The notes under the pieces were generated by a model. The model worked only from the letters and a program-made list of their open reading frames with translations. It had not been told where the DNA came from and did not search any database. A stretch of DNA of 64,000 nt, taken from Parasitella parasitica NRRL 2501. Lineage: Eukaryota; Fungi; Mucoromycota. Each line of letters begins with the position of its first letter. Position 1 is the first letter of the stretch. Positions 1-64,000 of the stretch are shown in pieces. The DNA lies in contig MU619252.1 of the NCBI GenBank assembly GCA_025201805.1, positions 124,001 to 188,000 on the forward strand, in the 5' to 3' direction. Made by a program: the position numbers and the translations under genes.

Positions 1-2243
1 ATGATAATTTAATATCGACTCAATCCTTTGCTGGTGATCGCCCCTTAGCACTGCCCAAACTGAACCTTCAATTTTTAACAATTTTCGATTACCTGCTTCG
101 AAACTTCACCCTGTTCAGATTGGAAAGCTTCTACGAAATTAGACAAGATATCGAAGATGCCGTTCGACGCATTGCACCCAGATTGTCGTATCCTGATCAT
201 AAAACCGAGTTTGCAGGATGGGCTCGTATGGCTGTGTCTATTCAAGATTTCAAGTAAGTTTTGCTCCACTTGGTATTTAGCGAGCTGCTAACGTATATGT
301 AATAACAGTATTGTCGATGTTGGAGAAGCCAATCTGGGAGAGTTAAAACCATCTCGAGTTAGAGCCGACGTAGGGTTTGACACTATGAAATTCTCCAAGA
401 AAATCCGCAACGAATGGGACAATTTGCGCAAAAACGACGTCTTGTTTTTACTGACCATCGAGGCTACTGAGGAATCATCAAACGAAATAAAGGACAATCA
501 AGATTTCAGACAGCACTACGGCATTAAACATATTCGGGGTTGCGAGATTGTTGACATTATTGGAAATGACGGTAAGTCTTTTCATCTGCATAGCATGTGT
601 CTGCGTTTCATAGCTGATATTTCTTTGCAACAGGACGTGCAATTGACGAAATTTCATATTCGACACCTGAACAAAAGCAAGCCAAGTGGAAGGGCACCCG
701 TCGTACGCTTCGTGTTGAGATGGATGCTAACCAGTACAAGTTGGACATGGAAAGATTCAATAATAAGCGGGCCGGAGATATTCACCAGACCTTTAACATT
801 CTTATACGAAGAGAGCCTCACGAAAACAACTTTAAATCAGTTTTGGAGACTATCCGAGATTTGATGCAAAGCGATCTAGTGGTGCCTGAATGGCTGCAAA
901 AAGTACTTTTGGGTTATGGCGATCCTGCCAGTGCCAACTATAAAAATATGCCTAATCGTGAACGCAAAGTCAATCTTTGCGATACATTTATTGACTTTGA
1001 GCACCTGAAGACTTGTTTTGAAGGCAAAAATCTGCAAATTTCAGGTCAGGAGCCTCTCGATCCTCCGTATGCTATCACAGTACTGGATGACCCCATGGAC
1101 CAGGACACTAAGCCTACGAAAAAATCAAAGAAATCCAAGCAACAACAGCAGAAAACAATTGAGCTAGAGACTCTCAAAGTATCGTCATATACATTACCCA
1201 ACAGGGGTCCCTTTCTTCAAGACATCCCCAAGAAGAACCAAATCAGATTTACACCTATCCAAGCCGAGTCGATTTATTCTGGCATGAATCATGGCTTAAC
1301 TTTGGTCGTGGGTTCTCCTGGCACTGGGAAAACCGATATTGCTGTGCAAACAGTTGCTAATCTGTATCACAACCATCCCGATCAACACACCCTGATTATT
1401 ACTCACAGTAACCAAGCATTGAATCAGATATTCAGCAAGATTGTCAAATTAGACGTCGACCCGAGACATCTCGTTCGTCTCGGTCATGGCGAACAAGAGT
1501 TAGATACCAACGTGAGCTTTAGCAAATACGGTTGTGTCTCTGCTGCATTAGAACGTCGCATTTTGCTCTTGCAACAAGTAGATCATGTAGCACAATCCAT
1601 CTCTGTGCCTGGTGAGCATGGTTCAACTTGCGAAACTGCCGACTATTTTTTCAAGATACATGTGTTGCCTAGTTGGGAGTCTTTCCAGCATGCCACAACT
1701 GCCTCTGACTCCGTGCAGCAGGTGCGTGATGCCTTCCCATTTGCTCAGTACTTTGCTAATGCTCCTACGCCTGTCTTCACTGATACCATGAGTCTTGAAG
1801 AGGCCGTGGAATCCGCTAATGGTTGCTTCAGACATTTACAGGGCATTTTCACACAACTGGAAGAGGTTCGACCATTCGAGCTTTTGAAATCTGCCTACGA
1901 CCGTGCCAACTACTTGGTGACAAAAGAAGCCAAAATCATTGCCATGACCAGTACGCATGCTGCTCTAAAGCGACGTGAATTGGCCAAACATGGCTTTAAA
2001 TACGACAACATCATCATTGAGGAAGCAGCACAAATCCTGGAAGTAGAAACATTCATCCCCTTGCTACTGCAGGAACCCAAAAATGGCCAAAACCCATTGA
2101 AGCGTGTCATGTTGATTGGCGATCACCACCAGCCTCCACCCGTTATCAAGAACTCTGCGTTGCAGCAAGTCTCTAACTTGCAACAAAGCATGTTTACTCG
2201 CTTCGTTCGTTTGGGCGTGCCTGCTTTGCAGTTGGACAAGTAA
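1..2243 (+). pseudogene. AQR: Aquarius/Cwf11 spliceosomal SF1 helicase, 5' part outside window, 3'-truncated (probable pseudogene or truncated paralog)
   Basis: Spliced frame (introns ~254-309, ~572-633) gives [41 protein letters not shown](S)PGTGKTD, IIEEAAQILEVETFIPLLLQ, IGDHHQ.PP. Stop at 2241-2243 precedes the RecA2 domain; a decayed homologous tail with further stops runs to ~2330. Confidence 0.85.
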
Positions 2244-2404
2244 GGCCCTGCTCCCCTTTCTATTGCTGATCTTTACAACTGACGGCAATCAAAATATGCA
2301 AAATTTGCCCTAGGCAGTTGAAGATCCCTTGTGAGAGTCTCTGACCCCATATAAATAATGTTATCAATAAACAAGCTGGTTATACGGTAATTACGATTTA
2401 ATTT

Positions 2405-4831
2405 CTATTGTCTATTTCGTCTAGCTAAAGCTCTTTGACGGATCACGTCAATTTCTTCGGCTCTACGTTTTTTTGATTCTTCCTCGCCTTTTAATGAAGC
2501 GGCTTGTTCGCGCTCCTTTTCAGCTGCATGCTGCTTATGCTTAGCTTCCAAATCTTCTACCTCGACGCTCAATTGAGCTTCTCCATTTAGTCTTGTCTGC
2601 GGTAGTTTACTGATCCTTGCCTGTCCCTCGCCCTGCTTAACCCAATCCCATAATATCTTACTGACGCCCTTCATCACTGCCTTGTTTGTGTATGTAATGT
2701 TGGTGTACATGACCCAATCCAGCTCTGAGTATTGTATTTTTGCTTTATCCAACATATTTGATAATGCACACAACGGATGAAGGTATAGTGCAACAAGCGC
2801 TGTAGAAGATACCCCTACCGATGTGTGTCCTAGATGCTCATCTGGTGCGTAGTGCGAAAAGACTGAACGATGAGCAGCTTTGTTGGCAATATTGGTGAAA
2901 TATCCAGTCAAAAATGACCTAAGCACAGGTATCGGGTCTACACTCTCACCATGGTCATTTTCACCAACACGTCGCTTACTTGATCTACTTTTTTTTCGCT
3001 TAATTAATGGACCCTTCATAATCTTGAGACCGAGTTTATCCATGACATCCATAAGTTGAGATCTGACATTTGATGCAGTTTCTAGTACTTTGTAGTTGAC
3101 GTAGTTCTCCTTGCACCATTTACGACTCTTACTGTGCCATTTCCATTCATGCCACACGTTCAAATACGTCATATGATCACCAGTATGGTGAGCTAGTTTG
3201 ATTTTGCATTTCTCAGCTTCGATGGATTCTTCTTCTTTGCGTGGCGATTTAAAAAGCTCCAAGTCGCCTGCAAGCATACTAGTGATAATCAGAACATCAT
3301 AACTACACTGTAAATCCGCCGAGGCTAGTAAGACCCGTGCCAAGCAAGGAGATAGAGGAAAATGGTTCATTTTGGCTCCAAGCTTTGTTATCTTGCCTTC
3401 TTCGTCAATTGCTCCCAATAGGTACAAGTGCTTCAATGCATTTCTTACTAATGTTTCCTCTGGAGGATCAATGAAGTCAAAGCTGATGACATCCACTATA
3501 TTCATAGTCTTCAATGCTAGCACTGTTCCTAATAAAGAGCTGCGTTGAATCTCTGGAATAGTATTGGGTTCCATTCGCTCGAAGCTTTCTTGGCTGTATA
3601 ATCTATAAGCTTTACCAGGACCAGTACGGCCTGCGCGGCCTGCTCTCTGTATCGCTGCTGCCTGGCTGATTTCTGTAACCAGCAGTGCGTCCATGCCTGT
3701 ATTTGGATCGAACGATTTTTCCTTGACGAATCCTGAGTCAACAACATAACAAATACCAGGGATTGTCACGGATGTCTAACGTAGCAGCGAGCATTAGAAG
3801 AAATAAAGAGGATTTTCACATCACAAATCATATACCTGAGCAACGTTGGTTGCAAACACTATTTTTCGCTCGCCTTGACGAGGTAATTCAAATACTGCTT
3901 TCTGATCAAATGTCTCCAAACTTGCAAATAAAGGGTATACGGCAGCATGAGAAACACCATGGCCATTATCATAGAACTTTACCTGGCGCCTGTAATCACA
4001 ATCTGCATCTTTCTGAGCAAACATTTTGCATGCTCTTTCGATGTCCTGCTGGCCTGTCAAGAACACCAAGATATCACCCTCTGGCTGCTGTGTATGTATT
4101 GTCCAGGCAGTTTCAACAGCACGATCCACGAATGCTGACTTTAGCGTAGCTAACTTGGGGGCGTCGACCGAATAAACCACTTGAACAGGATAGGTCCTGC
4201 CAGGAATCTCGAATATAGGACATTCATCAAAGAAATCTGAGAATTTGGCCACGTCCAGTGTAGCAGACATGATCAGTATCTTTAAATCAGGCCTTTGGCG
4301 ATGTGTCTGCTTCAAGAGCCCAAATAAAACGTCTGTTTCTAGGGTACGTTCGTGTGCTTCGTCGATAACAATCACATTGTATTTATTCAAGCAAGGATCC
4401 AAAGTAGCTTCGCGTAATAGAATTCCGTCTGTCATGTAAACGAGTCGAGTGTCTGCTGAAGTGCGATCATCAAAGCGAATGTTGTAACCTACCAAAGATC
4501 CTAGTCTACTTCCTTGTTCTTCGCTCACTCTCTTTGCCACTGCAAAATAAAAAACAACAAAATTAGTACACTTGTTTTCTCACATATTCATGCTATAGTG
4601 CAACTTGCCTGTGATGGCTGCAATTCGTCTTGGTTGAGTTACTCCAATCTTTTTGAATTCTGGTAGTTCTTCAAGGATATACTGTGGTATTTGCGTTGTT
4701 TTACCGGAACCAGTTTCACCAATAATCACAAGAATGCTGTATTCACGGATGGCATCGATAATTTCTTGTTTATATTCGAATGTGGGAAGGTGAGATCTTT
4801 GATCTTGTAATTGATTATATTTTTTTGACAT
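2405..4831 (-). CDS. DEAH-box RNA helicase, DHX40-like (3 exons: 4831-4609, 4539-3836, 3775-2405)
   Basis: GETGSGKTT, TQPRRIAA, DEAH, SAT, QRAGRAGR, HA2 region. No N-terminal extension. 'DCDY' after GDILVFLTGQ and a C-terminal 'IRQRALARR' resemble DHX40. Intron 1 is GC-AG. Confidence 0.9.
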
Positions 4832-5099
4832 GAATGGGGGGGGGGGGAAGAAGAAAAAGTGTATATATTTTATTTTTGAAGCTTCACAAAATCTGTGAAG
4901 TGGATTGGCTCCCTATTTAGAAGATTGTATCACTCATCAGATCCACTAAGCAATGCAAATACTTGACACTAAGGATGCTGAGTACTTGTTTTTTTTATAG
5001 GTATCTGTAATATTTTATGTAATAAAATTCATTAAAATGTCCTATTTATTGTTGCTTAATGTTGCTTCTACATAAATTCTTATAATAGACCGTGCTTTT

Positions 5100-5885
5100 C
5101 TCTTTTGGACTTGACATTGGTATTTCTGGCGAACAATTTATCAACGAAATAGAACTTTACTATTTCTGTAATACTGATAATTGTATAGAGATACATGACA
5201 TGAACACTAGATATATGTGAGAGGTACTTACAGTACCAGAAGTTTTGTGTGAAAACTGTCTTGTCAACAATTTATCAGCATGAATTATTTCGTTATAGTT
5301 TACGAATAACTGCGCACGTATCATTATATTTTGCTCAGAAACTGACAACACCTTTGCAATGACGAGAGTCTTGATTTTTCTTGTTACAGTTGCAGCATGA
5401 TCTTCCAAAAGTTCTTGCTTAGTCAGTGATGTATCAATTCTAAAACCGGATGTCAATACAGTATAAACTCATACTGAAGAGTAAAAACATCAGATTTTAA
5501 TATAATATGAGATGACATTTGGGATAGATACAATCCACCCTATCTCTTGGATTTCATCACTAAAACCTTTATCCTCACATCGCTTCCCTCAGTTCATAGA
5601 AAGTACATAAACACTCTATTTTGAATATAATAAATGTTTACCTGATTAATTTCTATTCAACTTTTCTGATAAATCAGTCAGCTTATGATTAGGACATTCT
5701 TTAGTTCTTGAGATTTTATGACAACTAGAGCATACAGGTGTATTCTTTTGTTCAGTAATTTGAAATTTTGCTGTCCTCTTCTGCCTTTTTGCTTCTCCGT
5801 CTTCATAATCTGTATTTGTTTTTGTGCTTTTTGCCAACTCTATCAAGTGACATCGAACAAGAGACGATGATGTTAGATGTTGCAT
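5100..5885 (-). pseudogene. Decayed TE protein fragment, possibly the N-terminus of a Mucorales Fanzor1-like (TnpB-derived) protein
   Basis: Broken frames read CSSCH..SRTKECPNHK, IMIRAQLFVNY and, after a frameshift, VFTQNFWY followed by a GTAAGT donor. Family assignment is from memory of Mucorales TE proteins; no RuvC motifs are visible. Confidence 0.35.
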
Positions 5886-7307
5886 TCAAACTGAGCATAA
5901 AACTTACCATGAGTTGAAGTTGACTCAAAGTGCTCGCACTGACTATTTCTTTTTGTTTTATGACAGTCTATACATTTCACTTCAGCTAGATAAACAGGAC
6001 AATGTGCATAATATTAGATATAATGTAATTTACATGTCTACAGTATGATTCAAGGCATTTACCGAAGTCTTCCTCCATCTCCTTTTCACGGTGCTGAGTT
6101 TTTCTTAATATATCATAAAGTTTTTCTCTAAACATCTTTTTATATATAGGCAATGTTGCAATACATTATCCGAGGTCGTGAAATTGACAACATTGATAAT
6201 GTGATGTGATTGTTTCTTTTCATTTACTACGTTTTTAGATATAACTCGCTGCGGTTTACCCAGAAAATGTATAGTTTTCAAAGTCAAAAAGAGTGTTATA
6301 CGCAAAAGCAATCTAAAATGCAGCATGTCGTATTTTTCCTTTTTTATAACTTACATTTTTTGTGTATTTCTGATTCATTTTGGCTCGGACAATCACCACT
6401 TACACTTTCAGGCCTGGCATAATGAAGGGAAGACGGATGAGAGTAGTGACCATACGGTACTAATGTAATTTTTCAATCTGTTGAGTGCATACAAATCATT
6501 TCCTTTCATCACCAACAGACAATAGCAATGAAGCTCTTGAAATAATGCCACCTAATAGCAGTTTATAATGGGCAAAATATGTGCCTTTGGATTAGTGGAC
6601 CGAGTATCTATCCACTGCGGCCCTTTATCATAATTAAGGCAAAAAAAAAAAGTCTGAATATCACTTCTCCCTCTATCCTTCATATTTTATGTTAATAAAA
6701 TTCTTCAGTTTTGCTTCTTTCGTATAACATTTACACAACACTTCGCTGCGCCCTTTGACACTGGCACAACAATATTGGCACAAGCAACTCATATTTTATA
6801 TGCTGTATCGATATCCATCATAACTACATATGCATACTCAACTTGACTCACATATGCCAGGCCCATATCCCAGTTTATACCAAAGATCTAGCTGACTCAT
6901 AATGTATTATACTGTAAATGGTCATTAGTTTTAATAATATGATTTCAGAGATCCCTCATCTATCATCTAATTATATATTCTGGAAAACAAAAATAATATC
7001 TTCTATAGACGATTTATTATTGTTGTTTTTTCCGTGCATATCTGATACTGGATAATACAGACTCTTGATATTATCTTATATCATCCTACCTATCAACTGA
7101 TATTTAGAAATAATCGGGGGATTCGTATCTGGCTCCCGAATTAAAAATGGAAGTTCACTTGCAAAGTATGTTTGTCAGTAACTATAGAAGTGTCGTATTC
7201 TATATTGTAAAAACTTGAGTATATTATACAGTGCACCAGAAATTGGAGGTACTTTGTTGTGGGCTGCATTATAAAATGCAACTAATTGTTGCGATACAGT
7301 ACTTTTT

Positions 7308-7317
7308 NNNNNNNNNN
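7308..7317. other. Assembly gap (10 N) beside a poly-A tract
   Basis: N run in the sequence. Confidence 0.99.
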
Positions 7318-8276
7318 AAAAAAAAAAAAAAAAAAAAAAAGTTTGGAACTAGGTAATTTACATTATTGGCAATTTTTTGTATGCAATGACAAAATAAGCT
7401 ATTGATGAATATAAGAAGTTCAGTGCATAGCCACGAACGACTAATAGCGCAACAAAATAAATTCGTTTTCTGTGTCTGATCTTTAAGAATATAATTAACT
7501 CCAAAAAATGTATGATTTTACATAGAACTTGAAAATATATCCTTTGCGCATAAACAATAGCGGGTGAAGGTGCGGCATCGTCTGTGATATGAAAATGACA
7601 ACTGTTTGACAATATATTTGGAGTTGAAACAATCATATCGGTGTTTTCATAAACAAATATATTACAAAGATCTTCAGCAATTTCATCAGCTAATAACATG
7701 ATGTTTGTTATGATATCATATTGTTAGCGAGCATACATAACTTTATTTACAAACGTAACGATCAACATGGTTACATGGCAGAGTCCGATTCTCTACTTAT
7801 TTACAAATAAACCTGAGAAATGTAATCAAACTCATATTCAAGAAAGTTTGTGTTGTAGTTATACAAAAAGATGTAGATTTAGCATTGAGCAAGACCTAAA
7901 CACCACAGTTAAGTATGTAGATTGACTCCTTGATGGCAAACAAGGCGAATTTAAGCGGGTATTTAAAGCGAATGGAAAACTGGATGTAGATCGTACATGT
8001 GAGAAACGCGAAGCTTAGTATAGTACGTACACTATATGTTACTTAAGGAGAGATTTCCACGACGAAATTAGAAGGTGCATACATGAACAGCAGTTTGTTT
8101 TCTTAATTGAGTGGTGATACTACATAAACACTCTTTTCTTGTTGTTGGCTACGAAAATTTTCTTTGGTGGACTTTCTGTAATATCCCATTTGGTACTTTT
8201 TTTTTTTTTTTTTTTTCTACTTTCTGCTTTTCACGTTTTCTTTCTATCATTGTCGCATTCTTTTGAATAGGGTATA

Positions 8277-11200
8277 ATGAGAAAAGCAGTTCCTTCTTCC
8301 TCATCATCGAGAAAGGGACTCTCAGCAGCAAAAGCAGCGGCAGCAGCAGCAGCAACGCCTGAAAAGTCAAAATCAACACTTGATGAGAATCAAGATTATA
8401 CTAACAATACCCTTGGCGTGGACATTCCTATTTTACCTTCTACCTCAACCTTTACACTTTCAGGCGGAAAAGATGACAAACGAGAAAAACTCAAAAAGAA
8501 GGCAAAGAACTTTTTGGATGAAAGGCAAAAGATCAAATCCAGAGCTCAAAGTCTATGGAGTTTTATAGGTATAAAATACAGAACAATGGATAGTTTTAAT
8601 TCTCTAAATGTCATTAACCATTACCATAGATGCTACAAATACGTTCGATCAGGCTAGATTTTTCCAAGAGCACGCAGAGCAAGTTTTCCAAGTGGTTTTT
8701 GAGACTAGTATACATCAAATAGAGAAAATCAAACGTAACGAGATTAAGTAGCACCTGCAGGAAGGATCTTCTAAATAACATGTATTTTTTTCTTTCTTAA
8801 AAAAACCAGATAAATCAGAAAGGCCAACGTCTTGGAGCAGTAAAGAATTAGTGAACCTTCAAAAGACCTTGTTATTGCTTAGAAAGATATTCCTCTATGT
8901 GCCTGAATTGATGCGAAATGGATGGCAGAGACACAACATTGCAATTATCCTCACTCATGTTTTGGATCATGGCAATCATCCCCGACTTCGCGCCCTTGGT
9001 TTTCAATTACTTTTACTTTGGCTCAATGATCAAGTAGTAGAATACCCTGAATGTATGAGTTTATTTGCGAATGCAATATCGCTCGATTTATTTGTGCTGG
9101 ATGAAATCCAATCGTATAACACCTCCAGTGGCTCCAACAATTCCAGTGGCAATAATGCACCGACAGCGCCAACGCCGATGCACGCTACAACTCATTTAAT
9201 ATCACCTACAAACATCCAAGACGTCGAAGAGGCTCCCGCTTCTAATAAGCTGCACTCCAGCGGTCTGCAGTTTGTAAAGAAATTAAGAGAAGGCCACGGA
9301 GACAAGCAGATCAATCATGGTTTACAGCGTGATGATAAAATCAAATCAAGCCCTATTGAATTGCACCAACGCCTCATTTTGGGAGACGACTCTCAGCCTT
9401 TGTTTCCAAACCCTGTACAACCAACATTCAACGACTCGATTGCGTTGATACATATCTTTATATCGAACCTGGTGCGTCTGGCATTTGTAGCCGCAGGGTC
9501 TCCACCACCTCCAGACGAATATGATTACCCACCTGGTGCTTATTTCGAACCAGACGATGGTATTGCCACTGGCGTTGGTATCGATGCAGCTACGGCTAGT
9601 GCCAAATTCTTGTTCAAGATCTTTAAAACACATTACATGACGAAATTTGTTCCCCTTATATCAAGGTCACTCCATGTTGAAGGAACATTGAAATCAGGAG
9701 GTAAAATATAACCACAAAATACATGAAAATTGCAAAACTCATATACCAATATGGTGTAGTGTGTGGGTTTCTTTCATGTCCTCCAAGCATACTTCGATCT
9801 CTATTACGATTTTTAATCGGCTACTGCCTTGACAACAATAGCCACCAAGCAAATACGCATTGGCCACATTTGTCATACATACCAGCAGCGACACCTTCCT
9901 CATCACCAGCTACACCCATCCTGAAATCAATCGTTCTTTCTTCTCACGAAACACGGGAAATGCTGCATGAGATCATACGTCAATCACTGATCTTGCCATG
10001 TACAAACTCGCAATACAGAGACATAATTCGAGGCGCAATTCATATTTTGGGTGTGTGGATTTTAGGTAGCGAAGAGGAGCGACCCTCATTTTTGAGGCGA
10101 TCTGGTGGCATTAGCAGCAGTGGTGGAGGAGGAGGTGGTGGAGGAGGAGGAGGAGGAGAAAGTGGTGATGGTGCAGTTACACGCTCCAGCAGCACAGAGT
10201 CTGTGCCCGATCCCAACGACAAGACATCCACTACATCTTCAGCTGAAGAGATGCAGGCAATGACAAACAAGGAAGAGTATTCAGATGCAAACACATTCTT
10301 ACGCCGCTATTTATTGATGATTAAATTGGTATTTGAAGATCGTACGCCTCAAATGAGTGGCGGAAGTCGAGACATGATGGTGGCAAGTGTACAACAAGTG
10401 ACAGATTGGGAAGGTTTAGTGGCACTGTACAAAGATGTGATAAACGTCTACCGTGCGATTGCAGTTTCAAAAGGTGGCATTGAAATTGAATGGGAAAGTT
10501 GGGAACTGCTGCTTCAGTGTCTATTGGATATTCAGCAATGGTTTATGAGCCAGCCAGAGAAATACAGCAGGATACCAGTACAATCGTTAGCTGAAGAACT
10601 GGCAGATTATATTTGGGAGGTAATAAATCATCATTGTTTATATAACAACAAAGCTTCTTTTGTTTTTGACGCATCATTGTAGACACTGCTTCATTCATTC
10701 ATTCGAGCAAAGATGACACACACAGAGCTATGGCGCAATCTCAAAGTGCACATGGTGAGCTCAATGCGCTGGGTACAAGCATTGAATCAATGGGTGGTAA
10801 CTATATTGCGATAATTAACGGATAGGATATGTGTAGCTCACAGAATCATGCAGAGAATCATGCAGAAATTGACTCGCCTATTGTCATCTCGACTATATAA
10901 AGTGGATTATGAACTTTATTCCGAGACCAAATACCGATTGATTGAAGATGCTCCAACTTCTGCTAATAGCAACAACAACAGTAATAGTAACAATCGCTAC
11001 TCTACTCATTTCAACAGCAATAATAGCGGCATCTTGAACAGTGGAGCTAATAGCAGCAGTACCGGCAACCCTGTAATATCGACTGGAGGAGGAAGTATTG
11101 GCGCCAGTGCCGGTCGTGCGCTTTCGGGCGTCGTTGGAGGTACTGGAAGAGTTAGAAGCAGATCTCGACATCTAAGCATGCAAGGTAAACGAGGCTCCTC

Positions 11201-14200
11201 TGGAAGACCTTTGTCAGCATGTTTTAGCGAAGAGCAACTAACCGATATGAAACCGCACGATAAACAATATCTAGAACCTCAAGAACAACCCATACCCGAA
11301 GGCAGTGTATCAAGTATATTGAGGAACCTCAGCAGCGCCTCCTTGTCAGACATTGCAAATACCTTTAAAACTGACCGTAAATCTACCAACTTGACATCTT
11401 CGGTTGTAGATGAGGAAAGTGAAGAAGATCATGAGCCAGAGTATCTGAAGCAAAACATCAAATTTGGCCTCAAGAAGAATGTCATGCCGTCAGCTTCATT
11501 TTCGAATACCCCGTCAAGCAGCATTCATAGCTCCAGCAACATACAACCCTCGACTATTTCCATGGGTAAGAGAAGCAATACAAATAATAGTAGCAACAGT
11601 TTGACGGGTGGCACTGGCGTTGGTGCTGGTGCTGGTGCTGGTGCTGCATCAGGAGCAGGTGCTGGTATTGGAGGCAGCGGCAATGGCAGCGGTAGTGGCA
11701 CCATAGGAGAAAGAGGCATAGGCCGACGTGCCATCAGCATCCAGCAGTTGGACACCTTGTGGCAGGATTCAGGCTCTAAATTGCTGAACTTTGTTCACCA
11801 TGGAGACGGCAGTACGACTCCTCAAATGAATTCATCTAAAACAGCAAGAGACGATGAAAAGAAAGGCATTATTGACTGGGACCATGCAAGTGGAAGCTCT
11901 ATCGACGAGATATCTACCAAGGTAAGCACGACCAGGTTTTGGGCATAAATTATTCTGTAGCCTAACCTAGCTCAATACAGTCAAATCGCACATCTTCATC
12001 TTCTGCTTGGCCAGCGGGCGAGACCATTTCAATGATGACCCACACTGCATCGGTTACTGAAAAGCTGCCTCCTAGCTTGGGCTCATTCAAAAACTCAGAA
12101 TTCCTAGTTCTCAGTAATCTACCATATGATGGGTTGCAAGTATTGTCCATCTGGAAAAATATGTTGCTTACGATTGGAAATATCAACCAGATTGAGGGAC
12201 CGCAGAACCATGCGATTGCGATGCACTGTGTTGTGGAGATTTGGGATACTTTGCGGCTTGTCAGAGCACAACAGCCCCATAGTGGCGTGCCTATTCCAGC
12301 AATGTTTGAAGCGGCTCCTTGGCTTTTCCAAGCAACCGAACTGCCTTCGTAAATAACTGCTTCAAAAGCCAAAAAGACTGGACTATTTTATTAATGTGTT
12401 TTTTTTTTCTTAGTGCATATGAAGCTGGAAAAGCTGCAGCTTATGGCAGTTTGTGTAGACTCATGTCGCAAAGGCCAGAAGAAGAGGTACCAGATGGCTA
12501 TTTTGCTGCATTTTACAAATCTATTTTCAAGGCAAGTTGAAACAATCACATTGTGGATGAATGCGGTGAATAATGGCTTGTTTTAGGGTTTGGCATCAAA
12601 TGACAGCACCATTGTCCATGCGATCATATTGAATTCAGAGCGATTATTTGGATCCTCACTGCCCGGCGTTCATATCTTGATACCATCATTTATTGGCGCT
12701 ATTGAAAAGCTGGTAATAATAGATTTGTGTGCAGAAAGAAAAAAAAAAGAATGCTCATCTGACACTCTTTTTCCTTTTCATTAGCTTTTACAGAACAGTT
12801 CATCACGCGAAATAGTGCCCTGTAATGTCAGAAAGAGTTGTATTACGATACTGGGGTCCTTGGTTTCCGTCTCCAATCAGCTACGAAATGTTACTATACA
12901 AATCGAAGAACTGGACATGTCCTGGGTTTTAGGTTTTAATCAAGGCAAGTCTTTTTCTTTTGCGGACGTCAAAGTATGGCTCAAGAATGTGTTTATTCAA
13001 CTGGTCAATGTCGGTCATCTGCCGCAAATGGAGCAAGATACAGATGCGCACTGCATGTTATTGGGGGCACTCTGTGCCTTGATATTGGACGAGCTTCTGT
13101 CCTGTGACAAACCACAACATGATATCGTGCACGAATGTGTGCTTTCGCTAGTGAATCACCTGTACTGGTGCAACGTCTCAATTGTGAACACTGTGTGCGA
13201 TTGCCTGAACACGATAGCTCAAGTGTATAAGGATAAATTGGATCCTGAAGGAGTAAGTGTGCGGTCCCTTCTTATTTATGAAAAATTCCAACAAAGACGC
13301 AAATTATAGATTTTGGTTCAAGAAATTCTCACTCGAGTCATTGATTCACTCAACATGCATCTGAAATACTATGAAAAAAGCGCAAAGGGCGGAAGAGGAT
13401 TGGTCATTTCGAAGCTGTTCAGCTGTCTACTGGAATGGATCATGTCAATTGAGCCCATGATCCTTACAGAAACAGATCTCCGTCAGCTTGTCTTTGATGT
13501 GATTGAGCTTGCGCTGCACATTTCGCTGGAGAGCAGTGACAAGCTGTTGCCACACCCACCCAACAACGGCAATGGATCGAATCAAAACAAGATGAAGGAG
13601 CTTTCATTTAAATTCAAATCATCCGAGAAACGACCACCTTTTCATCAGCAGGAGGAGGCAGTGGGCCCTGACGTCCCTGAAAATGAACAAGGATATGTAA
13701 AGGAATCAGCCGAGGCAGTGTTACTGCATTTGCTGCATCATTTCAATAACTTTGCTCCTCCTTATGGGCCTGCAACCATCCACAGCACCATAGTTGGACC
13801 TGGTGTTAATCAAGATGATTCAGAATACCACCAATATCAATACTTTGCATTCAACGATACAAGCATTTTCGCATTTGTAGAACTGCCCGAAAATCAGTCC
13901 AGAGCCATTGCTCAGGCAAGAATGATTATCAGAGATGTCACGGGAAGATATGTCTGGGATGTGCAGTTGGAACCAAAGCTTGGTAAATCTGAAACTGATG
14001 ATTCCATGGAGAACAACTTTATACTAAGACAAGATGTATGCGTTCAATTGCCTGAAGATGCAGTGTAAGTTTTATAATTGGATGGCGATCATCAACCTAA
14101 ATCCTGTGCTTTCTGAATACAGTCCTCAAGATATACATACAAGACAAAACTCGTCAAAGTATTTCCAAGATCCAATGGGCAGCTTGTTGGAAAGGCAAGT

Positions 14201-15379
14201 CAACATTTTTGTGCGCACTAGTCTTTAGACGTAACATTGTATATTAGAATCGGCGATTTGCATCCAGATTGCTTACTGGACCCCAGTTTGCCATTGAATG
14301 TGCCTAGCGCTGAAACTTCACTGCAAACTGAAATGGTTGGAAATCTAGGGTCCCAGCTAGACGATTATCTGCAAAAAGAAGCACACAACAACCAGCAGCA
14401 AGAATCCGATGTGTAAGTCGATTATGCGTTATCTCACTCTACTTTTTCAGTAACCAGATTATGCAGTCAACTTTGGTATTCAAAAATGAACATGCTGAGG
14501 AAAAAGGAAATAGAAGATGGCGTTCTACAACGTGGCGAGTCTATGCAGACACATCTGATGGCTAATTTTAGTTCCAGAAAGGACTTTTTGCCATCGTTCC
14601 CCATTGAAGCCGAAAAACCACATGTGCCGTTCCAGCAGAGCAGATTGCTGATGAGCCATATGGGCTTTATCAACTACCACCATCTGAAAAACGGCTCATT
14701 CCAAATGCTGAACAAGACGCCAGCATTGTACCGAGATTTAAGAGGATTGGACAAGAAGCACGGGTGAGTACTCTGCTCCTTATTTTGATGGAAAATTCTA
14801 TTCTTATATTAAACTCTAATCAACCAACCAGGCGTGAAACCATGAAAATCGGCCTGATTTTCGTCGCTTACGGCCAAGAAGACGAGCAGAGCATTCTGCA
14901 AAATAGCCGAGGCTCAGAGAGATACAATGCATTTGTCAACAGCTTGGGCTGGGATATTGATATTGCAACGCACACAGGCTATCTTGGTGGTCTAGAAAGG
15001 AATCCAGCCAATGGCACAAAGGCAACCTACTATTGTTCATCAACTGTCGAAATGATCTTCCATGATGTAACTAAAATGCCCACCTCCGTTTCTGATTTCA
15101 AGCAATTAAAAAAGGTTTGTATCACTGTTTACGACGAGATTGGCTAGATTTCTCACACCACCACGTAACAGAAACGACACATAGGTAATGATCACGTACA
15201 TATAATCTGGAATGAGCATGACCGGGACTATAAGATTGACACTATTGGTGGTGATTTCGGCAATGCACAAATTGTCGTTACGCCATTGCCTGGTGGTCTG
15301 TATTCAATTCAGGTTTACCGTGATGGAAAGGTTAGTTGATAATGTTATCCAGTGTTGTTTCACTTGTTTTTTTCACACT

Positions 15380-15410
<31 letters not shown>

Positions 15411-15725
15411 AGATTCCATATTTTGGGCCATTATTTGATCGAATGATCGTATCACAGCCCATCTTGGGATGCCTTGTTAGATCAACAGCTATCGATGCAT
15501 TCCGAGCGTCTGTACATATGAATCTGCATTCATTTTATACATGCGTCTATGCGCAGAGATCCAATGATGTTAAAACAATAACCAACAGACACACTGTTGC
15601 AAATTGGTAAGTTGAACAGAACCGAGAAGAAAAAAAAGAAAAAAAAAGGAAACTAAAAACACTACAACAATAGGAGTTATGAACAATTCATGGAAAAAAT
15701 CTTTATGCCAGAGGAGCAAGCATAA
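8277..15725 (+). CDS. RALGAPA: Ral GTPase-activating protein alpha subunit (Rap-GAP domain), ~18 exons
   Basis: N-terminal LRKIFLYVPE..W..HNIAIIL..GNHPRLR..G..LLLLW matches RALGAPA. The C-terminal Rap-GAP domain reads RETMKIGLIFV..GQEDEQSIL.N..GS, GYLGGL, FHDVTKMP, KKRHIGNDHVHIIWNEH. Spliced frame ends ..MPEEQA* at 15723-15725. Contains poly-Gly and Gly-Ala tracts. Confidence 0.9.
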
Positions 15726-15802
15726 AAATGACCCCCCCCCACAAAAATCTTGATTTCCATTATCTCTCTCTCTCTCTCTTTCATTTTTCTATTTTGCTTG
15801 AC

Positions 15803-16255
15803 ATGTACCCTATCAATACTTTACCATCCACAACTGCTCCCAATACTCCTACCACCAACACCAAACGCAATCCACCGCAAAAAAAGCTCGATAAATCATC
15901 TCCAACGTCAACATTACCACCATTATTATTAAATAGCTTGCATCAAGAATGGCCACTCCAAGAATATCAGGAAAAACGCATTATGTGTGCATTATCACAA
16001 CAACAACTATTATCTCCACTCTTTGACGAAGAATTTTCAGACGAAGGAGAGCTATTAGACGAAGAGGAGGACGATGATGATGATAACCACAACATTTCTC
16101 CTACTGCATCCTATTTTTCTGACCGTGCCATATTTCAACTTGACTCTAAAATTCGTCGGCAATCCTTATCAAATTCCTTGAGATGTTCGTTATGTCAACG
16201 ACGATTTCATTCTCAAGGCAATTTGTCTAATCATGTTCAACTTTACCATTATTGA
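15803..16255 (+). CDS. Small protein with one C-terminal C2H2 zinc finger
   Basis: CSLCQRRFHSQGNLSNHVQLYH after an acidic tract; ATG at 15803 follows a pyrimidine-rich leader. Confidence 0.65.
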   Translation: MYPINTLPSTTAPNTPTTNTKRNPPQKKLDKSSPTSTLPPLLLNSLHQEWPLQEYQEKRIMCALSQQQLLSPLFDEEFSDEGELLDEEEDDDDDNHNISPTASYFSDRAIFQLDSKIRRQSLSNSLRCSLCQRRFHSQGNLSNHVQLYHY

Positions 16256-16459
16256 TTTAATAAAATACCCCTTCCGCTCTTATCATATTTTATGGCTGTA
16301 AAAACCCGCTGGATGACTTTTGGCGACATCCTAAACAATAAAGCACGGAATTCTTTTTCTGTGAGACATGGATGGCATATTGGCATCTACGAGAGAAAAA
16401 AAAAAAACTGAACTTGAAAGCTGTTTTTCTTTGTATTCGTCTTTTTCTCCAGGCCCATC

Positions 16460-17564
16460 ATGAAAAGCTCATTATTTTTGCTATTTTTGTCTCTGTTGCA
16501 GTTGACACATTGTTACAAGTCCTTGACAAATGAATCCCTGAGGCATTTATCCAAGCTAAACGACCACGAGAGACTTTCTGTCAACGGAAGTTTGATGAAA
16601 CCTTTGCTTGTCGAAAGAGTCTCGGGTACATTAGCAAACAAACAGGTGCGCCAATACATTGTAGACCATTTTCAAAACCTGGGCTGGCATGTGGAAATCG
16701 ATGAATTTGAGGACATGACGCCCTTTGGAGTCAAACCTTTCGCCAACATCATTGCCACTCAAAAAATAGAAAAGCCATCACGATTTGTGCTCGCAGCCCA
16801 CTACGATTCCATGTATTCGCCCGACTTTGAGTTCATTGGAGCGACAGACAGCGCAATACCCTGTGGCATCTTGATGAATGTCGCAGAAACCCTCAACGAT
16901 CTGCTTTCGTCCAGCTATTCCAATGCAGAAAAAACTGTCCAGATGATATTTTTCGATGGAGAAGAAGCGTTTGAAAAGTGGAGCCCAACCGATTCGATCT
17001 ACGGAGCTAGACACCTTGCAAATCACTGGGAATCTACACTAGTGTCCCATCCGAAAAAGACGTTCAAGACCAAGCTGGACCAAATCGAGGTGATGGTCCT
17101 GCTGGACTTGTTAGGAGCAACTAATACACAATTCCCCAATTTCTATCGTTCTACAAGCTGGCTGTTTGATAAACTAATGAATCTGGAAAATAGATTAAAT
17201 AATCAATCGATTCTCAAGACCATTTCAGCAAAGACGGGTGAAGCCTTAATATCGCTATTTAATCCAAATTCTTTCTTGACATACAGAGGAGAAGCGATAG
17301 GAGATGACCATGTCCCATTTTTAACGCGTGGAGTAAACATTCTACATATGATACCATATCCGTTTCCTAACGTGTGGCACAATAGACTTGTAAGGTTTAT
17401 ATTATCTCATGTGCATTTATTAGACATCATTAACTCTGTTAATCTCATTGCAGGACAATGCAGACTGTATTGATCAGGCTGTAGTTGAAAACTTGGCCGT
17501 CATTTTTCGTACCTTTACTGCAGAATATTTAGAATTGAATCCCTTACCACATAATGAATTGTAA
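16460..17564 (+). CDS. QPCT: Glutaminyl-peptide cyclotransferase (M28 family), signal peptide, C-terminal HNEL
   Basis: AAHYDS, GATDSA.PC, FFDGEEA, SIYGARHLA, LLDLLG, DDHVPF, FP.VWH. One intron ~17390-17453. Confidence 0.92.
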
Positions 17565-17736
17565 AATGCTCTCCCTTAAAATTTATATATAACTGTACAC
17601 GATGTAATTCTCTTTATTTGTACAAGAATGATATAAAATTTGTAAACGTATTAAAGCCATCCATTCCTATCTTTTTTTTTTTTTTTTTTTTTTCTCATCT
17701 TCATCTTTCTTTCTTTCTTTATCATTGCACCCAGAA

Positions 17737-18216
17737 ATGCCAAACACAAATCAAATCCTGTTTATTGCCATGATTTCGATCCTATTTTCGCTTGCCATTA
17801 TTGGTATTTACATATTAATGAACAAGGCGAGCAATAGAAGAAGAGAGTTGTTTGATCTAGAGCAACGTCTCCAGGCACAGGAAAGACAGCTATCGCTCAA
17901 AAACAAGGAAATCGACATGTATCAGCCTGCCATGATCAAGCAAGGCCTTCAAATCATCCCACAAGCAAAGCCAACAGTCCCATATGTCATCATGACACCT
18001 CAAAAGAAATTATCAAAACGTGAATCATTGCTCGAAAAGATCTATGGATCTCGCAACGTCTCTTCGCCACCCTTCCTGCCATCGACAACATCACCCCAAA
18101 AACCAAGCACAATGCGACCTCCTTCATTTTTACCAATGCAAGAGAATTACAGCCCACCTGCTTATGGTGATTACCGTACATCAATGCCTATCATCATATC
18201 TGACTCAAAACAATAA
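17737..18216 (+). CDS. Hypothetical single-pass membrane protein with coiled coil and PPxY motif
   Basis: Hydrophobic ILFIAMISILFSLAIIGIYIL, basic stop-transfer, Pro-rich tail with PPAY. Confidence 0.6.
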   Translation: MPNTNQILFIAMISILFSLAIIGIYILMNKASNRRRELFDLEQRLQAQERQLSLKNKEIDMYQPAMIKQGLQIIPQAKPTVPYVIMTPQKKLSKRESLLEKIYGSRNVSSPPFLPSTTSPQKPSTMRPPSFLPMQENYSPPAYGDYRTSMPIIISDSKQ

Positions 18217-18969
18217 CATATCCCCCCTTTAAGTTTATCACTGATGTTCTTACCCCCTCCCCTCCTCCTTTCTTTTTTCGACTCCTTGAAAATTCATTTT
18301 GACATTTGATATATCATTCATATTATATAGCATATATAGAATAAATTATTCTTTTTTTTTTTTTCTTTCATTCAATCTATTGTATGACTATATATAATCA
18401 CAATCTAATCGCATGGCTTGTAAAAAGGCTAGCTTGGTTGCATAAGGTTTAATTTACTAAATACTTAGAAAACAGAGCGTCCAAGCACTAGCCGCATGCT
18501 TTTACTTTCGAGGCAGGTTTCGGTAGTAGATTACTTGATTTGTCCATATCATAATATATCGTTATCATTGTATACATATTGGCAAACCGGGTTTTAGTCT
18601 AGATCGGTGTCAATATACTTTCTCCTGACAAATTTCTGAAAAAGTTCTCTCCCATTAATGGACACAATAGGTTTAAAGCATGAAACTGTGCAAGTTTTGT
18701 ACTACCACTAAATTATTAGCATGCAAGTTGGGTATATTACGCCAAGTCCAATTTGGAGTTACACCACTGCACCTATTTAAGATCCACTGTGAGAGTTCCG
18801 TGTTTTGCCAATTTTGAAGCTTTAATTTTAAATTCGTCAAAATTTAAACATTACACAACTCGTCGATAATGCACATATGAAACCAATATTTGAGGTCTCA
18901 CATAACTTCTTTTCCACTGACACATCTGCTTTATCATTTCGCTATAATAAATTTTACTGGCAGTATCGC

Positions 18970-20010
18970 AATGCCTAACAATTCAAATCAAAGTTCCAAT
19001 GTCGCATCAACTGATCCCAGGCATCTCCATAAAAAAAAAGAGGCCCAGACGCAAGAGTCACGGCTGCAAAGCGCAAGGCTATTATCAACGATGTTTCTGA
19101 AGCAGGTAGTTCTGTTCCCAAAGCAGCAAGCGAGCATCCTGTCGCTCCTTGTACTGTAAAGCCTATGATAGAAGTTTATAACGAAGAGGATCGATAGGAG
19201 GTCAAATCCTGAGGCGATTGTCGTAAACAGACAGTCAAATTACTGATGAAGTTTCTGAATACATGAGGGATTGTCCTGATGAGGACAATGCATGATCTTC
19301 AGCAGAAACTACTTTAAGAATTTGCGGTTGAAATATCTTTGTCAACAATGCATCGACATTTGTAATCACAAAATCTCGTACATTTTGAAAGTTTCAAAGC
19401 CGTTGATTGTCAAAAGAAACGATGAAGATACCCTTACGGGTCGGAAAGATTCCGTCAATAAGCTCACAATGAGCAGCATCGACTGTATCCTCGTTGATAA
19501 GCTAGTTTCAATAGTTCCCTAATCAGATAATTTGCAAGATCCGTAAAGGTGAACTAGCTATCGTCTACAATCAAAAGCTAAGAGATGTTGATCTGACCAT
19601 TCTTGCCGCCATCTCTCATAACGGTGCCGAGAAGATTCATGCGAAGTGAGTGCCTGGCGGAACAAATGCTAAGATCCCTCTTGATTTTCTCAAAGTGTTG
19701 GTGGACTCATTGACGGATGAGACAATCCCACAGTAGGCTGTTCTTGATAATGCTCGTATTCATCATACAATCATCGTTCAAGAATGGCACGACAGGGTCA
19801 AAAATGCACAGATTGTCTTGCAATTGTGCTTTCTCCCCCCCCCCCCTCTCCCATACTCTCCCTTCTTGAATCCTGTTAAAAGTACTTCTCAAAGATAAAA
19901 TATTTTGTTTTAAGACAACCTTCGAGTAAGAAGCAAAATTTGGAAACGCTACCAATAAAAGAAGATTGTGAAGGATGGATCAGGCATTGTTTTGAATTTT
20001 TTCTCATTGT
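18970..20010 (+). mobile_element. Degenerate Tc1/IS630-family transposase relic
   Basis: Broken frames give DNARIHH (~19746), FL(P)PYSPFLNP (~19830-19875) and EGWIRHC (~19970), with many stops and frameshifts. Confidence 0.75.
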
Positions 20011-23000
20011 TTGAAGAGAGAAAAAGAGTTATAAATCTCACGTCATTTTACTCTATTTCTACATTTCCTTTAAAAAACTCATTTTCAATGTAAACATTGA
20101 AAGATTCATATAGGATATAGTTTTATGTTTTCAATTCTGTATTTATTACTCCTAGCGCTTTAAAAGTTATAATAAACTGGTAAACTTGAGAAAAAAAGTG
20201 TTAAAGGCTTCGAAGAGTACTCATAATATTAGGGGTAATCATCAAAAAGTACTAGTGTCTATTCTGTTCAGAGAGACTCTTTTCCTCGTAAAAACATTAA
20301 CATCGTGTTGACCCAAGCAAAACATTCTCGACGAGCAACTCTTTTAAAAAAACGATCCTTTAAACGAGCCAACTCTGTCACATCTGACTTGGTTGCGTCA
20401 ATCGCAAGGATAAAACCACAATCCCGCGAAGAATGTTTATAACTGACCTAAGAGTTGAACGTAACAAAGATTCAACAGTTTAAGAATCTCGGCAGGTCAA
20501 AAAACGATAAAATTATAGCTGCGACTGGCTTCGTTTGTTCTTGAGGAAAAGATTCTTTATATTTTTGCATGATGTAGAGTTGTTTTTACTATTTAGCATA
20601 TTGAAACTCTCAGGCTATTTGCAATGTTCAAAATGGTACATATACCAACTCTCTTGCTAAATATACTGGATTTCTTTGAGTCATGTGCAGAGTATGAAAG
20701 CTTTTGACATAATCGACGGGAAGGCCTAACTATTGTGTATGACTTTCTTCTTTTAACTTCCCAAATCAAATGCCAGAAATTGCTTCAAGCAGGGGCATTG
20801 TGCTTGTCATTTGGTAATTGGTTTAAGTAGGTACTTGAAAAGACTCCAGCTCGTGTTCATATTAAGGCAATAGCTTCTCAGGAAGTTAGTATTGATCACG
20901 AATGCCATTTCCACCTCACGTAAATGAAAACCTTGTTATTGCAGTCATTAGTCCTGGGAAATATATTGATGAGCAATTGTGTCTGCGCGTATGTGAGTAG
21001 ACCTATCTCTAATGACGGATTTAGCCTATAGCTTTCATGCATTTAAAATCGGAAACATGGCCAAGAAACCAACCACCATAATGTTCATGCCTTGCGCATC
21101 AAAAGGTGTCATTCATCTCTTGCACGAATCAATCACATAAGACTGCGCATGTTTGCGTATAGATGATGGAGAAAAATTGGATAATTTCATAATAATAAAA
21201 AACACAACGAGAAAATATATTTATTGTCTTTCTACTTTATTTGATTAAAAGAAATCTGGAAGGGAGAAAATTGTCTTGAATAGAGTTATTTATAATTTGT
21301 AAAATAGTTACATTATCAGTGAGAATGTCTATTCTACAGGTACAAAGAAGAATGTCTATTATTGACATTCTCTCACGTAGGATAAAGCTGAGATTTGGAT
21401 ACAACAGTAGATTTTATGTTACATTATTTTGATATTACTGTCAGGATGTTTGTTTAGAAAGCAACCGAGTTCTTTATGGGTTTCAGGATTTGATTCATAT
21501 CTAGGATTAATAAAATTAACTGCGACTTTTATGAACAGATGCTTTCTAATCATAAAACCAAACATAATCAAGCATTGCTTGATATAAAAAGTGTATGAAT
21601 TGTACTTTGATCAGGAGTTCAGTCGCTCATAGGCACTTATAATATTTAGCCTTACTTTTTGTGCCTGCATCTTAATATGAGTGTTCTTTTGAGGCTTAAA
21701 TCGTGGAATTCGACTTAATAAGATAATGATATGACAATAATAGTCTTATTTCATTCCAGATGTGTGCAGAAAAATGAACTGTTGTTGCAGTCATTCTGTG
21801 GTATAAGATAACAATTGACAAACAACAATGGAATAAAATTAAGTTCAATGTGAGTACTTAGGGGATTTCAGCTGCTTCGCTCAGGAAGGTTGAGCTGCAA
21901 TAGTTCCAATCTGACATTCTCGCGCTGAGCGCATTCGTGCGTCTACTTATAAATCGATGAACACAGTTATACCTTATCCTTGCTCTGACAATAGATTAAA
22001 GAGACAGATATTCTTGTCGTGGCAAGTGGAAATCCTAGGCTTGTAAAGGGTGACTGATTTAGGTGCTAATACTATCTCAAATATGTAGCATCTATGCAAG
22101 TTTAATTCGTTTGTAACTCAATTGCTTATTATCAGGTAAATTTGTAATTATACAAGTGCTTAAAATTGAACTATACAGAACTGCTAAGGCCACGTCAGTT
22201 CGACGTATTGAACCGCTCAGACCAAAAGAAACATGGATACTATGTGGTTACCGGGTAATATGCGATTACATGGTTCAGAAATAATCAAGTTTCACGTCAA
22301 CAGGTCATGCATATACTTATAATTAACCTTAGGTGAATATAATTCAACGGCTACAATCAGCATACCAAAACATTAGGAGCACATTTTGCACTACGGTGCA
22401 GCCGGTGGCAATACTCAATTCATTCCAAAGGACGAACCCAGCTTGCATTTAATGGGAGATCTACATGCTGACATTGCTGCCAATAATTTGCTAAGTGTTG
22501 AAGTATATTAAGCTCCCCCTCCCCCTTTAAAAATGTTGCTATTAACCATATTTAGTTCTTGACGCGCGAATGTCCCAGATGCACGCCCCCTTGCAGCTTT
22601 ATTGTTTTCTAAAATTTCCACTATGTAGGCGCTTTCATTCGACTGTGTCCTGCAAGGAATGCTGTCCCTATATCTCCGCCTGTCATGAAGAGATGTCTCG
22701 CAAAATCAGACATTACCAAGGCTCACCCTGATGATTTTTACAAGGATGAAATCGTGCGCTATTTCGTAAAGTTCTCGATTTATACCCCTTAAACTGCCAA
22801 AGATTAGTCGATATAAAGAGCAATTTTTCACGCAAGATGACTATAGTCAAGTTTTTATAGAAAAAGGGATGGAACGATAAACAGATTTTGGTGGCTTTCC
22901 TTCAACAATTAATTGATTTTACGCAAGTGTTTTCACTGCCTACTACTTTTACATCACTTTTATGAGTGTTCATATAGAACAGAAGAGTGAAACAGATGCT

Positions 23001-24074
23001 AAAGCCTAAATTGTTTAATGAAGCTATATTGAAAGCAGGCGCAAGTCATGCAGTCCCCTTTGGTTATTGAGTAGAAGGTGGCCCAAGAGCTATTGATCTC
23101 TATAAGGCTGTCATTACTGCCTGAGACGACAGTACCAAGAAATTTTCAAGTTTTTTAACGACGTTAGCTTTCCTACCTATTAGTAAATTAAGGCCACCTG
23201 CAAAGCACAGGCAGTGAAGTACACTGACCTAAACAAAGAAAAAGTCGCCGTCCATTCTCACCAGGTTTTTACTTTAATTTGTAAATGTATAGCTAAAGCC
23301 TGTATGGTCTAAGTCATACTCTTTGTTAAAGAGTCTTATAATGTATATTCGTTGAATCAGGGCCTCAATAGGAGGTAGACTACTTTATTCTTTGGTCGAA
23401 AAGATACAGACCATAATGTTTCTTCAATAGTTTTTACACAATGGTTTTACTGATTTAAATGATTCAACTGCCGGCAGTCGGGATTCATCGCTCGATCTTG
23501 TTTCTTTGATTCAGATAATGAGGGAGATGAGTTGGGTCTGTTCTAAACAGATAAATAAAATACATGATTCAGCGCTTACCAAAACATTCATGGCTAACTA
23601 TGTTACAATCGTTTTGTTGTAACCACATAAAGGCTACATGTGTAAGATTGAACATATTTATAATGTACGGAGCATGACCTTAATTGTTATTAAGTTTTTT
23701 ACAAATAAGAAATAAGCTACAAGTTGTAAATGAACCTCTTGCAAGGCTCTAGGCTTCATTTAAAGATTACATCAAGATCAGATCCCAAGATGTCGAGAAG
23801 ACATCCTATCCAATCTTCTCTTTAATATGTTTAGAATAGAAGAATAGGTCTGTTATGGAAATGCTGTTATTTAATAATGTTTGACACTTCTTGTCAAACA
23901 TCAGATGTTATATGGATAAACATTGATTAGGACATATTTTAGTATGAATAGAGATTATATCTTATATCAATAAAAGTCTTCAGTTTTGTATCTGGCTTTA
24001 TTCAGAAAAAGTCTTTATTACTTTTTACAAACAACATTTTACTGCGCCTTTTTACACTGACACAACAATCTCAA

Positions 24075-24537
24075 CAACAAAGATAGATATTTTAATCTAG
24101 AAAGCGTGGTGAGGTACAGTTATTGTACCAATATTAGGATGTATACTTGCCCTGGACCCCAAATCCGTACCTGAAGGTTGACCCAAAGTTGAAAACTGAA
24201 AATTGAATATGAAGTTTGGGGTACAAACATAGCAAAATCTCGGATATGTTGTAAAATTCTGCAAAAAAAAGAAGATTTTGGCTGAAGGCTGTCTCTCTAT
24301 TGTTTAATAGTTTGTAAAGATATCAGAGATTGCAGATTTGGCCTTTTGTAAGCGGGGAAAAAGGTAATATTTCAAATTTGGTGGTAATTATTTCATCCAA
24401 AAATAAATATTTACAAATATGGTTTTTGAGCCCGTATTATACAGTATCTCAGCTATCGATTCATATTAATAAATACCGTAATTACCTAGTAGAATCATAC
24501 TATGCTCTTCAATCGAAAATAGGTGTTGCACTCATTT

Positions 24538-24573
<36 letters not shown>

Positions 24574-25620
24574 GCTGTTTGAATCTCAGCAATATGTTTC
24601 CATTTGACCCAAACCAATTTCAAGCTTTTTTCGCATAGTTCAATGCTCTCAAGAACATAATAGGTACATGGGATATAAGTACTATGTGTTTTATGATAAA
24701 AAATAAATTCTTCATTGAACTATGTAAATTAAAAGGCTATAGAAACACTTTTTCTTATTTCCAATTTTCAAATATTCAAAAAACGCCCTTTTTGATAGTT
24801 TTTAAGTAAAATCAAGCATATTTTGAGCACATTCAACTCTATAAAGTTAATCAAACAAACCATCATGTCAATGCCTACACATCGATATTTTTTTCACAAC
24901 TGTAGCTTTATTATATCTGCGAAAAATCAAATTCTTGTCTCGACCAAAATGAATCTACGATTTTCCGGCCCTATGTTTAGAGGGCCAAAATGAAGCGAGA
25001 TTTTCTCATTCAAAAATTGGTATTTTTACATTTAGTAGATAATCAAGTTTTAGAAAGATGTTAATAATAACTTAAACCAAAGTTTCTTGGTAGTTTTTTG
25101 AGAAATAGGCGGACAAAGTTTAACGTGAAAAGACAAAATTTGCCCTAGCTTGTCGAATTCGAGCTTGAATACAACATGTTTATTACCATTAAATGTACCA
25201 AAATGTGCTTTATTACTTTACTCAGGAACTTGAACATGGTTTAATTGCAAAATTTTGTACTTGTTATAGGACCATATGCTGTAAAATTTGGAAAATCTGC
25301 AAAATTTGGTTTTGGGAATATCTTGACAGCAAAGATAGATATCGAGGATCGGAAGACGTAGTGAGGTACAGTTATCATACCAGTATTTGGATGTATACTT
25401 GGCTTGGATTCCAAATCCATACCTAAAAATGACCCTGAAGGTTGACCTAAAGTTGGAAACCGAAAATCGAATATGAGGTTTGGGGTCCAAACATAGCAAA
25501 AACCTGAAAAATGACTAAAGGTACATAAAACTCGGATATGTTGTAAACTGCTGCAAAAAAAGAAGATTTTGGCTGAAGCTTATGTCTCTATCGCTTAACA
25601 TCCCCCTGCAAAGACACCTG
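24075..25620 (+). repeat. Non-coding dispersed repeat, copy A (~1.25-kb unit plus partial second unit)
   Basis: 24109-24310 recurs at 25361-25600 (period 1252); the region is also present inverted at ~53610-55240. Confidence 0.85.
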
Positions 25621-26160
25621 TCATTTTAAGTCAAAATGTACTTTTAATAAGCGGGGTAGTAAGGTAAGATGGTTTAGGTTGAACGGCAATTAATTTGATT
25701 AGAAATGAAATTACATGAAAATTACTTTTGGAAGCCTATTTAGCAAGAACTCGGCCAACATCAAGATATACCAATCTATTAACGGGATTCAATTTGGCGC
25801 CCCTATATCAAAAATAGGGACACGCTAATATGAAAATGTATAATCAGTGTAGAGCGTTTCCGCTTGATACAATATACCATACAATTTTGTAAAACGCAGC
25901 GATTTTAGTCGTTCACTGTTTTGTATATCGCAAGAACAAGGTGAATAGATTTTAAAGTAGCTATATCAATGAGTCCAAAAACCTGAGAAATCATGCTCAT
26001 ATTTGAGCAATGAGAACTAAACCTTTAAACAAAACTGCTAAAGGTGAACTTATTATTGAATAAGATTTATTACATCCTTTTAAATATTATATAATGATAT
26101 TATAAAATTACAGCTATTTATAACTTGGTGAATTAGTATCCAGTAGAAGAAAGAAACCGT

Positions 26161-28058
26161 TTAAATTCGGTGAGTATTGCGATCGGCTTGATGAGTATCA
26201 GGGACATATTCGTATTCTTGCACTTGATAACCGGTGCTGTCGCGCTCCGCATTAGCAGGAAGGTTGCTTTCGCCTTCAGCAAAACGAGCAACAGGATCTC
26301 TATTAAATCTGGAATGGCGAATACTGTAAGTAAAGTATATCACCCATCCAATGCCCATCCAGATAAACAAACGCCAAATGGTTGTCACTTCGGCAACGGC
26401 AATCAATGCGACAGAAATGCCCATACCAATGATAGGGAAGATTAAGGAGAGATACTTTCCACCAGGGATCTTGAAACGACGCTCGATCTCAGGACGAGTG
26501 AATCTCAGCACAATAACACCGAGATGAACAACAAAGAAGGCCAATAATGTACCAACTGAAGTCATATTGCCCAGCAAATCAACGGGAAGAATAGCAGAGA
26601 GAACGGCAGTGATGAACCCAATGGTAAGTGTGGCCACCCAAGGAGTTTTGAACTTGGGATGAACTTTGGCAAAGACAGGAGGTAGGAGACCATCTTTGGC
26701 CATAGCATAAAATACGCGAGACTGAGCAAGCAAATTGATAAGCAAGACCGAGGTCAGGCCACATATAGCACCAAGGGCTACAAGAATGTTGAGCCATTCA
26801 AAATTCTTGCCAGTACGCTCAATAACCTTTTCAACAGCAACAGAAGCCGGTGTAGGAGAATTGTAGAAATCAGTGTACTTGGCAGCACCGGTCATGATGG
26901 TACAGAAAGCAATGTAAAGAACAGTACTGATGGACAGACTGCCGATGATACCAATAGGGAGATCGCGCTGGGGATTCTTTGCTTCAAGAGCTGCAGTTGT
27001 AACAGCATCAAAACCAATATAGCTACAAGCATTCAAGTTAATAATCAATTGCTCATTGCACGAATTTCAGTTCCATATTATATCAGACATACCTGAAAAA
27101 GACAGTGGTAGCAGCTGCAAAGATACCAGGAACACCAAAGAAATGCCAGTTACCAGAGGTATTTGGAGGAATATAAGGATCATAGTTGGGTGTATACATG
27201 AAGCCGCAAAGAGCAAAAATAAAGATGAAAATGACAACCAACTTGATAGAAACGACAATTAGATTGAAAAAAGCGGATTGACGGATACCAATAATCAGGA
27301 TAACCGTGATGAGCATAATGATAACAAAACCGGGAACGTTAAAGTAATGGCCTTGCTTGTACGAGATGGAGGCAGGGTTTTCTGTCCAAGTAAGGGTTGG
27401 TGATGTCCAACTTTCAGCAAAATGGATTTTCCCACCTGAGGCTACAGAGAAAAATTTGACAAAGTAGCCAGACCATCCAACACCTACAGTGGCAGCACCT
27501 ACCATGTATTCAAGAATCAGATCCCAGCCAATAATCCAAGCAACAAATTCACCCATAGTAGCATAAGCATAAGTATAAGCAGAGCCAGCAACAGGGATCA
27601 TTGAAGCCATTTCAGAGTAACTAAGAGCAGCAAAGGCTAAATGATATAAAGATTAGTTGGGTAACGAGCGCATTAGCACACGCCTTACCAGCAGCAATAG
27701 CAGCAACAATGAATGATATTGTAACAGCAGGACCAGCATTTTTAGCAGCAGCTAAACCAGAGAGGACAAAGATGCCGGTACCAATGATGGCACCAATACC
27801 TACAAACACCAGTTGGAAAGCAGACAAGGCACGTCGCAATTCCGAATTCTCTGCATCTCCCCACAGTAATTCAACAGGCTTGATTTGGCCAAGACGGCGG
27901 AACCAGTAGCTTTTAGCTGATTCATTTTCTCTACGCAAATATGAATGTGGATCGACCTTTGTGTATCTTGCAGTAACAGCTTGGAATAAACCACTTTTAT
28001 CTTGTGTGGTGGCCGTTTCGGTAGTTGTTACAACCTGTTCAGTTTTTTCGTCTGGCAT
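26161..28058 (-). CDS. APC-superfamily amino acid permease (CAT-like), 3 exons
   Basis: GIGAIIGTGIFVL, AGPAV.ISF, YSEMASMIPVAGSAYTY, FFSYIGFDAV, SRVFYAMAKDGLLP; multiple TM helices. Confidence 0.93.
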
Positions 28059-31000
28059 GATTTTTGTGATTGAACGAAAAGAAAGTGAAAGTAAACGACA
28101 TCCAAATCCAAATTTATACACTCTCACAAGGGCAATGTTTTATCTTGTTTTATTGTTTGCAGCTTTGATTTTCGTCAGCAAGATCCATCCCCCCCCCAAT
28201 CTTTAGGTATCATTACTCCCTCAGCAAACAAGGTGAGCGGTCCCTTTTGGATAACGAATGATTTTGTGCTACTCTTAGTGATAGAATCAAACTACTCTCA
28301 AGGCTCTTTCTGTGGACAAAAGTGAGGCGAGTCCGTATTTGGAAGTTTGAAAACTCACCACTTTTGTCATGTGCACTCCTTGTAAAAAAGATAAAGAACA
28401 GAGATGTTGTGCTACGGTAGACCTTTTTTCAAGCAATCGTGCGACGCAAATCAATGATTTATTTTTCGTGGGAACCTTAATTGCTAGACTGGATATACTC
28501 TTACGAGTGAGTTTTTAAGATGTAATGTATGCATGTTCTTGTGTGCTTGTATTCATAATTAGAATCACCAGGTACAACGTTACTTTAAACTGTGAAGTGG
28601 AAAACTGCTAATCAAGTAACTACGTTTGAAGCTGACATTATATAGTGATTCCATGATTTCAATGCATATACGAGTCGATTCGATCAGGGTATATACAACA
28701 TTAAATGCTATTATTAAATATGAATGCATGTGTACTCATTTGACTACTGCTTGCATCCTAAGATGGAATAAAGCATGGGATTAGACCGTGTAAATCATTA
28801 CTCTGGTAACCATAGGTATGTCACTGCTCAATAAGAGCTGGCTGGAACATTGTCTTTTATACATAAAATCAGCATTGAGTAAATCTGTTGATTAATCGAC
28901 AGCATTTATCATTATGCTGTAAATTGACCAGAAAAATATCATGTGTATCATGTGTATCATGTGTATGCATTATAAGCAGTGCAAGAATTTGCAGTGCATG
29001 GTTATTATTAAATCAAGCGTGCTAATGTGAGTTTAATAATGTGGTATGCTATTTACTAATTATACTTATGCAACACAGGACTTTTATCATCAAGAAGAGG
29101 GGGGAAAGGCAAAGACAAGCAAAATTATTTCATGTACCTTTTGATCCATTTTATCCAGACCATGTTTTTTGTCCCAAAATCCTTATATCTACATGAATGT
29201 AATAATTTATGTTCTAGTGACGATATATACAAGGAGACTAGCTATATACTTTACATGATTACAAGCTAGCATGAAACTTGATTTAGAATTTCTTGTTTAA
29301 TTAGGCATAGTATAATCCCCCACTCGACGTGTGCACATCACACATAAATAAAAGCTTGAGCGTCGTACTAATAACCACTCAGCAAAAACAAACGGCAGCT
29401 CTGTCTGTTTATTGATAATGATTCATATTATATTTAAAATTAGTGTGGCTCAGCATCTGCAAAATAGGCCAAAACTAAAAAAGCTGTGCCGTACATGTGA
29501 CAAAATAATTCTTTCATTGCCATATAAAGTTATTGATGTCAAAGATCCTTTTCTTTTTGTTGCCTATTTGTCGCAGTAGGATGTTTCACAGACCCTAAAC
29601 TTTCTTTGGATTAGGTAGAGCAAGATGAGGTTGTACATTGATTAAGAATATAAATTTTACTATTGTGTCATTTCAGAAATGAAAGGATTATAGAGCGGAT
29701 GATTCAGAATTGTAGAACCAAGGAAAAGGAACATTGAATGGATCGATCTTGGTTGCAACAAATGGCTTGCCCCCTTGTTTTTTTATAGTTTTAACAGCCA
29801 TTAATAAAAATATTTCTTGAATGGAGATATGTAGATTCCACGCTCAATCAATATATCGGTATGCTCAGTCATCAGATTCCTTCCCTCCCTTCAGTTTCCC
29901 AATGATGCAAGAATCGAAAAGCAATACAAATATCATCTGATTCAACGTAAAATGATGACACACAAAACTGAATCTATCAACTTTCATAATTCTCGAATTG
30001 TTTTTGGTGTATATATGTAAAGAAAGATGTGTGAACTAAACAAGGTCTGCTTGAATACATTGTCGAGCGATAAAACCAATATGGAGCGTACATAACAACC
30101 ATTATCTGTGCTGTACATAACAACCGACAGATAAAAGTGGCTAAAAGTTGTTCTGGTGATAATAATTTGTTTGTAACATATATCTGAACTTTTTCTAGTC
30201 AAGGTTTCAATGCCATGTCGGTTTTGCCCTTTATCTTTGACCACTTTTTGCTTATCATTACTCACAAATTTATTTCTTTTGTCAAACGGCAATCAGCTCG
30301 GAGCTTGAGAAAATCATGAAGTTCAGTACAAAGTAGGCAATGATGATTTTGTGGAACACGAATACCTACGTAAATCAAACTAAAAATTTGACACAAAAGG
30401 CAATATAATATAAAAATTATAAAAGACAAACATGGTAAACTTGTGTTATTCTTAGTATTCTTTACTAAAATTGACATTAAAAAAAAAGGGATGAATCTCA
30501 TAAAAGCTTGATCTTAATAGACCGTTTCATGGACATCAAGTATAAGCATCATTCATTATGTCGTATACTAATCAACTACTCAAGTACATTTAGGGATTTC
30601 TCTTTTCAACCATGGTTGGTAACAGAGACTGCTATAGTAATCAAAATGTTTCTTTTTTCGATAATCATATAACACTGTATTTTGAGCAACAAAGAATTAG
30701 GAGATACAATATAAAGTCTCAACACGACTCATCGTGAGTTAGAACAGCCATTTTAGATCCATATATTGTATATTTTCTATGGGCAGCGTTTCAATATCAG
30801 ACCACGCTTCATATTGTTTAGGTAAATCAATGGATTTAAAGTCAAGACTGTAGATGTTAATGTTTAAAAGTAGCTGAATTACATTCAACAGGAAATCGAA
30901 ACACAAAATTACTGACAAGCTGTGATGTTCTGCTGACCATTAACGTTAGCAAAATTGCTGTAAGGAGCATGAAATGCATTTATTGAAATTATGGCATTGT

Positions 31001-31689
31001 CCGTTTCCTTTAACGAGAATAGAAAGATTAGTATTAAAGCTTGAAAAAAAAAAGAGTGCAAGGAGATGGCTACCATGGCTCATAATTTTTTCGTTCGTCC
31101 CCAAGTAAACAGCTCATGTCAAAAATCTATGACTACAAACAGTATTATATCAGTGATAGCACAAATAGTGATTCTTTCATGGCCAACTATACGTTGCACT
31201 CTCAAGAATCCAAACTCCTGGCTCTATAAAAGTTCTGACTGAGCAATTCTGAAGATGAGAAGCAAAAACAAATTCCACTCAATTGCACGAGAAATGTCGT
31301 TTTTACTGAAGCTTTTTCTTTAACGGCGGTAAAATCACAATTACACACTTTTTTCTCTTATACCGTATAAATACAATAAAATTTTATTTATTTTAGAGAC
31401 TGGCAGCCTCGCAGAGCGAGATGACCGGCTCGTAGATAAATATACATATATACCACGGCACGATACCATCCATTTCGCAGGTGCAATACAATAGGCTGCA
31501 TAAACTGTACAGCTCATACTTTTGGTGCCATTGAGCCATCATAGTTTGACGACTAGTCACGAGAACCATCCTTCGTTGCCAAAAAGGGAAGCTAACTGTT
31601 ATCTTGTTCGCATTTATTTCCGTCATAATAAATACCCCACTACATAAATTCACACAGTTTCCTCTTTTTTTTTCTTTTCCTCTCTCGAC

Positions 31690-33290
31690 ATGTTTGATTC
31701 ACTAAAACCAAAGAAAGGAAGCACAGAGGAAGAAAGAGAGCATCTTATAGCGGCACGCCCAGTCCATGTGGATGATGATGGACTCGAAGACAAATATAAG
31801 CTCGTATACTGGGTAACGTATTCGCATTTCAAAACAAAATAAGGTCATGTTCAGGCCAATTAACTTGCTTGGTAGATTTACTTTGTCTATGGCATTGCCA
31901 TGTTGTTGCCATGGAACGGTAATTACACAATCCTGTTACCGTAATTCAATACTTAACACACCTTTTAGTATTTATTACTGCTTCTGAATACTTTGCTAAG
32001 CGGTTTGCAAACACTCCTTATGAAGAAAAGTTTCAAAACTATTTCTCGACATATTTTACATTTACCAATTTATTGACATTTATGCTTATTCTTTACATGC
32101 AAAACAAGGTAAATCAAAATACGATAAAGGAAATCAAAGCTGACCACTCACTTGGGAACTTTTAAGGCTGCCTATCGTATGAATTCGTTTATACCCATCT
32201 TTATAAATACCATAGTGTTTGGTACATTAGCAGTGACAGTAGAGACTCAACTGGAAGGATCGGGATACTTTTGGTTTATCATGGTATTGATTGTTTTGAC
32301 CGGCATAACCACAGGTCTCTTTCAGAACTCTGTATTCAGTGAAGCAAGCCAATTACCGCCCAAGTATATGCAGGCAGTACTCAGGTATTTGTGTACAGAC
32401 ACCAAGTGTAGCTTTTTAAGGGTTCACTAACAAATTGAAATAGTGGCCAAGGTATCGCAGGTGTGATTGTAGCTGTTTCGTCGATTCTTAGTGCATTAGC
32501 TGGACACGCAAAGGATACTCCTGATGTATCATCGATCAGCCGATCAGCATTTTTGTACTTTTTATCTGCCTTCTTAATAACATCAGCTGCTTTGGTAGGT
32601 CGTGTTGTGGTTGTACGATTGCCATTCTATCGTCGTCAAATGAACGCACGCAGTGAAGTGGTTCGAGTAGAGGAGGAAGTTTCGACAGAGCAAAACTCGT
32701 CGGCTGAGATGGAGCATGTCAGTATCACGTCGGTTGTCCGTAAATCAAGCGGACTAATCTTGGCGGTGAACTATGTGTTTATCGTAACGCTTATTATATT
32801 CCCTTCAGTAACAGCACTAATCAAATCAGTCAGAAGACCCGAGAGTAACGTTTCAAGCAAGGCAGGCAGGTTTTTCGATGATGATATTTTTGTAGCTTTC
32901 CACTTTTTGCTATTCAATATTGGAGATTGGGTGGGTCGCACAATGCCACTGTCTAGCCTATTCCAAATATTCCAAGTCAAGTATCTTGTGCTATTGAGTA
33001 CTTTGCGCACAGTGTTTATTCCATTATTTTTGGTGTGCAACGTGGTTATATCGGAACAACGCAGATTGCCCGTGCTTATCAACAGCGACTTTGTTTATTT
33101 TGTTTTGATTTGGATATTTTCTGTCAGTAACGGGTGGATCTGTAGCTTGGCTATGATGGCAGCACCTCAGCTAGAATCGATCAAATCAGCTCACGAAAAA
33201 TCTCTTATAGGGAGCATAATGAGCTTTTCGCTTGTCGCTGGATTGGCTATTGGCGGATCACTGAGTTTTATAGCCAGATGGATGGTTTAA
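31690..33290 (+). CDS. Equilibrative nucleoside transporter (ENT/SLC29), 5 exons
   Basis: GIAMLLPWNVFITA, YMQAVLSGQGIAG, VTLIIFPSVT, FNIGDWVGR, SNGW. Confidence 0.92.
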
Positions 33291-33467
33291 TCAACCGTGT
33301 ACAACAAATAAACATATTTACAACAGAACGGGGGTAGTTTTTTTTTTTGCTTGCTTTGCTTTGCATGAAGGATATCAAAGCGTCGTTTTGTTAGCTGTAC
33401 ATTATATATATACCATAAAGTTATTTCTCGGGAAATCCTCCCCTTTTTTCAATTTTTTTCCAATATT

Positions 33468-33953
33468 ATGTCTCATTACCAGCATGTCCCATTTACTAGC
33501 AATCTTCAAATGTGGTCACCGGCATCTTCATCCGTATCACTAGACTTTAATGTAACAGCGTTTCCATATTCGACAGCAGCATCAACGCATACAGCCGCAA
33601 ACTACTATCACCATGAGCCGTTATTCTATCCGGCTGCATGTATTATCTGCGGATTATTTCATCACCCAGTTCCCCATACTATGATGAACTCCGCGGCAGA
33701 GCATGCAAGATCTGTAGCAACAGCGGTTGCCACAGCAACCTCGACAATCACAATAATCACGCCAGCACCATCAATAAAATCTCTACCGATTATTCCATTG
33801 GAAAGAAAGAAAAGGAAAAAGTGCCCCAGAATGACAAGAAAATCCAAGAATCGACTCTTCAAGTACTTCAAAACAACTTTTCGTAAACTTATTACATTCA
33901 AAATACCGCTTAGAAAGAGATACAACATACATCCTTTAAAACGACACGAATAA
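33468..33953 (+). CDS. Hypothetical protein (low complexity, basic C-terminus)
   Basis: 161-aa ATG ORF with no recognisable domain. Confidence 0.35.
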   Translation: MSHYQHVPFTSNLQMWSPASSSVSLDFNVTAFPYSTAASTHTAANYYHHEPLFYPAACIICGLFHHPVPHTMMNSAAEHARSVATAVATATSTITIITPAPSIKSLPIIPLERKKRKKCPRMTRKSKNRLFKYFKTTFRKLITFKIPLRKRYNIHPLKRHE

Positions 33954-34446
33954 AAGATGCAAAAAAGCTTTCTGGAAATCAAATTGAATAGGGATATTTT
34001 CGATTCGTTCTTGTATTTGTCACATACTGTATTGAGTTTCCATAAAGCAAAATCTATGGAAAAAGGGCTTTTCAGACCAATTAGACGTTTGCTGATTTTT
34101 CAGAGCTGTATGATTGTGTAAAGGCAAAAAGACAAGCGTTGGGTCTTTTTTAACGCTGCTAATTATGGCGATATAATATATAAACATGCATCTCTCCTCA
34201 GAGAGTCTTTTCTATATGATGAAATACAGTATTTCGGCTGCTTCTTTTGCTGTCAAAACAAGCATTTACCACCTGGCTTTCAAAAAAAAAGTCTCCTGAT
34301 GAAACGTGCTGTTGTTATTTGTTCCACATAATTTAAAGCATATATGCAATTTTTTTACCCACACAGCTTGATGAAATTAATATAAAGCCATCAAAATCCA
34401 TAATCCATATTTTTATCTTTGCCAATAAAACTTTTTCTTTGTTAAA

Positions 34447-34758
34447 ATGCCTCTTGCTAGACGTGAATCATCTGCTTCTACCTCCTCTACTTCCTCTACC
34501 TGTTCTTCAAAATCTGTTCATTTTGGGGAGAAGGAAACTGTATTTTACACTCATAATTCAAACGATTATGATCGCTCTGTTATGAGAGATCCTTATGAGA
34601 TGTCTGCTTCATTGGGCCGCATGTTTTTATCTGAACCTGAACTAGCCATCATTGAAAATCCACAACAAGATACCATTGTTGAAAGAAACACCTTTGCTAA
34701 TGCCAGAAGAGGCATTCAAGGTTATGCCGTCTGGCGTCAAATCAGATCTCGATCCTAA
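34447..34758 (+). CDS. Small putative PP1-binding protein (RVxF plus T-x-S-x-x-YDR-like motif)
   Basis: KSVHF...VFYTHNSNDYDR; TATA-like 'tataaa' at ~34381 and AATAAA after the stop. Confidence 0.6.
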   Translation: MPLARRESSASTSSTSSTCSSKSVHFGEKETVFYTHNSNDYDRSVMRDPYEMSASLGRMFLSEPELAIIENPQQDTIVERNTFANARRGIQGYAVWRQIRSRS

Positions 34759-35160
34759 CTGATCTTGTCAGTTACTATACCCTGTACAATACTATATGCA
34801 ATAAAAATCCATTCATATGTTTATAAAGTAATAATCTCAAATTATTAGTTGGATGTAAAAAGCTTTCTTGTTGATGTACATCATGTGTGGGTAAATTTAT
34901 GATATCTTGGCTGTTTGTATGCGGTATGGCGTTTTATCGAGTTTCCACAAATTTCACTGGTTCAAAGCATTAGTATCTGATCTGAATCGTTTTGTTGCAA
35001 CGAACTTACTTTTAAATAGTTTGGTCTGACGCTTTTGAAGTGGTCTCTTTTTATATACATAATCTGGTGTGTTCACCAAATTGTCATCAATTGGTTGAAG
35101 CGCTGCTTCGAGACTCTACAAAATGAAACCATATCAGAAGAGTACATTATAAGCCAGATG

Positions 35161-36383
35161 CTATAATACAAAACTCACATGAGGATTTTCAATATTGTGA
35201 AGACTGATAAACTGTCGAATTTCCTTATCCAACTCATCCTCAATTGCTTGGTTTTCAGCTAATACTTCGCCTAATGTACCCCTCTCTATCTTTCTCAAGA
35301 TTCGATCTCTTCTCGCAGGCTCATTGAGGATTGGCATCATGAATGATGGACATGCCTTTGAACTGCCAAAGAAACCAGGGCCAACGGAAAATGTAGGATC
35401 TTCCCAGTGAAATAAAGATGGATCATAGTTTCTGAATGGATTCTCTTCATGATTCACGATTTCTATGCCAACCATATCATCGCCTTCATCATCAGAAATT
35501 TCCATTTGAGAAGCTGTATCTTGAGAGAATGCAGCTAATTGAGAAGACTGTCTTTGTTGCTGTTGTTGCTGCTGTTCTTCTTCTTGCTTGGAATTTTGTT
35601 GCTCAACTTTCAATTGCTGCTGTAAAAGTCTCTGTCTACGATGAAACGGGTTGCTTTTAGACATTCTCTGGTTCTTTTTAGGCTGTGCCCCGCCCAATTT
35701 GAGACGAGGTGGTTGCGGTTGTGTAGATGAAGTCGTTGTGGATGATGCAGGCGATGAAACCTCTTGTCGAATAATTGTTGGCAATGGTTGTGAGGCACTA
35801 GTGGGCGCAATTTCGAGCCAGAAAGCCTCATCTTCAGTCAATATCCTGTCGCCATTGATGCTTGCGGCTGTACTCGTTGAGCTAGAGGTTCCTATGGCAA
35901 CCTTCATGTCTTCAACCTCTGATAATCTTCTCACCTTTAAGCGATCTTCACGCTTTTCATGATGGAAATATTGATCAACCCTTGTTCCAGATTGAGTAGG
36001 TGATTTCATGTATTCAATGGATTCCCTGTATTGTTGCTGTTGCTGTGAAGAAGAGGAAGCATCTTGGCTATCGACAATTGCAGAGAACGATGAAAGCTGA
36101 CTAGAAATATCTTCCGCTTGATATACTTCTGTCGCTTTCTTCAGTTCTTTTTTCAGATAATTGTATTTCTTGTAGAATTTCTCTGTTTCAGTAAGGCAGA
36201 TTAGCTATTGCACTATGATTGATGCAAAGAGCAAGAAAGCTCACCTATATTTGGCCTCTCCTTGATGTCTTCAATGGTAGCTGGTCTTTTGTGCTTTCTA
36301 GCAAACACATCTTCCCACTTACGTAGATCCTTCTTTGTACGCAAGACTCTCTTTTGCAATGCTTTGAATTCTTCTTGGTCCAT
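35161..36383 (-). CDS. Sld2/Drc1/RecQ4-N domain protein (2 exons; intron 36183-36244)
   Basis: N-terminus KKDLRKWEDVFARKHKRPATIEDIKERPNIEKFYKKYNYLK is the Sld2/RECQL4 N-terminal signature; the rest is disordered and Q-rich. Confidence 0.8.
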
Positions 36384-36655
36384 ACTACAACGCAATAAAC
36401 ACTCAAAGTGTAATAAGTAAAAAAAGATGTGCAATTTAAAGACTTCACAATGAATTGTTTGGATACATTGCTACAGTCACAAATGGTTATAAACACGGTG
36501 CATTGACACTAAACATGGTGTGGACGTGAGAAAGCGCGAGCGGCAATTTGCACATTGATGCAGTAAAACTTATCAAGATGCTGTATGCTATTTGTTTAAT
36601 TTATTATTACATTGTGCGTGGGTCATAATCGCCATTAAGATGATGGTTCCAGGAA

Positions 36656-38837
36656 CTAGATGAATTCGTTTGTTTTATCCCCTGCTGTATCAATGATCTC
36701 TTCTATCTTTTGCTCACTGAAAGATACAAAAATTATTAAATATTATCGTCTCCCGGTACCAACAAAATACAGGACTTACTGGGGTAGGTACGTTCGATTA
36801 GGATAAAATACATAATCCAGGTCAAGCCTATCCAGATTGGTCACATTAGACATGTAAATATCTGCAAACTTTCTGATTTTGTTTGCAAAAAATGAAGGAT
36901 TCTGATATGTTCTGAACACGCTGCCAAACGAGTGGTTGAATGCCGTCTTTAGTTTGATTCTCACTTGCTTCCTTTCTCCTCTCCACTCTGAAATGAGCGA
37001 GTCTAGCTCGTCAATGTGGAAATCCTTGCGCCACGACTGTGCTTCTTTTAAAAGCTTTTCAAGCTGCAATAGCCATGAGAGCGTGTGTCTATAGGAAGGC
37101 TGGTTCCTTATCTCAATTTCCTCTGCGAGTTCGTGAATAATCGCTCCCTGTTTAAGTAACATGGTTGTAAGCCTGTGTTTTTTAAAGCTCTTTTTTTTTT
37201 CAATATCAATTCCACATTACTGTATGCCATCCATGTTGCATCGAAGCATCCACGAGATCAGAAAATACATGATCGCCGAAATAAAGTACTTTGCTCCTGT
37301 ATACACAACGTGTTCTTGTTAGTTTTTCCATGCTTGATGTCAAACTGAGCATCAACATACCCATTCCAGCCTGTCAGTTTGGCAAAATCCTTCATATTTC
37401 CTCCTTGGTACACTTCACCCGGTTCAAACGAATTGACTTTGTCCCAATTAGGTTCTTGTACTCTTCGAAATGGACGATGTGATTTATAAAAGTCTGGTTT
37501 TCTGGCAGATACAATCACGCAATCAAACAAATCTCTCCAGTCGTCGCTTGAGGTAAGATAGCTCATACCTTTTGAGATGAATGCATTGGTGCTATTAGTC
37601 AACAGAAACGTCTTTTTCCCTCTTTTGCGAAGATTCTCCAGATAGCCCACTAGTTTAGGCGCTCTCTCCAAATAGCAAGACATGTCTTTCATGATCTCTA
37701 TGTGTAATGTGCCTCCAATACCATGAGTACCTGTATGCAAAACACGAGCTGCTGTACTGACATCGTCTGAAAGATAGCGAGGATGAAAGCTGCAACATGT
37801 GTTTATTTACAATTAGTGGTGTCTGGTAGATGTGTATTGTGTTGCTAGCCTTACTTCATATTATGATCTCGAAAATATTGCACCAAATCGCTCAGTAAAC
37901 ACGCTTGTGGTATCGAAAATAAATCACTTAATTGGAACATATTGTTCCTAAGGTATTCGGGTGATATGTGTCTTCCTTTGTGAAGTTGCATAATTTCCTC
38001 TATATTCTTGATGGGCTCTCTCCCCACTATCGTTAAAAAATTATCAATAAATACCATAACATGGGAGTAAGTAGCTATTACCGTGGACCGTATTCAGTTG
38101 TATATTAGCCATGTTATCAATCTTCATTAACCACCCATTATTAAAGTCTACGAAATAAAGTTTAGCATATGTGTTTTTCACACACTATTATAAATGAATA
38201 CATTACCATAGTGAAGACCCCGAATAGCGAAATCTGGATCAAACTGAAATTCTAACAGATGTACATGTCTGCATTAGCACTGTTCACCCCCAGATGTATG
38301 CTGCTTTCATACCTTTAATATGCTTTGGATATCTCAAGACATCAACAATGATATCCCGCAATGAATTATAGATTGTCAACGAGAGATTATCTGTGTAGTT
38401 AGCCAGTGTATACTGAACCGTGAAATAAAGGTCAGGTTTTCGTATAGATAACAAATGTTGTTATACTTGCATCATAATCAAATCCATAAACTTTGATGTT
38501 GCTGAGATTAAGCTCATTATTGATGAAGCTGCGTGTATTATCAGTAAGTAAATGAACAATAATATTAATGCGAGATAATTTACATTTCATTGGGGGAAGT
38601 GAATCCAAACCCACAAATATCTTCTGTCTGAGCGTTGATGATAGCCTTGTCATTCCATTTACCCTCCTTTAACGTATTCAATGAGAGAATGGTTGCTTTG
38701 TCTTTTTCGGCAGCATCTATATGCTGCAACTTCTTTTGCTGGTATTTTTTTCGCAGCAAGTCCACTACCCTTCGACCATCTGCGATATCAGTGAAATTAT
38801 GATGGTAGCCTCTTTTGATAATCAGTTTTCGGAACAT
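36656..38837 (-). CDS. 5'-nucleotidase domain-containing protein (NT5DC2/3, cN-II-like HAD), ~10 exons
   Basis: [68 protein letters not shown]-terminus looks like a mitochondrial presequence. Confidence 0.9.
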
Positions 38838-39379
38838 TTATCAGTTTCTATGTCATGTATACAGAGAAAATGTAAACTAATCAAATCGCCCGCCCTTTTT
38901 AAGTCTAAATATTTGTTGGTCTTGAGTGTTGCAATGTCACAAATCTAATGGTGATACGGAGAGCACATTCGATTACATATTATTCATGCAACCGATCACA
39001 CTTGATAAAACCAATCCTCAGAAGAAAGCGGTTATGAGTTATTAGTGATTTGTATCATTAGCTCCGCTATGGCGACAATCCTCACGCTCTATTTTTGTTC
39101 CCAGGATAAAATTATGTTTGCATTACTTTCCTGTTTTCTGTTGGGCAAGTGCTCAAATTGGTTTCGGAAAAGTGCATTAAGTTATATCATTCAGTGTTTT
39201 GCATATGATGAATTGATTTTGCACAGTTGAATAATGATTTACGTGTTCGCCAAGTAGTTTAGCTATCTCAAACCAGTTTTGTTTTCAACTTCGATTCAAC
39301 AAGTAGAGCCAACTTCGAAGACAACTTCTCTTCCGATGTGCCACAAGAGTCTATGAACTGCTTCAATGTCTTTTTAAAT

Positions 39380-39750
39380 CTGTATCTCGGAAAACAATGT
39401 CCAAAATGAACGCTACTTTTCTATACTACGTAAGCTCGGAAATCTTGGGATCCTTAACACAAGGGTGATTTGTTATTACAAACTCCAAGATGTCGAGTAG
39501 GTCAAATTCTTCGGTACCATCACCACGGTCGCCAATTATTCGATATTTTTCTGTGCGATCTGCATTTTCAGTACCACTCTTCCTTTGATTGCAACGGACA
39601 TAATATTATCATTGTAAGCACAGGTTGCAATTCTGGTTTCTGAGACATGATCTTTGAAAACTTGTCTAGCAGTACATGTATTCTTTCTGTACTTAAGAGA
39701 TTCCTCTACTTGGTTGCATATCAAACAAATCGACAGTACTGACACAGTGT
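39380..39750 (-). pseudogene. Highly decayed coding relic, possibly a Fanzor/TnpB-like RuvC-II/zinc-finger region
   Basis: IATCAYND..SVAIKG, LATVVMV..LT.. and GVCNNK loosely recall the Fanzor FG.G..KG / VV.DE..TS..C..C pattern; the catalytic residues are not intact. Confidence 0.2.
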
Positions 39751-40260
39751 ATTCCTCGCTCGTACATCAACAATGATAAGATACTACCATCACATTGACC
39801 TATTGCTTATTTTTGCTGACAAAGATAATCTAAGTGGCGGAGACAATCAAAAACGTAACAGTGACAAACTCTCAGGGGGAGATGTTTAGCTGGTGTGCAA
39901 AAGTGAATATAGCCCAAGTGCCCACTCTTCAGATTATTCTAAAAAATCAGCACCCTCATCTGTTGCATTTCCTAAGGCTGTAATCCTTATGGTTGGTTGA
40001 TGGCGTTTTTAAATGCTAGTTTTTCTTGATTTTTAAAAGTAAAAAAAAAAAACACTCATTGTAATGTTTTGCTGATTACATTCTAAATACGCAAGAAGCT
40101 GATTCTTTTTATCAAGATACATTGCTTGATTGATCAATACCCAACATTTTATTATGAGAATGGTAAATATTGTCATTTGTGAAAAAAAAATTGTTCATTA
40201 CCACTTTGTCAAATAAAAAACTAAACATCTCGAATTAAAAATTCGTTTGTCCGTTCAGAA

Positions 40261-40910
40261 CTTCTTCTAAAATGATTGTAGAACCGCGATTTAACTTGAA
40301 AGACCTAGTATTGACTTGGTGCTGTATGGAAAACACATTTTTATCCATGTTTTCATTGATATTTATAAATTTATCAGCTGATAGCACAAATTTACGTATA
40401 AAAATGGCACATAATCGATGATATAGGCTTCGATAAAAAGCAGACCAAAGCCTGTCTTATGCGCCATAAGAACAGGCATGATCATCGCTATCTGAACATA
40501 ACTTGCTTAATACTGAGCGATGTCTGTATCAAAAGTCATCTGCAAAAACAGTTTTATTTTTCATAAACTGTCGCTCATAACTTCTGCTAAAATGACAGTA
40601 GAATCGATATCTAACTTGGAAAACTTAGTATTGACTTGGCGCTATCTGACAACAACATTGGCTTCCATGTGTTCATTGATATCTACAAAATTATCAGATG
40701 ATATCACAAATTTACATATCATAATTGCATATAATCGCTGGTAAATTTTGTGATAACGAGCAAATCAAAGCCCCTCTTATGCGCTGTCAAATCAGGCATT
40801 ATCTTCGCTATCTAGGCATAAGTTGGTTTCCATTGGGTGATGTCTTTACCAAAAGTTATTTACAAAACAGTGTAATTTTTGATAAATATTAGATATTCGC
40901 TCATAGCTTC
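40261..40910. repeat. Diverged tandem duplication, period ~320 bp
   Basis: cttct.ctaaaatga..gtagaa, tagtattgacttgg, tcttatgcgc and tcgctatct occur in both units starting at ~40261 and ~40581. Confidence 0.8.
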
Positions 40911-41299
40911 TGTGAAAAGAGGAGTGCTGAGATCAAGCTTGAGTGAGTGATGATGCCTGTCTGGTGCTACCTATTGTTGAGGTCTTCGACTAAAGTTACA
41001 AGAAGGAACCCTTATTAATCGACATATTGTTTTCGATTATAAAGGGCTACAGAAAGTTTATTAAAGATCTGCCAGAATCGGTTTGCAAGACAATCAATGT
41101 ATCGCAAAGTTAATTTTCGCCTGTGCTTGTTCTAAATATAAGACAAGTCGGTATTTGCTGATATGGCGGCCAAGGAGGAGCAGGGGAGACCCCGAGAAAA
41201 CCAAGCATGATCCCCTCCTGGGATACTTCTGGGCCAACACCTGAACAATTGTCAACGTTTAATGAAATGATCTTCTAAAACACTGGATGTAAGAACGAG

Positions 41300-41870
41300 C
41301 CAGATGTTTCTCAAGGCGTTTCCGGCTTCGTCGATGGCCTCAATTTGGGAGCCAACAATCTAGTCGATGAACGTGAACAAAATGCCTATTACGACGGCAG
41401 GAAGTCCTGCTGCGCTTATTCATAAATTTTAGTTTTCACTCCAGACGATTTTATTCGTTATGTAAAGTAAGTATTATGATGAGATTATGCTCTTGTGAGT
41501 CTGTATACTAAATATTATCTTTCTTTATAGTGGCAATTGTCCCAGGTCATGGCCTGATGTAGACATCGCCATTTCAATGCATGTAAATCTTATAAACAAA
41601 AGTTGTTGTCCTGAGGTGGCAGATGCTGGGTTTCCTAAACCACACTAACCGTAAAGAAAAACTCTTTGGATTCCCAAGAAAAATGACATGAATGATTTGG
41701 TCTGAGGTGCGAAGCACAGACAGGCAGCTGAATGGGGGAATGAGGGCTGTTCAATCTGGTTATGGGCGACTTAATATGTTGTTAAGCAAAGACAAGGCAA
41801 CTCGCGCTACTTCTGCATATCGTCTGGAGATTACATAACTTCGGAGCTAGATTGGTGGACATTAATTAGT
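41300..41870 (+). mobile_element. PIF/Harbinger-like (DDE_Tnp_4) transposase relic with an intron
   Basis: EQNAYYDG, LVFTPD, NCP.SW.D, VADAGFP, RQAAEWG.MRAVQ..YGRL and HNF..RLV.IN in broken frames. Confidence 0.7.
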
Positions 41871-42106
41871 TTTCCACCCTTTACTTCAAAAAGTGGCAAG
41901 ACGATTGATTTTCAGATTTCTTGATTTGCATGACAAAAATAAACAATCTTTATTGGCGTGAATAAACGCTTATAAACAGTGCTTAATATTGAGATGGGCC
42001 TCGTATCTAACGAATTCGACATGTGCATCCTATACTTTCAGATATGAATTAATTCCCTCTAATTCTTAGTTCAAACTGCTCTTGATCAGTACATATAACT
42101 CTATGT

Positions 42107-43353
<1,247 letters not shown>

Positions 43354-44234
43354 CCTGCAAAAAGAAATGTGTAGTATATGACCAAAGACAAGGAGTATAG
43401 AAAAAAAGTTGAAAAATGCAAATAACATTGTTCCACGAAAAAAAAAAAAAAAAAAAAATATCACATGAAACTATACATTTTCGAGAATGATGATATCTAG
43501 TGGCACAATTCGGTATGCTCCATCATTAGCAGTTAATCCCGAATGCGATTTTGTGTCTTGAGAGCCATTGTATAGCAACTATCGAAGCATACAAGGAAAA
43601 TGTGACTCAAGCTATCCTCTCCTTAATATTTGCTAGTCAAGAATACCGTATTCAGAAGTTGGGCCTTTACAGTGTTTTGCAATATATTTGTTTATTCAAA
43701 CTTTTCGCTCCTCATTATACGATTCATGACAAATTTGCAGCAGGTTTATCTTTGACATAAGGCAACTACAAATAATTTTTTCCGAATGGTCGCATGCTGT
43801 TGCAATTTAACAAGAGAAGCTTGAACTATGTTCCTACAAATTGAATTTTATACGTAAAACACTGTGCAGATATGTTTATCATTTAAAGGCGCAAAAATAC
43901 TTTACGATTCAAGCGTTGATCTAGTGCTGTTTGTGTATCTTCATTGATCAAAACCTGTTGTTGATTCTAAACAGAAGGAAATTTCCGTCTTCAGGTTGGT
44001 GTCTTTTTGTACCTGGTACGACTCTAATCTTATTGGAAATAAAAAGGTTTTCAAGGTGTATATATAGCTTTGAGTACCAATAAATAGCCTTCTTTTTCTT
44101 TTTTTTTATTATTTCTCTTTTGTTTGATTTCACTATAAGCATTTATCTAAACGAGCACAAAAATCGGCATACATCGTCAAGATTACTGAAAATTTTGGAC
44201 AAACAAACAATAAACAAACATCTTACACTTTAAA

Positions 44235-45413
44235 ATGCAACAACAGCAAAACGACATTTCCGAGAGAATAGCAGCAGCTCGCAGAGATGCAGATCTGTTG
44301 AAAGATAGAATCAAGCAAAGAAAAGAAGCACTAGCTGATACAACCTGTAAGGACCGTCATTCGTTTTAATGTGTCTCGTGAATCTTAACTTTTGTCCTTT
44401 GCGCTCATAGTGAGAAAGATGGCCAAAGATGTGGAACCGTTGCCTCGAATAACCATGAAAGTACGAAGAAACCTAAAGGGCCATTTAGCCAAGGTATATG
44501 CCATGCATTGGGCAAGAGATAGTCAGCACATAGTATCTGCTTCTCAGGACGGTAAGCTAATCGTGTGGAACGCTTACACCACCAACAAATTGCACGCTAT
44601 TCCACTTCGCTCTGCTTGGGTTATGACAGCAGCGTATGCTCCATCTGGTAATTTTGTTGCTTGCGGTGGTCTAGACAACGTGTGTTCCGTTTACAATTTG
44701 ACTAACCGTGATGGCCCTGTTCGACCTGCCCGAGAATTATCAGGTCATGTTGGTTATTTGAGCTGCTGTCGATTTCTAGACGATCGTCGTATTTTGACAA
44801 GCTCTGGTGATATGACTTGTTTCCTTTGGGATATTGATGCGGGCGTCAAGACTCATGAATTTACAGATCATATAGGCGATGTTATGAGCGTATCACTCAG
44901 CCCTAACGACCCAAACATGTTTGTCTCGGGTGCCTGCGATTCAACGGCTAAAATTTGGGATATCAGAACACGGTCGTGCGTGCAAACCTTTGCAGGACAT
45001 GAAAGTGATATTAACTCTGTGCAGTAAGTGTCGATTTTTGATATGGCAGTGCACCTACTAGATACTTATTAATGCCATGTTACATAAGATTCTTCCCAAG
45101 TGGTACAGCTATTGGCACTGGCTCTGATGATGCTAGCTGTCGCTTATTTGACCTTCGTGCTGATCGTGAATTGAACACCTATTCAGATGAAAATGTTCTA
45201 TATGGTATTACATCAGTTGCATTCTCTGCTTCAGGCAGACTATTGTTTGCTGGCTATGATGATTTTAGTAGCCATGTATGGGATGTTCTCAGGGGCGAGC
45301 GTGTAGGTATTTTGACAGGTCATGAAAATAGAGTTTCATGTCTTGGTGTATCAAATGATGGCATGGCTTTATGTACTGGCAGTTGGGACAGTTTCCTCAA
45401 GATTTGGGCATAA
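44235..45413 (+). CDS. gpb1: Heterotrimeric G-protein beta subunit, 3 exons
   Basis: N-terminal coiled coil, [26 protein letters not shown]40 repeats, ends [11 protein letters not shown]. Confidence 0.96.
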
Positions 45414-45801
45414 TTACACATGTGTGCACTGTACAGCCTCGATTATACCTCCCTATTTCTTCCTCTTTGCCTTATATTTGTATGGCCATTATTAGTGATA
45501 ATTGCATTTCCTTGTACCTGGTTGTTACCAATTTTTGAAATAAATTTATGTAATAGATTAAAGAAAAGTGCTTAATTTAGAAAGAACTTTCCTGTGATAC
45601 TCTAGTTCAATAATATATCGCTGCAAAGCTGTGGTAAGCTGCTTGATTTGAAAAGATCACATCACTACGATAGATCCAAGTATTGGCACAGCCAATCACG
45701 TCAAGTCATCTCTATTAGATTCAATCCTGACATCAATATAAATCTGAAGTTTCCGTTTGACTTTCTGTTGTTCATTTCATCACTTCAATTCTCTACAAAA
45801 A

Positions 45802-46425
45802 ATGTCTTTAACTCGTGTTCGTAAGTAAAAGATTTAAATTTGGCATCAATTCTCAATTGCTGAACTTTCAAATCGTGTTAGACACTGCTTCTGCTCCTGC
45901 TGCTGTTGGTCCCTATGGTAAGTTGGCATTGAAAACCGCGTTTTGACCCCACCATTAAAGAGGAAACCCCAAATTCTGTAACATAGCCCAAGCTATCAAA
46001 GCTAACGGCTTTGTCTATACCTCTGGTCAAGTTGCTTTGAACCCTGAAACTGGTAAATTTCGTATATATAGACATACACAATTCATGCTAAAGCCATTTG
46101 TGTGTATGTAGGTAAGGTTGTTGAGGGCGAGGTCAAAGAGCAAACAAAGCAAGTTTTTCAAAACTTGACTGAAGTCCTCAAGGCTGCTGGCTCCAGCCTT
46201 GAAAAGGTTGTCAAGACCACCGTTTTCCTTAGGGATATGAACGATTTCGCTGCCATGAACGAGGTTTATGGATCTGTAAGTCGCTGGATTCCTCATTACA
46301 CCTATTCTTACTAACATTCGGACTAGTTCTTCCCTACCCATCAACCTGCCCGTTCTGCTGTTCAAGTCGCTCGTCTTCCTTTGGACGTCGCTGTCGAAAT
46401 CGAATGTGTCGCATTGACCGATTGA
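45802..46425 (+). CDS. RidA/YjgF/UK114 imine deaminase, 5 exons
   Basis: [50 protein letters not shown]. Confidence 0.93.
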
Positions 46426-46490
46426 GTCGACAATCTCGAGTTGTAATGTAAATAAATAAAACGTTCGTGTAAAAGATCGTGTGCTATTTA

Positions 46491-47960
46491 TTACATAATG
46501 TTACATTTGTCTCGTTTTTTGCCTTGGATTTCATCAAGCTGTTCTATTCTCTTTTGAGCATCTTTGCCAATGGAGCCGCCTTGAGCTACGGCTTTTTCCA
46601 ACCATTTACGAGCTTCGTCTAAATCGCTTTTGACGCCTCTCCCTTCTGAATACATGCCAGCTAGATTAACTTGGGCTAACTGAAACCCTTGCAATGCTGC
46701 CATGCGAAAGAACTCTGCCGCATTAAAACTATTGGCTTCCACACCATGGCCCTTTAGAAATCTCAGACCAACATTGTATTGTGCCTCAGACAAGCCCTTG
46801 ACAGCTGCCTTTTGAAAGTGTTTGAACGCTTTTTTCTGATCTGGCTGTCTTTCGTCGTTACCAAGGCCAGACGAATAATATACACCCAACATAAAGTTGC
46901 ACTGAGGGTTTCCAGACTGTGCGCCTTTGGTAAAGTACTCTATCGCTTTTTTATGATCCTGATGTACGCCATAGCCTAGTCGAAACATACGACCCAATTC
47001 GCTGTATGCGTTGTCGATTCCAGCTTGGCCTGCAAGCTCGTACAGCTTGACAGCTGCTGGCACGCGATCAGGTTGAGTACGCATCAAAATTGCTGCAAGA
47101 TTCATTTGGGCGTAAGGATGTCCTTTCTGTGCTAATTGTGACATGATGCGAATCCCCTCGTCCTCGTTCTTGGGTGTTTCGTTATATCCTCGGTATACCA
47201 TGCTGGCGTAACTGAAAGCACCGCGATCATCTCCCTTTTCCATGGCGTATCTGTATAGTTCTAGGGCTAACGGGGCTCCGTCTGATGACGTTTTGAGAAG
47301 CATTAGTATCTGACATCTGACACGCCCATTAATTCCTTACATTTCGAGCTTCTTATTATGATATTGGCGAATGCTGTAAGTTCTGCGGCTTTGTTATTTG
47401 CCACTTAGAGAGAGAAAGAGCGAGGGAAAATTAGTTGAAAGAATCAAATAAACAGCGAAAACTCACACTTCAATATCTGCTCTGCATCCTGCTTTTCATT
47501 TTTGACTAGATCCAACACTGCAGCGGCTAATTCCTTTTGATTATCAACCGGCAATGTCGTTTGCTTATGCTCCAAAGAAAGCCTCAACACATCATCGTCT
47601 GGTAAAAGGTCTATCACGGACAGAGATAGGTATTATAGCATTCAAAAAAGCACAATTGCTCTGCCTTACCTTTAACCGTTACTTTTCTCAACAGCTCTTG
47701 CGCAGATATAGGTTCGTTTTCTACTTTGCTCAATTTATTGTCTCTATATTTGCATTTATGTTAAATTTGCATATGATTATAGTGCTGGAGTGCAGATATA
47801 CTTGCAGCTTATCAGTAAGAAAAGGTTCGAAAATCCCTCCCATCGACGCCTCGAGCTTTTTGGGGCGACTTGCATAATGCCTTCTGTGCATCAACACCGT
47901 ATATCTTGTTCTGGGAACAATCACTGCCCCGAGATCTAAAAGTGCTCGTTTGTTTGACAT
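46491..47960 (-). CDS. Sel1-repeat protein with C-terminal CaaX (CNIM), 5 exons
   Basis: Repeated AQYNVG..F..G.GV, AQVNLAGMYSEGRGV..D...A..W motifs; ends KKRDKCNIM. Confidence 0.85.
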
Positions 47961-48708
47961 AATTTAACAATAGTAAAAGAAAGCCACACACTCGCTTTTG
48001 GATTAATGGAATTTAAATCACCTTGCTCGGAAATAAATTGGGCATCATTAGCGGTCGAGAGCAATCGTTTGGTGGAATTTGTACTGCTAACAATGCCTTA
48101 ATGGCATGTACAAGAGCTAGCTAAAGTGTCGCTTAATGTTTTTCAGAGGAACAGCGAGCTACTGCTATAGAATTTTCTTGTTTATACATGCGTTTTACCG
48201 AACTTATGATTGTTGGGCAGTATGCAAAGACTCCCAGTATAAATCCAGGTTAGTCCCGGCCCTAACAACAGATGTTTTTGCATTGCCTCAAGCACAGTCG
48301 CGGTCTATTCAACCTAGTTAGTTCTCTTTAACATTGCTTCAAGATGCTCAATACACAGACAAATAAGCATCCATTATATCAACTCCTGTACATGCCAAGG
48401 AGGCCAACAGTTTTCATTCTGAAGTTATCCATCGCTTAGTATTAAAAGTTTTATAGCTTTTATAAATCAATATATAGGTTTAAAGCCGCTATGTTACTTG
48501 ATTCAACTGAGAAAACCTAATTGTTGTATTATTAATCTAAAGTATACCATCATGACATTCGTTGAAGTAGCAAAGCATGCTTACAAACACTAGTGGCTTA
48601 CGGACGGTTTTTACTGTTCGAGAATTGAACACTTCGCTGAAGGCATCCTTAAAATCTTTTTTTTTTTTTCATCTGAACTGCTCCTACTATTTCTCATTAA
48701 AGTAAATC

Positions 48709-50884
48709 ATGCCTCCAGCAAAGAAAAAGCAAACCAGTTCACTAGGTAGAGCTGTTATCAAGTCTCGTTTCCAAGGACAAAAGGCCATTGCTCTCGATGA
48801 AGGCAAACTTGTAAGTTTCTTGATGTACATGTATTTTTTGAATTGGCTTGAATTTGACACTTGGGGTATAGCATACGACAGATGTGAATGAAGGACCCAA
48901 GTGGGTGAAGATGCAGAGTATCACCCAAGAAAATGATTTAGACGCTTTCTTGAGCACTGCAGAACTTGCTGGGACTGATTTCACTGCTGGTAAACTCGAA
49001 AGCGATTAGATCAATGCATGCAACCAGGGAAACCTAACAGCATTTTGTTTTTATATAGAGAGATTGAATATCAAGGTTATTCAAAATGATTACCAGAACC
49101 CCTTTTTAATCTCTGAGCAGGAGGAGATTGCCCGTATCAAGAAACAGGAGGCCAGTGTTGATAAACTTTCAGTACCTCGTAGACCTCATTGGGAGAAATC
49201 CATGACAGCCGAGCAAGTGCAACGTAATGAAAGAGAAAGCTTTTTGAATTGGCGCCGTGATATGGCTACTTTGGAGGATGAAGAGGGATTATTGTTAACG
49301 CCTTTTGAAAAGAATCTCGAGGTCTGGCGGCAGTTGTGGAGAGTTATTGAGAGATCGCAGTTGGTTGTGCAAATTGTAGATGCCCGTAATCCTATGCTGT
49401 TTAGATCTGCTGATTTGGAAAAGTATGTCAAGGAAGTGGATGAGAACAAGGCAAATTTGTTGTTGATCAATAAGGCCGATTTTTTGACTCCAAAGCAAAG
49501 AAAGGCCTGGGCAGATTATTTCGATTCTCAAGGCATTCAATATACTTTTTTCTCAGCTGCTATCGCTGCAAAGACATTGCAAGAAGAACAAGAGGAACAA
49601 CAACGTCAAGAACTGGAAGCCTCTTTAAATGCACAGCAAGCAAAGAATGATGACGATGAGGACACGGACGAGGATGAGAATGAGGATGATGAGCAAGAAG
49701 CGGATATTGTTGAGGAAGCTGTTGAAACCGAGGAAAAAAAGGAAGAAGTTGAGAATATTACACACTTTTTATCAAAGGCATCACTTGGTGTCGAAAGCAA
49801 TGAAATGGATGATGAACGCACTCGCGTCCGCACAACCAGCGACTTATTAGACCTATTAATTGAGCAGACTCCTGTTGTTAAGAATGAGAACGGAGAACTC
49901 GAAAAGATGACCATTGGCCTTGTTGGCTATCCTAACGTAGGTAAATCCAGTACAATTAATGCGATTATTGGTGAGAAGCGTGTGTCTGTGTCATCTACAC
50001 CTGGTAAGACCAAGCATTTCCAAACTATCCACTTGAACGATAGTCTTGTTCTCTGCGATTGTCCTGGTTTAGTTTTCCCCACTTTTTCTACTACTAAGGC
50101 AGATCAAGTTTGTAACGGCGTGCTGCCTATTGACCAACTTCGTGAACACACTGGACCTTGTACATTGGTTGCCAAGCGTATTCCCAAAGCCGTTCTTGAG
50201 AGCACATATGGTCTTCGTATCCGCACAGTCCCTATCGAAGACGGCGGCACTGGCATCCCTACCAGCGCAGAATTCTGTTCTACATATGCTATTGCCCGTG
50301 GTTACGTGCGCTCCAGCCAAGGTAATCCCGATGAAGCTCGTGCTGCTAGATATATTTTGAAAGACTACGTTAATGTAAGTGTATATTCGTAGTGAATTAG
50401 TCTAGATTCTGATTCGTTCATGCAGGGTAAACTACTTTTCTGTCACCCTCCTCCAGCCATCGATGCCCAAGAATTCAATAGAGAAACCAATGAAGCAGCT
50501 CTTAAAGTATTCAAAAAGTTAGCGCCTACAACTCGTGTTCCATCGACTGCACTAAATTATGTCGCGCCCTCCGACGGTACAAAAATGCAATCTGGATCAA
50601 AAACTGACCAAGTCGATAAAGCATTTTTCGAAAAGCAAATTTCACAGCCTCGAGTAAGTGGGAAAGCGTCAGCAGCGGAATCAATGACAGGTGGTCGCGT
50701 TACATTATATCCTCACCAAAGAGTCCTTGCAGATGATGGGACGCCTTTGCCCATGAGTCGAAAAGCTCGTGTGGCTATGGTTCAAGCTAATTTGGGAAAT
50801 GCTGGTGATGTACCATCTAAGAAACATAAGAAGGGCAAGAAGCATGTCAAGGTTAGAAGCGGTGCTGGCTATGACTATTTGTAA
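48709..50884 (+). CDS. LSG1: Large ribosomal subunit GTPase 1, 4 exons
   Basis: TPFEKNLEVWRQLWRVIERS, VDARNP, NKAD, GYPNVGKSS, TPGKTKHFQT, CDCPGLVFP (circularly permuted GTPase). Confidence 0.96.
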
Positions 50885-51260
50885 ATAAATAAATAAATAA
50901 AAACATTCTTTTTGGCTTTGTTTTTGCATCTCTATGTGATTGACAGATGTGCAATGGGCCTCTTAAAACCAGCAAATGTAATTGGACCGACTGGAACATT
51001 CAGTTTAAGAGTCTACATGTCTGTATTTGATAGAATAAACTGCTTTTATCTATCAAAGATTTACAAGCAAACTGTCATACGAGAATCAGATTAACTACTA
51101 TTTATTTATCTAAGTTCAGCGATGCTTTCTTTTATAGTATTACAATGTTTAGACAGAAGTTGGGGGGTCTAGTGTAACAGCATGATTATGTAGTAGATTG
51201 AGGAGGGGAATGGGCTTTTTACAAAGAGACAGCATAGTGAATTCAACGCCATTATCACGA

Positions 51261-52779
51261 TTACGCATCAATCTTAACGCCGTTGAGTTCAGCTTCCTTA
51301 TCAATAACAGCTGCTAATCTGCGGAGAGCTTCATCCATGTTCTCTTTCGTAACATTACTATATGAGACGCGGATATACTCATTCTTGTTTTGGCGAGGCA
51401 TGAAAGCCAGGCCAGGGATTGCAAGCACATTCTCTTTTAGAGCCTTGGACATGACCAAATCATAAGAGTCAGTGATGCCGCCCAACAATCGAAGCCAGAC
51501 AAACATGCCAGCATTGGGAACAACCCATTCAGCTCTCCCAGTCATTCTGCGATCTAAGCATTCCAAAAATTCGTCGCGTTTCTCACGGTAAAAGTCTGCA
51601 ACACGGTCAATGTGTTCGAAAAATCCCTTGTGCTTCCACTTGTTCAGCAAACCAAAGGTCATAGCCTGAGGAACGCCTGATGGCTGCAAATTGGTCACCA
51701 TAGTGTGCATATTGATGCGTTCAATCAAAGGCTTAGGGCCAGTGATCCAGCCTAGACGCAGGCCCGAAGACAAGATCTTGCTCATACTGTCACAACGCAA
51801 AACTCGGCCATCCACATCCATGGAAAGATACGAAGGTGTGCGTTTCTCCCCGAATTGTAGATAATAATATGCATCATCTTCAAGAATGACAATATCGTAC
51901 TTGGAACAAATCTTGTATACTTCTTGCTTGCGTTCTAGCGTACTTGAGAGACCTGTAGGATTTCCCCCAGTAGGAATAGTGTACAGACAATGGGGTCTAG
52001 GTTGATCTTTCTTGCCACTGGGGTTGCTTTCGGGCCAATTAGCAAGCATGGCTTCCAATGCTTCAGGAACAAGGCCAAATTCATCAGTAGCCACAGCAGC
52101 AAGATCACAGTTGATGGTCTCCAGGAAAGATAAAGCACCTGTATAGGTAGGATCTTCAACCAAAATGGACTCTCCTTCATTGATCATCATTTCAAGTGCC
52201 TACTCTTACATGTTAGAGCGGCTCCGAAATGTCATTTGTATGGCGGTTACCTTGGTTAAGAGATCTTGCGAGCCTGAACCAATGGAAAGGTCAAAATCTA
52301 CAGGAGGCCTATGTTCCAGTCTTTGAAGTTCACATAACCAATCATTCAAAAGAGGTTGACCAGACTAAGATTAGAAGGCTAAATGCTTAATCTTGTACTC
52401 TCATTGTGGTAAGTGTATAACTTACCGTCAGATCGTAAGATAAAGATCTATTAAATAAACTGTCATCAATTTCAATCTTTTCCCCAGTTTTCAGAGTTAC
52501 AGTCATGCTAGCAAATGGAAATGTAGCAGGATTAGGCTGGCCAGCTCCCAAAGAAATCTAAAAACAGGAGGGCGTTTCAGCATTGATCTACAAAGACGAT
52601 GCCGATTTAAAATTACCATATCCTTGCAATTCAAGTAAGGCATTAAAGCACGGACTGTACGTGGATAGAATTGAAAATATGTCAAACCGACAGCAATAAA
52701 TGGGGCATAACTATAAAAGCTTACTCGCTGAGGGGTTTCTTGCTTTGCTATTTTCGCTGATATGCTTTGAGTAATCCAT
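51261..52779 (-). CDS. PLP-dependent class I aminotransferase, Aro8/AADAT (KAT2)-like, 5 exons
   Basis: ISLGAGQPN..TFPF, YTIPTGGNPTG, ILEDDAYYYL, DSMSKILSSGLRLGW, GMFVW, RVSYS. Confidence 0.92.
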
Positions 52780-53609
52780 GGCTTGTAATTTTTATTAATT
52801 GATAGAAAATTTAGCTGAACAAGAGGGGATAAAGAACTGGAACGATGAGCCCTTTTTATATCTCTATCATCAGCACTGAGAGATTATCAATCTCCCCACA
52901 GCCGTTTCCAACCCTATTGCACAACTTGTTTTTTAGTGCTCAGTTTTAATAGAAAGACCGAGAGATGGGACCAACGTTTTGTTGATGAATGTTTAGTGCA
53001 ACAAATGTTGTACGACTCAAAAAGCAATGGTGTTATATGACGTTTTTTCCCAGGCTCTTCAAGGATTCACCCGATATATACTGAATGGCAGACAACGTCT
53101 AATCCAGGAAAGTGTTATAGCTGTTCGATGGCCAAATGCTTATTCTTCAGTGCCACATAGTCTCATTTCCTTGAGATTCAATATCTGCAAGGCCGTTCCG
53201 TGGCAAGGAAAGTTCAAGTCCCCTGGATCTCTTTATAATTTTAGCAGTTCGGAAGCCAATGGTAGTGTAACAGCATAATGTATCAATGATGATACAGCAT
53301 GAGCATTCTGTCCAATCTGAAATGACTGATCAAACTATTCGTGACTCGAGAATAACTTTGTACTCTAATCACACGCACTACAAGAAGAAAAATGAAATAC
53401 ACTGCATCAACGATGATAAGCAGCAGGATGCTTCGCTTTTCGAAATGTATATCCATTTCATCTTTTTGTTGAAAAGCGTTATTTTCTATTTTTATTACAT
53501 TAAAACGTTCCAGAATTAAGAATTAAGCTGAAGACCTATTCAATCCCTACAATCATAGGAATCGCTGATAAAAAACATTTAGCAGACATATGCAATGTTA
53601 TATAGGTTG

Positions 53610-55240
53610 CAAAGGCAACATATTTCTGAGCTTGAATTTACCAATGCGAGTATAGGACTTTAGCAGTAAAGCACCTATTTCAATTGAGGAGCAAAGAATG
53701 AACTCCATAAACAATCTGGTTATTTCTTGATGTGAATCAATAGCCAAAATCCTGTCAAATATCACTTCAAAAGCTATTTTTATGTAGCTTCATGTTTTGG
53801 TTAAATAAATGCCACTTGATCATAAACATCGCCTTTTTCCCCGCTTAATGGTCTATAATGTAATCTCTGATATCTTTAAAAACTATTAAGCGATAGAGAC
53901 ACAAACTTCAGCCAAAACCTTCTTTTTTTGCACCATTCTACAAAATATTCGAGTTTCATGCATCTCTGGCCATTTTTCAAATTTTGCTATGTTTGGCCCC
54001 AAACCTCATATTCGATTTTCAGTTATCAACTTTGGGTCAAACTTCAGGGTCATTTTTAGATACAAATTTGGGGTCCAAACTAAGAATACAAACTAATACT
54101 AGCATAATGACTATACCTCACTACGTCCTCTGATTCTCGATATCTATCTTTGCTGTCAAGATATTCCCAAAACCAAATTTTTTTGCAGATTTTCCAAATT
54201 TTACAGCAGATGGTCATATAACAAGTACAAAATTTTGCAATTAAATTATGTCTAACTTTCTAAGTAAAGTGATAAAGCATTTTCTGGTACACCTACTCGT
54301 ATTAAAAGCGTTTTGGTAATGCTCGAATTCGACATGCTTGGCCCAATTTGTCTTTTTACGTTAAACTTTGTCCACCTGTTTCTCAACAAACCATCAAGAC
54401 ACTTTGGCTTGAGGTATAATTAAAATCTTTTTGAAACTTGATTCTCTAGTAGATGTATTAGTTTTTAGATGAATATGTAGAAAAAAATATTCTTTCATAT
54501 GTTTTTAGCACAGGCTTGATAACTTTCAAAGCAATAGATAGTATTCTAAGGTTTATACTAAGCTAATACAAGCATGAAGTTACAAAATAGCTACAAAATA
54601 ATTTTTGTTTGGTTTTAAAAGATCAATTTTTGAGCAAAAAACAGAATGGTTTTGTACTCTTTTGAATGGCTCCATTTTGGCCCTATAAGTCTAAGGACGA
54701 AAATTCGTAGTTTCATTTTGGTCGAGACAATATTTCAATTTTTGGCAGAAATAATAAAGCTACAGTTATGAATAAGGTATCGATGTGTGTTTATCAACAT
54801 TCTTATTGTTTTGGTCAAGTTTATAGAGCTAAAAGTGTTCAAAATATGTTCGCTTTTACTCAAAAACTATCAAAAAAGGCGTTTTTTGAATATTTGAAAA
54901 ACAATTTTAAGAAAAAAGTATTTGTATAATCTTGCAATCTATATGGTTAGATGCATAATTCATTATTTGTCATAAAACATTTAGTACGCATATTCCATAT
55001 ACCTATCATGTTCTTGAGGAGTTTAGCATTGAGCTATGCGAAAGAGGTTTAATCTACAGCCTCATTTTTTTGGCTGTAAATGAGTGCAACGCCTATTTTC
55101 AATTGAAGAGAAAAGCATGACTCTAATAGGTAATTTGGGTATGTCTCAATATGAATCGATAGCCGGGATACTGCATAATACGGACTCAAACACCATTTTT
55201 ATACATCTTCATTTTTAGATGAATTATCTACCACCAAATT
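53610..55240 (-). repeat. Non-coding dispersed repeat, copy B (inverted relative to 24075-25620)
   Basis: Reverse complement aligns by eye to 24376-25600 (e.g. gatatctatctttgctgtcaagatattcccaaaaccaaattt) and continues into a more diverged second unit at ~53610-53830. Confidence 0.85.
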
Positions 55241-55261
55241 AAATGGTATTTTATTGTATAG

Positions 55262-55680
55262 ATTTTTTTTTTTGTTTGTAAGCATGAAGATTTATTAAAA
55301 TAAACTCAAAAAAAAATATTTGAAAATATTGAAGAAAAGCAGGTGTAAAGTGGTCTGTCTCAAGAGAGCAAAGAAAACTATTTACAGAGATTTAAGAACG
55401 ATAGATGACGCAAATTGACCATGGCACGGTCCACGATGGATTGGTAGTTAGAATCAAAAGTGTTAAATGTATATATATAAAATGGTGCATCGATTATTAG
55501 CACGCCAGATGGACATCATGATGCAGGTAATGGCTTCAAAAACGGAGACTTTCAATACAGAGTCAAGAAAACGGTAATCATGCAGGTTGAGGGACATGAT
55601 ATCCTGGAACACCCGACTCATGTCAATAGGGCCTGCTGGTACAGTGTTTTTAAAATAGACTACGAGCAAATGCTTGAAGT
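55262..55680 (-). mobile_element. 5'-truncated non-LTR (LINE) retrotransposon 3' end
   Basis: ..FEAITCIMMSIWRA.. resembles a LINE ORF2 C-terminus; on the minus strand it is followed by AATAAA (~55290) and an A-tail (~55263-55273). Confidence 0.6.
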
Positions 55681-56765
55681 TATGAAAATTAAAACTATTT
55701 TTGTATCTATTTAATTTTAGAAAGGCAACAAGCATCAGCAAGAAAAGAAATATAATCCAGTATATATCAAACGTACTATTATATGGTATGACATCTCTGG
55801 TAGCCTTGTAGGATATAGTATTTTTCATTTTTATTTTAGAAATCCAGTATTTGGTAACGTATTTTCGATTAGAACCATCAACAAGTAGGAAAACAACCAA
55901 GTAATTAAAGCCTTGCAAGCTCTTGTCAAGTCTTATGATATTATTACTTAAAAATAAGTTATATTCATAGACTAATAGGTATAGTGCTCGAACGATGTAG
56001 CATATTAGATGTATGCAATGTTTTTCTCTTGCCTCTACACTGCTCAGTATTAAAAAAAAAATAACTGACTGATTTATCAGAATGAGAAATTATTCAAATA
56101 AAGCGGTTGCTAATTAATCAGGTAAAGATCTTGTTTATTACATGGAAAAATGATGAATCTAAATGGACTGATGGGGGAATAAGATACAAGTGTGATACAT
56201 GGTGTGATTTAAAGAATGGAACGATAGATTTTATCTACTGTCCATGAACATGATCCATTGGGATATGTTCCTGAATTGTGTTCAGGATCGAGTTTACTAG
56301 AGTTTGGGAAATTGACACATCACCGACCTTTATAAGCAGTGAAAAAATGGCAAATTTGGGTTACTCAAATTTAGATATATATTTTCGTATGAGTTTGTCA
56401 ATGACAATCAGATTTTGTGCTGCTTCATGTTAGTATCATTACTAAGTATATATCCTCAATACTCTTCAATTTGCCAAGATATAATTTTCAGCAATGGCTT
56501 AAAAAAAAAAAAAAAAAAAAAAACTCCAAACTCTTTCAAAATCATCACAAATCTCAAAAAATACGCAGCACATTGATATTGGTATTGATACTTTATCTAA
56601 TAATACAAAAAATAAAAGGTGTTGGTGTATTGTTTGTTGTGCCCATAAACCTCAACTACTAGATAAATTTGAGGCTAAGATTGGATTAAAAATCAGCCTT
56701 CATAATTTAGTGTAAATTTGACATGTCTGGTTCTCTTTTCTTCTCTATTTTTATTTCTTTAACCC

Positions 56766-57575
56766 ATGTCGAATACGCAAAATAACCGTACCATTTGGTT
56801 ATATGGTATTGCTACCATTGCTTTGGCCCTTGTAGGATCAGGCATGACTTATTACATCCTTGAGGATGATAAACAGGTAAAGCGTAGAAGAGCAGGTCGT
56901 CGTGCAGAGCGTACAACTTTGCGATTACTATCCCAAATCAAAGAAGAACAGCAGGCTGTCGAGGGCAGCATTAAAGAAGTAGAAGAGAACATTGAAGATG
57001 GAGATTGTGATGAGAAGGCTTTTAAGAAGAAGGAATATGTTTTGGCTCATTCAAACGAACTTTTATTGAGGCTTATGGAAAAGTTGGACGCGATCAGACC
57101 TTTGACAATTATTGTGGGAGGTGAAACGGAAGCCGAGCCTAATGAATATGAGCTCAATCTAGTTGCTAATATCAAGACCAAGAAACGTGCTGTTATTGAA
57201 TCTATCGAGGAACTGTTCCGTAGATTGGACAGCTCTAATGGCAAGATGAACAAGGAAAAATCAAGAAGAGAAGAACTCGCCAAAGAAAAAGAGCGACTCG
57301 AAAAGGAAGAAGCCGAACGCCTTGCTAGAGAGGAAAACGAAAGAGAGAAAATCAGAAAGGAAAATGAAAGAATTGCACAAGAGGAGGCTTTGCTAAGACA
57401 AAAAGAAGAAGAAGCCAATTTAGCTCAAGAGCTCTTAATCAAACAGGATGATTACGAGGAATTGGAGATTATTGAGCAAGATGATGCCGATGAGCAAGAA
57501 CAAGCATCTAAGCAGGAAGAAGCCATTTTGGCTGCCATGAAAGAGGTGGAACAGCAAGATGAGCAAAGTAAATAA
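56766..57575 (+). CDS. N-anchored membrane protein with BAG-like domain and acidic coiled coil
   Basis: N-terminal TM segment; ELLLRLMEKLDAI...KTKKRAVIESIEELFRRLD fits the BAG helix 2/3 pattern. Confidence 0.7.
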   Translation: MSNTQNNRTIWLYGIATIALALVGSGMTYYILEDDKQVKRRRAGRRAERTTLRLLSQIKEEQQAVEGSIKEVEENIEDGDCDEKAFKKKEYVLAHSNELLLRLMEKLDAIRPLTIIVGGETEAEPNEYELNLVANIKTKKRAVIESIEELFRRLDSSNGKMNKEKSRREELAKEKERLEKEEAERLAREENEREKIRKENERIAQEEALLRQKEEEANLAQELLIKQDDYEELEIIEQDDADEQEQASKQEEAILAAMKEVEQQDEQSK

Positions 57576-57869
57576 ACAAGCGGTTACCTAAATTAAACTC
57601 ATTCGAATCTAGATGGAGGGTTTATTTATAAAATAAATAAAAAACTCCTTTTTATCTGTTTTCTTTTCCCTTTGCTTTTATAGCTTAATTGTATATGAGT
57701 ATAATTATACAAGAAATGACCTTGGTGAATATCCTTGAATAAATCACAACGAGAATACTAACACGATTTAAACACAGCAATCAGAATGGAAAGGCAATGA
57801 AGACGAAGTGAGTGATGCATTGATGTGATGTCTTGAGTGCATTTACTAAAAAGTAAACAGGCAATAGAA

Positions 57870-59602
57870 ATGGTGAGGGATGGGTTTGATGAGGAGCCGG
57901 ATTGGAAAGTAGTAGGAAGTCGATCAAGAAGAGAAAGTTTTTCAGTGGGTCGTGTTGTGGATGGTGCTACGAGTAATAACAATCATGCAACAGCTTCATT
58001 GCCCCAGACACCGTCATTGATTAATCAAAAACAGCAACCAGAGTTTAAAAGAAGAGGCTCTGAAAACTCAGAAAAGCAATGGGGCTCTTTTGGTGGATTT
58101 CAGTGGGAAGGGCCTTCTATATTTGACGAAGATATTATGCCAACAGCAAAACCTCCTTTATTTCCCAGTTCGCCCGACCAGTATTACGACCCCACTGCCG
58201 TATTAACAACGCCCATGTTGCCAACCGTACCTTCGAAGCCTATTTATAGACAGCAGCGTAGCTTTTCGTTTTCAATGGGTCAAGATTCCACTTTTTTTGG
58301 CTATGATGACTACAATACAAGGAATACCAGTTCGTTTTTGACGCCTACGTTGGAAGAGGAAGAAGAGAACGACCAGCTGCCCTCATTTGACGACGCCTAT
58401 CTTCGCTCTCGGTCTCAATCCTCGAATGCAGCGTTTGGCATCTATCCAGCAGGACGTTGGATGAATATGAACCGGCGAGCATCCTTGGGATTTATCAATT
58501 CGCCCTCCTCGACTTCCTCAAGTTCGCTTAACGATAACTCAAAAGATTTACTCTCACAACGACGCATGTCTCAGCCATTGAATCAAATTGCAGAGTACTC
58601 GTTCCCAGAAATAATTCCCAATGGAGGACCAACCCAGTAAGTAGTACAAAACAGATAAATCATAATAAGGAAATTGCAGGAAAACTAACCTATTCAGTTC
58701 TGGCAATCAAACAACATCCATTCGTCAATTATCAGATTATTTAGAAAATAGCCATATCCATAGATCCACCTCATCATATATATTACAAAACCAACCAAGT
58801 CATATTATACCAGAAACTTCGTCAAGCGCCACTGTTATACCCAGCCAGCGTCAACAACAACAACAACAACAAACACAAGATACGGTGAATGCAGGTAAAG
58901 GGCTGCTGCTTCAAAAACTACCTCCCCACATCTCTCTCTTCATGATTGAATTCAAATCTGGTCGCACTGATTTTTACTATGTCTCAGAACCTTCGCTCAA
59001 GTTACGAGTAGGTGATCTAGTGTTGGTGGAAGCAGATCGTGGGAAGGACCTCGGTAAAGTAGCTACAGACGTACTGACTGTAGATCAAGTCCTGCTGTTG
59101 CAGCAACAGCAGCAGCAAAACAATAGCAATAGATTGATTATCGACCAGGATCAAACGGACGAAAAGAAAGCCTCGGCAACTGATTCTCATGTGAAAAGAG
59201 TCTATAAAATAGCTGAAGCCGACGAGGTTTGTTTGTTGCTCAATAAGGAACAAGATGAGCAAAAGGCGTTGGCGGTGTGTCTACAAAAAATCAAAAATAG
59301 AAAGTTATCAATGGAAGTAGTGGATGCAGAGTTCCAATGGTAAAACTGCATGCTCTTTCATTATCATCGTGTCTTTTACTAATTGCAGTATGTACAGGGA
59401 TCGTCGCAAGTTAACCTTTTATTTCATTGCTGAAAGAAGGATCGATTTTCGTGAATTGGTTCGAGAGTTGTTTAAAATTTACAAGACTCGGATTTGGATG
59501 TAAGTTGCATAGTTGCTGGGTGGATATCTATTTGTACTCATGATATTATATAACCCTGGTAGGTGTGCTGTCAACCCTACAAGATCATCTTTTTCTACTT
59601 GA
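57870..59602 (+). CDS. PSP1 C-terminal domain protein, 4 exons
   Basis: IEFKSGRTDFY, GDLVLVEADRGKDLGKV, MEVVDAEFQWDRRKLTFYF..RIDFRELVRELFKIYKTRIWM. Confidence 0.9.
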
Positions 59603-59955
59603 GCTTCTCGTGTAGAGCTTGTTGCCAATGATATGATGAAAATATCATAAAAATAATGCTTTAAACGTATCATAAATAGTTACCCAAAATATCATACATA
59701 CGTTCATATATATCTTTTTAATAAACAAAATTACAACAGATTACAATATTGAATAGTTTCAGAATACATGTAAGTATCAAGGAATTGGGCCATTTTGTAC
59801 GGTACAGTCTTTTTATGGTTTCAGAAAAAAAAGTTCAAGTAAATGATAAAGGTCCTGGTGATTGTGATTATATATTAGGGCTTCTGTAACAAAATCTTTT
59901 ATCCCTGAAAAAAGCTGAGAGAATTGTCTCCAAGGATACATTACGCAAATTGGTA

Positions 59956-60131
59956 CAGTGCGGCCGGGAAATATTGTCCGTTTTACAAAAATAAATGGCG
60001 ATTACAAAAAAATATTTGTCGTTTACCAGAAAATAAATGGCGCTAACTAGAAAATGATCGGCCGTTTCTCAATTTTTATTGGCCATTTCTCAGATTTACT
60101 ATGGCCGTTTTACGAATTCACTTTGTCGGTT
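59956..60131 (+). repeat. Left TIR (176 bp)
   Basis: Reverse complement of 61654-61829. Confidence 0.95.
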
Positions 60132-60175
60132 GCCATGATGTAACTGTCTTTTCTTCACTTTTGTAACTAAACAAT

Positions 60176-61597
60176 ATGAGTAGAAATACATTTTATTATG
60201 AAGACGGTCAAGAAAATATCTATGATGAGCGTGGAGAGCGGGTTATTGATCCAATGGAAGATGTATTGACGAATATAAATGATCCCAACATAGTGCTTGA
60301 AACGATTACCAGCCAGAAAGCATATTTGGCCCTTAAACCACAAGACAAAGAAGTCATTATGAAAGATGTTTCTGTAAAGCCTTTCAAAGTTGCTAAATAT
60401 GTCTCGGACCGCGCTTACAAGCAGCACAATGATCTCACAAGAGAAACATTTATTGAAAGAATGCTTGAAGGCCCTGTGGAAAGAGGAAGGGTAACAGCAG
60501 CAGCGAAAGAGCTGGGTATAAACCCTCGTACCGCTATGCGTTGGTGGAAGCACTATAACGAGACGGGTGAGGTAACCTACAAGAAATCTGAAAAAAACGC
60601 AGGCAGACCCAGTTCCTTTACTGGAGAACATGAGAAGTATATCCAGGATGTTATTGAAAAAGACTCGCAGCTTTGTGCTGACGATATCATTGATATGTTG
60701 ACAACCAAGTTTAAAGACTTCAAAATCTCGAAGTCTCAAATGAATGATCATCTGAGGAACAATATGCTCATATCCATCAAGAAGCCAACCTTCGACCCCA
60801 AGGCGAGAAACTCTCCCGAAAACTTGCAAAAACGATATGAATGGTTCATGAATTGGAAGGATTCTGATCTTGATTACGGCACAAACTGCGTCTTCATTGA
60901 TGAGGCTGGATTCAATATCAACATGAGGAGCAATTGGGCTAGATCAGCAGTAGGAACACCTGCCATTGTTGATATTGCAAAGACTCGCTCCCCCTCACAT
61001 ACTATCATTGGCGCCATTCATTCTTCTAGTGTTCTTCACGTTGTCATGAAAAAGCCTCCACCAAGAAAGCCAAGAGGACAGAAGCCTCAAACAATTCAAG
61101 CAGAGAAGTCAAAGAAAAGAAAGCTTGCGAGGGGCAAAGAGCAGACAGGAGGGATTGTCATTGAGGAGCCCACCATAGAGTATGTGGAAGTTGAGAAAGA
61201 AGAAACCAAGCCGCCTTCCAAAGGTACAACCACAGCTCACTTTGTGAAATTCATGAATGAGCTTCTCGATATTATGGACATGGATGCAAATCTGAAGGGC
61301 AGTTACCTTGTTATGGATAATTGTACTATTCATAAGTCGCATCCAATGATGAGAAAGATTGAGAGCAGAGGATATCGAGTGATGCATCTACCTCCTTATT
61401 CTCCAGAACTGAACCCAATTGAGCAGTTTTGGGCCATTGTAAAAGGAAAGATGAAGCGCCATAGGCTGCTAAGCGAAGAGAACTTATCACAAAGAATTGC
61501 TGATGCATGCAACGATGTACGCGTAAGTGATCTCCGTGGATTTTGTAGACACTCGAAGCGCCAAATCATCAATTGCCTGAATAAAACAGAATTCTAA
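60176..61597 (+). CDS. DD34E transposase (Tc1/IS630, DDE_3), 473 aa
   Basis: HTH (AAAKELGINPRTAMRWW), GRP, FIDEAGF, VMDN, LPPYSPELNPIE; 34 residues between the second D and the E. Confidence 0.96.
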   Translation: MSRNTFYYEDGQENIYDERGERVIDPMEDVLTNINDPNIVLETITSQKAYLALKPQDKEVIMKDVSVKPFKVAKYVSDRAYKQHNDLTRETFIERMLEGPVERGRVTAAAKELGINPRTAMRWWKHYNETGEVTYKKSEKNAGRPSSFTGEHEKYIQDVIEKDSQLCADDIIDMLTTKFKDFKISKSQMNDHLRNNMLISIKKPTFDPKARNSPENLQKRYEWFMNWKDSDLDYGTNCVFIDEAGFNINMRSNWARSAVGTPAIVDIAKTRSPSHTIIGAIHSSSVLHVVMKKPPPRKPRGQKPQTIQAEKSKKRKLARGKEQTGGIVIEEPTIEYVEVEKEETKPPSKGTTTAHFVKFMNELLDIMDMDANLKGSYLVMDNCTIHKSHPMMRKIESRGYRVMHLPPYSPELNPIEQFWAIVKGKMKRHRLLSEENLSQRIADACNDVRVSDLRGFCRHSKRQIINCLNKTEF

Positions 61598-61653
61598 GAG
61601 TTAGTTGGCTTACGTCCATGCTTCTACAACATAGCGAACAGAACAGTCTAGTA

Positions 61654-61829
61654 AACCGACAAAGTGAATTCGTAAAACGGCCATAGTAAATCTGAGAAAT
61701 GGCCAATAAAAATTGAGGAACGGCCGATCATTTTCTAGTTAGCGCCATTTATTTTCTGGTAAACGACAAATATTTTTTTGTAATCGCCATTTATTTTTGT
61801 AAAACGGACAATATTTCCCGGCCGCACTG
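61654..61829 (-). repeat. Right TIR (176 bp)
   Basis: Reverse complement of 59956-60131. Confidence 0.95.
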
Positions 61830-61973
61830 TAGTTGTTAATTCAAGCGTTTGGACAAAGATAACAAAGCAAGTACCATGTAAAGAATCTATCTGCGTTTGT
61901 TAGCTAACTGATTTGATAGATTTTGGTTCATAAAACTTGGAATCCGCTAATTAGCATCTGGACACAGGAGCGA

Positions 61974-62700
61974 TACAGTCTATGTCAGTCTATCCCACTG
62001 CTTGTTGTTCACCACCTCCAGCCAACCGGATGGTGCAGCTTTTAACGGTAGCTTTAGGCGACTTTGTTCTAAGCGCGTAGCTTTTGACTTAAGTTAAAAG
62101 TTGCGTGTTAGAGAAAGGGCATTCTGAACAGGTCAGTACTCGGGCAAAAACGATTTGGAGCAGGCGATACAGTCTATGTCAGTCTATCCCACTGCTTGTT
62201 GTTCACCACCTCCAGCCAACCGGATGGTGCAGCTTTTAACGGTAGCTTTAGGCGACTTTGTTCTAAGCGCGTAGCTTTTGCTTTTTGTCAAAAGTTGCGT
62301 GTTAGAGAAAGGGCATTCTGAACGGGTCAGTATCGAACCACTTTATGGCAAATGACAATATCAAGAAGGTAAAAACAGAGTCAAACACGTATACTATGCT
62401 ATCCTGTTACTAATGGTTTTTTTTTAACTCTTGATCCATATATATACCAATATCTACGTTTAGGCAATACTGGTATCCCAAGTACAGTCTATGTCAGTCT
62501 ACCCCACTGCTTGTTGTTCACCACCTCCAGCCAACCGGATGGTGCAGCTTTTAACGGTAGCTTCAGGCGACTTTGTTCTAAGCGCGTAGCTTTTGCTTTT
62601 TGTCAAAAGTTGCGTGTTAGAGAAAGGGCATTCTGAACGGGTCAGTACGCGGGCAAAAATCATTTGGGGCAGGCGATACAGTCTATGTCAGCCTGTTCAC
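61974..62700 (+). repeat. Array of three 161-bp TA-flanked cassettes (61976-62136, 62170-62330, 62485-62645) plus a left-end-only copy (62679-62700)
   Basis: Each copy reads TA|CAGTCTATGTCAG...GGTCAG|TA; spacers between the TAs are 29, 150 and 29 bp. Confidence 0.95.
61976..62136 (+). ncRNA. Candidate structured non-coding RNA cassette (representative copy; family unknown)
   Basis: Long G-U-rich hairpin TCTAA.CGCGTAGCTTTTG/YAAAAGTTGCGTGTTAGA plus CACCA/TGGTG and ACTG/CAGT stems; differences between copies mostly fall in loops or preserve pairing. Confidence 0.45.
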
Positions 62701-64000
62701 TATAGAAAATATGTATTGCAATGATAAATAAATTTTTATGAACATTTCCCCTCACTATTGCTGCAATAATTTTTTTGAATATGGGTCAACGTGCTCGAAA
62801 ATAAACAAGCCGGCGAATGGGGATCTCTTGAGTTAAAAAAAATGTCTTTTACAAACAGGCAACTGGCAACTGATGGAGTACAGTCAACTTTACAATACGT
62901 CATACACAGTACGATGAGATCGAGATATAATTACATTAAAACATTTTATGGTGATATGTGTGGGAGAACACTGCTACAACCTGTTGCTGTCAAAAATTGC
63001 TGTAAAAGGAATGTCTGATTTACTTTAAGGTGTATTGATGCATACATTGCTCATGGTGCCAAACTGGGACTTCATGATTTTTTTTTTTTTTTTGCGAATT
63101 TACAAGACGTTAATTTGCGATTTTATTCATTCAAACTGTGTTTTTTGTTTCTTTTCTATTCTCATTATGAAGATTATTATTACAACTATGCAATTTTCAT
63201 TTGTGTTTGTCAGCGTGAGCAAATCTTCAATTATCTACAGTCCCAGCTTTAATTTTTCAAGTGTAACAATCAGCAAATTATGAAAGTCATTTGCATGTTT
63301 TGTGTTCCTGAAATAACATGCATGAAGTTTTGACATTATTAAGGTTTCAAGTGCATTCTCGGTCAATCCCAGTCTGCTAATCTTTAAATCCTTTCGTTTA
63401 ATGCTTCTCGTTATCTGAAAATCAACAGCTTCGCTGGTTATAGCCCTGTTAAAAATTTTCTCGTCAACTAATAAGTCCGTTATAATTCGTCATTGGATAC
63501 ACTTTCTTCACTATCAGATATCCTCGTCGGGTATTCCAAGTACTTGGCTAACGAATAATTTACGTCTAATTTATCAATTTACTAAACTACGTCCCTCCAT
63601 TCTGAAAATATTATAGAGAGTATTTCATCTTCTGTTTACTAGTATGGATCGTCGTCCGCCTCAATTCGCGAATGTCGGCCGATACTTGCTTACAATCCAT
63701 TTTTCTACCGAACGATGCTCTCTCCTTAATCTAGAAATCTGCTCAAATCACCCAGTTTATGTCTTTACATCTATAGAGAATCTTCACTTCGTATTCGTTC
63801 TCGCACTCCACCGAAATAAGTCGATTCCTCACTTTGAATTGATCCTATTTGAAGCAAGTTAAACAGGGCCATATCATTTTTCAGCCTTTCTTTGTCCGTG
63901 CTTTTATTCCTCCTCATATGCCTCTTTAGGTTCTCACCCTTTCAGTCCTGTTCTTCACCATCGTATAAATTCCTTTCCTTTTCTTCTTGTTTCGAGATTC

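Follow-up and report, generated by a model that had tools for sequence, protein, structure and literature searches.

Folded RNA units that occur in tandem are known from polycistronic precursors and from long non-coding RNAs (lncRNAs), e.g., the clusters of small nucleolar RNAs (snoRNAs) and of microRNAs (miRNAs) and the A-repeats of Xist. A different kind of structured RNA, the omegaRNA, is encoded at the 3' end of a nuclease gene within the end of a transposon, and its guide is supplied by the DNA that flanks it. To our knowledge, the structured non-coding RNAs of Mucorales are almost unexplored. The published omegaRNA of Parasitella parasitica Fanzor1 (PpFz1) has 71 nt, and its TAM is ATN (PMC11423790).

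We analysed a stretch of 64,000 nucleotides of P. parasitica NRRL 2501 (contig MU619252.1, positions 124,001 to 188,000 of the forward strand), hereafter the window, in which three near-identical cassettes follow one another. A reading made from the sequence alone had proposed a CRISPR-like array in which protein-less scaffolds of a Fanzor omegaRNA alternate with guides. Our results lead us elsewhere: it is rather probable that the array is part of a spliced, most likely non-coding RNA gene on the + strand, made of tandem RNA modules of about 165 nt. From sequence comparisons, these modules appear to form an RNA family of this fungus that is small, has not been described before and has no link to Fanzor. 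Like snoRNA and miRNA clusters and lncRNAs of the Xist A-repeat type, the locus combines a spliced transcript, several copies of a folded unit and less conserved linkers. Unlike them, it has no snoRNA boxes, miRNA-type hairpin or Rfam match, and its unit has three helices and is closed by a helix that we call P1. The likeness to the PpFz1 omegaRNA is that both are structured non-coding RNAs of the same species in which conservation ends sharply on the 3' side and variable sequence follows. However, the modules are at no Fanzor locus, have no motif in common with that omegaRNA, are carried by a spliced multi-module transcript, and have inherited linkers as their 3' flanks. The features of the array are the following (R1 is a covariance model of the whole cassette, A8 an alignment of the modules, and X7 and X15 are sequencing runs described below).

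61867..61919, + strand: tentative GC..AG intron with a CTAAC branch site, from the 11-letter loose end of one X15 contig only.
61974..62138, + strand: module c1, 165 nt with both TAs, from the repeat search and the alignments; R1 gives it 201 bits.
62060..62134, + strand: P1-P2-P3 domain of c1, with the 5' strand of P1 at 62060-62069 and the 3' strand at 62126-62134, from alignment A8.
62139..62167, + strand: short linker s1, 29 nt, within the X7 RNA contig 62100-62217 that joins c1 to c2.
62168..62332, + strand: module c2, from R1; the RNA contig 62188-62323 crosses it unbroken.
62254..62328, + strand: P1-P2-P3 domain of c2, from the alignment, the pair counts and RNAalifold.
62333..62482, + strand: long linker, 150 nt, comprising the end of an exon, an intron and the start of the next exon; its 3' part is homologous to the linker between modules A and B of the C33 locus.
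62369..62463, + strand: GT..AG intron, 95 nt, spliced out in RNA contigs of X7 and X15.
62483..62647, + strand: module c3, from the repeat search, the alignment, R1 and RNA contigs.
62569..62643, + strand: P1-P2-P3 domain of c3, from the alignment, the pair counts and RNAalifold.
62648..62676, + strand: short linker s3, 29 nt, identical to s1 at 25 of 29 positions and covered by no X7 RNA contig.
62677..62691, + strand: stub of a fourth module, its first 15 nt, from the sequence and the alignment.

The three cassettes were delimited by a repeat search, by Tandem Repeats Finder (period 194, 96% matches) and by two alignments. They are 165 nt long, or 161 nt between the TAs, their mean column identity is 98%, and each of them starts with TA-CAGT and ends with GTCAG-TA. 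The linkers s1 and s3 differ at four of their 29 positions, the long linker stands 3' of c2, and the stub is all there is of a fourth copy. The GC content is 41-46%, and GATA is found directly 5' of three of the four module starts. A repeat search of 60500-64000 returned zero inverted repeats. The sequence-only reading had thus described the array accurately in several respects: the near-identical, TA-bounded copies starting with CAGT, the lack of an inverted right end, the GATA on three of four left flanks, and the sharp 3' boundary of conservation with more variable linkers behind it. It had also called the cassette structured on the + strand and free of coding sequence. The first part stands, since the fold of the + strand beats its shuffles (z = -2.25; the - strand does not, z = +0.75) and covariation agrees; the second needs a correction, as each cassette contains an ATG-started open reading frame (ORF) of 32 aa, though this is not conserved in the relatives described below. 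In the assembly that we searched (32.8 Mb in 450 contigs, with the window on contig C16), c1-c3 were the only close copies, whether by BLAST with the 194-bp unit, by a 27-nt pattern allowing 3 mismatches or by R1. The BLASTN comparison that had been suggested, run here with the 194-bp unit, accordingly found three close copies, all at this locus.

A complete Tc1/mariner element lies 140 bp upstream of the array (59954-61831, TA at both ends). It carries terminal inverted repeats (TIRs) of 178 nt (59954-60131 and 61654-61831) that are 99% complementary and contain internal repeats of 21-22 bp, and an intact ORF for a DDE_3 transposase of 473 aa (60176-61597). A sister organism lacks the element here, as its DNA contig of run X10 departs from the window at 61829. 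The insertion is therefore recent, and the RNA gene may have had its promoter displaced by it. A cassette resembles a Tc1/mariner miniature element (MITE) or solo end in having TA on both sides and in starting with CAGT like the upstream element. It differs in having no inverted right end, in not being dispersed, and in that its paralogs start with CACAGCC and without TA. The TIR of the neighbouring element starts with TACAGTGCGG, of which only TACAGT is common to the cassette, and we found no similarity between the cassette and the 178-nt TIRs. We thus rejected a MITE or a solo TIR, given zero inverted repeats and only three close copies, all in tandem here; the asymmetric MITE that had been offered as an alternative falls with it, as there are no TIRs and no dispersal.

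The array is not the only place in the genome where the module occurs. With covariance models, and in one case by eye, we count 11 modules at five loci (the window and contigs C47, C33, C29 and C196). The model R2 was built from the 3' half and includes the C47 module, and R3 from all eight modules of the window, C47 and C33. The four loci outside the window are the following.

C47, 149258-149325: one module, E 1.8e-21 with R3, first a weak match to R1.
C33, 206053-206839, - strand: array of four modules, about 1e-23 each, found with R2.
C29, 198854-198914: one module, E 3.8e-8 with R3.
C196, 29889-29949: one module, E 1.4e-4 with R3; the second C196 module was spotted by eye.

Aligned with the window, the C47 module has a shorter hairpin whose arms are altered yet still complementary. 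The C33 locus repeats the layout of the window twice over: module, short linker, module, long linker with a GT..AG intron (introns at C47, C33, C29 and C196 are predicted only). The window and C33 agree in the 3' portion of their long linkers (ATnCTGGTAnCCnAAG, then ACAG.C), which makes the 150-nt stretch an ancestral linker rather than an insertion; the claim that this spacer is unrelated to the rest does not hold, since it contains a spliced intron and shares its 3' part with C33. Judged from its sequence, the array is a higher-order repeat. The 3' flanks of the C29 module and of C33_B2, one of the C33 modules, are also homologous. As paralogous modules start with CACAGCC and not with TACAGT, the TA, CAGT and GATA are not conserved, and would be incidental letters of the repeat unit. 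The neighbouring ORFs of the five loci have no Pfam family in common, and none of the loci has a match to PF04754 (Rpn-like nuclease) nearby. The C33 array has near it, at a distance of about 0.7 kb and on the other strand, a remnant of a Tc1-like transposase (..MDDVKFYKSP..; L027:71-355 on C33). We found no relatives outside this genome and its close kin: a scan of metagenomes with a degenerate pattern of the core gave chance matches only, and two loci that it returned were rejected because neither fits the model.

The alignment of the modules (A8) reveals a common fold in their 3' part, of about 75 nt: helix P1 closes it off, and inside it are two hairpins, P2, which is variable, and P3, which is small. 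P1 has 10 bp and a bulged U; its 5' strand stands directly before UAAGC, its 3' strand (GAAC-AGGUC) directly before CAGUA, and between them it encloses UAAG, P2 and P3. The length of P2 varies from 3 to 15 bp among modules, and P3 has 3 bp and a loop of 8 nt (AAGGGCAU in the window). In A8, 91.5% of the pair cells are paired (28-48% when the partners are slid), eight pairs have changed on both sides, six of them among the 10 of P1, and none of 500 shuffles reaches the observed pairing values, statistics that are modest because P1 was first spotted by eye on the same sequences and because only about 4-5 independent lineages stand behind the 11 modules. When run blind on A8, RNAalifold returned P1 and P2 and added P3, with A-U/G-C covariation. 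One whole base pair has been deleted in the window, so that columns 4 and 80, which pair with each other, are both gapped there; a change at 62130 makes the pair U-A in c1 and U.G in c2 and c3; and in the C29 module the pairing within the inner part of P1 is poor. The check for covariation that had been called for thus came out in favour of a conserved structure, of which the proposed pairing of an internal ACTG with the terminal CAGT is not part. An extended single hairpin was considered and rejected: it is close in energy, though it fits less well than P1 plus P2 in pair counts. Only the + strand can take the P1-P2-P3 fold, because many of its pairs are G.U. Conservation stops 2-3 nt past the closure of P1, at what had been called the 3' TA, and the sequence after it drifts faster because the conserved domain ends where P1 closes. 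The differences between c1 and the other two cassettes cluster at the tip of P2 (62087-62095), where they turn the c1 sequence into a perfect palindrome, resembling the outcome of a template-switch mutation at a quasi-palindrome.

For the expression of the array we compared Logan contigs of four runs (X4, X7, X10 and X15) with positions 61400-64000. The RNA evidence consists of assembled contigs, which give no transcript ends, strand or abundance. X7 (organism A) is an RNA run by a guessed label, and X15 is an independent metatranscriptome of a fungus like organism E. We took X7 as RNA because it behaves as such: its contigs leave 61835-62095 and 62618-63052 uncovered and show spliced joints elsewhere. 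Both X7 (depth 231) and X15 (depth 10.9) contain the joint 62368/62464, from which a 95-nt GT..AG intron (62369-62463) has been removed within the 150-nt linker between c2 and c3. Other X7 contigs run from the end of c1 through s1 into the start of c2 (62100-62217), traverse c2 without a break (62188-62323), and lead from c2 across the intron into c3 (62294-62366 spliced to 62462-62532). The array locus is transcribed, and the intron of the 150-nt linker is spliced out, which bears out the expectation of an expressed RNA cassette. The RNA is on the + strand, as indicated by the GT..AG orientation of the intron and the many G.U pairs, and since it is spliced we presume that RNA polymerase II makes it. 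The transcript may end near the end of c3, as X7 has no contig on s3. On the other side, X15 also covers 61920-62031, and the 11-letter loose end of its contig matches 61856-61866, which tentatively suggests a second intron, GC..AG, at 61867-61919 upstream of c1. An intron inside the modules themselves (5' splice site, TTCTAAG branch, TTAG) was rejected for the window, where the contig 62188-62323 is unbroken.

Taken with the conserved fold, these contigs make the module an orphan structured non-coding RNA: it is transcribed, and its fold is kept by compensatory changes. DNA contigs of organism E have the identical arrangement of c1, s1, c2, linker, c3 and stub, with one difference from the window in 195 cassette positions vs. 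six in 150 positions of the long linker. In DNA of organism B (run X4), contigs start at 62303 and none lies on 61835-62302, i.e., on the left flank, c1 and s1; this strain may have a shorter array or other upstream sequence, holes between contigs proving nothing. Downstream of the array, X7 contigs also document a convergent spliced transcript on the - strand (63117-63966; joint 63843/63937 with CT..AC ends, that is, GT..AG on the - strand), in which no clear long ORF is visible.

A search for known RNA families with Rfam 15 (cmscan with permissive filters) gave no ribozyme match at E<=1 in 60000-64000 or at E<=5 in the four related loci. The models included hammerhead, twister, pistol, hatchet and HDV-like ribozymes, among others, and none matches the modules, so the suggestion of a retrozyme-like repeat fails too. 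The wider check against Rfam was equally negative, as no family matches the array (within 60000-64000) or the four related loci. There is no Rfam snoRNA match on the modules, and, by eye, the window, C47 and C196 lack the box-like words of C33. A weak match to the fungal C/D snoRNA Afu_198 (62934-63090, 21.3 bits, E 0.56) lies outside the array, downstream of it. On C47, a phosphomethylpyrimidine (HMP-P) kinase gene of the thiamine pathway (L038:9207-9926, about 150.2 kb) follows the module at a distance of about 770 nt, with a poly(A) signal and another ORF in between. We scanned the genome with the TPP riboswitch model RF00059 and obtained matches on C95, C48, C161 and C8 only, none of them at the five loci. 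Three are candidate TPP riboswitches that score 37-51 bits, under the Rfam cut-off of 54.3 (C95:9194-9301, C48:57606-57729 and C161:54304-54403). That the module itself is a TPP riboswitch was rejected, with the RF00059 matches elsewhere and the C47 module separated from the HMP-P kinase gene.

The proposal of an omegaRNA array can be confronted with the Fanzor genes of the same genome, which has at least 41 matches to PF07282 (Cas12f1-like/TnpB zinc ribbon). Several Fanzor matches stand in long open frames, e.g., at C45:13964 (1124 aa) and C46:132749 (1096 aa). No PF07282 match was found near the window on C16, C47:149 kb, C29:199 kb or C196:30 kb, and the sole match on C33 is 200 kb away from the C33 array; at none of the five loci does the cassette lie downstream of a Fanzor/TnpB ORF, as had been anticipated. 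Conversely, R1 found nothing in ten Fanzor loci, and the genome searches with R1-R3 touch no Fanzor locus. The signature words of the module are absent from the published omegaRNAs of GtFz1, SpuFz1 and PpFz1, and the scaffold core of the PpFz1 omegaRNA is neither in the window nor, within 3 mismatches, in this assembly. The linkers do not behave as guides either. Genome matches to two kinds of 20-nt 'guide' are no commoner than those to reversed controls, and the 'guides' are inherited linker sequence, as seen from the 25 of 29 positions identical between s1 and s3 and from the homologous 3' flanks of C33_B2 and C29. Finally, GATA was a poor choice of TAM: that of PpFz1 is ATN, and the GATA letters belong to the repeat unit and do not recur in the paralogs. 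The identification as an omegaRNA scaffold, the CRISPR-like array and the TAM are thus all contradicted, and the sequence-only reading fails on its own terms, because no genomic copy is at a Fanzor/TnpB locus, a finding that it had itself named as speaking against it.

Whether the transcript could instead be a messenger depends on two frames. Besides the 32-aa ORF, a frame of 49 aa runs across the splice (ATG at 62345, 8 codons in exon 1 as counted by eye, 41 codons in exon 2, stop at 62587-62589). The translation of exon 2 has no homologue in a word-indexed search, and the matches of an exhaustive search were discarded as an artefact of a 16-fold repeat (P0001) and an unrelated bacterial protein. 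In every module one frame, f0, stays open throughout the core, and no ATG ORF is kept in all lineages in any frame. Variable columns are distributed over the three codon positions as 12/18, 12/18 and 13/18, with no codon periodicity. The lack of homologues, of a conserved ATG ORF and of a codon-position pattern makes coding, on sequence grounds, unlikely.

These observations allow the competing explanations to be weighed against that of a non-coding gene of tandem modules. It is very improbable that the transcript is an mRNA for the 49-aa peptide or the 32-aa cassette ORF: an ATG frame does continue over the splice junction, and every cassette has its ATG ORF, but these have no real homologues, the cassette ORF is not kept in C47, C33, C29 or C196, the variable columns ignore codon position, and coding cannot explain compensatory changes in helices. 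Nor does a neutral tandem duplication of 194 bp, in intergenic or old transposon-derived DNA, functionless and transcribed by chance, fare much better in our judgement. The TRF period of 194, the 15-nt stub, of a kind typical of unequal exchange between short direct repeats, and the young Tc1/mariner element 140 bp upstream would all suit such an origin. Against it, diverged paralogs retain the fold through pair changes on both sides, sister organisms differ less in the cassettes than in the linker, the arrangement is identical in organism E, and the cassette has no TIRs and is dissimilar to the Tc1 element; we hold it to be quite improbable. Least credible of all, at the very bottom of what we would entertain, are protein-less Fanzor scaffolds that carry guides, act in trans and use GATA as the TAM. 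The genome is indeed rich in Fanzor (at least 41 zinc-ribbon matches), and such scaffolds would share with the modules a fold, expression from the + strand and a more variable sequence behind each copy. Yet the modules are away from Fanzor loci, which in turn do not match our models, they are unlike the published PpFz1 omegaRNA with its ATN TAM, their 3' flanks are inherited among paralogs and not specific to a site, the target counts equal those of the reversed patterns, and GATA belongs to the repeat unit and is missing in the paralogs.

Two further explanations also take the module to be a functional RNA and concern its mode of action. The spliced transcript could be a polycistronic precursor, cut between modules into stable RNAs of about 165 nt, with the P1-closed domain as the mature RNA. 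P1 clamps each module, conservation stops right past P1, and the X7 contigs end at c3 and do not enter s3, all of which would fit; however, RNA contigs span both module junctions, to the eye the loci have no conserved C/D or H/ACA boxes, and Rfam gives no match, which leaves this possible but unlikely. Alternatively, each module could be a cis-acting or catalytic element that, in the manner of a riboswitch or as a ribozyme of a new class, senses a ligand or cleaves itself and so controls the processing of its own transcript. The closing helix, the conserved nucleotides in the junction and loop and the variable peripheral hairpin speak for such an element; moreover, the modules adjoin introns, and one of them is upstream of a thiamine-pathway gene. 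But there is no Rfam ribozyme or riboswitch match, the TPP riboswitch candidates are at other loci, a poly(A) signal and an ORF split the C47 module from the kinase gene, and the RNA contigs run through the modules uncut, and so we regard it as improbable.

For the non-coding gene of tandem modules that we favour, a simple scenario can be proposed. The functional unit would be the module, a self-contained three-helix domain offering its junction and the P3 loop to a protein or RNA partner, and tandem copies would raise the valency for this partner. The linkers would be free to drift, which would halt conservation 2-3 nt past P1. The array may have grown by duplication and unequal exchange of the higher-order unit that it has in common with C33, and the near-identity of c1-c3 would then result from recent homogenisation.

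The idea of a eukaryotic CRISPR-like array of Fanzor guides is attractive, but it is unsupported and we have removed it. What takes its place can be tested: an expressed, spliced RNA with tandem folded domains, with no Rfam family and with compensatory evolution at five loci. The case also suggests that sharp edges of conservation beside 'variable spacers' can mark the edges of an RNA domain rather than the acquisition of guides. The closing helix, the variable hairpin and the conserved letters of the junction and loop provide a good start for the search of a partner. More tentatively, and short of what we would call probable, the P1-P2-P3 module may be an undescribed functional RNA domain of Mucorales, either binding a protein or a ligand or with a new catalytic activity, that is used in tandem in spliced transcripts. 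If this is true, the module would belong to a layer of RNA biology that has gone unrecognised in early-diverging fungi.
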